In this document: positions 1 through 34,924 of the stretch, piece by piece
Layout: every line of letters starts with the position of its first letter
Position numbering within the stretch: the stretch's first letter is position 1
Source of the DNA: a virus
Lineage: Duplodnaviria > Heunggongvirae > Uroviricota > Caudoviricetes
IMG/VR virus record: IMGVR_UViG_2896589216_000002
Direction: 5' to 3' (one strand)
DNA: 34,924 bases
Position numbers and translations under genes: made by a program
Notes under the pieces: generated by a model
Told to the model about the DNA's origin: nothing
The model's input: the letters and a program-made list of their open reading frames with translations, nothing else
Database searches by the model: none

Positions 1-381
1 ATGCAGAAAAATGTGAATCCCGGCAGGCGAAAAGGCTGCCCTAATTATCCTCCCGAATTTAAACAGCAGCTCGTTGCTGCCTCCTGTGAACCCGGGATAT
101 CCATCTCAAAACTTGCTCTTGAAAATGGCATTAACGCCAATCTGTTGTTCAAATGGCGACAACAATGGCGCGAGGGAAAGCTGCTATTACCTTCTTCAGA
201 GAGCCCCCAGCTACTTCCTGTGACTCTCGATGCAGCTGCCGAACAGCCAGAATCGCTCGCAGAGGATCCGGAAACCCTCAGTATCAGCTGTGAGGTAACG
301 TTCCGGCACGGGACGCTCCGCTTTAATGGCAATGTCAGCGAAAAGCTCCTGACTCTGCTGATACAGGAACTGAAGCGATGA
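1..381 (+). CDS. tnpA: IS66-family accessory protein TnpA (OrfA), first ~7 codons cut by window edge
   Basis: Identical to the 133-aa ORFs at 19886-20287 and 28328-28729 (which start MGTKVSDMQKNVN). Confidence 0.85.
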   Translation: MQKNVNPGRRKGCPNYPPEFKQQLVAASCEPGISISKLALENGINANLLFKWRQQWREGKLLLPSSESPQLLPVTLDAAAEQPESLAEDPETLSISCEVTFRHGTLRFNGNVSEKLLTLLIQELKR

Positions 382-725
382 TCCCGTTACCTTCCGGGAC
401 CAAAATTTGGCTGGTTGCCGGTATCACCGATATGAGAAATGGCTTCAACGGCCTGGCGGCAAAGGTGCAGACGACGCTGAAAGACGATCCGATGTCAGGT
501 CACGTTTTTATCTTCCGTGGGCGTAATGGCAGTCAGGTAAAGCTCCTCTGGTCTACCGGCGATGGACTGTGTCTGCTGACCAAACGGCTGGAGCGCGGCC
601 GCTTCGCCTGGCCGTCAGCCCGGGATGGCAAAGTGTTCCTCACACCGGCACAGCTGGCGATGCTCCTTGAAGGTATCGACTGGCGGCAGCCTAAAAGACT
701 GCTTACGTCCCTGACTATGTTGTAA
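378..725 (+). CDS. tnpB: IS66-family TnpB (OrfB), 115 aa
   Basis: ATGA overlap with tnpA; conserved IS66 OrfB-type sequence; three identical copies in window. Confidence 0.85.
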   Translation: MIPLPSGTKIWLVAGITDMRNGFNGLAAKVQTTLKDDPMSGHVFIFRGRNGSQVKLLWSTGDGLCLLTKRLERGRFAWPSARDGKVFLTPAQLAMLLEGIDWRQPKRLLTSLTML

Positions 726-773
726 GCCTCTTTATCCTGGTCGACGCTGAATGAGCCTGGTAATATACCCGGT

Positions 774-2312
774 ATGAGCAGCTCACTTCCTGACGATATC
801 AATGCACTGAAACGTCTCCTTGCCGAACAGGAGGCGCTGAACCGTGCCCTGCTGGAAAAGCTGAACGAGCGTGAACGCGAAATAGACCATCTGCAGGCAC
901 AGCTGGATAAGCTGCGCCGGATGAACTTCGGCAGCCGCTCCGAAAAAGTCTCCCGTCGTATCGCACAGATGGAAGCTGACCTGAAGGCACTTCAGAAAGA
1001 AAGTGATACCCTTACCGGTCGGGTTGACGACCCGGCCGTGCAGCGCCCGCTGCGTCAAACCCGCACCCGCAAACCGTTCCCCGAATCACTCCCCCGCGAT
1101 GAAAAACGGCTGCTGCCGGCAGCGTCATGCTGCCCGGAATGTGGAGGCTCACTGAGCTATCCGGGTGAGGATGCCGCCGAACAGCTGGAGTTGATGCGCA
1201 GCGTCTTCCGGGTTATCCGGACTGTACGTGAAAAGCATGCCTGTACTCAGTGCGATGCCATCGTGCAGGCCCCCGCGCCTTCACGGCCCATCGAGCGGGG
1301 TATCGCAGGACCGGGGCTGCTGGCCCGCGTGCTGATCTCAAAGTATGCAGAGCACACCCCGCTGTACCGCCAGTCTGAAATGTACGGCCGCCAGGGCGTG
1401 GAGCTGAGTCGTTCACTGCTGTCGGGCTGGGTGGATGCATGCTGCCGGCTACTGTCACCGCTGGAAGAAGCGCTTCAGGACTATGTGCTGACTGACGGTA
1501 AGCTCCATGCTGATGACACGCCTGTCCCGGTGCTGTTGCCAGGCAATAAGAAAACGAAGACCGGGCGGTTATGGACCTACGTTCGTGACGACCGTAACGC
1601 CGGGTCAACGCTGGCGCCGGCGGTGTGGTTCGCTTACAGCCCGGACAGAAAAGGCATCCATCCGCAGACCCATCTTGCGGGGTTCAGTGGTGTACTGCAG
1701 GCGGATGCATACGCCGGGTTCAACGAGCTGTACCGGGATGGCCGGATAACGGAAGCCGCCTGTTGGGCTCACGCCCGCCGTAAAATCCACGATGTGCACG
1801 TTCGCACCCCGTCAGCCCTGACGGAGGAAGCGCTGAAACGGATCGGCGAACTGTACGCCATCGAGGCAGAGATAAGGGGAATGACGGCGGAGCAGCGCCT
1901 TGCCGAACGTCAGTTGAAAACGAAACCGCTGCTGAAATCCCTGGAAAGCTGGCTGCGTGAAAAGATGAAAACCCTGTCGCGACACTCAGAACTGGCGAAA
2001 GCGTTCGCATACGCCCTGAACCAGTGGCCGGCGCTGACGTACTATGCAGATGATGGCTGGGCTGAGGCGGACAATAACATCGCTGAAAATGCGTTGCGGA
2101 TGGTCAGTCTGGGCCGCAAAAACTACCTGTTCTTCGGTTCGGATCATGGAGGAGAGCGGGGAGCGCTGCTGTACAGCCTGATCGGGACGTGCAAACTGAA
2201 CGGAGTGGAGCCAGAAAGCTACCTCCGCTATGTCCTTGACGTCATAGCCGACTGGCCGATAAACCGGGTCGGCGAACTGCTCCCCTGGCGCGTAGCACTG
2301 CCGACTGAATAA
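774..2312 (+). CDS. tnpC: IS66-family transposase TnpC, 512 aa
   Basis: Long ORF with Cys-rich zinc-finger-like region (CCPECG...CTQC); identical to copy 3. Confidence 0.9.
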
Positions 2313-2345
2313 CACATCCCCGTCAATACGGTTCTTGCTGCACGC

Positions 2346-2705
2346 TTACGATTTTGCCAGCATGACTACCGGGGACAGGCGGCCCAGTGAGTCGGGACCA
2401 GCATTCCAGATACGACCGTTCCATTCAAACGTGAACGGCTTCGCCTCCTGTTCTGCGCGCCATGCTTCAATTTCCTGACGTCTGGCCTCTCTGGCCGCTT
2501 CCTGCATTTCTGGTGTCACAGTGAATGGGGCTATCTCACCCCATTTGCCGCTTTGCAGTTCCTGCCAGATTTGCTGACCCGTCGGAGCGACATCATCAGC
2601 GGTGGCTGTGTAGGGGACTGCCTGGTCCCTGTCGTCAAAAAAAACGTCACAGTCTACTGCGCCACTTTCGGTATAACGGGGATTAATGATTTTTTTAGTT
2701 TCCAC
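2346..2705 (-). pseudogene. tail fiber assembly protein (Tfa-like), GTG start at 2705; 3' end abuts IS66 and stop codon lies inside the IS terminus
   Basis: RBS gagga upstream of GTG (VETKKIINPRY...); last sense codon 2349-2351 and stop 2346-2348 straddle the IS66 end. Confidence 0.5.
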
Positions 2706-2715
2706 GGTGCATTCC

Positions 2716-3069
2716 TCACGATGTGCGAATAAAAAGCCCGGGCATTGCGCCAGAGACATGTGCATCCGGCACCCCGGACAGGGCGCAATATGACCCCGGT
2801 AATGAATGCTCTGAACATCCCGTAATGAAAAATTGTGGGGATGCTATATACGTTCCGGTGGGAGTACTGGGCACTGAAATCCCCACCGGTCCCAGTCGTG
2901 AGCCTCTGTATGACTGCCCCCTGACAAGTCTGATGACTTTATCACCGTCAGCTTCTCCCTGGTACGCAGCAATAATCAGCCCGCCAATGTCAGGGGCTCC
3001 CCATCTGTTGCGGACAGAGCTCGCCACGATTCTGTAAATAATATCTTCTGTGGTTATATTTATTTTCAC
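2716..3069 (-). CDS. hypothetical protein, 117 aa, between side tail fiber and tfa
   Basis: ATGA-coupled to upstream fiber ORF; no recognisable family; could be a displaced fiber C-terminal domain. Confidence 0.35.
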   Translation of the reverse strand: MKINITTEDIIYRIVASSVRNRWGAPDIGGLIIAAYQGEADGDKVIRLVRGQSYRGSRLGPVGISVPSTPTGTYIASPQFFITGCSEHSLPGSYCALSGVPDAHVSGAMPGLFIRTS

Positions 3070-4124
3070 CCAGTCAGTCTGGATATGGGCCAGTAGCAGT
3101 AGCGGGTGTGATAAATGGGGCCGTTAATGCCGTAAAAAGTAAGGGATTTGGCTCTGTACCGCGGTTCTGTTGTCTCAGGGCGTGCATCAGTCCACCGGAT
3201 GCTGAGCACCCCTTCAAACCGTGTGTCGGGTATGATGCCCAGGCGGCCAGCAACGGAATACTCACCTGGCAGCGCATTCCTTACCCAGGCCAGGAAATCA
3301 CTCTTAGTGTCAAAACGGATAACATCTTCAGGCAGAAAAGCACACCCAAAGCCGAATGCGCCGGGTATCGCCAGACGGCCTTTTGTCCGGTCGTAAATGT
3401 CGCTCTGTGCTTCCATCGTGGCCGCACTTTTCAGCCCCAGATTATCCCGGGACTTCTGTTGTGCCTTTTCGCCTGCTGCTGCGATTTCTGACAGATGGTT
3501 AGCCATTTTCAGAGTGCCGGTAAGCGCAGCATCAATGTCATTTTTGGCCTGTTCTGCTGCGCGGGCATAACCTGCGGCATCCTGTGCGCTCTGTCCGGCT
3601 GCGGCTGCATTTGCTCCTGTGCTTGTCACATCTTCCGCAGTGGCCTTTCTGTCCTCAGCTGTGACGGTTGCATCCTGTCTGGCATTCTCCGCAAAACGTT
3701 GTGCATCATCACGGGCCGTTGCGGCTGCCGCCACATCCTGCGCCGTCTGCTGTGCGTTTCCGGCTGCGGCCCCGGCGCTCTGCTGCGCCTGCACCACCAT
3801 TTCCTCAAAGCGTTTGACGACATCCGGTTTCAGGTCGCCCTCATCAGGAGCAATCAGAAAGTCATTCAGCGTGCCGGGCTTTGAGTCCTCATATACAGCA
3901 ATGTCGCCAACGTTGTACTCGTTGTGCCAGCCCGGTTTCAGATACACACCATATTTTCCAGTCCGCGCATGGAAACAGTATTCACCATCGTTTCCTGTCA
4001 TCACATCAGCAACAGTGTGCATCACCACTTCCGGGGTGTTTACCCGGGATTTCAGAATAATATGGTATCCGGACATGGGGATACCTGCGCCATCAGTCAG
4101 CGCACCTGATATCACTACAGACAT
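3066..4124 (-). CDS. stf: side tail fiber protein with lambda Stf-like N-terminal domain and Ala/Gln-rich shaft, 352 aa
   Basis: N-terminus (ISGALTDGAG...VYEDSKPGTLNDFL) parallels lambda Stf N-domain (VYEDSQPGTLNDFL). Confidence 0.7.
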   Translation of the reverse strand: MSVVISGALTDGAGIPMSGYHIILKSRVNTPEVVMHTVADVMTGNDGEYCFHARTGKYGVYLKPGWHNEYNVGDIAVYEDSKPGTLNDFLIAPDEGDLKPDVVKRFEEMVVQAQQSAGAAAGNAQQTAQDVAAAATARDDAQRFAENARQDATVTAEDRKATAEDVTSTGANAAAAGQSAQDAAGYARAAEQAKNDIDAALTGTLKMANHLSEIAAAGEKAQQKSRDNLGLKSAATMEAQSDIYDRTKGRLAIPGAFGFGCAFLPEDVIRFDTKSDFLAWVRNALPGEYSVAGRLGIIPDTRFEGVLSIRWTDARPETTEPRYRAKSLTFYGINGPIYHTRYCYWPISRLTG

Positions 4125-4476
4125 AGTTTTTCTCGCGATAAATTAAATCAGGAAGAAATTTCCGGAGAGGCGGGCCATTCAATGGCGTTGTATGAGGTTT
4201 TATCAGTGATGACACTGAAATCCATCGCCTGCAGCGATTTCGCGTAAATGCGGTACGCTTTCAGTTTTTCCCGGTCTTCGTCGCTGATTAGCCCCAGCAG
4301 CAGGTCTTCTTCCCATTCCCCTGTCCGGGCACTGACCTGAGCCAGAAGGGCATCACGCTCATCTTCCGCTTTGAGTCTGTAGTCAAAGACAAATTCATCA
4401 TTGCGGTAAAACCAGTAACCCGGCGCGGTAATGCGGCGGTTGGCGGTAATATCAGGAACTTGGTAATGACTCCAAC

Positions 4477-4980
4477 TTACTGATAGTGTTTTATGTTCAG
4501 ATAATGCCCGATGACCTTGTCATGCAGCTCCACCGATTTTGAGAACGACAGTGACTTCCGTCCCAGCCTTGCCAGATGTTGTCTCAGATTCAGATTATGT
4601 CGCTCAATGCGCTGAGTGTAACGCTTGCTGATAACGTGCAGCTTTCCCTTCAGGCGTGATTCATACAGCGGCCAGCCATCCGTCATCCATACCACGACCT
4701 CAAAGGCCGACAGCAGGCTCAGAAGACGCTCCAGTGTGGCCAGAGTGCGTTCACCGAAGACGTGCGCCACAACCGTCCTCCGTATCCTGTCATACGCGTA
4801 AAACAGCCAGCGCTGACGTGATTTAGCACCGACGTAGCCCCACTGTTCGTCCATTTCAGCGCAGACAATCACATCACTGCCCGGTTGTATGCGCGAGGTT
4901 ACCGACTGCGGCCTGAGTTTTTTAAGTGACGTAAAACCGTGTTGAGGCCAACGCCCATAATGCGTGCACTGGCGCGACAT
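4477..4980 (-). CDS. insB: IS1 InsB
   Basis: Canonical IS1 InsB sequence. Confidence 0.9.
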
Positions 4981-5174
4981 CCGACGCCATTCATGGCCAT
5001 ATCAATGATTTTCTGGTGCGTACCGGGCTGAGAGGCGGTGTAAGTGAACTGTAGTTGCCATGTTTTACGGCAATGAGAGCAGAGATAGCGCTGATGTCCG
5101 GCAGTGCTTTTGCCGTTACGCACCACGCCTTCAGTAGCGGAGCAGGAAGGACATCTGATGGAAATGGAAGCCAC
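4899..5174 (-). CDS. insA: IS1 InsA
   Basis: Canonical 91-aa InsA with CxxC zinc finger. Confidence 0.9.
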
Positions 5175-5472
5175 GCAAGCACCTTAAAATCACCATCATA
5201 CACTAAATCAGTAAGTTGGCAGCATTACCCAGGAACTTCAATAACACTGGCGTTACGGGGTTCAATGCCTGTCACATCCTTACCGACCCACACCACGCGA
5301 CCGTCTCCGGTGTAAGTTATTTTAATTGTGTCGCTGGCGAAATTCTTCAGCTCTTCATACCAGTTTTTTCCGTCTTCCGAAAAAAGCCAGGTGACATCAT
5401 ATTGTTTTGTCAGCTGATATTGTTCCACGGTTTTCGGATTGCCCGCAGTAATATTTTTTAAATGCAACATTG

Positions 5473-6858
5473 TTAAACACTCGCCACGTTATACCAGGTG
5501 CCATTAATCAGTTTCTGAAGCGGGCGGTAATACACGCCGTTGACGTTATCCGCTGAGTCACGGCCGGTATCCGATATCGCTATCCCTGACAGCCCGTGTC
5601 CCGAAGGTGCGCGAAATCTCCACGAAACGGTGTTACTGCCGGGGCTGTAATACATTTCATGGCCATACCGTACATCCTGTACCCCCTCTGTTCGATATTT
5701 ATAGCGGGCATCGAAGTTTCCGTAATTTAACGGAATTACCTGTCCGTTTACGGCGAACGTGATGCTGTTATCTGTATTCCTCTGGCTGAAAAAATGCCAG
5801 CCTGAATCATCGCCAAGCTCTGCAACAACAGACCTGGATGGATTACCCCACAAATAAAACGCTGCATTTTTCGTGGAGTTGTTGGCGCTGGATAACGTGA
5901 ATTTTCTGGCAGTTCCGGCCTGAATATTCTTAAAAGCAATAGCCACTCCATTCTGAAAGCGGAATACACGCTGACTATTAGCATAAACATCCAGAATACC
6001 GTCTCCATTCTGTTTAAATCCGGTGTCATTATCACCAAGAACAATTGAATTCCCCCCCAGGGCGTTCTGAACGCCGATACCCAGCGCACCATTGACCTGC
6101 GAACCACCGCCAACAGACACTTTATGCGACATGGATATTTCACCCGTCCGCAAATTAATGGTGAACGGGCGCAGGGGACCAATATCGCCATTTTCCCCCT
6201 GACCTTCACTGGTGGGAATAAGGTGCAGGCACTCTTCCGAACGACGAAAAATCAGGCCAAAAGCTTCGTTGAAAATCCTCAGCGCATTAACACCACGGAT
6301 TTTCAGCTCTCCGGTTATTTTATCGCCTTCCCGATGAACATAGCGTTGATCTGACTGCTCTTTACTGTAAACCTGAAGATTATCCCGTGCCGTCCCTTTA
6401 TTCTGAAGGTCTGACAGATTGTTCTTCTGCCGCAGGAATATCCTTTTCGGATCCTCAAGAAGATTTACCCAGCCCGCACTGTCGGAGCCTTCAGGATCGG
6501 TCAGGTTATCGTCTGTGGTATTCAGCCAGACCGCTGTTGTTGCGACTCCGGCGAGAATGGCTCCTTTTGCATATCCACCAATGGCCCCCGCAAAACCGGC
6601 ATTATACGTGTACAAACCGCCAGCTTGGGCGAACCGTATTGCTGCGGTAATATCGTACATCAGACCGTTAAAATCCTTGCAGTGTGGCGGTATACCTCCC
6701 GCTGAGACCGCTGTCATGGTCACCGGAGGAAAACCTGAATCATACGCAGCATTACCGCTCTCTCTGGTCTGCTGTGTCGCCTTGTCCGGGATACGGTTTT
6801 TATCTCCGGTACTCGCAAAGGGGACCGCCAGCTGGCGGGGTTTATCACTGGCCTTCAT
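5473..6858 (-). CDS. phage tail fiber protein, 461 aa
   Basis: Sits between baseplate genes and tfa; stop directly abuts tfa start. Confidence 0.6.
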
Positions 6859-7261
6859 TACGGGACTCCTTTAAAACTACTGAAACATAAACACCCGGCG
6901 GGGACGGCAGTGCACCCGACGACTGGATAATCGCCAGTTCTGCCAACGAGAGCGCGGACTCAAAGATGTAACTCATCCTCAGCCCACCATTATTCAGAAC
7001 ATAAGCCCGCCGTTTTTTTCCGAACATAAATCTCAGCATCCGGTTAATATCCGGAACGGAACAGTCAGTAATGTTCGACATGGCTTTCATCAGTATCAGC
7101 CGCCGGTATACAGCATCAGACAGGTCAACAGTCCGGGTATCCGATTTTCCGTTGTAAAACGGTGCCTGATTAGACTGGCCCCCTGAATCTCCAGACAACC
7201 AGTATCACTTAAATAAGTGATAGTCTTAATACTAGTTTTTAGACTAGTCATTGGAGTACAG

Positions 7262-7627
7262 ATGATTGATGTCTTAGGGCCGGAGAAACGCAGACGGCGT
7301 ACCACACAGGAAAAGATCGCAATTGTTCAGCAGAGCTTTGAACCGGGGATGACGGTCTCCCTCGTTGCCCGGCAACATGGTGTAGCAGCCAGCCAGTTAT
7401 TTCTCTGGCGTAAGCAATACCAGGAAGGAAGTCTTACTGCTGTGGCCGCCGGAGAACAGGTTGTTCCTGCCTCTGAACTTGCTGCCGCCATGAAGCAGAT
7501 TAAAGAACTCCAGCGCCTGCTCGGCAAGAAAACGATGGAAAATGAACTCCTCAAAGAAGCCGTTGAATATGGACGGGCAAAAAAGTGGATAGCGCACGCG
7601 CCCTTATTGCCCGGGGATGGGGAGTAA
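7262..7627 (+). CDS. insC: IS2 InsC (OrfA)
   Basis: Starts [16 protein letters not shown] protein. Confidence 0.9.
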
Positions 7628-8490
7628 GCTTAGTCAGCCGTTGTCTCCGGGTGTCGCGTGCGCAGTTGCACGTCATTCTCAGACGAACCGATGACTGGAT
7701 GGATGGCCGCCGCAGTCGTCACACTGATGATACGGATGTGCTTCTCCGTATACACCATGTTATCGGAGAGCTGCCCACGTATGGTTATCGTCGGGTATGG
7801 GCGCTGCTTCGCAGACAGGCAGAACTTGATGGTATGCCTGCGATCAATGCCAAACGTGTTTACCGGATCATGCGCCAGAATGCGCTGTTGCTTGAGCGAA
7901 AACCTGCTGTACCGCCATCGAAACGGGCACATACAGGCAGAGTGGCCGTGAAAGAAAGCAATCAGCGATGGTGCTCTGACGGGTTCGAGTTCTGCTGTGA
8001 TAACGGAGAGAGACTGCGTGTCACGTTCGCGCTGGACTGCTGTGATCGTGAGGCACTGCACTGGGCGGTGACTACCGGCGGCTTCAACAGTGAAACAGTA
8101 CAGGACGTCATGCTGGGAGCGGTGGAACGCCGCTTCGGCAACGATCTTCCGTCGTCTCCAGTGGAGTGGCTGACGGATAATGGTTCATGCTACCGGGCTA
8201 ATGAAACACGCCAGTTCGCCCGGATGTTGGGACTTGAACCGAAGAACACGGCGGTGCGGAGTCCGGAGAGTAACGGAATAGCAGAGAGCTTCGTGAAAAC
8301 GATAAAGCGTGACTACATAAGTATCATGCCCAAACCAGACGGGTTAACGGCAGCAAAGAACCTTGCAGAGGCGTTCGAGCATTATAACGAATGGCATCCG
8401 CATAGTGCGCTGGGTTATCGCTCGCCACGGGAATATCTGCGGCAGCGGGCTTGTAATGGGTTAAGTGATAACAGATGTCTGGAAATATAG
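7585..8490 (+). CDS. insD: IS2 InsD (OrfB transposase)
   Basis: 301-aa DDE ORF overlapping insC in -1 frame. Confidence 0.9.
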
Positions 8491-8787
8491 GGGCAAATCC
8501 ACTGATTAAACGGACAGGGATCATCCATTACCGGGGTGTCCATCCTGGACTCGCTGAAGCCCAGGTAATTAAAATCGTCCTTTACCGTCAGCCGGCGACT
8601 GACACCCACAATCTTTCCCCAGACATCAAGACCATACTTTTCTGCGGTATCGATGTTCCAGATAAGACCATAAAAATCACTGATAAAACTGTCGGGGGAA
8701 AGCGCTGCGTTAAAGCTGTTAATGAGGGCATTGAGTCGGGGGCTGGCAGCATACTGCGCAAGCACAGTGGCAGCCACATTCTGCACG

Positions 8788-10025
8788 TTATGCCTCCTGG
8801 AGTTTCACACTGATATCCGACACATCCAGAACCGGAATCTCATCTATCCCGAAAGTGACAGCCGTTGTCCATGACGAACCGTCACGGCTCACAGTAAGGC
8901 CCAGAATATCAATATGTTCCGGATCGGTTTTGTAAATGCCGGCATAGTAGCGCCCGGCAGAGACAACAGAGGCAACCCTTGCCCGCAGACCACCATCTGT
9001 ACCATTAAATGCGTCCAGCACGGATTGCTGTACCTGTCGGGTAATATCTGAAGGCAGGTAGTCACTTTTTTTCAGCGTCACACTGACATGCAGACTGACG
9101 GGTTTGAGTGTCTGCCAGCTGATTACGTATTCAGGATACGGCGGATCGTACTCCTTATCTGCAACAGTGAACGTTGTGTTGCCATTCATATCAATACCCG
9201 GCGGAGCCTTACGCCAGATGGCCGCCGCGATATCTGCCGGGCTGCCGCCGTACACGCCAACATAAAGCGAACCGGGTGTTAATGGATACTGACTGACTCC
9301 GGCTTTTTGTTCTGTTTTTTTCGGATTATGGGGGACGTAAACATCCACCACGTTTTCTACCGTGGAGAGTATTTCACCCCGGATGGCTTCCAGAATATTC
9401 CGGGCATTACGGGCAACTGAATTACGTCGGCGGTTTTCAAAGTCCGCACGGGTTTCCTCATCGCTGCCCGGCACACCGGCACGGGCGTTAGTGACACCTG
9501 ACCAGCCAGGTATTGCCTTATAAATTTTATTCAGCGTCCCCACAGGACAGCCGACGGGGCCGGTGGACAAATTCAGAAATACCGCATCAACCTGCCCTGA
9601 TGCGCCGATAGTGACGTCTGACTGACATACTTATAACCGGCCTCATCCTGCCCCATACTGCCCGCCGGGATCAGCGTGCCAACCAGCCCGGTACAGGTCG
9701 CTGTTACTGTCGTACCTGTGGCCCCACGGCGCTCCAGGAAATAAATCCTGCCTATTGCATCCTGAAAGCGACCACTGGAAAAGTCAGGGTTGATCTGGTT
9801 AACGATATACAGCAACTGATCGTTTTTATCCGCAATAATGGCGCTTTCGCTGGATGCAAGTTGTCCCTGCGGACTGCTCAGACTGGTACTCATGGCCCCG
9901 CCCAGCGCCGCCGAAAAATCAGCAAGCCTGCCGCTCAGAATATCCGCTTCATCCGGCACATTCAGCCCGCTATCCGAAATCTGTACAGCGGGCACTGCGG
10001 TAGAAAAAGATTTATTTTCACTCAT
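8788..10025 (-). pseudogene. baseplate J-like protein split by an apparent 1-nt frameshift near 9615-9635
   Basis: 150-aa N-terminal ORF (9573-10025) and 260-aa ORF (8788-9570); the second frame reads ...SDVTIGASGQVDAVFLN... straight after the first stops. Confidence 0.6.
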
Positions 10026-10378
10026 AGCAGTACCGTAAAAATGTCATTATTGGTATCTGTAATACGCAGCACACCTGTTACTGTCCGGGTTTGATCAGCT
10101 GTGACCTGGCAGACAGCGGCGCTCACGGTCGGCAGTTTAAGTGCTTCCTGTTGCAGAGTGGCATTCACCAGTTGTGTGCCGGGCCAGTGTCCGAGGATGC
10201 GTGGCCAGTAAGGTATGCCAGCCGTTGAGTCGTACCAGCACTCCCCCAGAAAAGTACTGCACGCACACGCCACATCCTGAGCTACCGCATGGGGATTATC
10301 AGTAATGGCAAGATTTCCGGTATCATCAAGCAGGATATCCCATGTCCCGGTGTCAAGAAGAAGTGATCGTGACTGCAT
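10022..10378 (-). CDS. baseplate wedge protein (gpW / gp25-like), 118 aa
   Basis: Size and position between V-like and J-like genes. Confidence 0.5.
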   Translation of the reverse strand: MQSRSLLLDTGTWDILLDDTGNLAITDNPHAVAQDVACACSTFLGECWYDSTAGIPYWPRILGHWPGTQLVNATLQQEALKLPTVSAAVCQVTADQTRTVTGVLRITDTNNDIFTVLL

Positions 10379-10390
10379 GTTTTCTCCTGT

Positions 10391-11068
10391 TTACCGGGAT
10401 CCCTGCGTGGTTGAGCCGCCGGACTCAACGCCGCCGTGAACGTGGTTTCCAAAATCAATACCCCCGATGTTCGAACCGCCGGAAAGCCTGGACTGCCCGG
10501 TAACGTCAAGCCCCTTACTGACGGCGGTATCGCCGTTCAGCGCAATTTGTGGTGAGTTAACGGTGAAGCTTTTCGGCGCATTAATCACCCCCTCAGGCGC
10601 GGATATCTCCACTTTCCAGGGAGATACAATCCGTATCTGGTTGTCATCAAATACCACAAACTGGACGGGATCACCGTTGAGCACGCCACCCAGCCAGATG
10701 GCATCAGCATAATTATGGGTACGCTTTGATCCCGGCATCGCAGCCTGACGCGTGGCTTTTACCGCACTGATATCCCGATCGCAGATGGCAAGAAAACCGA
10801 TATCCCCCACATGTGGCGGGATAATCACCGCATTACCGCCCCCCTGTAGTCGCCATACGGGAATGTTATAAATCACCTCATGTTCAACCGGGGAACCGTC
10901 TGCTGCAACGCCCATTACCATCGGTCGGGCCTCAATAAATCCCTCTTCCACGGCTACCACCCGTCCCAGAGTGATAAACGCATGACGTCCGAGAAACTGC
11001 CGCAGCATAAAGTCCTGTGCATTGATTTCGCTGTTCACGTCTGTCGGGTTACTGAGTGGTTGTGCCAT
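10391..11068 (-). CDS. baseplate spike / assembly protein V-like (Mu gp45-like), 225 aa
   Basis: C-terminal GNHVHGG motif; position upstream of W/J. Confidence 0.6.
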   Translation of the reverse strand: MAQPLSNPTDVNSEINAQDFMLRQFLGRHAFITLGRVVAVEEGFIEARPMVMGVAADGSPVEHEVIYNIPVWRLQGGGNAVIIPPHVGDIGFLAICDRDISAVKATRQAAMPGSKRTHNYADAIWLGGVLNGDPVQFVVFDDNQIRIVSPWKVEISAPEGVINAPKSFTVNSPQIALNGDTAVSKGLDVTGQSRLSGGSNIGGIDFGNHVHGGVESGGSTTQGSR

Positions 11069-11918
11069 TTTCTTCAGCCCTCATCATGGTACAGTTGGAA
11101 CTCCACGGACCGCCCACGGTTCGCGAAGTAATGGTGTGTATCACCCCTGTGATCGTATAATCGCCCGTCATATCAGGCAGTGACGATTCCAGATGCGCTG
11201 GCCTGCCAGTAAAGAGATCGGGGCAGAATATCGTGGTGGCGCTGAGTCCGGTCATGGTGTAAACCGGATAGCCAGTCAGTCCGTGATCCGGCGAAATCAG
11301 TACCGGCGGAATATTCCGGTTCTGCCCTTTCGGCCAGATGGTGACTTTCTCCACATTCCCCAGATCAATGTTAATATCGGCGGCTGAAGCGACATCCAGC
11401 ATTTGTTGTACAACATTACCGGAAAAATGCGGGTCAGACAGACTGCGGCTGACCCCCTGGTTTTCAAATCCAAGCCCGACAGTTGACGCCAGCGCACGGA
11501 TAATATCTGCAACCGCAACATCGCCCTTTGCGCTGAAATCTGCCGCCGGCTGATTACGCAGATTAAAATGAATCTGTCCTGTCAGAATGAGCGGAATATC
11601 CGGCGCCTGGTTGTAGTCGGCGTATGCATCAGTAATATCACCTTCAAAAATAAGCCGCCCGTCGGCCCACAGCCGCATTTTATTTGCGGTACTCTGCTCC
11701 TGTCGCCACACACCGCGCCAGCTTAAATTCGTCATATGCGCCGGTGACATTCCCCAGATATACAGCGTGATTTGTGTACCAGCCACCCCTCCATATACGG
11801 CAATACTGGCAAAACAGCTTGCGTCGGTAATGGTCAGCATATTGCCCTGGCCATTACCAAACGTTCGTCCGTCTGAAAGAGTGAACTCCACCGTTATTTT
11901 ACGTTGTCTGTAGCTCAT
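11049..11918 (-). CDS. phage tail protein, possible baseplate hub, 289 aa
   Basis: Position between tape measure and baseplate genes. Confidence 0.4.
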
Positions 11919-12217
11919 ATCAGTTCCTCAGGTAACAGCCAGTAGAGCCGGTACCGGGATCCGAGCCCCCGCCAGTCAGGGTCACTATTCCCCTCCGTGT
12001 CGGTAAAAAACAGATCCCCCTGAAACGGCAGGTATCCGTACCGGACAATCCGGTTATTATTCAGACACAGCACGCCATACAGGCACGGTTCACCATTAAC
12101 AATGATATCGATATACATCCCCGTAGTACGCTGATTCAGGCGAATGGTGCAGACCTGAGCGCCCAGTGTCACCGTAAACTGCTGGGCTTTAACGGGAGAT
12201 AAAACAATTTCCAGCAT
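11915..12217 (-). CDS. phage tail protein, 100 aa
   Basis: Translationally coupled within tail operon. Confidence 0.35.
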
Positions 12218-12927
12218 CAGGTGATCCCCCTGTTCGTGGCGCTTCGTCTGTCAGCGTCTGACGGTTGTGTCTCCGACGCCGTAACTGGCTGCGTTTTAAC
12301 CGATGCGGCCCCTTTTGCTTTATCGTTGTCCGTGGGAGACGACTTATCCGTACTTCCCACTGACACCTCTCCTGTATTCATTACGGTCTGAAATACCGCA
12401 GTAACCGTCAGTAAGGTCGGACCATTATTACTTCGCATTCGGTAGTCATATTTCACAAGGTCGCAGGATGTCCATGTCTTGTCCGGCGTCTCAATATCGT
12501 AGAGTCCTGCCGTGGTACGCATCCTTTCAAGCGTTTCCAGCACATTCGTCCGCGAGGTGGTGGAAAAATTTGTCAGGTTCGGGACGGATCCGGAAAAGGC
12601 CGTCCACCCCTCTACAGTGAAAGTCACATGCAGTTCCGGCGATCTCTGGATTTTATTAAAGGTGGTATAAGCCCCCTGCTCCACGGGGACGGTGGAAACA
12701 GAAGCCTCCGCGCCCACCTCAACGACAACAAAAGAATCCGGGGAGAAAGGTTTGCCACCCTTCTGATGGGCACCTGCCGGATCATTCCGTGCGTAATAAA
12801 TACCGAATGACGGTGCCAGTACACTATTAATGAGTCCCAGGACACAGCCGCCACGAACTGCACTCAGTACGTTACTTTCACTGAGCGAAAAGTTATTCAG
12901 GGAAATATTATCGAAAGAAAAACTCAT
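12217..12927 (-). CDS. phage tail protein, 236 aa, directly downstream of tape measure
   Basis: Operon position; overlapping stop/start. Confidence 0.4.
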
Positions 12928-14944
12928 CCTGTTACCCCGCTGGAATAAACCGACACAAGCGCCGAATTCGTGATACGCCGACGTGCGTCATCGGTAATAC
13001 CCTTCACATTGTCCGACGTTGTGGTGACATTCAGTGTCCCGATATGCGTGGTTTCCGTTACGGTGGACTGCGATACAGGCGCAGGATGGAGCGACCGTAT
13101 GGCCATTGCCGCACCCGGATAAGGCAGGTTCGCCAGCACCCGCGGAATATAGTTGCGGGTCTCCTCCGGAGCAGCAGCCAGTCCCTTACGCTGAACATTT
13201 CCCTCTCCACAGTTATATGCCGCCAGAGCCTTAGCCAGATCGCCATGAAAAAAACGTATCAGGCCACCAAGTTTTCTCGCGGCGGCATCAGCGGCTTTTT
13301 CGGGATCAAAGGCATCGTTCCCCCTCAGACCAAATTCACTGGCCGTCTTCGGCATGAACTGAAACAGTCCCATCGCACCAGCAGGTGAGACGGCAAACTG
13401 ATTACCACGGGATTCGGTGATCGCAACGCTGCGCAGCAGTCCGGGCGGCAGGTTATATTTTTCCTCCAGTTGAGACAGTTTCGGTTGCAGCCAGCCTAAC
13501 AGGGCTTCCCCGGTCTTCGTCGGTCGCTGGCGGTTTTGCATGGCATTACCGAGTTTTTCCTGCGTCGCACGCATACCCTGTAGCCAGGATTCACCGAAGG
13601 CTGCTTCCCTCCCGGTTGCCTGAGAAGCCTGAGTATCCAGCATGCCCTGCTGCCATACTGTGGGTGATTGTGCCCGGGTGATGTTGCCAGGCTTTTCTCC
13701 GGCATCCAGTTTTGTCTGATACGTCTCCATCTCTTTCTTATTGAAAAAGAAAGTCCCGTCTGAAGCCCAGAAAAAACCATGTGAATCCAGCCAGTCCTTA
13801 TTTTCCCTGCCAACAATGGATGTCAGTAATCCGTCAACAACCGGGTAAAGCGCCGTTATCGCAAAAAGAAGGCCTCCGGGGCCACTGAGGGCTTTTGTCA
13901 GCCCCCGCACCCATGACGCCACTTTCAGCCCGATCAGCGTAATAATGACATTCTGCCAGCCCCCCAGTTCTCCGGCAGCCTTATTCGCTAGGGAGGCCAC
14001 TGACTCAACGTCATTCAGAAATGTGGTGATAAACCTGTTCACTTCCTCCGGATGTTGCTGCATCCAGTCACCGAGTGTCTCCAGCCAGTGGCTGAGCTTC
14101 AGCGCGTACGGCATCAACGCGGTGCTAATCGTCATCCCGATGCCGGACCAGGTCTGATCGAGCTCAACAAGCTCTTTTCGTAGCTTACGGGCCAGCGCTG
14201 TACGCCCCGGCGTAACCTGCGAACGGGAAGTAAATTCGTCCACATCTTTCAGCGCATGACCGGAGCCAAGAAACTGCTGTCCGGCATAACTGAAGCCCAG
14301 CGCGTTGCCGTAGGCAGTTTGTTCGGACTTTGTCAGTCGCGGAAAAATAACCGCCAGCTTGCGCATGATGGCTTCAGTGCTGTCAGTATTTAAATCAACA
14401 CTAATGCCCGCCCTGGCTGCAACCTGAAACAAATCCTGTAACACAGGATCAAAGGACCTTCCGGCTCTGAAGGCCGCTTTTGCATTTGCAAGCCGGGAAA
14501 ATGCCCCAGACATTTCCCCTTCATCAACATTATTTGCCCGCGCAGCCCGTAACCATCCGTCCAGATTTCTGGCCTTCATGCCAAAAGCATCGGATTCCAC
14601 GGACAGACGGTTCAGATCACGGGCAAAACCTGTTACCAGGTTCTTCAGCCCCCCAGCGTCAGACTGACACCCGCAAGAGCCAGAATCTCGCTACGGATTC
14701 CTGAAAAAAAACGGGACGCCCGTTTCCCGGCATCTTCCATTCGACGGGCCGTTTTATCAGCATCTTTTCCGGTTTTTTCCAGTGATTCACTGGTTTTCTT
14801 CTGTCCCTGACTGAATGTGTCAGCGACACCTTCCATCACCGTCGTGAGCCGGTTAAGGGCAGCATGTACTGCCTGTTCCCCGGCAGTAAAGTCCCTGTCA
14901 TCAATCCCGAGGGACAGAACAAGCTCATCAAGTACCTGCGCCAT
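12924..14944 (-). CDS. tail tape measure protein with C-terminal lytic transglycosylase (SLT) domain; N-terminal 99 aa and main 558 aa separated by a frameshift in a C6 tract
   Basis: SLT motif (ITESRGNQFAVSPAGAMGLFQFMP...AYNCGEGNV); adding one G to the run at 14649-14654 fuses the frames as ...SLTLGGLKNLVTGFARDLNRLSVESDAF... Confidence 0.7.
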
Positions 14945-15180
14945 TTCTGTTCTCCTGTATCACCTGTTCGTTATGGGCATCCACATGAATTATTTCCAGC
15001 AGATCCCATAAGTCCTGCACACCAAGGACAGAATCCAGTTCAGCTTTTGAAGCCTTACCGGAGGAGATAACGGTCGCAATGGTACGGGGAACATTAACGT
15101 AATCCACCACCCCGAACGGTCTGTCGGGGTCGAGATAACGCGGGGGATATCTAGCTGACGACGGTAGCGAAAAAATCCAC
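14928..15180 (-). CDS. candidate frameshift extension of tail chaperone (+1 frame relative to 15151-15555)
   Basis: Protein-like +1 frame (...PRYLDPDRPFGVVDYVNVPRTIATVISSGKASKAELDSVLGVQDLWDLLEIIHVD...) opens at the T6C run and ends overlapping the tape measure start. Confidence 0.4.
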
Positions 15181-15555
15181 ATGCAGCTTAAAGACCTCCG
15201 CACGCAGATTAAGACGGGTAATGATTTCTTCAATATCCTCTTCAACAAGCGGTCTCCGGATGCTGCGTTTTTTCGGATCGGGAACAAACTGCACACAGTC
15301 CATCATTTCATCCATCAACGGACGCGCCTCATCAGGCGGAATTTTCGATAATGCTTTCAGCCCTTCAAGGGCAAGCGCAGCCATCCCCAGACTACGAACA
15401 TCATCCGGTAACTCCACGCCACCACGCCCCATTGCCATAATGGCACGCATCGCCCACCATTCCGCCTGTGAGGCAGACATTTCGGTAAGATGAAATACCT
15501 TGCCCTTATCCCGTCCCTGACCTTCAATAGTGATAAATTTCTCTTTACGGGCCAT
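15151..15555 (-). CDS. tail assembly chaperone, 134 aa
   Basis: Directly upstream of tape measure; ends at slippery run GAT TTT TTC. Confidence 0.5.
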   Translation of the reverse strand: MARKEKFITIEGQGRDKGKVFHLTEMSASQAEWWAMRAIMAMGRGGVELPDDVRSLGMAALALEGLKALSKIPPDEARPLMDEMMDCVQFVPDPKKRSIRRPLVEEDIEEIITRLNLRAEVFKLHVDFFATVVS

Positions 15556-15893
15556 CAGTTAAAAACCTCCGGAGTAATGGTTTCCCACTCAATAACCGCC
15601 TGCCCTGGCTGCAACGTACGAGCTGCATCAGGCAGCGCTTTCCATTGTTTGAGTACGCCATTCACGCAGGTATATTTACGGCCAATCGCCGGAAGCAGGA
15701 CGACAGCGTTACAACGGAATACAGCCCGACTGGCCCGGATGTGGTTGACCAGGTATCAAAAATATCCCGGCTGGGGGAATCCGGCATGATATGAAACGTC
15801 TGGATAATGTTGCTGTACACAAATCCCGCGGACAGTTTGGTAATGCTGCCAACTTACTGATTTAGTGTATGATGGTGATTTTAAGGTGCTTGC

Positions 15894-16169
15894 GTGGCTT
15901 CCATTTCCATCAGATGTCCTTCCTGCTCCGCTACTGAAGGCGTGGTGCGTAACGGCAAAAGCACTGCCGGACATCAGCGCTATCTCTGCTCTCATTGCCG
16001 TAAAACATGGCAACTACAGTTCACTTACACCGCCTCTCAGCCCGGTACGCACCAGAAAATCATTGATATGGCCATGAATGGCGTCGGATGTCGCGCCAGT
16101 GCACGCATTATGGGCGTTGACCTCAACACGGTTTTCCGTCACTTAAAAAACTCAGGCCGCAGTCGGTAA
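15894..16169 (+). CDS. insA: IS1 InsA
   Basis: 91-aa InsA. Confidence 0.9.
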
Positions 16170-16195
16170 CCTCGCGCATACAACCGGGCAGTGAT

Positions 16196-16591
16196 GTGAT
16201 TGTCTGCGCTGAAATGGACGAACAGTGGGGCTACGTCGGTGCTAAATCACGTCAGCGCTGGCTGTTTTACGCGTATGACAGGATACGGAGGACGGTTGTG
16301 GCGCACGTCTTCGGTGAACGCACTCTGGCCACACTGGAGCGTCTTCTGAGCCTGCTGTCGGCCTTTGAGGTCGTGGTATGGATGACGGATGGCTGGCCGC
16401 TGTATGAATCACGCCTGAAGGGAAAGCTGCACGTTATCAGCAAGCGTTACACTCAGCGCATTGAGCGACATAATCTGAATCTGAGACAACATCTGGCAAG
16501 GCTGGGACGGAAGTCACTGTCGTTCTCAAAATCGGTGGAGCTGCATGACAAGGTCATCGGGCATTATCTGAACATAAAACACTATCAGTAA
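16196..16591 (+). CDS. insB: IS1 InsB
   Basis: InsB frame. Confidence 0.9.
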
Positions 16592-17955
16592 GTTGGAGTC
16601 ATTACCGACAGTTTACCGTCAATACCGCGGGCAGTTTCCGCCAGTACCAGTGGATCGGTGCCATAAACGTTATCTGTTGCAAATCCCTGAAGTCGTACGC
16701 CGGAGGGATACAGATTATTCACTGTCAGCGTGATAATGGCATCCGCCGCAGTGATGGTGTTGTTGTTACCCGACATTTACTGGACCTCCGTGGATGCAAT
16801 AACAAGTTTCTGGATACTACCGCCGTCACAGTACCAGAGCGTACAGGACGGACTGCTACGGGTTGCCCGCAAAGAGGGAAGCATATCGCCGATATACAGG
16901 TAATAGCCGGTGGCAAACAACGTTGAAGAAACATCTGCCTCCACAACATTGTTAATCTGTTTCTTCTGCGCCTCCGTCAGTGTCACCCCTTCACGGATCC
17001 CTCCCAGCGTTTGTACTGCTGGATAACGTCACTCATTGACGCTGCAACCAGCGCCCGCCCTTCATTGTTGTAGGGGACCGTCTGGTTTGACTTGAATAAT
17101 GCGATCACCGCCCCTGCAAACTGGCATTCAGCCAGATTTGCCCGCAGAAACTGTCCAGCCATTTAAAATCACCGGTAATAGTGCCATCCGCCCAGTAATC
17201 TTCCACCACACTGTTTTCCGCATATTTTCCGTAGAAATTGTAACCTGCGGCGATCAGCGCATCATAATCGCTGCCACTGGTAACATCAGCGGCCAGCCCC
17301 TCATACTCGCGGAACTTGAATGATACACGCCCCTCTGGTCGGATAAAATCAAGGCACGCTGCATACCCCAGTACCGCTGCAGCCCGGTTACCATCAGTCG
17401 CGAAAACAGGTACAACAGAGCTGTAGTTATTGACAGCAATTATCTGGTAAGCGATGTGTTCAGTACTGCCTTTTACTCTGGCGTTGCCGCTGGTTGTCCA
17501 TGCCACATAAAAGTAACGCTTGCCCTGCCCGTTTGCCCATGCAGAAAACGCCAGGTGTTGCTCGTCAGTGACCTCAGATACCGTGGAAAAACCCGCCCAT
17601 TGCTGGGAAGCGGCCTTAATGGCTGCCATTGTGTCAGGGACATCAGATACAGGCGCGCCCCGGGATATCACCGCACCGGTGTTACTGGTCATCTTCAGGA
17701 GTTCTGCTGCCGATCCACTGCCGAACGTTATCGTGGTACTCCCGGGTTTCGCCCCGGCGACAGTAATGACAAAAGCATTCTGTGTGGTATCGAATACCAC
17801 TGTAGCCACTGCTGCGGTCAGCGCTGTCTGTAGTGCCGTTGCAGCAGCGGCGAAGCTGGCGACACCGTTAAAATTCACTTCAATGCTGACGCTTTTCCCG
17901 TTAATACTCAGCATCAGCGTAAGCGTGCAGCAAGAACCGTATTGACGGGGATGTG

Positions 17956-19493
17956 TTATTCAGTCGGCAGTGCTACGCGCCAGGGGAGCAGTTCGCCGAC
18001 CCGGTTTATCGGCCAGTCGGCTATGACGTCAAGTACATAGCGGAGGTAGCTTTCTGGCTCCACTCCGTTCAGTTTGCACGTCCCGATCAGGCTGTACAGC
18101 AGCGCTCCCCGCTCTCCTCCATGATCCGAACCGAAGAACAGGTAGTTTTTGCGGCCCAGACTGACCATCCGCAACGCATTTTCAGCGATGTTATTGTCCG
18201 CCTCAGCCCAGCCATCATCTGCATAGTACGTCAGCGCCGGCCACTGGTTCAGGGCGTATGCGAACGCTTTCGCCAGTTCTGAGTGTCGCGACAGGGTTTT
18301 CATCTTTTCACGCAGCCAGCTTTCCAGGGATTTCATCAGCGGTTTCGTTTTCAACTGACGTTCGGCAAGGCGCTGCTCCGCCGTCATTCCCCTTATCTCT
18401 GCCTCGATGGCGTACAGTTCGCCGATCCGTTTCAGCGCTTCCTCCGTCAGGGCTGACGGGGTGCGAACGTGCACATCGTGGATTTTACGGCGGGCGTGAG
18501 CCCAACAGGCGGCTTCCGTTATCCGGCCATCCCGGTACAGCTCGTTGAACCCGGCGTATGCATCCGCCTGCAGTACACCACTGAACCACGCAAGATGGGT
18601 CTGCGGATGGATGCCTTTTCTGTCCGGGCTGTAAGCGAACCACACCGCCGGCGCCAGCGTTGACCCGGCGTTACGGTCGTCACGAACGTAGGTCCATAAC
18701 CGCCCGGTCTTCGTTTTCTTATTGCCTGGCAACAGCACCGGGACAGGCGTGTCATCGCATGGAGCTTACCGTCAGTCAGCACATAGTCCTGAAGCGCTTC
18801 TTCCAGCGGTGACAGTAGCCGGCAGCATGCATCCACCCAGCCCGACAGCAGTGAACGACTCAGCTCCACGCCCTGGCGGCCGTACATTTCAGACTGGCGG
18901 TACAGCGGGGTGTGCTCTGCATACTTTGAGATCAGCACGCGGGCCAGCAGCCCCGGTCCTGCGATACCCCGCTCGATGGGCCGTGAAGGCGCGGGGGCCT
19001 GCACGATGGCATTGCACTGAGTACAGGCATGCTTTTCACGTACAGTCCGGATAACCCGGAAGACGCTGCGCATCAACTCCAGCTGTTCGGCGGCATCCTC
19101 ACCCGGATAGCTCAGTGAGCCTCCACATTCCGGGCAGCATGACGCTGCCGGCAGCAGCCGTTTTTCATCGCGGGGGAGTGATTCGGGGAACGGTTTGCGG
19201 GTGCGGGTTTGACGCAGCGGGCGCTGCACGGCCGGGTCGTCAACCCGACCGGTAAGGGTATCACTTTCTTTCTGAAGTGCCTTCAGGTCAGCTTCCATCT
19301 GTGCGATACGACGGGAGACTTTTTCGGAGCGGCTGCCGAAGTTCATCCGGCGCAGCTTATCCAGCTGTGCCTGCAGATGGTCTATTTCGCGTTCACGCTC
19401 GTTCAGCTTTTCCAGCAGGGCACGGTTCAGCGCCTCCTGTTCGGCAAGGAGACGTTTCAGTGCATTGATATCGTCAGGAAGTGAGCTGCTCAT
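17956..19493 (-). pseudogene. tnpC: IS66 tnpC with 1-nt deletion (copy 2)
   Basis: gtcatcgcatgg near 18755-18760 versus gtcatcagcatgg in copy 3; ORF splits into 324 + 260 aa. Confidence 0.85.
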
Positions 19494-19541
19494 ACCGGGT
19501 ATATTACCAGGCTCATTCAGCGTCGACCAGGATAAAGAGGC

Positions 19542-19889
19542 TTACAACATAGTCAGGGACGTAAGCAGTCTTTTAGGCTGCCGCCAGTCGATACCTTCAA
19601 GGAGCATCGCCAGCTGTGCCGGTGTGAGGAACACTTTGCCATCCCGGGCTGACGGCCAGGCGAAGCGGCCGCGCTCCAGCCGTTTGGTCAGCAGACACAG
19701 TCCATCGCCGGTAGACCAGAGGAGCTTTACCTGACTGCCATTACGCCCACGGAAGATAAAAACGTGACCTGACATCGGATCGTCTTTCAGCGTCGTCTGC
19801 ACCTTTGCCGCCAGGCCGTTGAAGCCATTTCTCATATCGGTGATACCGGCAACCAGCCAAATTTTGGTCCCGGAAGGTAACGGGATCAT
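19542..19889 (-). CDS. tnpB: IS66 TnpB (copy 2)
   Basis: Identical to copies 1 and 3. Confidence 0.85.
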   Translation of the reverse strand: MIPLPSGTKIWLVAGITDMRNGFNGLAAKVQTTLKDDPMSGHVFIFRGRNGSQVKLLWSTGDGLCLLTKRLERGRFAWPSARDGKVFLTPAQLAMLLEGIDWRQPKRLLTSLTML

Positions 19890-20287
19890 CGCTTCAGTTC
19901 CTGTATCAGCAGAGTCAGGAGCTTTTCGCTGACATTGCCATTAAAGCGGAGCGTCCCGTGCCGGAACGTTACCTCACAGCTGATACTGAGGGTTTCCGGA
20001 TCCTCTGCGAGCGATTCTGGCTGTTCGGCAGCTGCATCGAGAGTCACAGGAAGTAGCTGGGGGCTCTCTGAAGAAGGTAATAGCAGCTTTCCCTCGCGCC
20101 ATTGTTGTCGCCATTTGAACAACAGATTGGCGTTAATGCCATTTTCAAGAGCAAGTTTTGAGATGGATATCCCGGGTTCACAGGAGGCAGCAACGAGCTG
20201 CTGTTTAAATTCGGGAGGATAATTAGGGCAGCCTTTTCGCCTGCCGGGATTCACATTTTTCTGCATATCTGACACTTTGGTTCCCAC
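19886..20287 (-). CDS. tnpA: IS66 TnpA (copy 2)
   Basis: 133-aa full-length. Confidence 0.85.
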   Translation of the reverse strand: MGTKVSDMQKNVNPGRRKGCPNYPPEFKQQLVAASCEPGISISKLALENGINANLLFKWRQQWREGKLLLPSSESPQLLPVTLDAAAEQPESLAEDPETLSISCEVTFRHGTLRFNGNVSEKLLTLLIQELKR

Positions 20288-20687
20288 TACTTATTTGGTG
20301 GACACCACTTTGTCTAATTCGTCAGATTCTGACCAGACGGTTCAGGCTGTACGCTTACGCATCAGCGTGCCGGAAAGTTTTTGTAGCTGTTCAACAGTCG
20401 CGCCCTTAAACGAACCGCTACGTAACCAGGCCGCCGATGGGGCAGGACTGAAACGGGAAAACAACAATTGCCCCGGCGTCCTGGTGGCATTTTTGAAGCC
20501 CTGGAAATAAAGCTGAGCGCGTGCGTACTCATCGGATAATGCACCAAAATACGCGGCCACATCATCCGGAGAGGAAAACGGAACCACAGTGCCGACCGGA
20601 AGTAACGGATTACTGGTCAACAGCAGGCCGTTAAGATCGACGGCATTACCCGCCACAGCCAGCACACCGGGATTTATCTGTACATCT

Positions 20688-21233
20688 TTACTGAGTGGAA
20701 TTGGCATTATCAGCCTCCGTTGTCCGGGTGATCACGTTGTCAAAAAACATCAGGGAAGTTGTGACCACAGGGTTAATCTGCATCTGAATATCAAGCGTCC
20801 AGCGCGGTTCATACTGTTGCTGACCGTTGGGGAATGTGGTGTTAAAGGGCTCTGAGCAATACAGCGGGGAAATCAGCCCACCGCCCTGCCGGAAAAGCCG
20901 TACGGAAAATTCAGACCGGAAAAGCGTTGCCAGCACCTGAGCGTTATCTGCCGCGTGAGGGCCGTAGAAATCAAGCTGGCAACGCCATTTTGTGGTACGG
21001 GTGATATGCTGAGAGCCCTCACCAGCCTGCGCTGGCGCAGAATATGCCACTACCGCAGTGGATAATCCGGTAACATCAATGCCCGTCATGGTGATGAAAT
21101 TCCCCTGAGGCATCGGGACCTGGTTCTGCTGCGTTCGTTCAATCCCGGCATCAGAAAAAAGCCCCCGGTGATAATCACCGAGGGCCTGATAAAGAGCGCT
21201 TTCCGTAACGGAGAGGGTCACACCTGAAGGCAT
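20688..21233 (-). CDS. phage virion protein immediately upstream of sheath, 181 aa
   Basis: Tight operon; position of tail terminator/completion proteins. Confidence 0.4.
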   Translation of the reverse strand: MPSGVTLSVTESALYQALGDYHRGLFSDAGIERTQQNQVPMPQGNFITMTGIDVTGLSTAVVAYSAPAQAGEGSQHITRTTKWRCQLDFYGPHAADNAQVLATLFRSEFSVRLFRQGGGLISPLYCSEPFNTTFPNGQQQYEPRWTLDIQMQINPVVTTSLMFFDNVITRTTEADNANSTQ

Positions 21234-21583
21234 ACAATAACCCTCGTCCAGTCAGGCCAGATTTCCAGTACCTCAATCACCAGCCACGTTTCATCGCCAA
21301 TAACAAATTTATCGCCTCCCTGTTGCCGGGCACGGTTAAGCCCGCACCAGTTACCATCGGTATACAATGTGGCGAAAACTCCCTGCTGGTTAAGATTATC
21401 AAGATGACGTAAATCAGCCTGGGTGACAGCCTGCTTTTGCCCCCTGACGGAAACCGGATCTTCATACTCAGGTACGCGGGAATAATCTGCCTGCTGTGTA
21501 CTCCCGCGGGAACGATAAACCAGCGCGTCTGTAAAGGGATTTACCCGACGTACTGCGCCGGAAACAATACCGTGAAAGTTCAT
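21218..21583 (-). CDS. phage head-tail joining protein, 121 aa
   Basis: Overlapping coupled ORF in structural operon. Confidence 0.4.
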   Translation of the reverse strand: MNFHGIVSGAVRRVNPFTDALVYRSRGSTQQADYSRVPEYEDPVSVRGQKQAVTQADLRHLDNLNQQGVFATLYTDGNWCGLNRARQQGGDKFVIGDETWLVIEVLEIWPDWTRVIVCLQV

Positions 21584-21834
21584 TTTTTGCCCCCGTCTAC
21601 AGAATAATCAACGCTGTCCATCATATGTCCGGTTTCAATAAGCGGGTTGTTAAAACCCTTTTGCCGGGCAGTGGATGCAGCGTTGGACGGACTTTCCCAG
21701 TCGCGAACAGACATCTGCAACTGCCCTTTGATATGTTCTCCCATACACACCAGAGCGGTCGCAGTATCAAAATCATTCGCCCGTAATAAGGTCGCCATTT
21801 TTTCGCCCCATTCGGGACTTTTATGTTCGATCAT
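21580..21834 (-). CDS. phage structural protein, 84 aa
   Basis: ATGA coupling on both sides. Confidence 0.35.
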   Translation of the reverse strand: MIEHKSPEWGEKMATLLRANDFDTATALVCMGEHIKGQLQMSVRDWESPSNAASTARQKGFNNPLIETGHMMDSVDYSVDGGKK

Positions 21835-22163
21835 CTTACGGAAGAACGGACGGGGGGAATGGTGACCGTGTGCTCAGGAATAACCACATCCTGAACAAAA
21901 TTCCCTTTACCGGCTTTGACAAAGCGGTGCCCGGTTTCTCCCGTTTTTTCGTTATAGCGAAAGTGGAGCGTCTGCTCACGGGCGGGTATGACCGCTCTTC
22001 CACCAAACTCCTGAACTGCGGCAATATAAGCCACTGACGTACCGTCAGGGTAAGTTGCTCCCTCAAGAAAACCCACTTTGAGTTTTTTACCCAATGAAAG
22101 GTTCGCGGCAACCTGTTTCAGCTTCTGCCGGAACTGTTTGCCACCTGTGACTTTATTTACCAT
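21831..22163 (-). CDS. phage head-tail connector/completion protein (HK97 gp10-like size), 110 aa
   Basis: Operon position. Confidence 0.4.
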
Positions 22164-22612
22164 CGACGCCCCCTCCCGTATCCCCGGTAATAATGCCCCG
22201 GATATCGCGAAGGTGCCCCCCCGGAATGATACTGCATTGAGCGGTATGGCGCTGTCGCCTGCCAGTAGTCAGCACCCCAGGGGGTCTGGAGATACCACCA
22301 CGACGCATCATTACTGCCGCTATTATCCACCGATACCGATACAGAACCTTCCGACGCACTGGTGATACGCCCCACCAGACCAGCCTGCCCGTCTCTCCCG
22401 TTTCCCAGCCCCCGCAATGCGCACAGATGCGCAACCAGCAGGAACAGAAGCTGTTCCCGCTCCTTCAGGTCGGTAACCGGACTGTCGTCCGTGTTATCCA
22501 GGTACAACGCGGTCGCCCGGTTAAACACCGCCGTCAGTAGCTCCGGTGTCACCGTGGAAAACTCCGGGTACAGACTGACAAACATCCGACAGTCAAACGT
22601 CACCGTACCCAT
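22157..22612 (-). CDS. phage head-tail adaptor-like protein, 151 aa
   Basis: Operon position; Gly/Arg/Tyr-rich C-terminus. Confidence 0.4.
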
Positions 22613-22617
22613 AGCGT

Positions 22618-23685
<1,068 letters not shown>

Positions 23686-23694
23686 ATGGCGACA

Positions 23695-23910
23695 TTATTC
23701 ACCTCTCGCAGCCTTACGCTTATCTTCTCTTATTTTGAAATACAGATTCGTCAGATAAGTCAGAAGCCCCAGAAGCAGACTTCCCAGCACACCAATCGCA
23801 GCCCACTGTGATGGACTGACCTGATCCAACCACTGCAAAAACCAGTAGCCGGCACTGCCGGCGGAGGTGCCGTAGGCAATGCCCGTTGAAATTTTGTCCA
23901 TGGATTTCAT
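23695..23910 (-). CDS. phage-21-type pinholin (S21 family), 71 aa, dual-start motif MKSMDK
   Basis: Near-identical to the S21 holin as I recall it ([30 protein letters not shown]...); second Met at 23901. Confidence 0.8.
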
Positions 23911-24202
23911 AGCCTCACCTCCGCAAATAACGGATGGCGTAGTTTTACACTGAGAAATGAAAGGGATTTGAAAAGAAAAAAACGCAAAAGCGGGCGAAAC
24001 GATATATACAGTAAGGAAAGCACTCTATCCAACAAACCACCCACAGTTAATCGGAATAAAAGCAGAGTGCTTATGAATGATCGCACGCCCGAAGGTTAGT
24101 ATTTCTGCACAGCAATTTTGCAAAAAAAGGCGATCATTCATAACTTAAACGTCTTTCAGTCACTCCGGGATTTCCCATCATCGCAGACTGAAAGACTCTG
24201 AC

Positions 24203-24277
<75 letters not shown>

Positions 24278-24280
24278 ATA

Positions 24281-24357
<77 letters not shown>

Positions 24358-24359
24358 CT

Positions 24360-24436
24360 GGCCCACCACCGAGGACTCGAACCTCGCACCGTCAACTTAG
24401 AAGGTTGATGCTCTATCCGGATGAGCTAGTGGTGGT
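24360..24436 (-). tRNA. tRNA-Arg (anticodon UCU), phage argN/argO-like
   Basis: Anticodon loop CTTCTAA, T-loop TTCGAGT, CCA; unusual C1:G72 acceptor pair. Confidence 0.8.
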
Positions 24437-24437
24437 T

Positions 24438-24514
24438 GGTGGCCCTTGCTGGACTTGAACCAGCGACCTGGCGATTATGAGTCGCTCGCTCTGACCAACT
24501 GAGCTAAAGGGCCG
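24438..24514 (-). tRNA. tRNA with CAU anticodon, ileX/ileZ-like (probable tRNA-Ile2; Met not excluded)
   Basis: GGCCCTT acceptor, anticodon loop CTCATAA, T-arm GCTGGTTCAAGTCCAGC resembling E. coli ileX. Confidence 0.7.
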
Positions 24515-24593
24515 GAGGCAGAATAATAACCATATGTCATCACATCTGCAAACTCATCTGACCACCAGCACGTTTAACGTCCTGTGCCGTTTT

Positions 24594-25894
<1,301 letters not shown>

Positions 25895-26232
25895 CTGATA
25901 AAAGCGCCCTGTACTGGTTAGCAATAGCAAATTTACTACCAGCTGCTCTGATTTCAAGAAAGCTGTACACCTCCCTTATGCCTATATTTTTAACCGGAAC
26001 ACCACCAAAGTATTCACTTATGATTTTCAACCTCTGGTTGTGTCTTTTCATGGTGTTTGTGCTTAATTGTCTACGCTCTATTTCATTTCTGAAATTTAAT
26101 ATCAGCTCGCAGAATAATGTTACGCTATTACCTTTTATTCTATCCAGTAAGCTTATATGTTGCGTGGATAATAATTCCATATTTGCCGCAATAGCCTCAT
26201 TAACTGCAATTCTTTTGTCTCTTCCGATTCCA
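25895..26232 (-). pseudogene. AT-rich integrase-like fragment (N-terminal/SAM-like region), cut by IS1 upstream and IS911 downstream
   Basis: Frame ...RDKRIAVNEAIAANMELLSTQHISLLDRIK...LSTNTMKRHNQRLKIISEYFGGVPVKNIGIREVYSFLE...; low-GC codons. Confidence 0.35.
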
Positions 26233-26359
26233 GGTGATGACTCCAACTTACTGATAGTGTTTTATGTTCAGATAATGCCCGATGACCTTGTCATGCAGCT
26301 CCACCGATTTTGAGAACGACAGTGACTTCCGTCCCAGCCTTGCCAGATGTTGTCTCAGA
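26233..26359 (-). mobile_element. IS1 fragment (127 bp, IRR end plus insB 3' end), truncated by IS66 copy 3
   Basis: Identical to the 4462-4588 end of IS1 copy 1 up to ...tgtctcaga. Confidence 0.9.
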
Positions 26360-26396
26360 GTAAGCGTGCAGCAAGAACCGTATTGACGGGGATGTG

Positions 26397-27935
26397 TTAT
26401 TCAGTCGGCAGTGCTACGCGCCAGGGGAGCAGTTCGCCGACCCGGTTTATCGGCCAGTCGGCTATGACGTCAAGTACATAGCGGAGGTAGCTTTCTGGCT
26501 CCACTCCGTTCAGTTTGCACGTCCCGATCAGGCTGTACAGCAGCGCTCCCCGCTCTCCTCCATGATCCGAACCGAAGAACAGGTAGTTTTTGCGGCCCAG
26601 ACTGACCATCCGCAACGCATTTTCAGCGATGTTATTGTCCGCCTCAGCCCAGCCATCATCTGCATAGTACGTCAGCGCCGGCCACTGGTTCAGGGCGTAT
26701 GCGAACGCTTTCGCCAGTTCTGAGTGTCGCGACAGGGTTTTCATCTTTTCACGCAGCCAGCTTTCCAGGGATTTCAGCAGCGGTTTCGTTTTCAACTGAC
26801 GTTCGGCAAGGCGCTGCTCCGCCGTCATTCCCCTTATCTCTGCCTCGATGGCGTACAGTTCGCCGATCCGTTTCAGCGCTTCCTCCGTCAGGGCTGACGG
26901 GGTGCGAACGTGCACATCGTGGATTTTACGGCGGGCGTGAGCCCAACAGGCGGCTTCCGTTATCCGGCCATCCCGGTACAGCTCGTTGAACCCGGCGTAT
27001 GCATCCGCCTGCAGTACACCACTGAACCCCGCAAGATGGGTCTGCGGATGGATGCCTTTTCTGTCCGGGCTGTAAGCGAACCACACCGCCGGCGCCAGCG
27101 TTGACCCGGCGTTACGGTCGTCACGAACGTAGGTCCATAACCGCCCGGTCTTCGTTTTCTTATTGCCTGGCAACAGCACCGGGACAGGCGTGTCATCAGC
27201 ATGGAGCTTACCGTCAGTCAGCACATAGTCCTGAAGCGCTTCTTCCAGCGGTGACAGTAGCCGGCAGCATGCATCCACCCAGCCCGACAGCAGTGAACGA
27301 CTCAGCTCCACGCCCTGGCGGCCGTACATTTCAGACTGGCGGTACAGCGGGGTGTGCTCTGCATACTTTGAGATCAGCACGCGGGCCAGCAGCCCCGGTC
27401 CTGCGATACCCCGCTCGATGGGCCGTGAAGGCGCGGGGGCCTGCACGATGGCATCGCACTGAGTACAGGCATGCTTTTCACGTACAGTCCGGATAACCCG
27501 GAAGACGCTGCGCATCAACTCCAGCTGTTCGGCGGCATCCTCACCCGGATAGCTCAGTGAGCCTCCACATTCCGGGCAGCATGACGCTGCCGGCAGCAGC
27601 CGTTTTTCATCGCGGGGGAGTGATTCGGGGAACGGTTTGCGGGTGCGGGTTTGACGCAGCGGGCGCTGCACGGCCGGGTCGTCAACCCGACCGGTAAGGG
27701 TATCACTTTCTTTCTGAAGTGCCTTCAGGTCAGCTTCCATCTGTGCGATACGACGGGAGACTTTTTCGGAGCGGCTGCCGAAGTTCATCCGGCGCAGCTT
27801 ATCCAGCTGTGCCTGCAGATGGTCTATTTCGCGTTCACGCTCGTTCAGCTTTTCCAGCAGGGCACGGTTCAGCGCCTCCTGTTCGGCAAGGAGACGTTTC
27901 AGTGCATTGATATCGTCAGGAAGTGAGCTGCTCAT
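26397..27935 (-). CDS. tnpC: IS66 transposase TnpC (copy 3, intact)
   Basis: 512 aa, identical to copy 1. Confidence 0.9.
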
Positions 27936-27983
27936 ACCGGGTATATTACCAGGCTCATTCAGCGTCGACCAGGATAAAGAGGC

Positions 27984-28331
27984 TTACAACATAGTCAGGG
28001 ACGTAAGCAGTCTTTTAGGCTGCCGCCAGTCGATACCTTCAAGGAGCATCGCCAGCTGTGCCGGTGTGAGGAACACTTTGCCATCCCGGGCTGACGGCCA
28101 GGCGAAGCGGCCGCGCTCCAGCCGTTTGGTCAGCAGACACAGTCCATCGCCGGTAGACCAGAGGAGCTTTACCTGACTGCCATTACGCCCACGGAAGATA
28201 AAAACGTGACCTGACATCGGATCGTCTTTCAGCGTCGTCTGCACCTTTGCCGCCAGGCCGTTGAAGCCATTTCTCATATCGGTGATACCGGCAACCAGCC
28301 AAATTTTGGTCCCGGAAGGTAACGGGATCAT
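27984..28331 (-). CDS. tnpB: IS66 TnpB (copy 3)
   Basis: Identical. Confidence 0.85.
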   Translation of the reverse strand: MIPLPSGTKIWLVAGITDMRNGFNGLAAKVQTTLKDDPMSGHVFIFRGRNGSQVKLLWSTGDGLCLLTKRLERGRFAWPSARDGKVFLTPAQLAMLLEGIDWRQPKRLLTSLTML

Positions 28332-28729
28332 CGCTTCAGTTCCTGTATCAGCAGAGTCAGGAGCTTTTCGCTGACATTGCCATTAAAGCGGAGCGTCCCG
28401 TGCCGGAACGTTACCTCACAGCTGATACTGAGGGTTTCCGGATCCTCTGCGAGCGATTCTGGCTGTTCGGCAGCTGCATCGAGAGTCACAGGAAGTAGCT
28501 GGGGGCTCTCTGAAGAAGGTAATAGCAGCTTTCCCTCGCGCCATTGTTGTCGCCATTTGAACAACAGATTGGCGTTAATGCCATTTTCAAGAGCAAGTTT
28601 TGAGATGGATATCCCGGGTTCACAGGAGGCAGCAACGAGCTGCTGTTTAAATTCGGGAGGATAATTAGGGCAGCCTTTTCGCCTGCCGGGATTCACATTT
28701 TTCTGCATATCTGACACTTTGGTTCCCAC
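28328..28729 (-). CDS. tnpA: IS66 TnpA (copy 3)
   Basis: Identical. Confidence 0.85.
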   Translation of the reverse strand: MGTKVSDMQKNVNPGRRKGCPNYPPEFKQQLVAASCEPGISISKLALENGINANLLFKWRQQWREGKLLLPSSESPQLLPVTLDAAAEQPESLAEDPETLSISCEVTFRHGTLRFNGNVSEKLLTLLIQELKR

Positions 28730-28826
28730 TACTTATTTGGTGGACACCACTTTGTCTAATTCGTCAGATTCTGACCAGACGGTTCAGGCTGTACGCTTAC
28801 GTTTTTATAATCCGGCCATGACATTT

Positions 28827-29186
28827 TTACAACATTGTCAGTGCGTTAAGGCGGGATGTTTTTGGCTGACGCCAGTCCAGCTTATCGAGGAGCATTGCCA
28901 GTTGCGAGCGGGTAATGGATACCTTGCCGTCACGCACAGCAGGCCAGATAAACTGGCCTTCCTCCAGGCGTCTGGTGAACAGGCACAGACCATCAGCATC
29001 AGCCCACAGGATTTTAATCATGTCACCCCGTCGGCCACGGAAGATGAACAGGTGACCGGAGAAGGGATTATCATTCAGCACATGCTGTACCTGTTCACCC
29101 AGCCCGTTGAAAGACTTACGCATATCGGTTATCCCAGCAACGAGCCAGATGCGGGTGCCTGACGGGAGTGAGATCATCGTCCCCAC
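28827..29186 (-). CDS. tnpB: IS66-family TnpB (second element), 119 aa
   Basis: Clear paralogue of the 115-aa TnpB (...WLVAGITDMR...NGL...FIFRGRRG...). Confidence 0.8.
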   Translation of the reverse strand: MGTMISLPSGTRIWLVAGITDMRKSFNGLGEQVQHVLNDNPFSGHLFIFRGRRGDMIKILWADADGLCLFTRRLEEGQFIWPAVRDGKVSITRSQLAMLLDKLDWRQPKTSRLNALTML

Positions 29187-29593
29187 CCGGTCAGTTCACG
29201 GATCAACACTGTGAGCAGCTCTGGTGAAGGATTTTCCAGCGTCATGTTACCGTGACGGAACTCCACCTTGCAGGAGCTGGCACTAACTGTAGTCTGAGTA
29301 GATAAAGACGGAGTAAGAGCAGCCACCGGTTCTTTCGGCTCATCCGGCGTTATCTCCACAGGTAATAATTCAACGCCAGTGTCAGAAGAGGTTGTTACCG
29401 GAAGACGCCGCGATATGCGCCCTTCGTTCTGCCAGAGCCTGAGCCATTTGAACAGCAGGTTATCATTGATATCGTGTTCCCGGGCAATACGGGCAACAGA
29501 GGCTCCTGGTTGTGAAGCCAGTTTAACCATTTGAAGTTTAAACTCATTTGAAAATGATCTGCGGGGTTCTGCAGATAATGCTTTCTGTTCCAT
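29174..29593 (-). CDS. tnpA: IS66-family TnpA (second element), 139 aa
   Basis: HTH protein paralogous to tnpA. Confidence 0.75.
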   Translation of the reverse strand: MEQKALSAEPRRSFSNEFKLQMVKLASQPGASVARIAREHDINDNLLFKWLRLWQNEGRISRRLPVTTSSDTGVELLPVEITPDEPKEPVAALTPSLSTQTTVSASSCKVEFRHGNMTLENPSPELLTVLIRELTGWGR

Positions 29594-29679
29594 AACAGGT
29601 GTCCACTAGTTGAAAAGGTGGGCACCTACGTTACCAATACAGGCTTAATGGCTACATACGGCGGTCAGTTTACGCTTAC

Positions 29680-30017
29680 CAAAATACGCTGTTGCTTTTT
29701 TTAATATATATCGCTCAAGGCGAGCTTCATTTAACGCCTTACGCAGTTGCAGAATTTCAGATTCCAGTTCAGCCACCGTGCGGGAACCAGGAGTACCGAG
29801 CCCTTTTCTGGCGGCGGTAACCCATTGTCCTAAAGTGCCTTCAGGAAGGGATAATCGGGAAGCGCCTTCACTGATCGAAAGTTGATTTTCAAGAACCGTT
29901 CTGACAGCTTCGGCTTTGAACTCTTTAGAGTAACGTTGGTTTTTTCTGCTCATTATTAGCTCCTTCTGATGCCATTCTATTTCAGGAAGGAGTGTCCGTT
30001 AAACTCAGGCTACCTCA
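29680..30017 (-). mobile_element. IS600 fragment (IRL + most of orfA), truncated by the IS66-family remnant
   Basis: OrfA MSRKNQRYSKEFKAEAVRTVLENQLSISEGASRL...; end tgaggtagcctgagtttaacggacactcc (complement, 29989-30017); A7G slippery run. Confidence 0.85.
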
Positions 30018-30076
30018 GCCTGAGGGCAGGTGTAAAACAATAATCAAGCATGGGGTTCATATCCATAGCTCCATTT

Positions 30077-30622
30077 TTATTTTAAGGAAAGCAACTGCTC
30101 TACGGTCATGTTTTTAATTGCGCCCCGGTTTACAAGAGTCCAGCCCTGTTTTTCCAGATAAAACCGGAAAGTCTCCAGGGTACAGACCAGTGCGCCATCA
30201 GGAACGGTTTCGGTGAATTCGACATTGCCGAATTTGTCGAAGTGAACAACCAGAGTGCGACCATCACCCGGAATCATCTTGTCAGCAGGTGGGGTGTTAT
30301 TCTGGCGCAGTTCGGCCTCCATGCGGTCGAACTCAGCAATGTAGGCTTCCTTGAATGTGGCGGCTTTTTTGCCCGTGAAGCCCATCACCAGGAAAACGAA
30401 GCCGTTTTTGGTGATTTGGTAGGCGTTATAAGAATTGCCGCGGTGTTCGAATTTAACCCGCGAAAAGTTGCTGGTTAAAAATAGTTCAGAACATTCGAGG
30501 GATTCTATTTTTTGAACAACATGGTGATGCTGCTTGCCAAAAAACTCAGCAATCGAAATAGAAGTAGTGACGGCGCGACCATTTTCGATGGTTACGTCAG
30601 GGTGAGAAAGGGTAGTAGCCAT
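30077..30622 (-). CDS. Rha-family phage regulatory protein, ~182 aa from ATG at 30622
   Basis: N-terminal Rha motif (VTTSISIAEFFGKQHHHVVQKIESL); RBS gagga 8 nt upstream; longer 274-aa ORF in track is probably an over-extension. Confidence 0.65.
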   Translation of the reverse strand: MATTLSHPDVTIENGRAVTTSISIAEFFGKQHHHVVQKIESLECSELFLTSNFSRVKFEHRGNSYNAYQITKNGFVFLVMGFTGKKAATFKEAYIAEFDRMEAELRQNNTPPADKMIPGDGRTLVVHFDKFGNVEFTETVPDGALVCTLETFRFYLEKQGWTLVNRGAIKNMTVEQLLSLK

Positions 30623-30788
30623 AATGACATCCTCAAGTGATAAGTTAATTAACTCACCAGCAGAGGTGCTAATCTCATGGGTGGTGAGACGCACAGGGTT
30701 AGCACTACCGGTCACTCGAGAACCCGGCCAGCCTTGCGGCTGCCCCGCACGCCTCACCATAATTTGAATGTGGCTGTGCATTACGCAT

Positions 30789-30814
30789 AAAAAAAACCGC
30801 TTCAGCGCGGTTAT
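30789..30814 (-). terminator. strong rho-independent terminator
   Basis: Minus-strand hairpin aaccgcgctgaagcggtt followed by T8. Confidence 0.7.
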
Positions 30815-30866
30815 GCGCTCGAGTAACTTTCGGGGTGCTAATCCCGGCGCCCGTTTTATGAGGTGC
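30789..30866 (-). ncRNA. candidate ~80-nt small RNA or leader transcript bounded by the promoter and terminator above
   Basis: No start codon inside; predicted RNA gcaccucauaaaacgggcgccgggauuagcaccccgaaaguuacucgagcgcauaaccgcgcugaagcgguuuuuuuu. Confidence 0.4.
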
Positions 30867-30872
30867 AGGTGC

Positions 30873-30901
30873 ATTATAATTCCACCCGTTCTGGTTTTCA
30901 A
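30873..30901 (-). promoter_or_regulatory. near-consensus sigma70 promoter (TTGAAA - 17 nt - TATAAT) reading toward lower coordinates
   Basis: Minus-strand ttgaaaaccagaacgggtggaattataat. Confidence 0.55.
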
Positions 30902-30939
30902 TAGCTACATTCAACATTTTCTCTTTCCTTTCATCACCG

Positions 30940-31085
30940 AAGTGAATTTTGTGATGCGGTGCCTAGTGCCTCCAGGTGACGTTAACCAGTTAACAATTAC
31001 AGTCGGCTTTCCCACCCAAACCAATAAGGACTAACATGACTTTTAACTGTGCCGCGTGCGCTTAGCCGCATTCACCGCATCACAA
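30940..31085. repeat. 22-bp perfect inverted repeat (aagtgaattttgtgatgcggtg) flanking a 102-bp spacer with central gttaaccagttaac palindrome
   Basis: Arms at 30940-30961 and 31064-31085. Confidence 0.8.
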
Positions 31086-31086
31086 A

Positions 31087-31150
31087 ATTCACTTTAAAAA
31101 GGGCGGACATCAGCCAGCAATTAAACCGATGCCGCCAACTGGTACTTCAC
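31087..31150 (-). ncRNA. DicF-like small RNA candidate
   Basis: Downstream of ydfA in a dicA-led operon; hairpin GGCGGCATC...GATGTCCGCC + T5; resembles the DicF core as I recall it (GUUUGGCGGUAUCAG...CUGCCGCCCUUUUU). Confidence 0.45.
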
Positions 31151-31338
31151 ACAGCAATGTCGTTATTTACAACCGGAAGCGCACTCCCACCATTTAAATT
31201 TCACAGACAAGACCGACTCTTTATGAATACCGGAAATGCGCCTTCGTGTTGTGCCCGGTTTTATTTCACCACCTCCGGGCTTTGGTGGCCTCGGCTATAC
31301 CTCTACAGCGAGAATATTGAATTAATCCAATAAATGGA

Positions 31339-31491
31339 TTAGCTGGTATTTTTGGCAAGCCAGCGACGTGCGCCAGCTTCGGTTTTAAACGTTTTGCTTT
31401 TGGTATACGTCATGGCGGTGAATGTGCCGTCCTGATTGGGAAACACGCCACACACTAGGGATTCGTTGTTGCCAAGATCGATAGTATCCAT
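31339..31491 (-). CDS. ydfA: YdfA-like protein (DUF1391), 51 aa from ATG at 31491
   Basis: MDTIDLGNNESLVCGVFPNQDGTFTAMTYTKSKTFK... closely matches Qin YdfA; RBS gagg upstream. Confidence 0.75.
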   Translation of the reverse strand: MDTIDLGNNESLVCGVFPNQDGTFTAMTYTKSKTFKTEAGARRWLAKNTS

Positions 31492-31693
31492 GCTGACCTC
31501 ATTTCCCCTTAACGCCGGGGTAGCGGAACTGTTTGCTGAGAACACCGTGCGGTGTCTTGATGAATGAAATTTAGAATAACCTAAGGTGTTGGGTTAAGAT
31601 TTTATGTAGAAAAACCTAAGTTTTTTTGATGTAAAAAACACAAGTGTTTGAAAGTTTGTGCTTTTTATTACAGGGTGTGGAGAAAAAAGGGGA

Positions 31694-32101
31694 TTATTTG
31701 TTTGCGCTTCTTTTGCGAGCTTTGAGTAGTTCTTCAAAAAGTTTGTTGAAATTTTCAACTCGAGCACGCATCTCTGACAACAGGGCCTTTTGCTCTGACT
31801 CAGGCAGTGCGTCGAACAGTTGAAGTAACTCTTTTTGATCTTCTGTCAGAATGGCTGGCTGATTATCCGGGATCGGTTCGCCTGGTTGTTTATCTTCATC
31901 CCCAAAAAGAAGCCAAGTCGGTGAGCACTGAAGCGCTTGGCTCAGTGCGAATAATCTTTTCCCCGCCGGCTGTGTTTCATCTCTTTCCCATTGAGAAATT
32001 GTTACGTGAGCCACTTTGACCAGCTTACCTAATGCGGCCTGAGACAGTTTTAATTTTTTACGCCTATGTAAGAGGCGAGCACCGAAGGTTTCGTTTTTCA
32101 T
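31694..32101 (-). CDS. dicA: DicA-like XRE-family HTH repressor, 135 aa
   Basis: Motifs LQCSPTWLLFGDEDKQP, LFDALPESEQ, EMRARVENFNKLFEELLKAR match DicA; divergent from a Cro-like gene. Confidence 0.8.
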   Translation of the reverse strand: MKNETFGARLLHRRKKLKLSQAALGKLVKVAHVTISQWERDETQPAGKRLFALSQALQCSPTWLLFGDEDKQPGEPIPDNQPAILTEDQKELLQLFDALPESEQKALLSEMRARVENFNKLFEELLKARKRSANK

Positions 32102-32177
32102 ATTAGGGAATTCTAATTTTTCTTGACTTAGGTTTCTCTACGAGCTAGTTTCCTTAGGAAAATCTAAGGAGCTCGAT
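32102..32177. promoter_or_regulatory. dicA-dicC divergent control region with repeated CTTAGG/CCTAAG motifs (candidate operators)
   Basis: ttaggga, gacttaggttt, ccttaggaaaatctaagga; same hexamer recurs downstream of dicA (31580-31630). Confidence 0.4.

Positions 32178-34924: not shown

Follow-up and report, generated by a model that had tools for sequence, protein, structure and literature searches.

Positions 30,789 to 30,901 of the window (the whole 34,924-nt stretch of phage DNA analysed here) raise the question of what is made from a minus-strand promoter and an intrinsic terminator that enclose a segment of about 80 nt ahead of a Rha-family gene, and what the product does to that gene. 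A sequence-only reading had taken the unit for a small regulatory RNA or, alternatively, for a terminated leader that controls read-through into Rha, and did not recognise it as a named sRNA. Our main reading, with a probability of about 0.85, is that the unit is a copy of IsrK, the same element as the a1/b1 leader of a P1 immI-type C4 antisense cassette, and that it gates rha.

Promoter, terminator, and the enclosed segment

The features of the unit are as follows.

30896..30901, minus strand: -35 hexamer TTGAAA of the isrK promoter (promoter scan)
30873..30878, minus strand: -10 hexamer TATAAT, after a 17-nt spacer (promoter scan)
30789..30866, minus strand: IsrK-family small RNA of about 78 nt, with predicted start G30866, 7 nt past the -10 (Rfam RF01394)
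30847..30866, minus strand: IsrK hairpin 1, with A-rich loop AUAAAA (Rfam consensus structure)
30831..30846, minus strand: IsrK hairpin 2, with site a1 (core UUAGCAC, 30841-30835) in its loop (Rfam structure)
30818..30826, minus strand: site b1 (UUACUCGAG), in the single-stranded stretch between hairpin 2 and the terminator, with 9 contiguous pairs to the C4 b' loop
30789..30812, minus strand: intrinsic terminator, stem AACCGC/GCGGUU, 6-nt loop GCUGAA, and U8 tail, matching the terminator hairpin of the isrK model

The scan returned the near-consensus sigma70 promoter that had been placed by eye at 30873-30901: TTGAAA-17-TATAAT at 30901..30873 on the minus strand agrees with the consensus at 11 of 12 positions, and is the best among 3 promoter-like sites in 3 kb (shuffled sequences give 3.1). 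Its position is conserved, a promoter-like -35/-10 pair lying at the equivalent upstream position in 13/13 homologous loci, with TTGNNN at the aligned -35 position in 12 of the 13 (the Klebsiella phage has TTTACA); in the nearest E. coli copy (L001) the -10 reads TATAGT. The -10 of the window ends 7 nt ahead of position 1 of the isrK model, and the transcription start predicted from it is 30866.

The terminator stem and loop occupy 30812..30795 and the T8 run 30796..30789, the first two T being the last two bases of the stem. The stem consists of four G-C and two A-U pairs, and the hairpin energy of -8.6 kcal/mol is moderate, so that it fits partial read-through; of the "strong" terminator claimed from the letters, the hairpin and the T8 are there and the strength is not. 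The other measurements made from the letters stand: about 60 nt separate the end of the -10 (30873) from the start of the stem (30812), and the 78-nt segment 30866..30789 holds zero ATG, GTG, or TTG codons.

Identity of the small RNA

The Rfam isrK model (RF01394) matches 30866..30790 over all of its 77 positions (1-77) with 63.8 bits (E = 1.4e-11 in a search of the full window), the curated Rfam threshold being 50 bits, and the match ends inside the T-run of the terminator. The two 5' hairpins and the Rho-independent terminator of the family are all present and backed by covariation. Judged by its sequence, the promoter-terminator unit is therefore a copy of the already described prophage sRNA IsrK and is not new. 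The covariance-model search, which the sequence-only reading had itself suggested, has thus removed the novelty of the unit by matching it to a known element, and has confirmed the unit as such.

In the Gifsy-1 prophage, the isrK promoter gives rise to a short terminated IsrK and to a read-through isrK-orf45-anrP mRNA that is untranslated (Hershko-Shalev et al. 2016; PMC4825925), a fraction of the transcripts passing through the isrK terminator (PMC4825925). Both halves of the earlier proposal, the small regulatory RNA and the terminated leader controlling read-through, fit this published behaviour of the family. The window shares with Gifsy-1 a full-length, above-threshold isrK, a downstream partner RNA, and target sites. 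Activation of the downstream anti-repressor in trans by the short form, and association with Hfq, are known from Salmonella alone (PMC4825925).

Hairpin 1 of IsrK shows compensatory changes in 6 of 7 pairs over 13 loci in a MAFFT alignment; hairpin 2 and the terminator are mostly invariant (86-92% paired). RNAfold applied to the window IsrK alone does not give the family consensus fold, because hairpin 1 carries one A-C mismatch in the window; the nearest E. coli copy has A-U there, and its IsrK folds to a consensus-like shape. The Rfam family c4-a1b1 (RF03163), which corresponds to the 5' part of IsrK and models the a1 and b1 targets of C4, reaches 14.1 bits at 30827-30879, below its threshold of 46.7. 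The sites that it models are nevertheless present, with 7 and 9 contiguous pairs to the C4 sites a' and b', respectively.

A C4-type antisense RNA and its predicted target sites

Downstream of the unit, and ahead of rha, lies a second RNA with its own target sites.

30677..30764, minus strand: C4-type antisense RNA of 88 nt, counterpart of Gifsy-1 STnc1160/"orf45" (Rfam RF01695)
30723-30712, minus strand: C4 b' loop GUUCUCGAGUGA, in the second hairpin
30705-30699, minus strand: C4 a' site GUGCUAA, in an internal single strand
30666..30672, minus strand: site a2 (UUAGCAC), identical to a1 and 5 nt past the C4 3' end
30629..30640, minus strand: site b2 (UCACUUGAGGAU), covering the rha Shine-Dalgarno GAGGA (30634-30630)
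30077..30622, minus strand: rha, the gene predicted to be controlled, encoding a 181-aa Rha-family phage regulator that is anti-repressor-like (Pfam, PHROG)

The C4 model (RF01695) matches with 78.6 bits against a threshold of 45, over model positions 1-87 of 87, and begins 25 nt downstream of the IsrK unit. The unit had been placed between the DicF-like RNA and the Rha gene; it has no direct border with rha, the 88-nt RNA at 30764..30677 sitting between the two. It was overlooked in the sequence-only reading, and the mechanism of IsrK cannot be understood without it. All 17 pairs of its closing stem are 100% paired, and 5/5 pairs of its hairpin 1 covary (MAFFT alignment).

Sites a1 and b1 of IsrK duplicate a2 and b2, and all four are complementary to two loops of C4, the complement of b1 and b2 inside the second hairpin loop (30723-30712) being CUCGAGUGA. 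Counting G-U pairs, b2 forms 12 contiguous pairs with the b' loop. In all 34.9 kb of the window, UUAGCAC...ACUYGAG is present at exactly three places, namely at a1b1, at a2b2, and, as its complement, at a'b'; 0.01 occurrences are expected by chance. The ATG of rha at 30622 stands 7 nt after the Shine-Dalgarno sequence, and the gene starts directly after b2 with no icd-like ORF between them. The Rha protein matches Pfam Phage_pRha (92.3 bits, residues 19-102) and PHROG families of Rha-like regulators and of anti-repressors.

Covariation between IsrK, C4, and the rha leader

We fetched 12 loci, one from an E. coli chromosome and the others from lambdoid phages (Stx2-converting ones among them), from a P2-like phage, and from phages that infect Salmonella, Hafnia, Klebsiella, Yersinia, and Vibrio. 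To compare it directly, we also retrieved Gifsy-1 by accession. The six pairing sites were aligned over 13 loci including P1; the C4 b' hairpin was located through its conserved GCCGG...CCGGU stem, and b2 was taken as the longest contiguous helix. A plain MAFFT alignment keeps a1 and most C4 stems in register and does not keep b1, b2, or a2 so, and it was used only for the internal hairpins.

In the six-site alignment, which is anchored on complementarity and hence leans towards the structure, 97.6% of the cells in a1-a' plus b1-b' are paired, against 61.6% in shuffles and at most 49.5% in slid registers, and 14 of the 16 pairs show compensatory changes (score 1.02 vs. 0.25; none of 500 shuffles scores as high). 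Complementarity between the a1 core and a' is perfect, 7/7 positions being paired in 13/13 loci with double changes at 6 of the 7, and 8 of 9 pairs covary in b1-b'. The downstream sites behave alike over the same 13 loci: a'-a2 is 100% paired with double changes in 6/7 pairs, 9/9 pairs covary in b'-b2, and together the two helices are 99.0% paired with 15 of 16 pairs compensatory (score 1.06 vs. 0.24). Nine different a' cores (10 with Gifsy-1) and 13 different b' loops occur among the 13 loci, and the sites change together. JLK-2012 has the a site of the window but another b site. The comparative check for compensatory changes that had been proposed from the sequence thus gives strong covariation over 13 loci in the a/b sites, and covariation in the internal hairpins.

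Two observations are independent of the alignment or of the pairing. Duplexes between C4 and IsrK, computed alignment-free, average -32.8 kcal/mol for cognate and -23.1 kcal/mol for non-cognate partners, the cognate partner ranking first in 12 of 14 rows; and in 11 of the 13 loci the distance from the a1 core to the start of b1 is exactly 8 nt. For the window itself, the C4 loops pair with IsrK at -35.1 kcal/mol (z = -3.1 vs. shuffled controls) and with the rha leader at -34.5 kcal/mol (z = -4.0 vs. shuffled controls). In the minimum free energy fold of the whole read-through RNA, the middle of IsrK pairs with the 3' half of C4.

Distribution and locus context

By megablast, the 121-nt unit is matched in 405 of 5,426 complete E. 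coli genomes, and looser relatives were found in 139 phage records. Multi-lysogens such as O157:H7 carry up to 9 related places in one genome. In 12/12 fetched loci, isrK scores above threshold and is followed by C4 20-58 nt on; the same tandem is present in Gifsy-1, and in P1 too, but with isrK below threshold. RF03163 overlaps isrK in most fetched loci, mostly under its own threshold, and does so above or near threshold in JLK-2012, Hafnia phage yong2, P1, and Gifsy-1. The gene that follows the cassette changes from locus to locus: it encodes Rha in the window and in four lambdoid phages, an ORF6N protein in Gifsy-1, JLK-2012, and phi349, a Bro-N protein in the phages of Klebsiella and Vibrio, and a protein of the "Derepression" family in the P2-like phage; in P1 the cassette is followed by icd/ant. 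A scan of genome contigs for the Gifsy-type 16-mer CGGGATTGGCGTCCCG gave, among the matches listed, mostly chance matches in GC-rich genomes, and was excluded.

The cassette is located in the early-left region of a Rac-like prophage. Upstream of the unit lie a DUF1391/YdaF gene, a CI-like repressor gene, and divergent Cro-like and YdaT-like genes, together with a long hairpin. The "DicF-like RNA" that had been placed upstream (31101..31151) scores 28.6 bits, below the Rfam threshold of 48. Synteny with the closest E. coli copy extends 59 nt past the rha stop and is then interrupted by insertion-sequence genes. Since synteny is broken by insertion sequences, the prophage is degraded; the cassette may be a relic, and may have kept or lost its importance for the host.

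Alternative explanations

Three other accounts of the segment were weighed. If the unit acted in cis only, a1/b1 and the terminator would tune transcription into C4 and rha, for instance if C4 bound to the nascent leader in the manner of P4, and the terminated product would be inert. The annotation of P1 lends itself to this, a1/b1 being listed merely as "putative" C4 targets in an operon leader; the authors of the Gifsy-1 study themselves raised a termination model of the P4 CI kind, and the cis mutations G28A and G31A gave higher basal expression there (PMC4825925). But Gifsy-1 IsrK supplied in trans from a plasmid increased anrP translation 139-fold and transcription 8-fold, which mutant IsrK did not, and the short RNA is stable and detectable in Salmonella (PMC4825925). 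In addition, hairpin 1 and its A-rich loop lie outside the a/b pairing yet are conserved and covary, which suggests a function as a free RNA, and we regard purely cis action as improbable. Still less can be said for a main role as an Hfq-dependent trans-acting sRNA on host core-genome mRNAs, like DicF and other prophage sRNAs. The Rfam family name ("Hfq binding RNA"), the A-rich loop of hairpin 1, and the U-tailed terminator all suit such a role, but the variable single strands covary with the adjacent C4 and with the ribosome-binding site of the adjacent gene rather than with a fixed host target, and with 9 a' cores (10 if Gifsy-1 is counted) and b' loops that differ at each of 13 loci there is no conserved seed. 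As the main role it is very improbable; as a secondary function of IsrK, host targeting is possible.

The segment might also code for protein, either as an N-terminal extension of Rha, as RefSeq/PGAP has it in E. coli, or as the 70-aa ORF (30705-30917) that covers both promoter and terminator. PGAP places a "Rha family phage regulatory protein" over the segment in every E. coli match listed, the Rha frame is open from 30901, and PHROG 995 has about 104 additional N-terminal profile positions. Set against this are the two full-length Rfam RNA matches over the region, whose stems carry compensatory changes; a 99.6% identical E. coli copy that has T7 in place of T8 in the terminator, shifting the upstream frame; a short protein that has a good Shine-Dalgarno sequence and whose Pfam Rha domain begins at residue 19; an upstream ORF whose length varies among loci; and the oddity of a CDS that would hold its own promoter and terminator. 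We find a coding role scarcely credible, in agreement with the earlier judgement that the 70-aa ORF is unlikely to be coding, which the T7/T8 frame change and the RNA-type covariation now bear out. The 274-aa ORF from TTG 30901, the 70-aa ORF, and the PGAP-extended Rha were all rejected as coding on the frame shift, the RNA covariation, and the start of the Rha domain. RefSeq and PHROG annotations routinely hide both RNAs under an over-long "Rha" CDS.

Proposed mechanism

With the unit read as IsrK in a C4 cassette, the switch may be pictured as follows. By analogy with the known members, transcription would start at about 30866 from the sigma-70 promoter at 30901-30873; most transcripts would end at the moderate terminator (30812-30789), giving the IsrK of about 78 nt, and some would read through into the 88-nt C4-type RNA (30764-30677) and the rha mRNA. 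C4 is probably excised, as in P1 and Salmonella. Its a' and b' sites would then pair with a2 and b2, the b2 helix masking the rha Shine-Dalgarno sequence, and Rha would not be translated. Sites a1 and b1 mimic a2 and b2 near-exactly and may pair with C4 as well; in cis this would lock the read-through transcript in an inactive state. Free short IsrK, by analogy with its trans activation in Gifsy-1, would compete for C4 or remodel the fold, and the anti-repressor-like Rha would be translated.

The strong covariation of a'-a2 and b'-b2 speaks for a direct action of C4 on the ribosome-binding site, like that in P1, and if this holds, IsrK may largely be a decoy for C4. For the window the outcome is an annotation correction, in which a known pair of IsrK and a C4-type RNA would gate an anti-repressor-like gene and potentially prophage induction.

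Comparison with known systems

The closest published system is Gifsy-1. The window resembles it in having a predicted promoter for the RNA itself, a three-hairpin RNA, an intrinsic terminator that is probably leaky, and a C4-type RNA about 25 nt downstream, and in the layout of a1/b1, a'/b', and a2/b2, with b2 over the Shine-Dalgarno sequence of an anti-repressor-type gene. The two differ in that only 54 of 81 IsrK positions are identical, the a and b specificities are not the same, and the gene under putative control in the window is of the Rha family where Gifsy-1 controls the ORF6N-family AnrP. Orthology of Rha and AnrP was rejected (E = 0.054). The cassette of the window also lies in the early-left region of a Rac-like prophage and not downstream of antQ: no antQ was found upstream of it, and Rfam found no isrJ in the window. 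Since Rha is not homologous to AnrP and antQ is not upstream, the downstream consequences described in Salmonella are not transferable. Nor does orthology hold for the whole isrK locus, as upstream genes, uORF, and downstream gene all differ.

The uORF deserves separate mention. The first AUG of Gifsy-1 orf45 (A107) is the AUG at C4 position 5. The reading frame from this AUG is not conserved: six loci have 8, 14, 14, 15, 31, or 36 aa, and in others the frame is fused to the downstream gene. The published Gifsy-1 model needs translation of orf45 to be coupled into anrP (PMC4825925). Gifsy-1 orf45 ends at an overlapping stop, whereas in the window the frame from AUG 30760 runs into rha in frame without a stop and would give an extended Rha of 227 aa, so the termination-reinitiation coupling of Gifsy-1 cannot work here as described.

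When Gifsy-1 is itself scored by Rfam, isrK reaches 79.3 bits, C4, whose match coincides exactly with "orf45", 69.0 bits, and c4-a1b1 48.1 bits, and the anrP Shine-Dalgarno sequence lies inside a b2 site. In the published work, a helix between IsrK G28/G31 and orf45 C162/C159 keeps the mRNA inactive and is defined by the mutations G28A/G31A with their partners C162U/C159U (PMC4825925). These residues fall in the cores of the present sites, G28 and G31 in the a1 core UUGGCGU and C159 and C162 in the a' core ACGCCAA. Mutants of a' (C159U and C162U) were still at least 50-fold derepressed with a1 compensated (Table 1 of PMC4825925), as is expected if a' must also pair with an unmutated a2. The decoy reading thus fits published data that the original Gifsy-1 model explains only partly. 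STnc1160, a stable processed RNA from the orf45 region, was likened by the same authors to the CI RNA of phage P4; P1, C4, immI, and RNase P are not mentioned in their text (PMC4825925).

The P1 immI cassette shows the same element order and pairing logic as the window. Its curated record gives promoter P51b, a1, b1, c4, a2, b2, icd, and ant, in this order, with a2/b2 annotated as translational repression sites ("repression of icd ant translation") and a1/b1 only as "putative" C4 targets. In P1, C4 is excised from the operon transcript by RNase P, and translational repression has a polar effect on ant. In both cassettes C4 is above threshold, the covariation pattern is the same, and a2/b2 follow c4, b2 overlapping the ribosome-binding site of the gene concerned. 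They differ in that icd-ant is controlled through a small coupled ORF, whereas rha follows directly, and in that P1 has an extra C1-controlled promoter. The two leaders also fall on opposite sides of the Rfam thresholds: that of P1 scores 51.0 bits with c4-a1b1, reaching the threshold, and 35.1 bits with isrK in an end-to-end alignment, below the isrK threshold, whereas that of the window is under the c4-a1b1 threshold. The alignment of the P1 leader with isrK includes a terminator-like hairpin and a U run. On these grounds the P1 a1/b1 leader, IsrK, and the Rfam c4-a1b1 motif belong to one kind of element. The immI operon of phages P1 and P7 goes back to Citron and Schuster (1990), as cited in PMC7313666.

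A wider proposal follows from these comparisons, which we put forward tentatively and rate somewhat short of an even chance: IsrK and the P1 a1/b1 leader would be one element, Gifsy-1 "orf45" would be a C4 antisense RNA, and the published switch would be a three-site RNA circuit in which C4 represses at a2/b2, short IsrK serves mainly as an anti-antisense decoy, and the hypervariable a/b sites form orthogonal specificity classes. At least 10 a types including Gifsy-1, and more than 13 b types, occur. If the proposal is true, the a/b specificity classes would decide which co-resident prophages cross-induce one another. No paper stating the unification of IsrK, P1 a1b1, and C4 was found in the literature searched. 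The sRNA family is already curated and the mechanism already published, and the result as a whole is a modest conceptual tidy-up with no new kind of element; what may be mildly new is the explicit IsrK-C4 a1/b1 unification and the decoy reading, which we offer as a hypothesis on the family and not on the window.

Similar logic is found further afield. In P4 immunity (CI RNA; seqA, seqB, and seqC) a processed small RNA also pairs with repeated sites on either side of it in its own transcript, and P4 CI has been cited as a structural homologue of IsrK/STnc1160 by the Gifsy-1 authors; as far as PMC4825925 describes it, the outcome there is premature termination of the replication operon and not masking of a ribosome-binding site. 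AgvB, the "anti-sRNA" sponge of E. coli O157, likewise mimics an mRNA target site and titrates a regulatory RNA, but titrates the host sRNA GcvB, whereas IsrK mimics the target of the antisense RNA of its own cassette, and the sequences are unrelated (PMC12197685). The two Rfam families have been recorded side by side before: a paper on APSE phages found both in every APSE genome and handled them separately, and an Rfam-based annotation of 2014 lists isrK (twice) and C4 in E. coli O157:H7 EDL933. The present comparison joins three usually separate literatures, on Salmonella IsrK, on P1 C4, and on the Rfam c4-a1b1 motif, around one portable RNA cassette. In phages of six hosts, enterobacterial and Vibrio, it accompanies anti-repressor or derepression genes of at least five families unrelated to one another.

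The isrK and c4-a1b1 families

Of the 14 loci examined besides the window (L001-L013 and L134), 10 had same-strand overlaps between a match to isrK (RF01394) and a match to c4-a1b1 (RF03163, the model of the a1/b1 targets of C4 antisense RNA). In all overlapping cases, c4-a1b1 started 13 nt 5′ of the isrK match, within the −10 region of the promoter. The two families seem to describe a single element, and the membership list of the C4 clan (CL00128) does not include isrK.

Three differences in the isrK unit separate the window from L001, the nearest E. coli copy. The −10 hexamer (30873-30878) is TATAAT in the window vs. TATAGT in L001, the window version being the better; U in L001 is replaced by C at 30849, which turns an A-U pair of IsrK hairpin 1 into an A-C mismatch; and the terminator tail (30789-30796) is T8 in the window but T7 in L001.

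Over-long Rha annotation

In all E. coli matches listed, the RefSeq/PGAP CDS for "Rha family phage regulatory protein" covers IsrK together with its promoter and terminator, as well as the C4 RNA. A Rha CDS running across both RNAs is over-long. The region beneath it is:

30623-30917, minus strand: region under the over-long Rha CDS (in L001, 4372-5211)

The window Rha aligns to PHROG 995 (307 profile positions) from position 105 onward only; many members of this PHROG therefore seem to be extended at the N terminus by the same spurious stretch, of ∼104 aa, as in the PGAP annotation.

Flanking elements and prophage integrity

Upstream of the isrK promoter lie:

30940-30961 and 31073-31094: arms of a perfect 22-bp inverted repeat, enclosing 111 nt
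31101-31151, minus strand: DicF-like element
31133-31106, minus strand: terminator-like hairpin in that element

The inverted repeat, which separates the isrK promoter from the DicF-like element, coincides with a subthreshold Rfam match to STnc100 (30.7 bits vs. 47) and could be a further structured prophage RNA. What the sequence-only reading had named a DicF-like RNA scored 28.6 bits, below the 48 bits required for DicF, and is at best a divergent relative.

The prophage regulatory region is flanked by insertion-sequence genes (28328-30018 and 33021-34216):

28328-29593: IS66-family TnpA- and TnpB-like ORFs
29645-29953: IS3-family orfA
33021-34216: IS3-family orfA/orfB pair

The intact E. 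coli prophage has a ydaE-like gene after rha; in the window, homology to that prophage ends at 30018, 59 nt past the rha stop codon, so this gene is severed.

Clusters of tRNA genes are common in late regions of lambdoid prophages, and the window has one:

24206-24513, minus strand: four-tRNA gene cluster (Rfam tRNA, 56-70 bits each)

In neighbouring DNA of the comparison phages, Yersinia phage vB_YpM_44 gave a full-length ryfA match (L009 149-447, 134.6 bits) and phage phi349 an ALIL pseudoknot match (L010 337-453, 121.5 bits); both are unrelated to the IsrK finding.

An AUG within C4 in frame with rha

Position 5 of C4 begins an AUG:

30760, minus strand: C4 AUG, frame open to 30077 with no stop before rha

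The C4 AUG is likewise in frame with the downstream gene, and stop-free, in five further Rha-type loci, and its distance to the downstream start is divisible by three in 10 of 14 loci, a count of uncertain significance given that the loci are not independent. The AUG at 30760 is the counterpart of the first AUG in "orf45" of the Salmonella prophage Gifsy-1; in the window, it is fused in frame to rha.

What the first reader, a model, noticed from the sequence alone, without database searches (positions are those of the whole stretch)
31087..31150. DicF-like small RNA candidate in the dicA-ydfA operon
Downstream of the YdfA-like gene, on the same strand as dicA, is a hairpin (GGCGGCATC / GATGTCCGCC) with a T5 tail. 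Its sequence resembles the core of E. coli DicF as I remember it (GUUUGGCGGUAUCAG...CUGCCGCCCUUUUU). Position matches the Qin dicA-ydfABC-dicF-dicB operon, but the 5' seed region differs (GUGAAGUACCAGUUGGCGG versus UUUCUGGUGACGUUUGGCGG) and no dicB homologue follows. If real, it is a diverged DicF with possibly different targets.
Basis: partly seen in the sequence, partly recalled or inferred. Interest (0 to 1): 0.65.

Follow-up and report, generated by a model that had tools for sequence, protein, structure and literature searches.

The report
KilS-type prophage small RNA, divergent allele
The hairpin is real and is the terminator end of a rare, divergent copy of the prophage small RNA KilS, which is related to DicF in its hairpin and to the host RNA RprA in its pairing arm; it is predicted not to block cell division as DicF does.

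Summary
The hairpin with a T5 tail exists on the minus strand: stem 31136-31102, U-tail 31100-31096. It lies downstream of DicA-like and YdfA genes, and no dicB follows. It is homologous to DicF by position. Its 3' flank is near-identical to the dicF-dicB spacer, and the Rfam DicF model aligns end to end but below threshold (28.6 bits against a gathering score of 48).

The closest characterised relative is not DicF. It is KilS, a northern-verified 98-nt sRNA of the K-12 Rac prophage (b4833). The window shares KilS's promoter region and first ~43 nt (one change), then differs by a U-to-A change, a 4-nt insertion in the arm and a replaced loop. The predicted RNA is 31190-31096(-), about 95 nt.

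The locus is a modular cassette: 131 copies gave 35 alleles that mix arm types and hairpin types. The KilS arm carries the RprA seed (AUUGCUGUGUGUAGUC, RprA nt 60-75), which is validated for csgD and ydaM. The window keeps 14 of those 16 positions.

The window allele pairs no better than shuffled controls with ftsZ, xylR or pykA. It still fits the validated csgD site (-25.1 kcal/mol; accessibility-aware z -1.45). It is rare, about 6 of 5,426 complete E. coli genomes, plus Shigella flexneri. Expression and targets are untested.

The parts
31096..31190 (-). Predicted KilS-type small RNA (~95 nt). The 5' end is inferred from the K-12 KilS annotation; the 3' end is at the U5 tail.
   Evidence: Alignment with K-12 kilS (b4833, 98 nt): the first 43 nt are identical but for one change. 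Rfam DicF model 28.6 bits over 31151-31101.
31137..31161 (-). Single-stranded pairing arm AACGACAUUGCUGUGUGAAGUACCAGUU. This is the RprA-like seed (14 of 16 positions of RprA nt 60-75, exact 11-mer AUUGCUGUGUG) followed by a 4-nt insertion.
   Evidence: Pairs with the validated RprA site Ib of csgD at -25.1 kcal/mol, against -5.5 for the DicF arm.
31102..31136 (-). Terminator hairpin, type II architecture: 13 bp with one bulged U and the 8-nt loop UAAUUGCU.
   Evidence: Folds. It shares the stem GGCGGCAUC.G/CUGAUGUCCGCC with K-12 KilS and other alleles, but the loop differs.
31096..31100 (-). U5 tail of the intrinsic terminator (likely Hfq-binding 3' end).
   Evidence: Sequence; terminator scan; invariant in all 131 copies.
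31191..31225 (-). Region matching the KilS promoter. K-12 has the extended -10 TGtTAAATT; the window has TGtGAAATT (first T of the hexamer changed to G).
   Evidence: Alignment A4. Bar et al. 2021 report that KilS can be transcribed from its own promoter. Hexamer assignment is my inference.
30940..31094 (-). Conserved structured domain closed by a ~22-bp helix immediately after the terminator, with a hypervariable apex. It is probably the RNase III processing site known for dicF transcripts.
   Evidence: Fold -84.6 kcal/mol for 226 nt, z = -4.86, 0 of 200 shuffles as good. Near-identical in Qin, Rac, O157 and 130 other loci. Sub-threshold STnc100 match at 30.7 bits.
31339..31491 (-). ydfA/ydaF-type DUF1391 gene, first gene of the left operon.
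   Evidence: 90% identical to K-12 YdfA; PF07151 E = 8e-30.
31569..31625 (.). Two operator-like repeats, TAGAA(A/T)AACCTAAG, overlapping the PdicB-like promoter between dicA and ydfA. Three more copies lie at 32103-32167 between dicA and cro.
   Evidence: Repeat search; alignment with the K-12 dicA-ydfA spacer.
31694..32101 (-). DicA-like CI-type repressor.
   Evidence: 62% identical to K-12 DicA; HTH_3 and Phage_CI_repr domains.
30077..30901 (-). Downstream module, not part of the sRNA: promoter (30901-30873), IsrK (30866-30790), C4-like/orf45 region (30764-30677) and Rha antirepressor ORF (30622-30077).
   Evidence: Rfam isrK 63.8 bits and C4 78.6 bits; promoter matches 11 of 12 consensus positions; PF09669. 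The system is described for Gifsy-1 in PMC4825925.

Best explanation
The hairpin is the intrinsic terminator of a KilS-type prophage small RNA (predicted 31190-31096, minus strand, ~95 nt). It lies in the repressor-controlled early-left operon of a Rac-like lambdoid prophage.

SHOWN:
- It is the positional and sequence homologue of K-12 KilS and, through the hairpin and flanks, of DicF.
- The locus is a modular cassette whose 5' arms and hairpin loops occur in different combinations.
- The KilS-lineage arm carries the RprA seed.
- The window allele lacks DicF's anti-ftsZ loop and DicF's 5' arm.

INFERRED:
- The RNA is made either from the KilS promoter (weakened here by a -10 T-to-G change) or by read-through from the DicA-repressed left promoter.
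- It ends at the U5 terminator, or is cut by RNase III at the 22-bp helix just downstream.
- It may be trimmed by RNase E at AAC|AUUGC to a ~63-nt form with an arm plus a terminator, as happens for RprA60-105 and DicF.
- It binds Hfq through the terminator and U-tail and pairs with host mRNAs through the GU-rich arm.
- The best candidate targets are those of RprA and KilS: the csgD leader site Ib, and the yncL leader. Pairing is weaker than for K-12 KilS because of one mismatch.
- It is not expected to repress ftsZ, xylR or pykA.
For: Homology:
- The element aligns with the annotated dicF of phage Tritos, with about 150 nt of near-identical 3' flank.
- The O157:H7 locus with the same gene order (dicA-like, DUF1391, sRNA, isrK, C4, Rha) carries a copy that Rfam accepts as DicF at 54.7 bits.
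- K-12 Rac has the annotated ncRNA kilS (b4833) at the same place. Its sequence matches the window through the promoter and the first 43 nt.
- KilS was verified by northern blot, detected in Hfq RIL-seq, and can be transcribed from its own promoter according to global TSS data (Bar et al. 2021, PMC8175672).

Family structure:
- 131 copies anchored on the conserved flank gave 35 alleles.
- All 37 distinct alleles (35 plus Salmonella and Citrobacter) fold as a ~16-nt free arm, a hairpin and a U-tail. One stem change is compensatory: GGCGG:CCGCC to GGUGG:CCACC.
- Within the window's lineage the flanks are 0.91-1.0 identical while the loop is 0.62 with indels.
- In the canonical DicF class the RNA body is 0.95-0.98 identical.

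Seed:
- The exact 16-mer AUUGCUGUGUGUAGUC is shared by RprA nt 60-75 and KilS. O157 shares an 18-mer and the window an 11-mer, 14 of 16 positions.
- That RprA region was validated by compensatory mutation for csgD site Ib and for ydaM, and the processed form RprA60-105 starts there (PMC3465796).

Pairing:
- On csgD site I: RprA -24.6, KilS -27.2, O157 -27.2, window -25.1, DicF arm -5.5 kcal/mol.
- Accessibility-aware ddG: -17.0, -17.0, -17.0, -12.0 and -4.6 respectively.
- On the yncL leader the KilS arm gives -18.9 and the window arm -19.0.
- On ftsZ, xylR and pykA the window allele has z = +0.7, +0.2 and +0.4, against -1.6, -3.1 and -3.7 for K-12 DicF.

Regulation: operator repeats and a PdicB-like promoter are conserved upstream.
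Against: - There is no expression data for this allele.
- The KilS -10 hexamer has lost its first T in the window (TGtGAAATT). Locus L076 has the same hairpin with an intact -10.
- The prophage is degraded: IS elements cut the operon after Rha, and kilR, the gene KilS precedes in Rac, is absent.
- The allele is rare, about 6 of 5,426 complete E. coli genomes. This fits drift as well as it fits specialisation.
- The loop variation could be neutral, because terminator loops are weakly constrained.
- The csgD prediction for the window allele is only modest once accessibility is included (z = -1.45).
- The yncL site ranks only 469 (KilS arm) and 673 (window arm) of 16,320 background windows.
- The ydaM prediction is not better than shuffles.
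- From my own knowledge, not tested here: curli genes are often inactivated in Shigella, so csgD may not be a live target in the host.
Confidence: 0.6

Rival explanations
1. It is only an intrinsic terminator and processing signal of the early-left operon (a tL-type site overridden by antitermination), with no trans-acting role. The RNA fragment is a by-product, and its arm and loop drift freely.
For: - The invariant parts across alleles are the stem clamp, the U5 tail and the downstream RNase III-type helix. These are the parts a terminator or processing site needs.
- The loops in the window's lineage are the least conserved part.
- No phage-internal complementary partner was found.
- The window allele's target predictions are modest.
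Against: - The closest relative, KilS, accumulates as a discrete RNA seen on northern blots and forms Hfq-dependent chimeras.
- DicF from the same locus type is a proven regulator.
- The arm is not drifting freely. A 16-nt block identical to a validated RprA seed is kept exactly in 15 copies and with 1-2 changes in 19 more.
- Loops of 8-19 nt are long for a plain terminator.
Confidence: 0.25
2. It is a functional DicF: a division inhibitor that represses ftsZ.
For: - Same operon position and scaffold as DicF.
- Sub-threshold DicF covariance-model match.
- The O157:H7 copy at the same locus passes the DicF threshold.
Against: - The ftsZ-pairing region of DicF lies in the 3' region and loop (PMC5069750). 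Here ACUCCGUGACUGCUCUG is replaced by UUUAAUUGCUGGCUGAUG and largely locked into a 13-bp stem.
- Binding to the ftsZ leader is ddG -5.65, z = +0.73, against -14.4 for DicF.
- The 5' arm used for xylR and pykA is also replaced.
- The Rfam score is 19 bits below the gathering score.
Confidence: 0.05
3. It is a decaying remnant: a KilS gene that lost function in a degraded, IS-riddled prophage (promoter mutation, seed mutation, arm insertion), persisting only by linkage.
For: - The -10 T-to-G change and two seed substitutions plus a 4-nt insertion relative to K-12 KilS.
- kilR is missing and IS elements flank the region.
- The allele is very rare in E. coli.
Against: - The same hairpin and arm occur unchanged in at least three different flank backgrounds (L003/L005, L076, L079) and in a near relative (L031). 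They also occur with an intact -10 in L076, so the allele pre-dates this particular degraded prophage.
- The stem remains perfectly paired and is more stable than canonical DicF (-20.3 against about -16 kcal/mol).
- The inserted bases extend, rather than break, complementarity to the yncL leader (GUAC) and add pairs on csgD.
Confidence: 0.1

Closest known systems
KilS (kilS, b4833), 98-nt sRNA from the kilR 5' UTR of the E. coli K-12 Rac prophage (Bar et al. 2021, PMC8175672)
   Same: - Same place in a Rac-like prophage: after the DUF1391 gene of the repressor-proximal left operon.
- Same promoter region.
- First 43 nt identical but for one change.
- Same stem GGCGGCAUC.G/CUGAUGUCCGCC, U5 tail and downstream helix.
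   Different: - The arm has a U-to-A change and a 4-nt insertion (GUGUGAAGUACCAGUU against GUGUGUAGUCCU).
- The loop is UUUAAUUGCUGG in place of UUUUUUUCUUGAAGUUCGG.
- The -10 hexamer has T changed to G.
- It is followed by isrK-C4-rha instead of kilR.
- It is found in about 0.1% of complete E. coli genomes, against 25% for the K-12 KilS type.
DicF (RF00039), 53-nt sRNA of the Qin dicB operon
   Same: - Homologous terminator hairpin (UUGGCGG...CCGCCC-U5).
- Same position downstream of dicA-ydfA.
- Same conserved ~150-nt helix domain after the terminator.
- Same overall build: a free 5' arm, a hairpin and a U-tail.
   Different: - Below the Rfam gathering score (28.6 against 48).
- No anti-ftsZ loop.
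- Different 5' arm.
- No dicB, ydfB or ydfC.
- Predicted not to pair with ftsZ, xylR or pykA.
RprA (RF00034), Rcs-controlled chromosomal sRNA, and its processed form RprA60-105
   Same: - The pairing arm is a diverged copy of RprA nt 54-75. K-12 KilS shares AACGA(C)AUUGCUGUGUGUAGUC; the window keeps AACGACAUUGCUGUGUG.AGU.
- The block sits directly 5' of the terminator, as in RprA60-105.
- It is predicted to bind the same csgD site Ib.
   Different: - No significant match to the RprA covariance model. K-12 KilS scores 28.1 bits against a gathering score of 70, and the window gave no match up to E = 10.
- Different terminator, different 5' half (so no rpoS- or hdeD-pairing region), and a different genomic locus and regulation.
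The O157:H7 'DicF' copy in the Rac-like prophage (NZ_CP066753.1, locus L002)
   Same: Identical gene order (dicA-like, DUF1391, sRNA, isrK, C4, Rha). Flanks about 91% identical overall and near-identical next to the RNA. Same KilS/RprA-type upstream part.
   Different: The O157 copy has the full RprA 18-mer and a DicF-type hairpin with the ACUCCGUG loop. It therefore passes the DicF model at 54.7 bits and keeps predicted pykA and ftsZ pairing.

Membership tests
DicF (RF00039) | Score at or above the Rfam gathering score (48 bits) for the covariance model | tested here: not met
   28.6 bits, E = 3e-4, model positions 1-52. No hit at the gathering threshold. For comparison: Tritos 72.5, Salmonella 60.6, O157 54.7, K-12 KilS 39.1.
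DicF (RF00039) | Position in the DicA-controlled left operon after ydfA, with the conserved post-terminator helix | tested here: met
DicF (RF00039) | GC-clamped terminator hairpin plus U-tail, preceded by a free 5' arm | tested here: met
DicF (RF00039) | 3' region and loop complementary to the ftsZ ribosome-binding site (ACUCCG anti-SD) | tested here: not met
   The loop is UAAUUGCU with no CUCC. ddG on the ftsZ leader is -5.65, z = +0.73, against -14.4 for DicF. The defining region is taken from PMC5069750.
DicF (RF00039) | 5' arm UUUCUGGUGAC that pairs with xylR and pykA | tested here: not met
   The arm is replaced. z = +0.18 (xylR) and +0.37 (pykA), against -3.1 and -3.7 for DicF.
DicF (RF00039) | Co-transcribed with dicB downstream | tested here: not met
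   tblastn finds no DicB (best E = 0.15, 19 aa). isrK-C4-rha follows.
KilS (b4833) | Sequence identity with the 5' part of K-12 KilS and its promoter and TSS region | tested here: met
   Alignment A4: from about 50 nt upstream of the TSS to KilS nt 43 there are only point changes, a -10 T-to-G and a C-to-U at nt 13.
KilS (b4833) | Type II hairpin GGCGGCAUC.G...CUGAUGUCCGCC plus U5 | tested here: met
   The stems are identical except A-U changed to G-U. The loop is different and shorter.
KilS (b4833) | Lies in the 5' UTR of kilR | tested here: not met
   No KilR homologue in the window. The downstream gene set is isrK-C4-rha.
KilS (b4833) | Independent promoter | tested here: inconclusive
   The region is conserved, but the inferred -10 reads GAAATT instead of TAAATT, with the upstream TG kept. 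The promoter scan does not call it.
KilS (b4833) | Pairs with yncL (RIL-seq partner) | tested here: inconclusive
   The window arm gives -19.0 and the KilS arm -18.9 kcal/mol on the yncL leader. These rank 673 and 469 of 16,320 background windows.
KilS (b4833) | Accumulates as a discrete Hfq-associated RNA | not testable with these tools
   Needs a northern blot, RNA-seq, or Hfq CLIP/RIL-seq in a strain with this allele.
RprA (RF00034) | Match to the RprA covariance model | tested here: not met
   No RprA match up to E = 10 in 30900-31400. K-12 KilS scores only 28.1 bits against a gathering score of 70.
RprA (RF00034) | Seed nt 60-75, AUUGCUGUGUGUAGUC (anti-csgD site Ib, ydaM) | tested here: inconclusive
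   14 of 16 positions, with an exact 11-mer that includes the GCUG validated by compensatory mutation. The csgD site duplex is -25.1, against -24.6 for RprA, but the accessibility-aware z is only -1.45.

The most novel reading that the evidence does not exclude
This locus of Qin/Rac-type prophages is a plug-in sRNA cassette. A fixed scaffold (GC-clamped terminator, U-tail, RNase III helix) receives swapped pairing modules.

One lineage (KilS, the O157 'DicF' copy and this window) carries a captured copy of the host RprA seed. That would let the prophage act on RprA targets such as csgD (curli and biofilm) independently of the Rcs stress signal. Other lineages carry the anti-ftsZ loop.

On this reading the window allele is a retargeted member. 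Its arm substitutions and 4-nt insertion shift specificity away from csgD and towards other mRNAs, possibly yncL.

I found no paper linking KilS to DicF or to RprA. Faubladier & Bouche 1994 could not be read and may already describe the Rac dicF-like sequence.
Probability: 0.3. Interest if true: 0.7.

Novelty: new variant of a known kind. Interest (0 to 1): 0.45.

Why it matters
DicF is the textbook prophage sRNA that stops cell division, and copies are usually counted by similarity to the K-12 sequence. This locus shows that such counting misses a large part of the family:
- A KilS-type allele sits unannotated in 25% of complete E. coli genomes.
- Rarer alleles, such as this one, fall below the Rfam threshold.
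- At least one copy that passes the Rfam DicF model, in O157:H7, is a chimera with an RprA-type arm.

If the arm works as it does in RprA, prophages could repress the biofilm regulator CsgD without the host's envelope-stress signal. Allele differences would then mean different host genes are hit in different strains. For this particular window the practical message is that the element should not be annotated as DicF or assumed to inhibit division.

Tried and rejected
1. Phage-internal target. I searched 14 loci for stretches complementary to each allele's own arm or loop. The longest matches (8-12 nt) were no longer than for shuffled queries. A first attempt with sliding duplexfold timed out.
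2. Coupling between the loop type and the second hypervariable spot (the apex of the downstream helix). The two assort independently: the window-type loop occurs with three different apex sequences.
3. Pair counting on a MAFFT alignment of alleles. The 3' arm is shifted by one column between the two architectures, so I used per-allele folds instead.
4. Whole-RNA cofold on yncL. It was not better than shuffles for either KilS or the window allele. Only the arm-level duplex is informative, and it is not diagnostic.
5. ydaM pairing. It was not better than shuffles for RprA60-105, KilS or the window allele in my simple model, even though it is experimentally validated for RprA. This shows the limits of these energy tests.
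6. A coding reading. No minus-strand ORF of 30 aa or more overlaps 31024-31266. The plus-strand ORF 31049-31333 has no Pfam match.
7. Literature. Faubladier & Bouche 1994, Melson & Kendall 2019 and Murashko & Lin-Chao 2017 are not held.
8. Genome-wide target prediction was not possible because no whole genome is available to the scripts.

Full report
**1. The observation**

On the minus strand, window 31136-31102 forms a 13-bp hairpin: GGCGGCAUCGGUU, loop UAAUUGCU, then GGCUGAUG-U-CCGCC. It is followed by C and U5 (31100-31096).
- It folds at -20.3 kcal/mol, z = -2.17.
- A simple terminator scan finds it, but such sites are common: 7 found against 3.6 expected in 2.5 kb. The hairpin alone is weak evidence.
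- Upstream on the same strand are a DicA-like repressor (62% identical to K-12 DicA) and a YdfA/DUF1391 gene (90% identical).
- On the other side are a P22-Cro-like gene and YdaT.
- tblastn finds no DicB, KilR, YdfB, YdfC, YdfD or YdaE anywhere in the window.

**2. Is it DicF?**

At Rfam's curated threshold the window has no DicF. It does have C4 (30764-30677) and IsrK (30866-30790) just downstream. With permissive filters the DicF model aligns over its full length at 31151-31101(-), at 28.6 bits against a gathering score of 48, E = 3e-4.

Position settles the homology.
- In phage Tritos, where dicF is annotated, the element aligns column for column with dicF.
- The ~150 nt after the U-tail are almost identical.
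- An O157:H7 prophage with the same gene order as the window (dicA-like, DUF1391, sRNA, isrK, C4, Rha) carries an intermediate copy that passes the DicF model at 54.7 bits.

The window element is therefore a true relative of DicF that the curated model does not accept.

**3. The locus is a family of alleles**

A scan of viral contigs for the conserved flank, together with the genome hits, gave 131 copies and 35 distinct alleles.

All 37 distinct alleles (35 plus Salmonella and Citrobacter) fold as a ~16-nt free arm, a hairpin and a U-tail. There are two stem architectures:
- Type I (canonical DicF, O157, Salmonella): 7 bp, a bulge, then 4-5 bp.
- Type II (window, K-12 Rac type and others): 11-13 nearly perfect bp with one bulged U.

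One stem change is compensatory, GGCGG:CCGCC to GGUGG:CCACC.

Arms and hairpins recombine. For example, L026 has the canonical DicF arm on a type II hairpin, and O157 has the other arm on a DicF hairpin.

Conservation differs between the lineages.
- Among 22 unique sequences sharing the window's upstream flank, the flanks are 0.91-1.0 identical. The loop is 0.62 with indels, and a second variable spot lies at the apex of the downstream helix.
- In the canonical class (72 unique sequences) the RNA body is 0.95-0.98 identical.

Frequencies in 5,426 complete E. coli genomes:

| Allele | Genomes |
|---|---|
| Canonical DicF | 3,947 |
| K-12-Rac type | 1,332 |
| Window type, 100% identity | 5 |
| Window type, 93% identity | 1 |

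The window type is also present in Shigella flexneri SFBU1023.

**4. The closest known relative is KilS**

The K-12-Rac type is annotated in MG1655 as the ncRNA kilS (b4833, 98 nt), between ydaF/sieB and kilR. Its 3' end is the U5 tail and its 3' half is the type II hairpin.

The window matches KilS from about 50 nt upstream of the TSS through KilS nt 43, with only two point changes. It then differs in three ways:
- a U-to-A change in the arm;
- a 4-nt insertion in the arm;
- a replaced, shorter loop.

One of the two point changes alters the first T of the inferred extended -10 (TGtTAAATT to TGtGAAATT).

Bar et al. 2021 verified KilS by northern blot, found it in Hfq RIL-seq with yncL as partner, and report that it can be transcribed from its own promoter. 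They do not mention DicF. By analogy the window RNA would span 31190-31096(-), about 95 nt.

**5. The arm is an RprA seed**

A weak RprA alignment on K-12 KilS led to a direct comparison.
- RprA nt 54-75 and KilS share AACGA(C)AUUGCUGUGUGUAGUC.
- The exact shared word is 16 nt for KilS, 18 nt for O157 and 11 nt for the window (14 of 16 positions).
- The chance expectation for a 16-mer shared by two ~100-nt RNAs is about 2e-6 (my calculation).
- The block is exact in 15 copies, has 1 mismatch in 10, has 2 mismatches in 9, and is absent from the canonical DicF lineage.

Mika et al. 2012 showed by compensatory mutations that this part of RprA pairs with csgD site Ib and with ydaM. They also noted a stable fragment, RprA60-105, that starts at this block.

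**6. Pairing tests (ViennaRNA, my scripts)**

| Test | K-12 DicF | RprA | K-12 KilS | O157 copy | Window |
|---|---|---|---|---|---|
| ftsZ leader, ddG (z) | -14.4 (-1.6) | | | -11.5 (-0.9) | -5.7 (+0.7) |
| xylR leader, ddG (z) | -15.4 (-3.1) | | | -6.9 (-0.1) | -7.5 (+0.2) |
| pykA leader, ddG (z) | -18.8 (-3.7) | | | -17.9 (-3.4) | -7.7 (+0.4) |
| csgD site I, arm duplex (kcal/mol) | -5.5 | -24.6 | -27.2 | -27.2 | -25.1 |
| csgD leader, ddG (z) | -4.6 (+1.5) | -17.0 (-2.6) | -17.0 (-2.2) | -17.0 (-3.3) | -12.0 (-1.45) |
| yncL leader, arm duplex (kcal/mol) | -11.7 | | -18.9 | -18.7 | -19.0 |

Notes on these tests:
- The window duplex on csgD has 12 contiguous pairs, one mismatch, then 4 more pairs.
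- The RprA entry for csgD ddG is the processed form RprA60-105.
- The yncL site ranks only in the top 3-4% of 16,320 background windows.
- ydaM is not recovered even for RprA, so these tests are permissive guides and not proof.

**7. Context and biogenesis**

- Two operator-like repeats overlap a PdicB-like promoter between dicA and ydfA. Three more lie between dicA and cro, an OL/OR-like layout.
- After the terminator comes a ~155-nt domain closed by a ~22-bp helix (z = -4.86). It is conserved in Qin, Rac and all other loci. It fits the published RNase III-dependent 3' processing of dicF transcripts (title cited; the paper itself was not read).
- AAC|AUUGC fits the RNase E preference (my knowledge) and matches the RprA60-105 5' end.
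- Downstream is the IsrK-orf45-AnrP-type switch described for Gifsy-1.
- IS elements truncate the operon after Rha.

**8. Verdict**

The element is real. It is homologous to DicF in its scaffold, belongs to the KilS lineage, and carries a diverged RprA-type seed. It should not be filed as DicF, because the model threshold, the anti-ftsZ loop, the DicF arm and dicB all fail.

It most likely acts, if expressed, as an Hfq-dependent sRNA pairing through its arm, and not as a division inhibitor. Expression, Hfq binding and targets are untested. The rival readings (terminator only, or a decaying copy) together keep about a third of the probability.

Noticed in passing
window 30677-30901 (-): There is a strong promoter-like site (TTGAAA-17-TATAAT, 30901-30873), then IsrK (63.8 bits) and a C4-type antisense RNA (78.6 bits), directly upstream of a Rha/antirepressor ORF (30622-30077). 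This is the Gifsy-1 IsrK-orf45-AnrP arrangement. In O157:H7, RefSeq annotates one long 282-aa 'Rha' ORF running through both RNA genes. In the window that frame is broken: the tblastn match falls into two pieces.
   Followed up: partly
window 30940-31094 (-): A ~155-nt RNA domain is closed by a ~22-bp helix (GUGAAUUUUGUGAUGCGGUGAA / CACCGCAUCACAAAAUUCAC), with z = -4.86. It is conserved after every dicF/kilS-type terminator examined. Its apex is a second hypervariable spot. It gives a sub-threshold match to Rfam STnc100 (30.7 bits against a gathering score of 47).
   Followed up: partly
L002 2880-2930 (E. coli O157:H7 ECP19-598, NZ_CP066753.1): This O157:H7 copy passes the Rfam DicF model (54.7 bits) but is a chimera. 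It has the KilS/RprA-type upstream part, with an exact 18-mer of the RprA seed, joined to a DicF-type hairpin with the ACUCCGUG loop. It is predicted to pair with pykA and with csgD site Ib. RefSeq does not annotate it.
   Followed up: partly
K-12 Rac kilS (L143 4406-4503, minus) and 1,332 E. coli genomes: The KilS-type allele is present at 99% identity or more in about 25% of complete E. coli genomes, with no feature annotated under the match in the rows shown. Rfam 15 has no KilS family; the DicF model scores K-12 KilS at 39.1 bits, below threshold.
   Followed up: yes
L026 (IMG/VR 2654588054_000006) and L036: These alleles have the canonical DicF 5' arm (UUUCUGGUGAC) joined to non-DicF hairpins: a type II stem with the loop UUUGCCCAUGAA in L026, and a short 6-bp hairpin in L036. 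They show that arms and hairpins are exchanged independently.
   Followed up: no
window 31569-31625 and 32103-32167: A 14-16-nt operator-like repeat, TAGAA(A/T)AACCTAAG, occurs twice between dicA and ydfA and three times (inverted) between dicA and the cro-like gene. This is a lambdoid OL/OR layout for the DicA-like repressor.
   Followed up: partly
L079 (IMG/VR 2636415858_000002) vs window 29680-32888: This prophage contig is 99.1-99.7% identical to the window. However, the segment 29680-31298 (Rha, C4, IsrK, sRNA) is inverted relative to dicA-ydfA, and about 926 bp is inserted at the junction near 31295. The same junction (CCACCAAAGCCCGGAGGTGG) is where FDAARGOS_943 carries about 467 extra bp. 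It appears to be a recombination hot spot.
   Followed up: no
window 24203-24513 (-): A cluster of four tRNA genes sits head to tail: Met(CAT), Arg(TCT), Thr(TGT) and Gly(TCC). This is typical of lambdoid prophage late regions.
   Followed up: partly
window 28328-29953 and 33021-34216: IS-type transposase ORFs flank the immunity region: IS66-family TnpA/TnpB-like and IS3-family OrfA/OrfB-like. The left operon ends after Rha, and kilR-ydaE-recE of the O157 and K-12 Rac layout are missing. This fits a degraded prophage in a Shigella-like genome.
   Followed up: partly
window 31204 (-10 of the KilS promoter region): The window-type alleles L003, L005, L079 and the window itself (as well as L127, which carries a different hairpin) read TGTGAAATT where K-12 and most others read TGTTAAATT. 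L076 has the window-type hairpin with the intact T, and L046 has C at this position.
   Followed up: no

What the first reader, a model, noticed from the sequence alone, without database searches (positions are those of the whole stretch)
31546..32177. Repeated CCTAAG/CTTAGG hexamers on both sides of dicA (candidate operators)
The hexamer or its complement occurs at least five times: three in the dicA-dicC divergent region (32105-32170) and two in the dicA-ydfA spacer (about 31585 and 31620). In Qin, DicA represses both the divergent promoter and the dicB-operon promoter downstream of dicA, and this distribution fits that architecture.
Basis: partly seen in the sequence, partly recalled or inferred. 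Interest (0 to 1): 0.45.

Follow-up and report, generated by a model that had tools for sequence, protein, structure and literature searches.

The report
DicA/DicC operator half-sites flanking dicA
The repeated CCTAAG/CTTAGG hexamers are the strong half-sites of five 18-bp palindromic operators of a P22/Qin-type prophage immunity switch; this is a real but ordinary feature, an uncharacterised allele of a well-known system.

Summary
The exact hexamer occurs four times in the region, not five. The fifth, at 32164, is CTAAGG, offset by one base. Only one other copy exists in the 34.9-kb window.

The real unit is an 18-bp palindrome, n-CTTAG-R-N4-Y-CTAAG-n, with core TTAG-N6-CTAA:
- three sit between dicA and dicC (O1 32152-32169, O2 32126-32143, O3 32101-32118);
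- two sit between dicA and ydfA (OL1 31569-31586, OL2 31604-31621).

The exact core occurs 3 times against 0.29 expected. In 20 diverged relatives it occurs 51 times in the two spacers and never in 49 kb of flanks.

The same core is the Qin Oc operator, which binds DicA in vivo and is inactivated by a CTAA-to-CTCA change. It also matches the DicC ChIP-seq motif. Sites, spacings and -35 hexamers align position by position with phage P22 OR/OL. The repressor's DNA-binding domain is 63% identical to P22 c2's.

What is new is modest. This allele has C at operator position 2 where Qin has G, and that tracks residue 22 of the repressor. Here dicC is frameshifted and the leftward -35 is mutated. Binding itself is untested.

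The parts
32152..32169 (.). O1, equivalent to Qin Oc and P22 OR1. Sequence CCTTAGGAAAATCTAAGG, halves CTTAGG / CTTAGA, centre AAAA. It lies just after the PdicC -10, over the inferred dicC transcription start, and its right half overlaps the dicC Shine-Dalgarno AAGGAG.
   Evidence: Exact TTAG-N6-CTAA core. Found at -65/-66 from the dicA ATG in all relatives. Aligns with Qin Oc and P22 OR1. Oc binds DicA in vivo.
32126..32143 (.). O2, equivalent to Qin Om and P22 OR2. Sequence ACTTAGGTTTCTCTACGA: one consensus half CTTAGG and one weak half CGTAGA. Its left edge overlaps the PdicC -35.
   Evidence: Core with 1 mismatch. Found at -40 from the dicA ATG in most relatives of this subgroup. 15/16 identical to OL2 in inverted orientation (I2). 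Aligns with P22 OR2 including TTGACT.
32101..32118 (.). O3, equivalent to Qin Oa and P22 OR3. Sequence TATTAGGGAATTCTAATT, halves ATTAGG / ATTAGA. It abuts the dicA start codon and contains the candidate PdicA -10.
   Evidence: Exact core. Found at -15/-16 from the dicA ATG in all relatives, including Yersinia and Citrobacter. Aligns with P22 OR3, which also abuts the c2 ATG.
31569..31586 (.). OL1. On the - strand it reads CCTTAGGTTATTCTAAAT, halves CTTAGG / TTTAGA, centre all A/T. It fills the spacer between the -35 and -10 of the leftward (dicBp/PL-like) promoter and overlaps the -10.
   Evidence: Exact core. Invariant in close relatives while the ~10 bp between it and the -35 are hypervariable. 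Aligns with P22 OL1 and the Qin dicBp site.
31604..31621 (.). OL2. On the - strand it reads ACTTAGGTTTTTCTACAT, one consensus half and one weak half. It lies upstream of the dicBp -35, 35 bp centre-to-centre from OL1.
   Evidence: Core with 1 mismatch. The 35-36 bp spacing is conserved in relatives and in P22.
32123..32151 (+). Candidate PdicC (PR-like) promoter: -35 TTGACT 32123-32128, 17-bp spacer, -10 TAGTTT 32146-32151.
   Evidence: Read from the sequence. The -35 is conserved in relatives, K-12 and P22. The -10 position keeps TAnnnT in most relatives, including K-12. It falls below the generic scanner's threshold. The transcription start is not mapped here.
32110..32115 (-). Candidate PdicA (PRM-like) -10, TAGAAT, inside O3 and 8 nt before the dicA ATG. 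This implies a leaderless or near-leaderless dicA mRNA. Only a poor -35 is present (GAGAAA, 32138->32133).
   Evidence: Read from the sequence. TTAGAAT is conserved from E. coli to Yersinia. This is inference only. Yun 2012 and Reg-Seq found no obvious dicA promoter in K-12.
31568..31597 (-). Candidate leftward promoter (dicBp/PL-like): -35 TTAACC (31597->31592; TTGACC in nearly all relatives), 18-bp spacer, -10 TAAATT (31573->31568).
   Evidence: Aligns with P22 PL (TTGACC) and with the TTGACC/TAATCT hexamers of the Qin dicA-ydfA spacer, which I read as dicBp. In Qin, deleting dicA derepresses dicBp 22-fold.
31694..32101 (-). dicA-like repressor gene (135 aa). An N-terminal five-helix HTH domain is joined to a C-terminal helix plus long helix. 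There is no S24 peptidase domain.
   Evidence: Pfam HTH_3 7.8e-14. 62% identical to K-12 DicA. Matches the P22 c2 N-terminal domain at E 1e-21. The AF2 model (pLDDT 84) superposes on the P22 c2-operator complex 3jxb at 0.5 A over 65 residues.
32178..32406 (+). dicC-like (P22 Cro family) gene, disrupted by a 1-nt insertion (A at 32224) that gives a stop after 22 codons.
   Evidence: The intact 75-aa version in L002 is 75% identical to K-12 DicC. 52 of 55 close relatives are intact.
31339..31491 (-). ydfA (DUF1391), first gene of the leftward, DicA-repressed operon.
   Evidence: Pfam DUF1391 7.9e-30. It occupies the same position as ydfA in K-12 Qin.

Best explanation
The hexamers are the consensus half-sites (positions 2-7, CTTAGG) of 18-bp two-fold-symmetric operators of a lambdoid, P22/Qin-type prophage immunity switch.

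Proposed mechanism (inferred):
- A dimer of the DicA-like repressor places one helix-turn-helix on each half-site, leaving a 4-bp central segment uncontacted, as P22 c2 does.
- On the right, O1 and O2 cover the transcription start and the -35/spacer of the rightward dicC-ydaT promoter. O3 covers the -10 of the leftward dicA promoter and abuts the dicA ATG.
- On the left, OL1 fills the -35/-10 spacer of the promoter of the ydfA operon, and OL2 lies just upstream of it.
- Repressor at O1/O2 and OL1/OL2 shuts both outward promoters. By analogy with Qin, repressor at O1 may also stimulate dicA transcription.
- Occupancy of O3, by excess DicA or by the Cro-like DicC, shuts dicA.
- DicC is expected to read the same TTAG...CTAA core.

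Shown here: the sites, their symmetry, their statistical excess, their conservation at fixed positions, their homology to Qin and P22 operators, and the homology of the proteins.

Not shown: which protein binds which site, the order of filling, the promoter starts, and activation.

In this window the switch is partly decayed. dicC is frameshifted and the leftward -35 is TTAACC instead of TTGACC. The likely present function is stable DicA-mediated silencing plus autoregulation.
For: 1. Statistics. 4 of the window's 5 CCTAAG copies and all 3 exact TTAG-N6-CTAA cores lie in 279 bp of spacers. No shuffle, window-wide or local, reaches these counts.

2. Anatomy. There are five 18-mers sharing nCTTAGR-N4-YCTAAGn. 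Centre spacings are 25 and 26 bp on the right and 35 bp on the left.

3. Experimental anchor in Qin.
- Oc, TTGTTAGTCATAACTAACAA, has the same core at the same position (-66 from the dicA ATG). It binds DicA in vivo, and an A-to-C change in CTAA abolishes binding. DicA at Oc represses dicC and activates dicA (PMC3441716; sequence).
- Deleting dicA derepresses dicBp 22-fold (PMC10448788).
- DicC ChIP-seq peaks lie on both sides of dicA, with the motif TT(A/C/T)G...C(G/A/T)AA (PMC11430063).

4. Phylogenetic footprint.
- Relatives from Pantoea, Erwinia, Enterobacter, Citrobacter, Buttiauxella, E. albertii, E. ruysiae and Yersinia, plus 80 viral contigs, have cores at -15/16, (-40) and -65/66 from the ATG. 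They also have a pair 35-36 bp apart bracketing a TTGAYC/TTGCC-type (-35-like) hexamer downstream.
- In 20 diverged loci there are 51 exact cores in 5.7 kb of spacers and 0 in 49.4 kb elsewhere.
- In close relatives the bases between the -35 and OL1 vary freely while OL2, the -35 and OL1 do not.

5. Protein-operator co-variation.
- Repressors with A/S/T/V at residue 22 have CCTTAG..CTAAGG.
- Those with R22 have TGTTAG..CTAACA.
- A subgroup with a changed recognition helix (SHATISLWE) has GGTAAG-type sites.

6. Homology to P22.
- The N-terminal domain is 63% identical to P22 c2 and superposes at 0.5 A on its DNA complex.
- P22 OR1-3 and OL1-2 align site by site, with the same -35 hexamers and a c2 ATG abutting OR3.
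- P22 c2 contacts positions 2-7 and 12-17 of an 18-bp site (PMC4267663).
Against: - No binding or expression data exist for this allele.
- In K-12 the two sites equivalent to O2 and O3 (Om, Oa) did not bind DicA in an in vivo single-site assay, although Oa has a perfect core. Some of the five sites may therefore need cooperativity, or may be mainly DicC sites.
- Part of the conservation has other causes. The O2 left half abuts the -35 TTGACT. The O1 right half overlaps the dicC Shine-Dalgarno. O3 and OL1 contain -10 hexamers.
- The whole 76-bp right spacer is conserved, not only the half-sites.
- The generic promoter scan did not call any of the three promoters, and no transcription start is mapped.
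- dicC is a pseudogene here, so the two-protein switch cannot operate in this genome.
Confidence: 0.87

Rival explanations
1. Chance recurrence of a short word in AT-rich phage intergenic DNA, with no function.
For: The spacers are AT-rich (35-39% GC against 53% for the window). Hexamers recur easily in such DNA.
Against: - 0 of 5000 local dinucleotide-preserving shuffles reach 4 hexamers (mean 0.26) or 3 exact palindrome cores (mean 0.016).
- Window-wide the word is depleted.
- The sites are conserved at fixed offsets in relatives with only 52-75% identical repressors.
Confidence: 0.01
2. The sites are real operators, but DicA alone occupies only the most symmetric ones (O1, perhaps OL1). O2, O3 and OL2 would be primarily DicC (Cro-like) sites, or would be filled only cooperatively. 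The reader's picture of five DicA operators would then overstate DicA's role.
For: - In K-12, Om and Oa did not bind DicA in the single-site in vivo assay, although Oa has a perfect core.
- DicC ChIP-seq gives the bare TTnG...CnAA motif on both sides of dicA.
- DicC is more conserved between this allele and Qin (75%) than DicA is (62%), while the operators differ only in their flanks. This fits DicC reading the core and DicA reading core plus flank.
- O3 lacks the C at position 2, and O2/OL2 have a degenerate half.
Against: - In P22 and lambda, the repressor fills weak sites cooperatively and Cro binds the same sites, so the two roles are not exclusive.
- O2 and OL2 each keep one perfect CTTAGG half.
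- dicBp is repressed by DicA but unaffected by deleting dicC in K-12.
Confidence: 0.3
3. The repeated word is conserved because it is part of promoter and translation signals (next to the -35 TTGACT; the Shine-Dalgarno AAGGAG; the -10 hexamers), not because a repressor reads it.
For: - CTTAGG of O2 directly follows TTGACT.
- CTAAGG of O1 overlaps AAGGAG.
- O3 and OL1 contain TAGAAT and TAAATT.
- The whole right spacer is conserved.
Against: - Promoter signals do not explain the two-fold symmetry or the same 18-bp frame at five places.
- OL2 lies upstream of any promoter element.
- The operator flank co-varies with the repressor sequence.
- A single-base Oc mutation abolishes DicA binding in K-12.
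- In the R22 subgroup the Shine-Dalgarno is separate from the operator, yet the palindrome persists.
Confidence: 0.04
4. The sites are recognised by another prophage regulator encoded nearby (YdaT/CII-like, or the Rha-family protein) or by a host nucleoid protein, rather than by DicA/DicC.
For: - ydaT lies immediately downstream, and in Rac YdaT binds three sites in the racR-ydaS spacer.
- H-NS/Cnu affects DicA binding in K-12.
Against: - The YdaT box is TTGATT-N6-AATCAA, a different word. A good copy sits at 32383-32400, not in the spacers.
- The operator word follows the repressor subtype.
Confidence: 0.03

Closest known systems
Qin (Kim) cryptic prophage dicA-dicC immunity region of E. coli K-12, with operators Oc/Om/Oa and the dicBp operators
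   Same: - Gene order is the same: ydfA <- dicA <-> dicC.
- The repressor is 62% identical and DicC 75% identical.
- The TTAG-N6-CTAA core sits at the same offsets from the dicA ATG (-66, -16) and between the -35-like and -10-like hexamers (TTGACC/TAATCT) downstream of dicA.
- The -35 hexamers TTGACT and TTGACC are shared.
- The repressor is short, lacks an autocleavage domain, and in Qin is controlled by the antirepressor Rem.
   Different: - The operator flank differs: CCTTAG...CTAAGG here, TGTTAG...CTAACA in Qin. This tracks residue 22 (Ala here, Arg in Qin) and the N-terminal arm.
- The middle site keeps a good half here but is degenerate in Qin.
- ydaT follows dicC here, as in Rac, where Qin has ydfX/ydfW.
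- The leftward operon here runs into an isrK-C4-Rha module rather than dicF-dicB.
- dicC is frameshifted here.
Phage P22 immC: c2 repressor / Cro with OR1-3 and OL1-3
   Same: - The N-terminal domain is 63% identical and superposes at 0.5 A on the c2-operator crystal structures.
- The 18-bp operator frame is the same, with TTA at positions 3-5.
- The layout is the same: OR3 abuts the repressor ATG, TTGACT lies in OR2, TTGACC precedes OL1, OR spacings are 25/23 against 25/26 bp, and OL1-OL2 is 35 bp in both.
   Different: - The half-site word differs: P22 A-n-T-(T/A)-A-A-G against n-C-T-T-A-G-R here, so position 6 is A in P22 and G here.
- The first residues of the recognition helix differ: P22 S-N-V-A, here A-H-V-T.
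- P22 c2 has a LexA-like cleavable C-terminal domain (216 aa). This protein has a 50-residue helical C-terminal domain and no cleavage site.
Prophage PPompW of E. coli O157:H7 (dicA annotated 'regulator for DicB')
   Same: The repressor is 97.8% identical and the operator set is the same. This is the intact version of this immunity allele, with dicC, a cell-division-inhibitor gene and rem.
   Different: No operator or binding study of that allele was found in the searched literature. The window's copy is decayed and interrupted by IS elements.
Lambda OR/OL genetic switch (cI/Cro)
   Same: Both have tripartite right operators between divergent repressor and cro genes, a second set at the leftward promoter, a third site overlapping the repressor's own promoter, and a probably leaderless repressor mRNA (inference).
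   Different: Operator sequence and protein sequence are unrelated. Lambda uses 17-bp sites, a RecA-cleavable repressor, and an OL-OR distance of 2.4 kb against about 0.55 kb here.

Membership tests
P22/Qin-type lambdoid immunity region (repressor + Cro + OR/OL operators) | Repressor gene with an HTH domain homologous to P22 c2 / DicA | tested here: met
   HTH_3 7.8e-14. P22 c2 N-terminal domain E 1e-21. 62% identical to K-12 DicA. Structural superposition at 0.5 A.
P22/Qin-type lambdoid immunity region (repressor + Cro + OR/OL operators) | Divergently transcribed Cro-type gene | tested here: met
   P22_Cro PF14549 2.2e-7, 31 bits against a cut-off of 30.2. 75% identical to DicC in the intact relative. 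In the window itself the gene is frameshifted.
P22/Qin-type lambdoid immunity region (repressor + Cro + OR/OL operators) | Several related, imperfectly symmetric operators in both spacers flanking the repressor gene, in excess over chance | tested here: met
   Five 18-mers. Exact core 3 seen against 0.29 expected. Local shuffles 0 of 5000.
P22/Qin-type lambdoid immunity region (repressor + Cro + OR/OL operators) | Operators overlap the -35/-10 elements of the two outward promoters and of the repressor's own promoter | tested here: inconclusive
   Positional homology of the hexamers with P22 PR/PL and with the K-12 hexamers. The generic scan calls none of them, and no transcription start is mapped.
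P22/Qin-type lambdoid immunity region (repressor + Cro + OR/OL operators) | Operators conserved in position, and co-varying with the repressor, among relatives | tested here: met
P22/Qin-type lambdoid immunity region (repressor + Cro + OR/OL operators) | Repressor and Cro physically bind the sites and repress the promoters | not testable with these tools
   Known only for Qin: Oc binding and the dicBp/dicC effects, and DicC ChIP-seq.
Qin DicA immunity specificity (same operator word as K-12 Oc) | Half-site TGTTAG, with G at position 2, as in Oc and the dicBp site | tested here: not met
   Here position 2 is C in the four consensus halves (CTTAGG), and the repressor has Ala22 instead of Arg22. 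Whether this prevents cross-recognition is untested.
P22 c2 immunity specificity | Half-site A-n-T-(T/A)-A-A-G, with A at position 6 | tested here: not met
   Here position 6 is G in all ten half-sites.
YdaT (CII-like) boxes | Inverted repeat TTGATT-N6-AATCAA | tested here: not met
   The hexamer sites do not match this word. A separate YdaT-box-like site lies at 32383-32400.

The most novel reading that the evidence does not exclude
This allele may define an immunity specificity distinct from Qin's within the DicA family. It would be set by operator position 2 (C here, G in Qin) and read by residue 22 at the start of helix 2 (Ala/Ser/Thr/Val here, Arg in Qin), while the Cro-like DicC reads only the shared TTAG...CTAA core. 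If so, DicA-type prophages that coexist in one cell (O157:H7 carries several) would be insulated at the repressor level but cross-talk at the Cro level. In addition, the conserved weak half GTAG shared by O2 and OL2 would be a tuned element, for cooperativity or OL-OR pairing, rather than simple decay.
Probability: 0.35. Interest if true: 0.4.

Novelty: new member of a known kind. Interest (0 to 1): 0.2.

Why it matters
DicA-type repressors silence toxic prophage genes such as dicB, dicF and lysis genes, and they are widespread in Enterobacterales: one search returned 299 protein clusters with E <= 1e-10. Pathogenic E. coli and Shigella carry several alleles at once.

Knowing the operator word of each allele, and which protein residue sets it, would allow two predictions. 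One is which prophages are co-repressed or insulated from each other. The other is which host sites they might bind.

For this window the practical outcome is an annotation: five operators, three candidate promoters, and a decayed switch. No new biology emerges.

Tried and rejected
- **Generic promoter/terminator scan of 31300-32400.** It found only an intragenic match. The promoters were placed instead by homology with P22 and K-12.
- **Rfam on the whole window.** Nothing lies in the flagged region. It did find C4, isrK and tRNAs elsewhere.
- **Conserved ydfA leader as a structured RNA of nut/put type.** RNAalifold on 9 diverse leaders gave only a 4-pair helix at -3.8 kcal/mol. This was not pursued.
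- **A third left operator upstream of OL2.** The candidate 31628-31645, ACTTGTGTTTTTTACATC on the - strand, has poor halves. That stretch is not conserved in distant relatives, so it was rejected.
- **Bejar 1986 (PMC311701).** This paper has the original operator assignments but is not held. The TF-compendium paper has no DicA text.
- **Cronobacter phage phiES15 as a further test of the word.** It has a different recognition helix and different palindromes. It is informative only as a heteroimmune relative.
- **C-terminal domain fold.** Foldseek gave only loose SinR and arbitrium-repressor-like matches at high rmsd. I do not claim a fold family for it.
Full report
**1. What is in the sequence**

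The flagged stretch contains one intact gene on the minus strand (31694-32101, 135 aa). It is a helix-turn-helix protein (Pfam HTH_3, 7.8e-14) and is 62% identical to E. coli K-12 DicA.

- To its right, reading away from it, lies a P22_Cro-family gene that begins at 32178. This gene overlaps a ydaT gene (32390-32812).
- To its left, on the same strand as dicA, lies a ydfA/DUF1391 gene (31339-31491).
- The two non-coding spacers are 32102-32177 (76 bp) and 31492-31693 (202 bp).

**2. The observation**

Exact CCTAAG/CTTAGG occurs five times in the 34,924-bp window. Four of these are in the two spacers, at 31580, 31615, 32127 and 32153.

The cluster is not a by-product of AT-richness:
- Window-wide both the hexamer (5 seen, 10.9 expected) and the pentamer (15 seen, 43 expected) are depleted.
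- When only the two spacers are shuffled with their own dinucleotide content, the mean is 0.26 hexamers. None of 5000 shuffles reaches four.

**3. The real unit**

Each hexamer is one half of an 18-bp dyad.

| Site | Coordinates | Strand read | Sequence |
|---|---|---|---|
| O1 | 32152-32169 | + | CCTTAGGAAAATCTAAGG |
| O2 | 32126-32143 | + | ACTTAGGTTTCTCTACGA |
| O3 | 32101-32118 | + | TATTAGGGAATTCTAATT |
| OL1 | 31569-31586 | - | CCTTAGGTTATTCTAAAT |
| OL2 | 31604-31621 | - | ACTTAGGTTTTTCTACAT |

- The ten half-sites (positions 2-7) are CTTAGG four times, then CTTAGA, TTTAGA, ATTAGG, ATTAGA, CGTAGA and TGTAGA. Position 7 is always a purine, which leaves a 4-bp centre.
- The core TTAG-N6-CTAA occurs exactly three times in the window (O1, O3, OL1), against 0.29 expected. 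With one mismatch it adds O2 and OL2.
- Centre-to-centre spacings are 25 and 26 bp on the right and 35 bp on the left.
- O2 and OL2 are 15/16 identical in inverted orientation, centre included.

**4. Link to experimentally studied operators**

In K-12 Qin the site called Oc is TTGTTAGTCATAACTAACAA.
- Oc binds DicA in an in vivo repression assay.
- A single A-to-C change in the CTAA half abolishes binding.
- DicA at Oc represses dicC and activates dicA (PMC3441716).

I fetched the K-12 region. Oc has the same TTAG-N6-CTAA core at the same distance from the dicA ATG as O1 (-66). Oa has it at -16, like O3. A third exact core lies between TTGACC (-35-like) and TAATCT (-10-like) hexamers downstream of dicA, like OL1.

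Further published results agree:
- Both Qin spacers are described as holding three operators each, and deleting dicA derepresses dicBp 22-fold (PMC10448788).
- DicC ChIP-seq gives its strongest peaks on either side of dicA. The bound regions share a palindrome TT(A/C/T)G...C(G/A/T)AA (PMC11430063).

**5. Phylogenetic footprint**

I collected 11 loci from a genome scan, 80 viral contigs and four contigs found through protein homologues.
- Repressors 52-100% identical to this one have cores at -15/16 and -65/66 from the ATG. In this subgroup there is usually also a one-mismatch core at -40.
- Downstream they have a pair of cores 35-36 bp apart around a TTGAYC/TTGCC-type (-35-like) hexamer.
- In 20 diverged loci the exact core occurs 51 times in 5.7 kb of spacers and not once in 49.4 kb of neighbouring sequence.
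- Among near-identical relatives the ~10 bp between the -35 and OL1 vary freely, while OL2, the -35 and OL1 are fixed.
- The right spacer is conserved almost throughout. This is expected of a 76-bp region packed with three operators, two promoters and a ribosome-binding site. It also means conservation alone cannot single out the half-sites there.

**6. Co-variation with the protein**

- All repressors with Ala, Ser, Thr or Val at residue 22 (motif LSQ-x-AL) have CCTTAG...CTAAGG at the O1 position.
- All repressors with Arg22 (TQR) have TGTTAG...CTAACA. These include K-12, E. albertii, Citrobacter, Buttiauxella and Yersinia.
- A subgroup with an altered recognition helix (SHATISLWE) has GGTAAG-type dyads.

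These groups are clades, so the association is not a count of independent events. It is nonetheless what heteroimmune lambdoid repressors show. DicC is more conserved between this allele and Qin (75%) than DicA is (62%). That fits DicC reading the shared core and DicA also reading the flank, but this is inference.

**7. Relation to P22**

- The N-terminal 68 residues match the P22 c2 DNA-binding domain (E 1e-21).
- An AlphaFold model (pLDDT 84) superposes on the c2-operator crystal structures at 0.5 A over 65 residues, with 63% identity.
- P22 c2 contacts positions 2-7 and 12-17 of 18-bp operators and leaves 8-11 uncontacted. A/T-rich centres bind tightest (PMC4267663).
- P22's own OR and OL, read from its genome, align site by site with this region:
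  - OR3 abuts the c2 ATG;
  - TTGACT is embedded in OR2;
  - TTGACC lies just before OL1;
  - OR spacings are 25 and 23 bp;
  - OL1-OL2 is 35 bp.
- The words differ at position 6 (A in P22, G here) and at position 2.
- By the P22 rule, O1, OL1 and OL2 (all-A/T centres) should be the tighter sites. O2 (TTTC) and O3 (GAAT) should be weaker. This too is inference.

**8. How it most likely works**

*Rightward promoter.* The -35 is TTGACT (32123-32128) and the -10 is TAGTTT (32146-32151). This places O2 over the -35/spacer and O1 just after the -10, over the inferred start.

*Leftward promoter.* The -35 is TTAACC (31597->31592) and the -10 is TAAATT (31573->31568). This places OL1 in the spacer and over the -10, with OL2 just upstream.

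*The dicA promoter.* On the minus strand O3 contains TAGAAT (32115->32110), 8 nt before the dicA ATG. No Shine-Dalgarno precedes the ATG. This suggests a leaderless transcript from a promoter with a poor -35, like lambda PRM.

*Inferred logic.* A DicA dimer at O1/O2 and OL1/OL2 would block both outward promoters. DicA at O1, about 59 bp upstream of the dicA start, could stimulate dicA as reported for Qin. O3 would provide negative autoregulation and a target for DicC.

*C-terminal part.* The C-terminal 50 residues are predicted as a short helix plus a 34-residue helix. There is no S24 peptidase domain. As in Qin, induction would be by an antirepressor rather than by RecA.

None of these steps was measured for this allele.

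**9. Caveats**

- In K-12 the isolated Om and Oa sites did not bind DicA in vivo, even though Oa has a perfect core. The core is therefore not sufficient. Some of the five sites may be cooperative or DicC-preferring.
- The promoters fall below the generic scanner's threshold.
- In this window dicC carries a one-base insertion at 32224 and stops after 22 codons. Fifty-two of 55 close relatives are intact.
- The leftward -35 has G-to-A (TTGACC to TTAACC).
- The locus sits among IS elements.
- The switch here is thus probably locked in the repressed state.

**10. Verdict**

The finding is real and correctly interpreted. It is a new allele of a known kind, close to the dicA region of O157:H7 prophage PPompW (97.8% identical repressor). 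I found no operator study of that allele.

The only mildly novel points are the position-2/residue-22 specificity pairing and the conserved weak half shared by O2 and OL2.

Noticed in passing
window 32178-32406 (insertion at 32224): The dicC-like gene has an extra A (aaagcAttgcc against aaagcttgcc in relatives), giving a stop after 22 codons. The reading frame resumes in the ORF 32206-32406. Only 3 of 55 close relatives (L020, L026, L059) share the frameshift.
   Followed up: yes
window 31592-31597 (- strand): The -35 of the leftward (dicBp-like) promoter is TTAACC here, where nearly all relatives, K-12 and P22 have TTGACC. This is a likely promoter-down change in a decaying prophage. L026 shares both this change and the dicC frameshift.
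   Followed up: partly
window 30077-30866 (- strand): Rfam finds a C4 antisense RNA (30677-30764, 78.6 bits) and isrK (30790-30866, 63.8 bits). Both lie directly upstream of a Rha-family ORF (30077-30640). This is a P1 immI / Gifsy isrK-like module downstream of ydfA on the same strand, so it presumably sits in the DicA-repressed leftward operon. It may be relevant to antirepressor control.
   Followed up: partly
window 32383-32400: The palindrome GTGATTcatgaaAATCAG has the ydaT start codon in its spacer. It closely resembles the published YdaT box of Rac and CP-933P (TTGATT/ATGATT-N6-AATCAA).
   Followed up: partly
window 31492-31560 (- strand leader of ydfA): The transcribed leader is strongly conserved out to Citrobacter, Pantoea and Cronobacter phage phiES15, which has a different immunity. 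It includes the inverted repeat ACACCGCACGGTGT (31542-31555) and a GTTCCGC...GGCG.TAAGG block. RNAalifold found almost no consensus structure, so its role is unknown.
   Followed up: partly
window 32126-32141 and 31606-31621: O2 and OL2 are 15/16 identical in inverted orientation, including the uncontacted centre. Their weak half (CTAC/GTAG) is conserved in relatives with 70-75% identical repressors rather than drifting. This is unexplained.
   Followed up: partly
window 24206-24513 (- strand): Four tRNA genes lie in a row (Rfam tRNA, 56-70 bits).
   Followed up: no
L095 (Escherichia phage PhiR42_1 from ECOR13, PV340562.1 6324-7910): This sequenced phage carries a repressor and operator region identical to K-12 Qin dicA/Oc/Oa. 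Qin's immunity type therefore also exists in a complete phage genome.
   Followed up: no
window 29174-29953, 33021-34924 and elsewhere: The immunity region is hemmed in by IS-element transposase ORFs: IS3/IS600-like orfA/orfB and IS1 InsA/InsB. The best E. coli match to the dicA region (98.1%; FDAARGOS_943) is also IS600/IS1-rich. The background looks Shigella-like.
   Followed up: no
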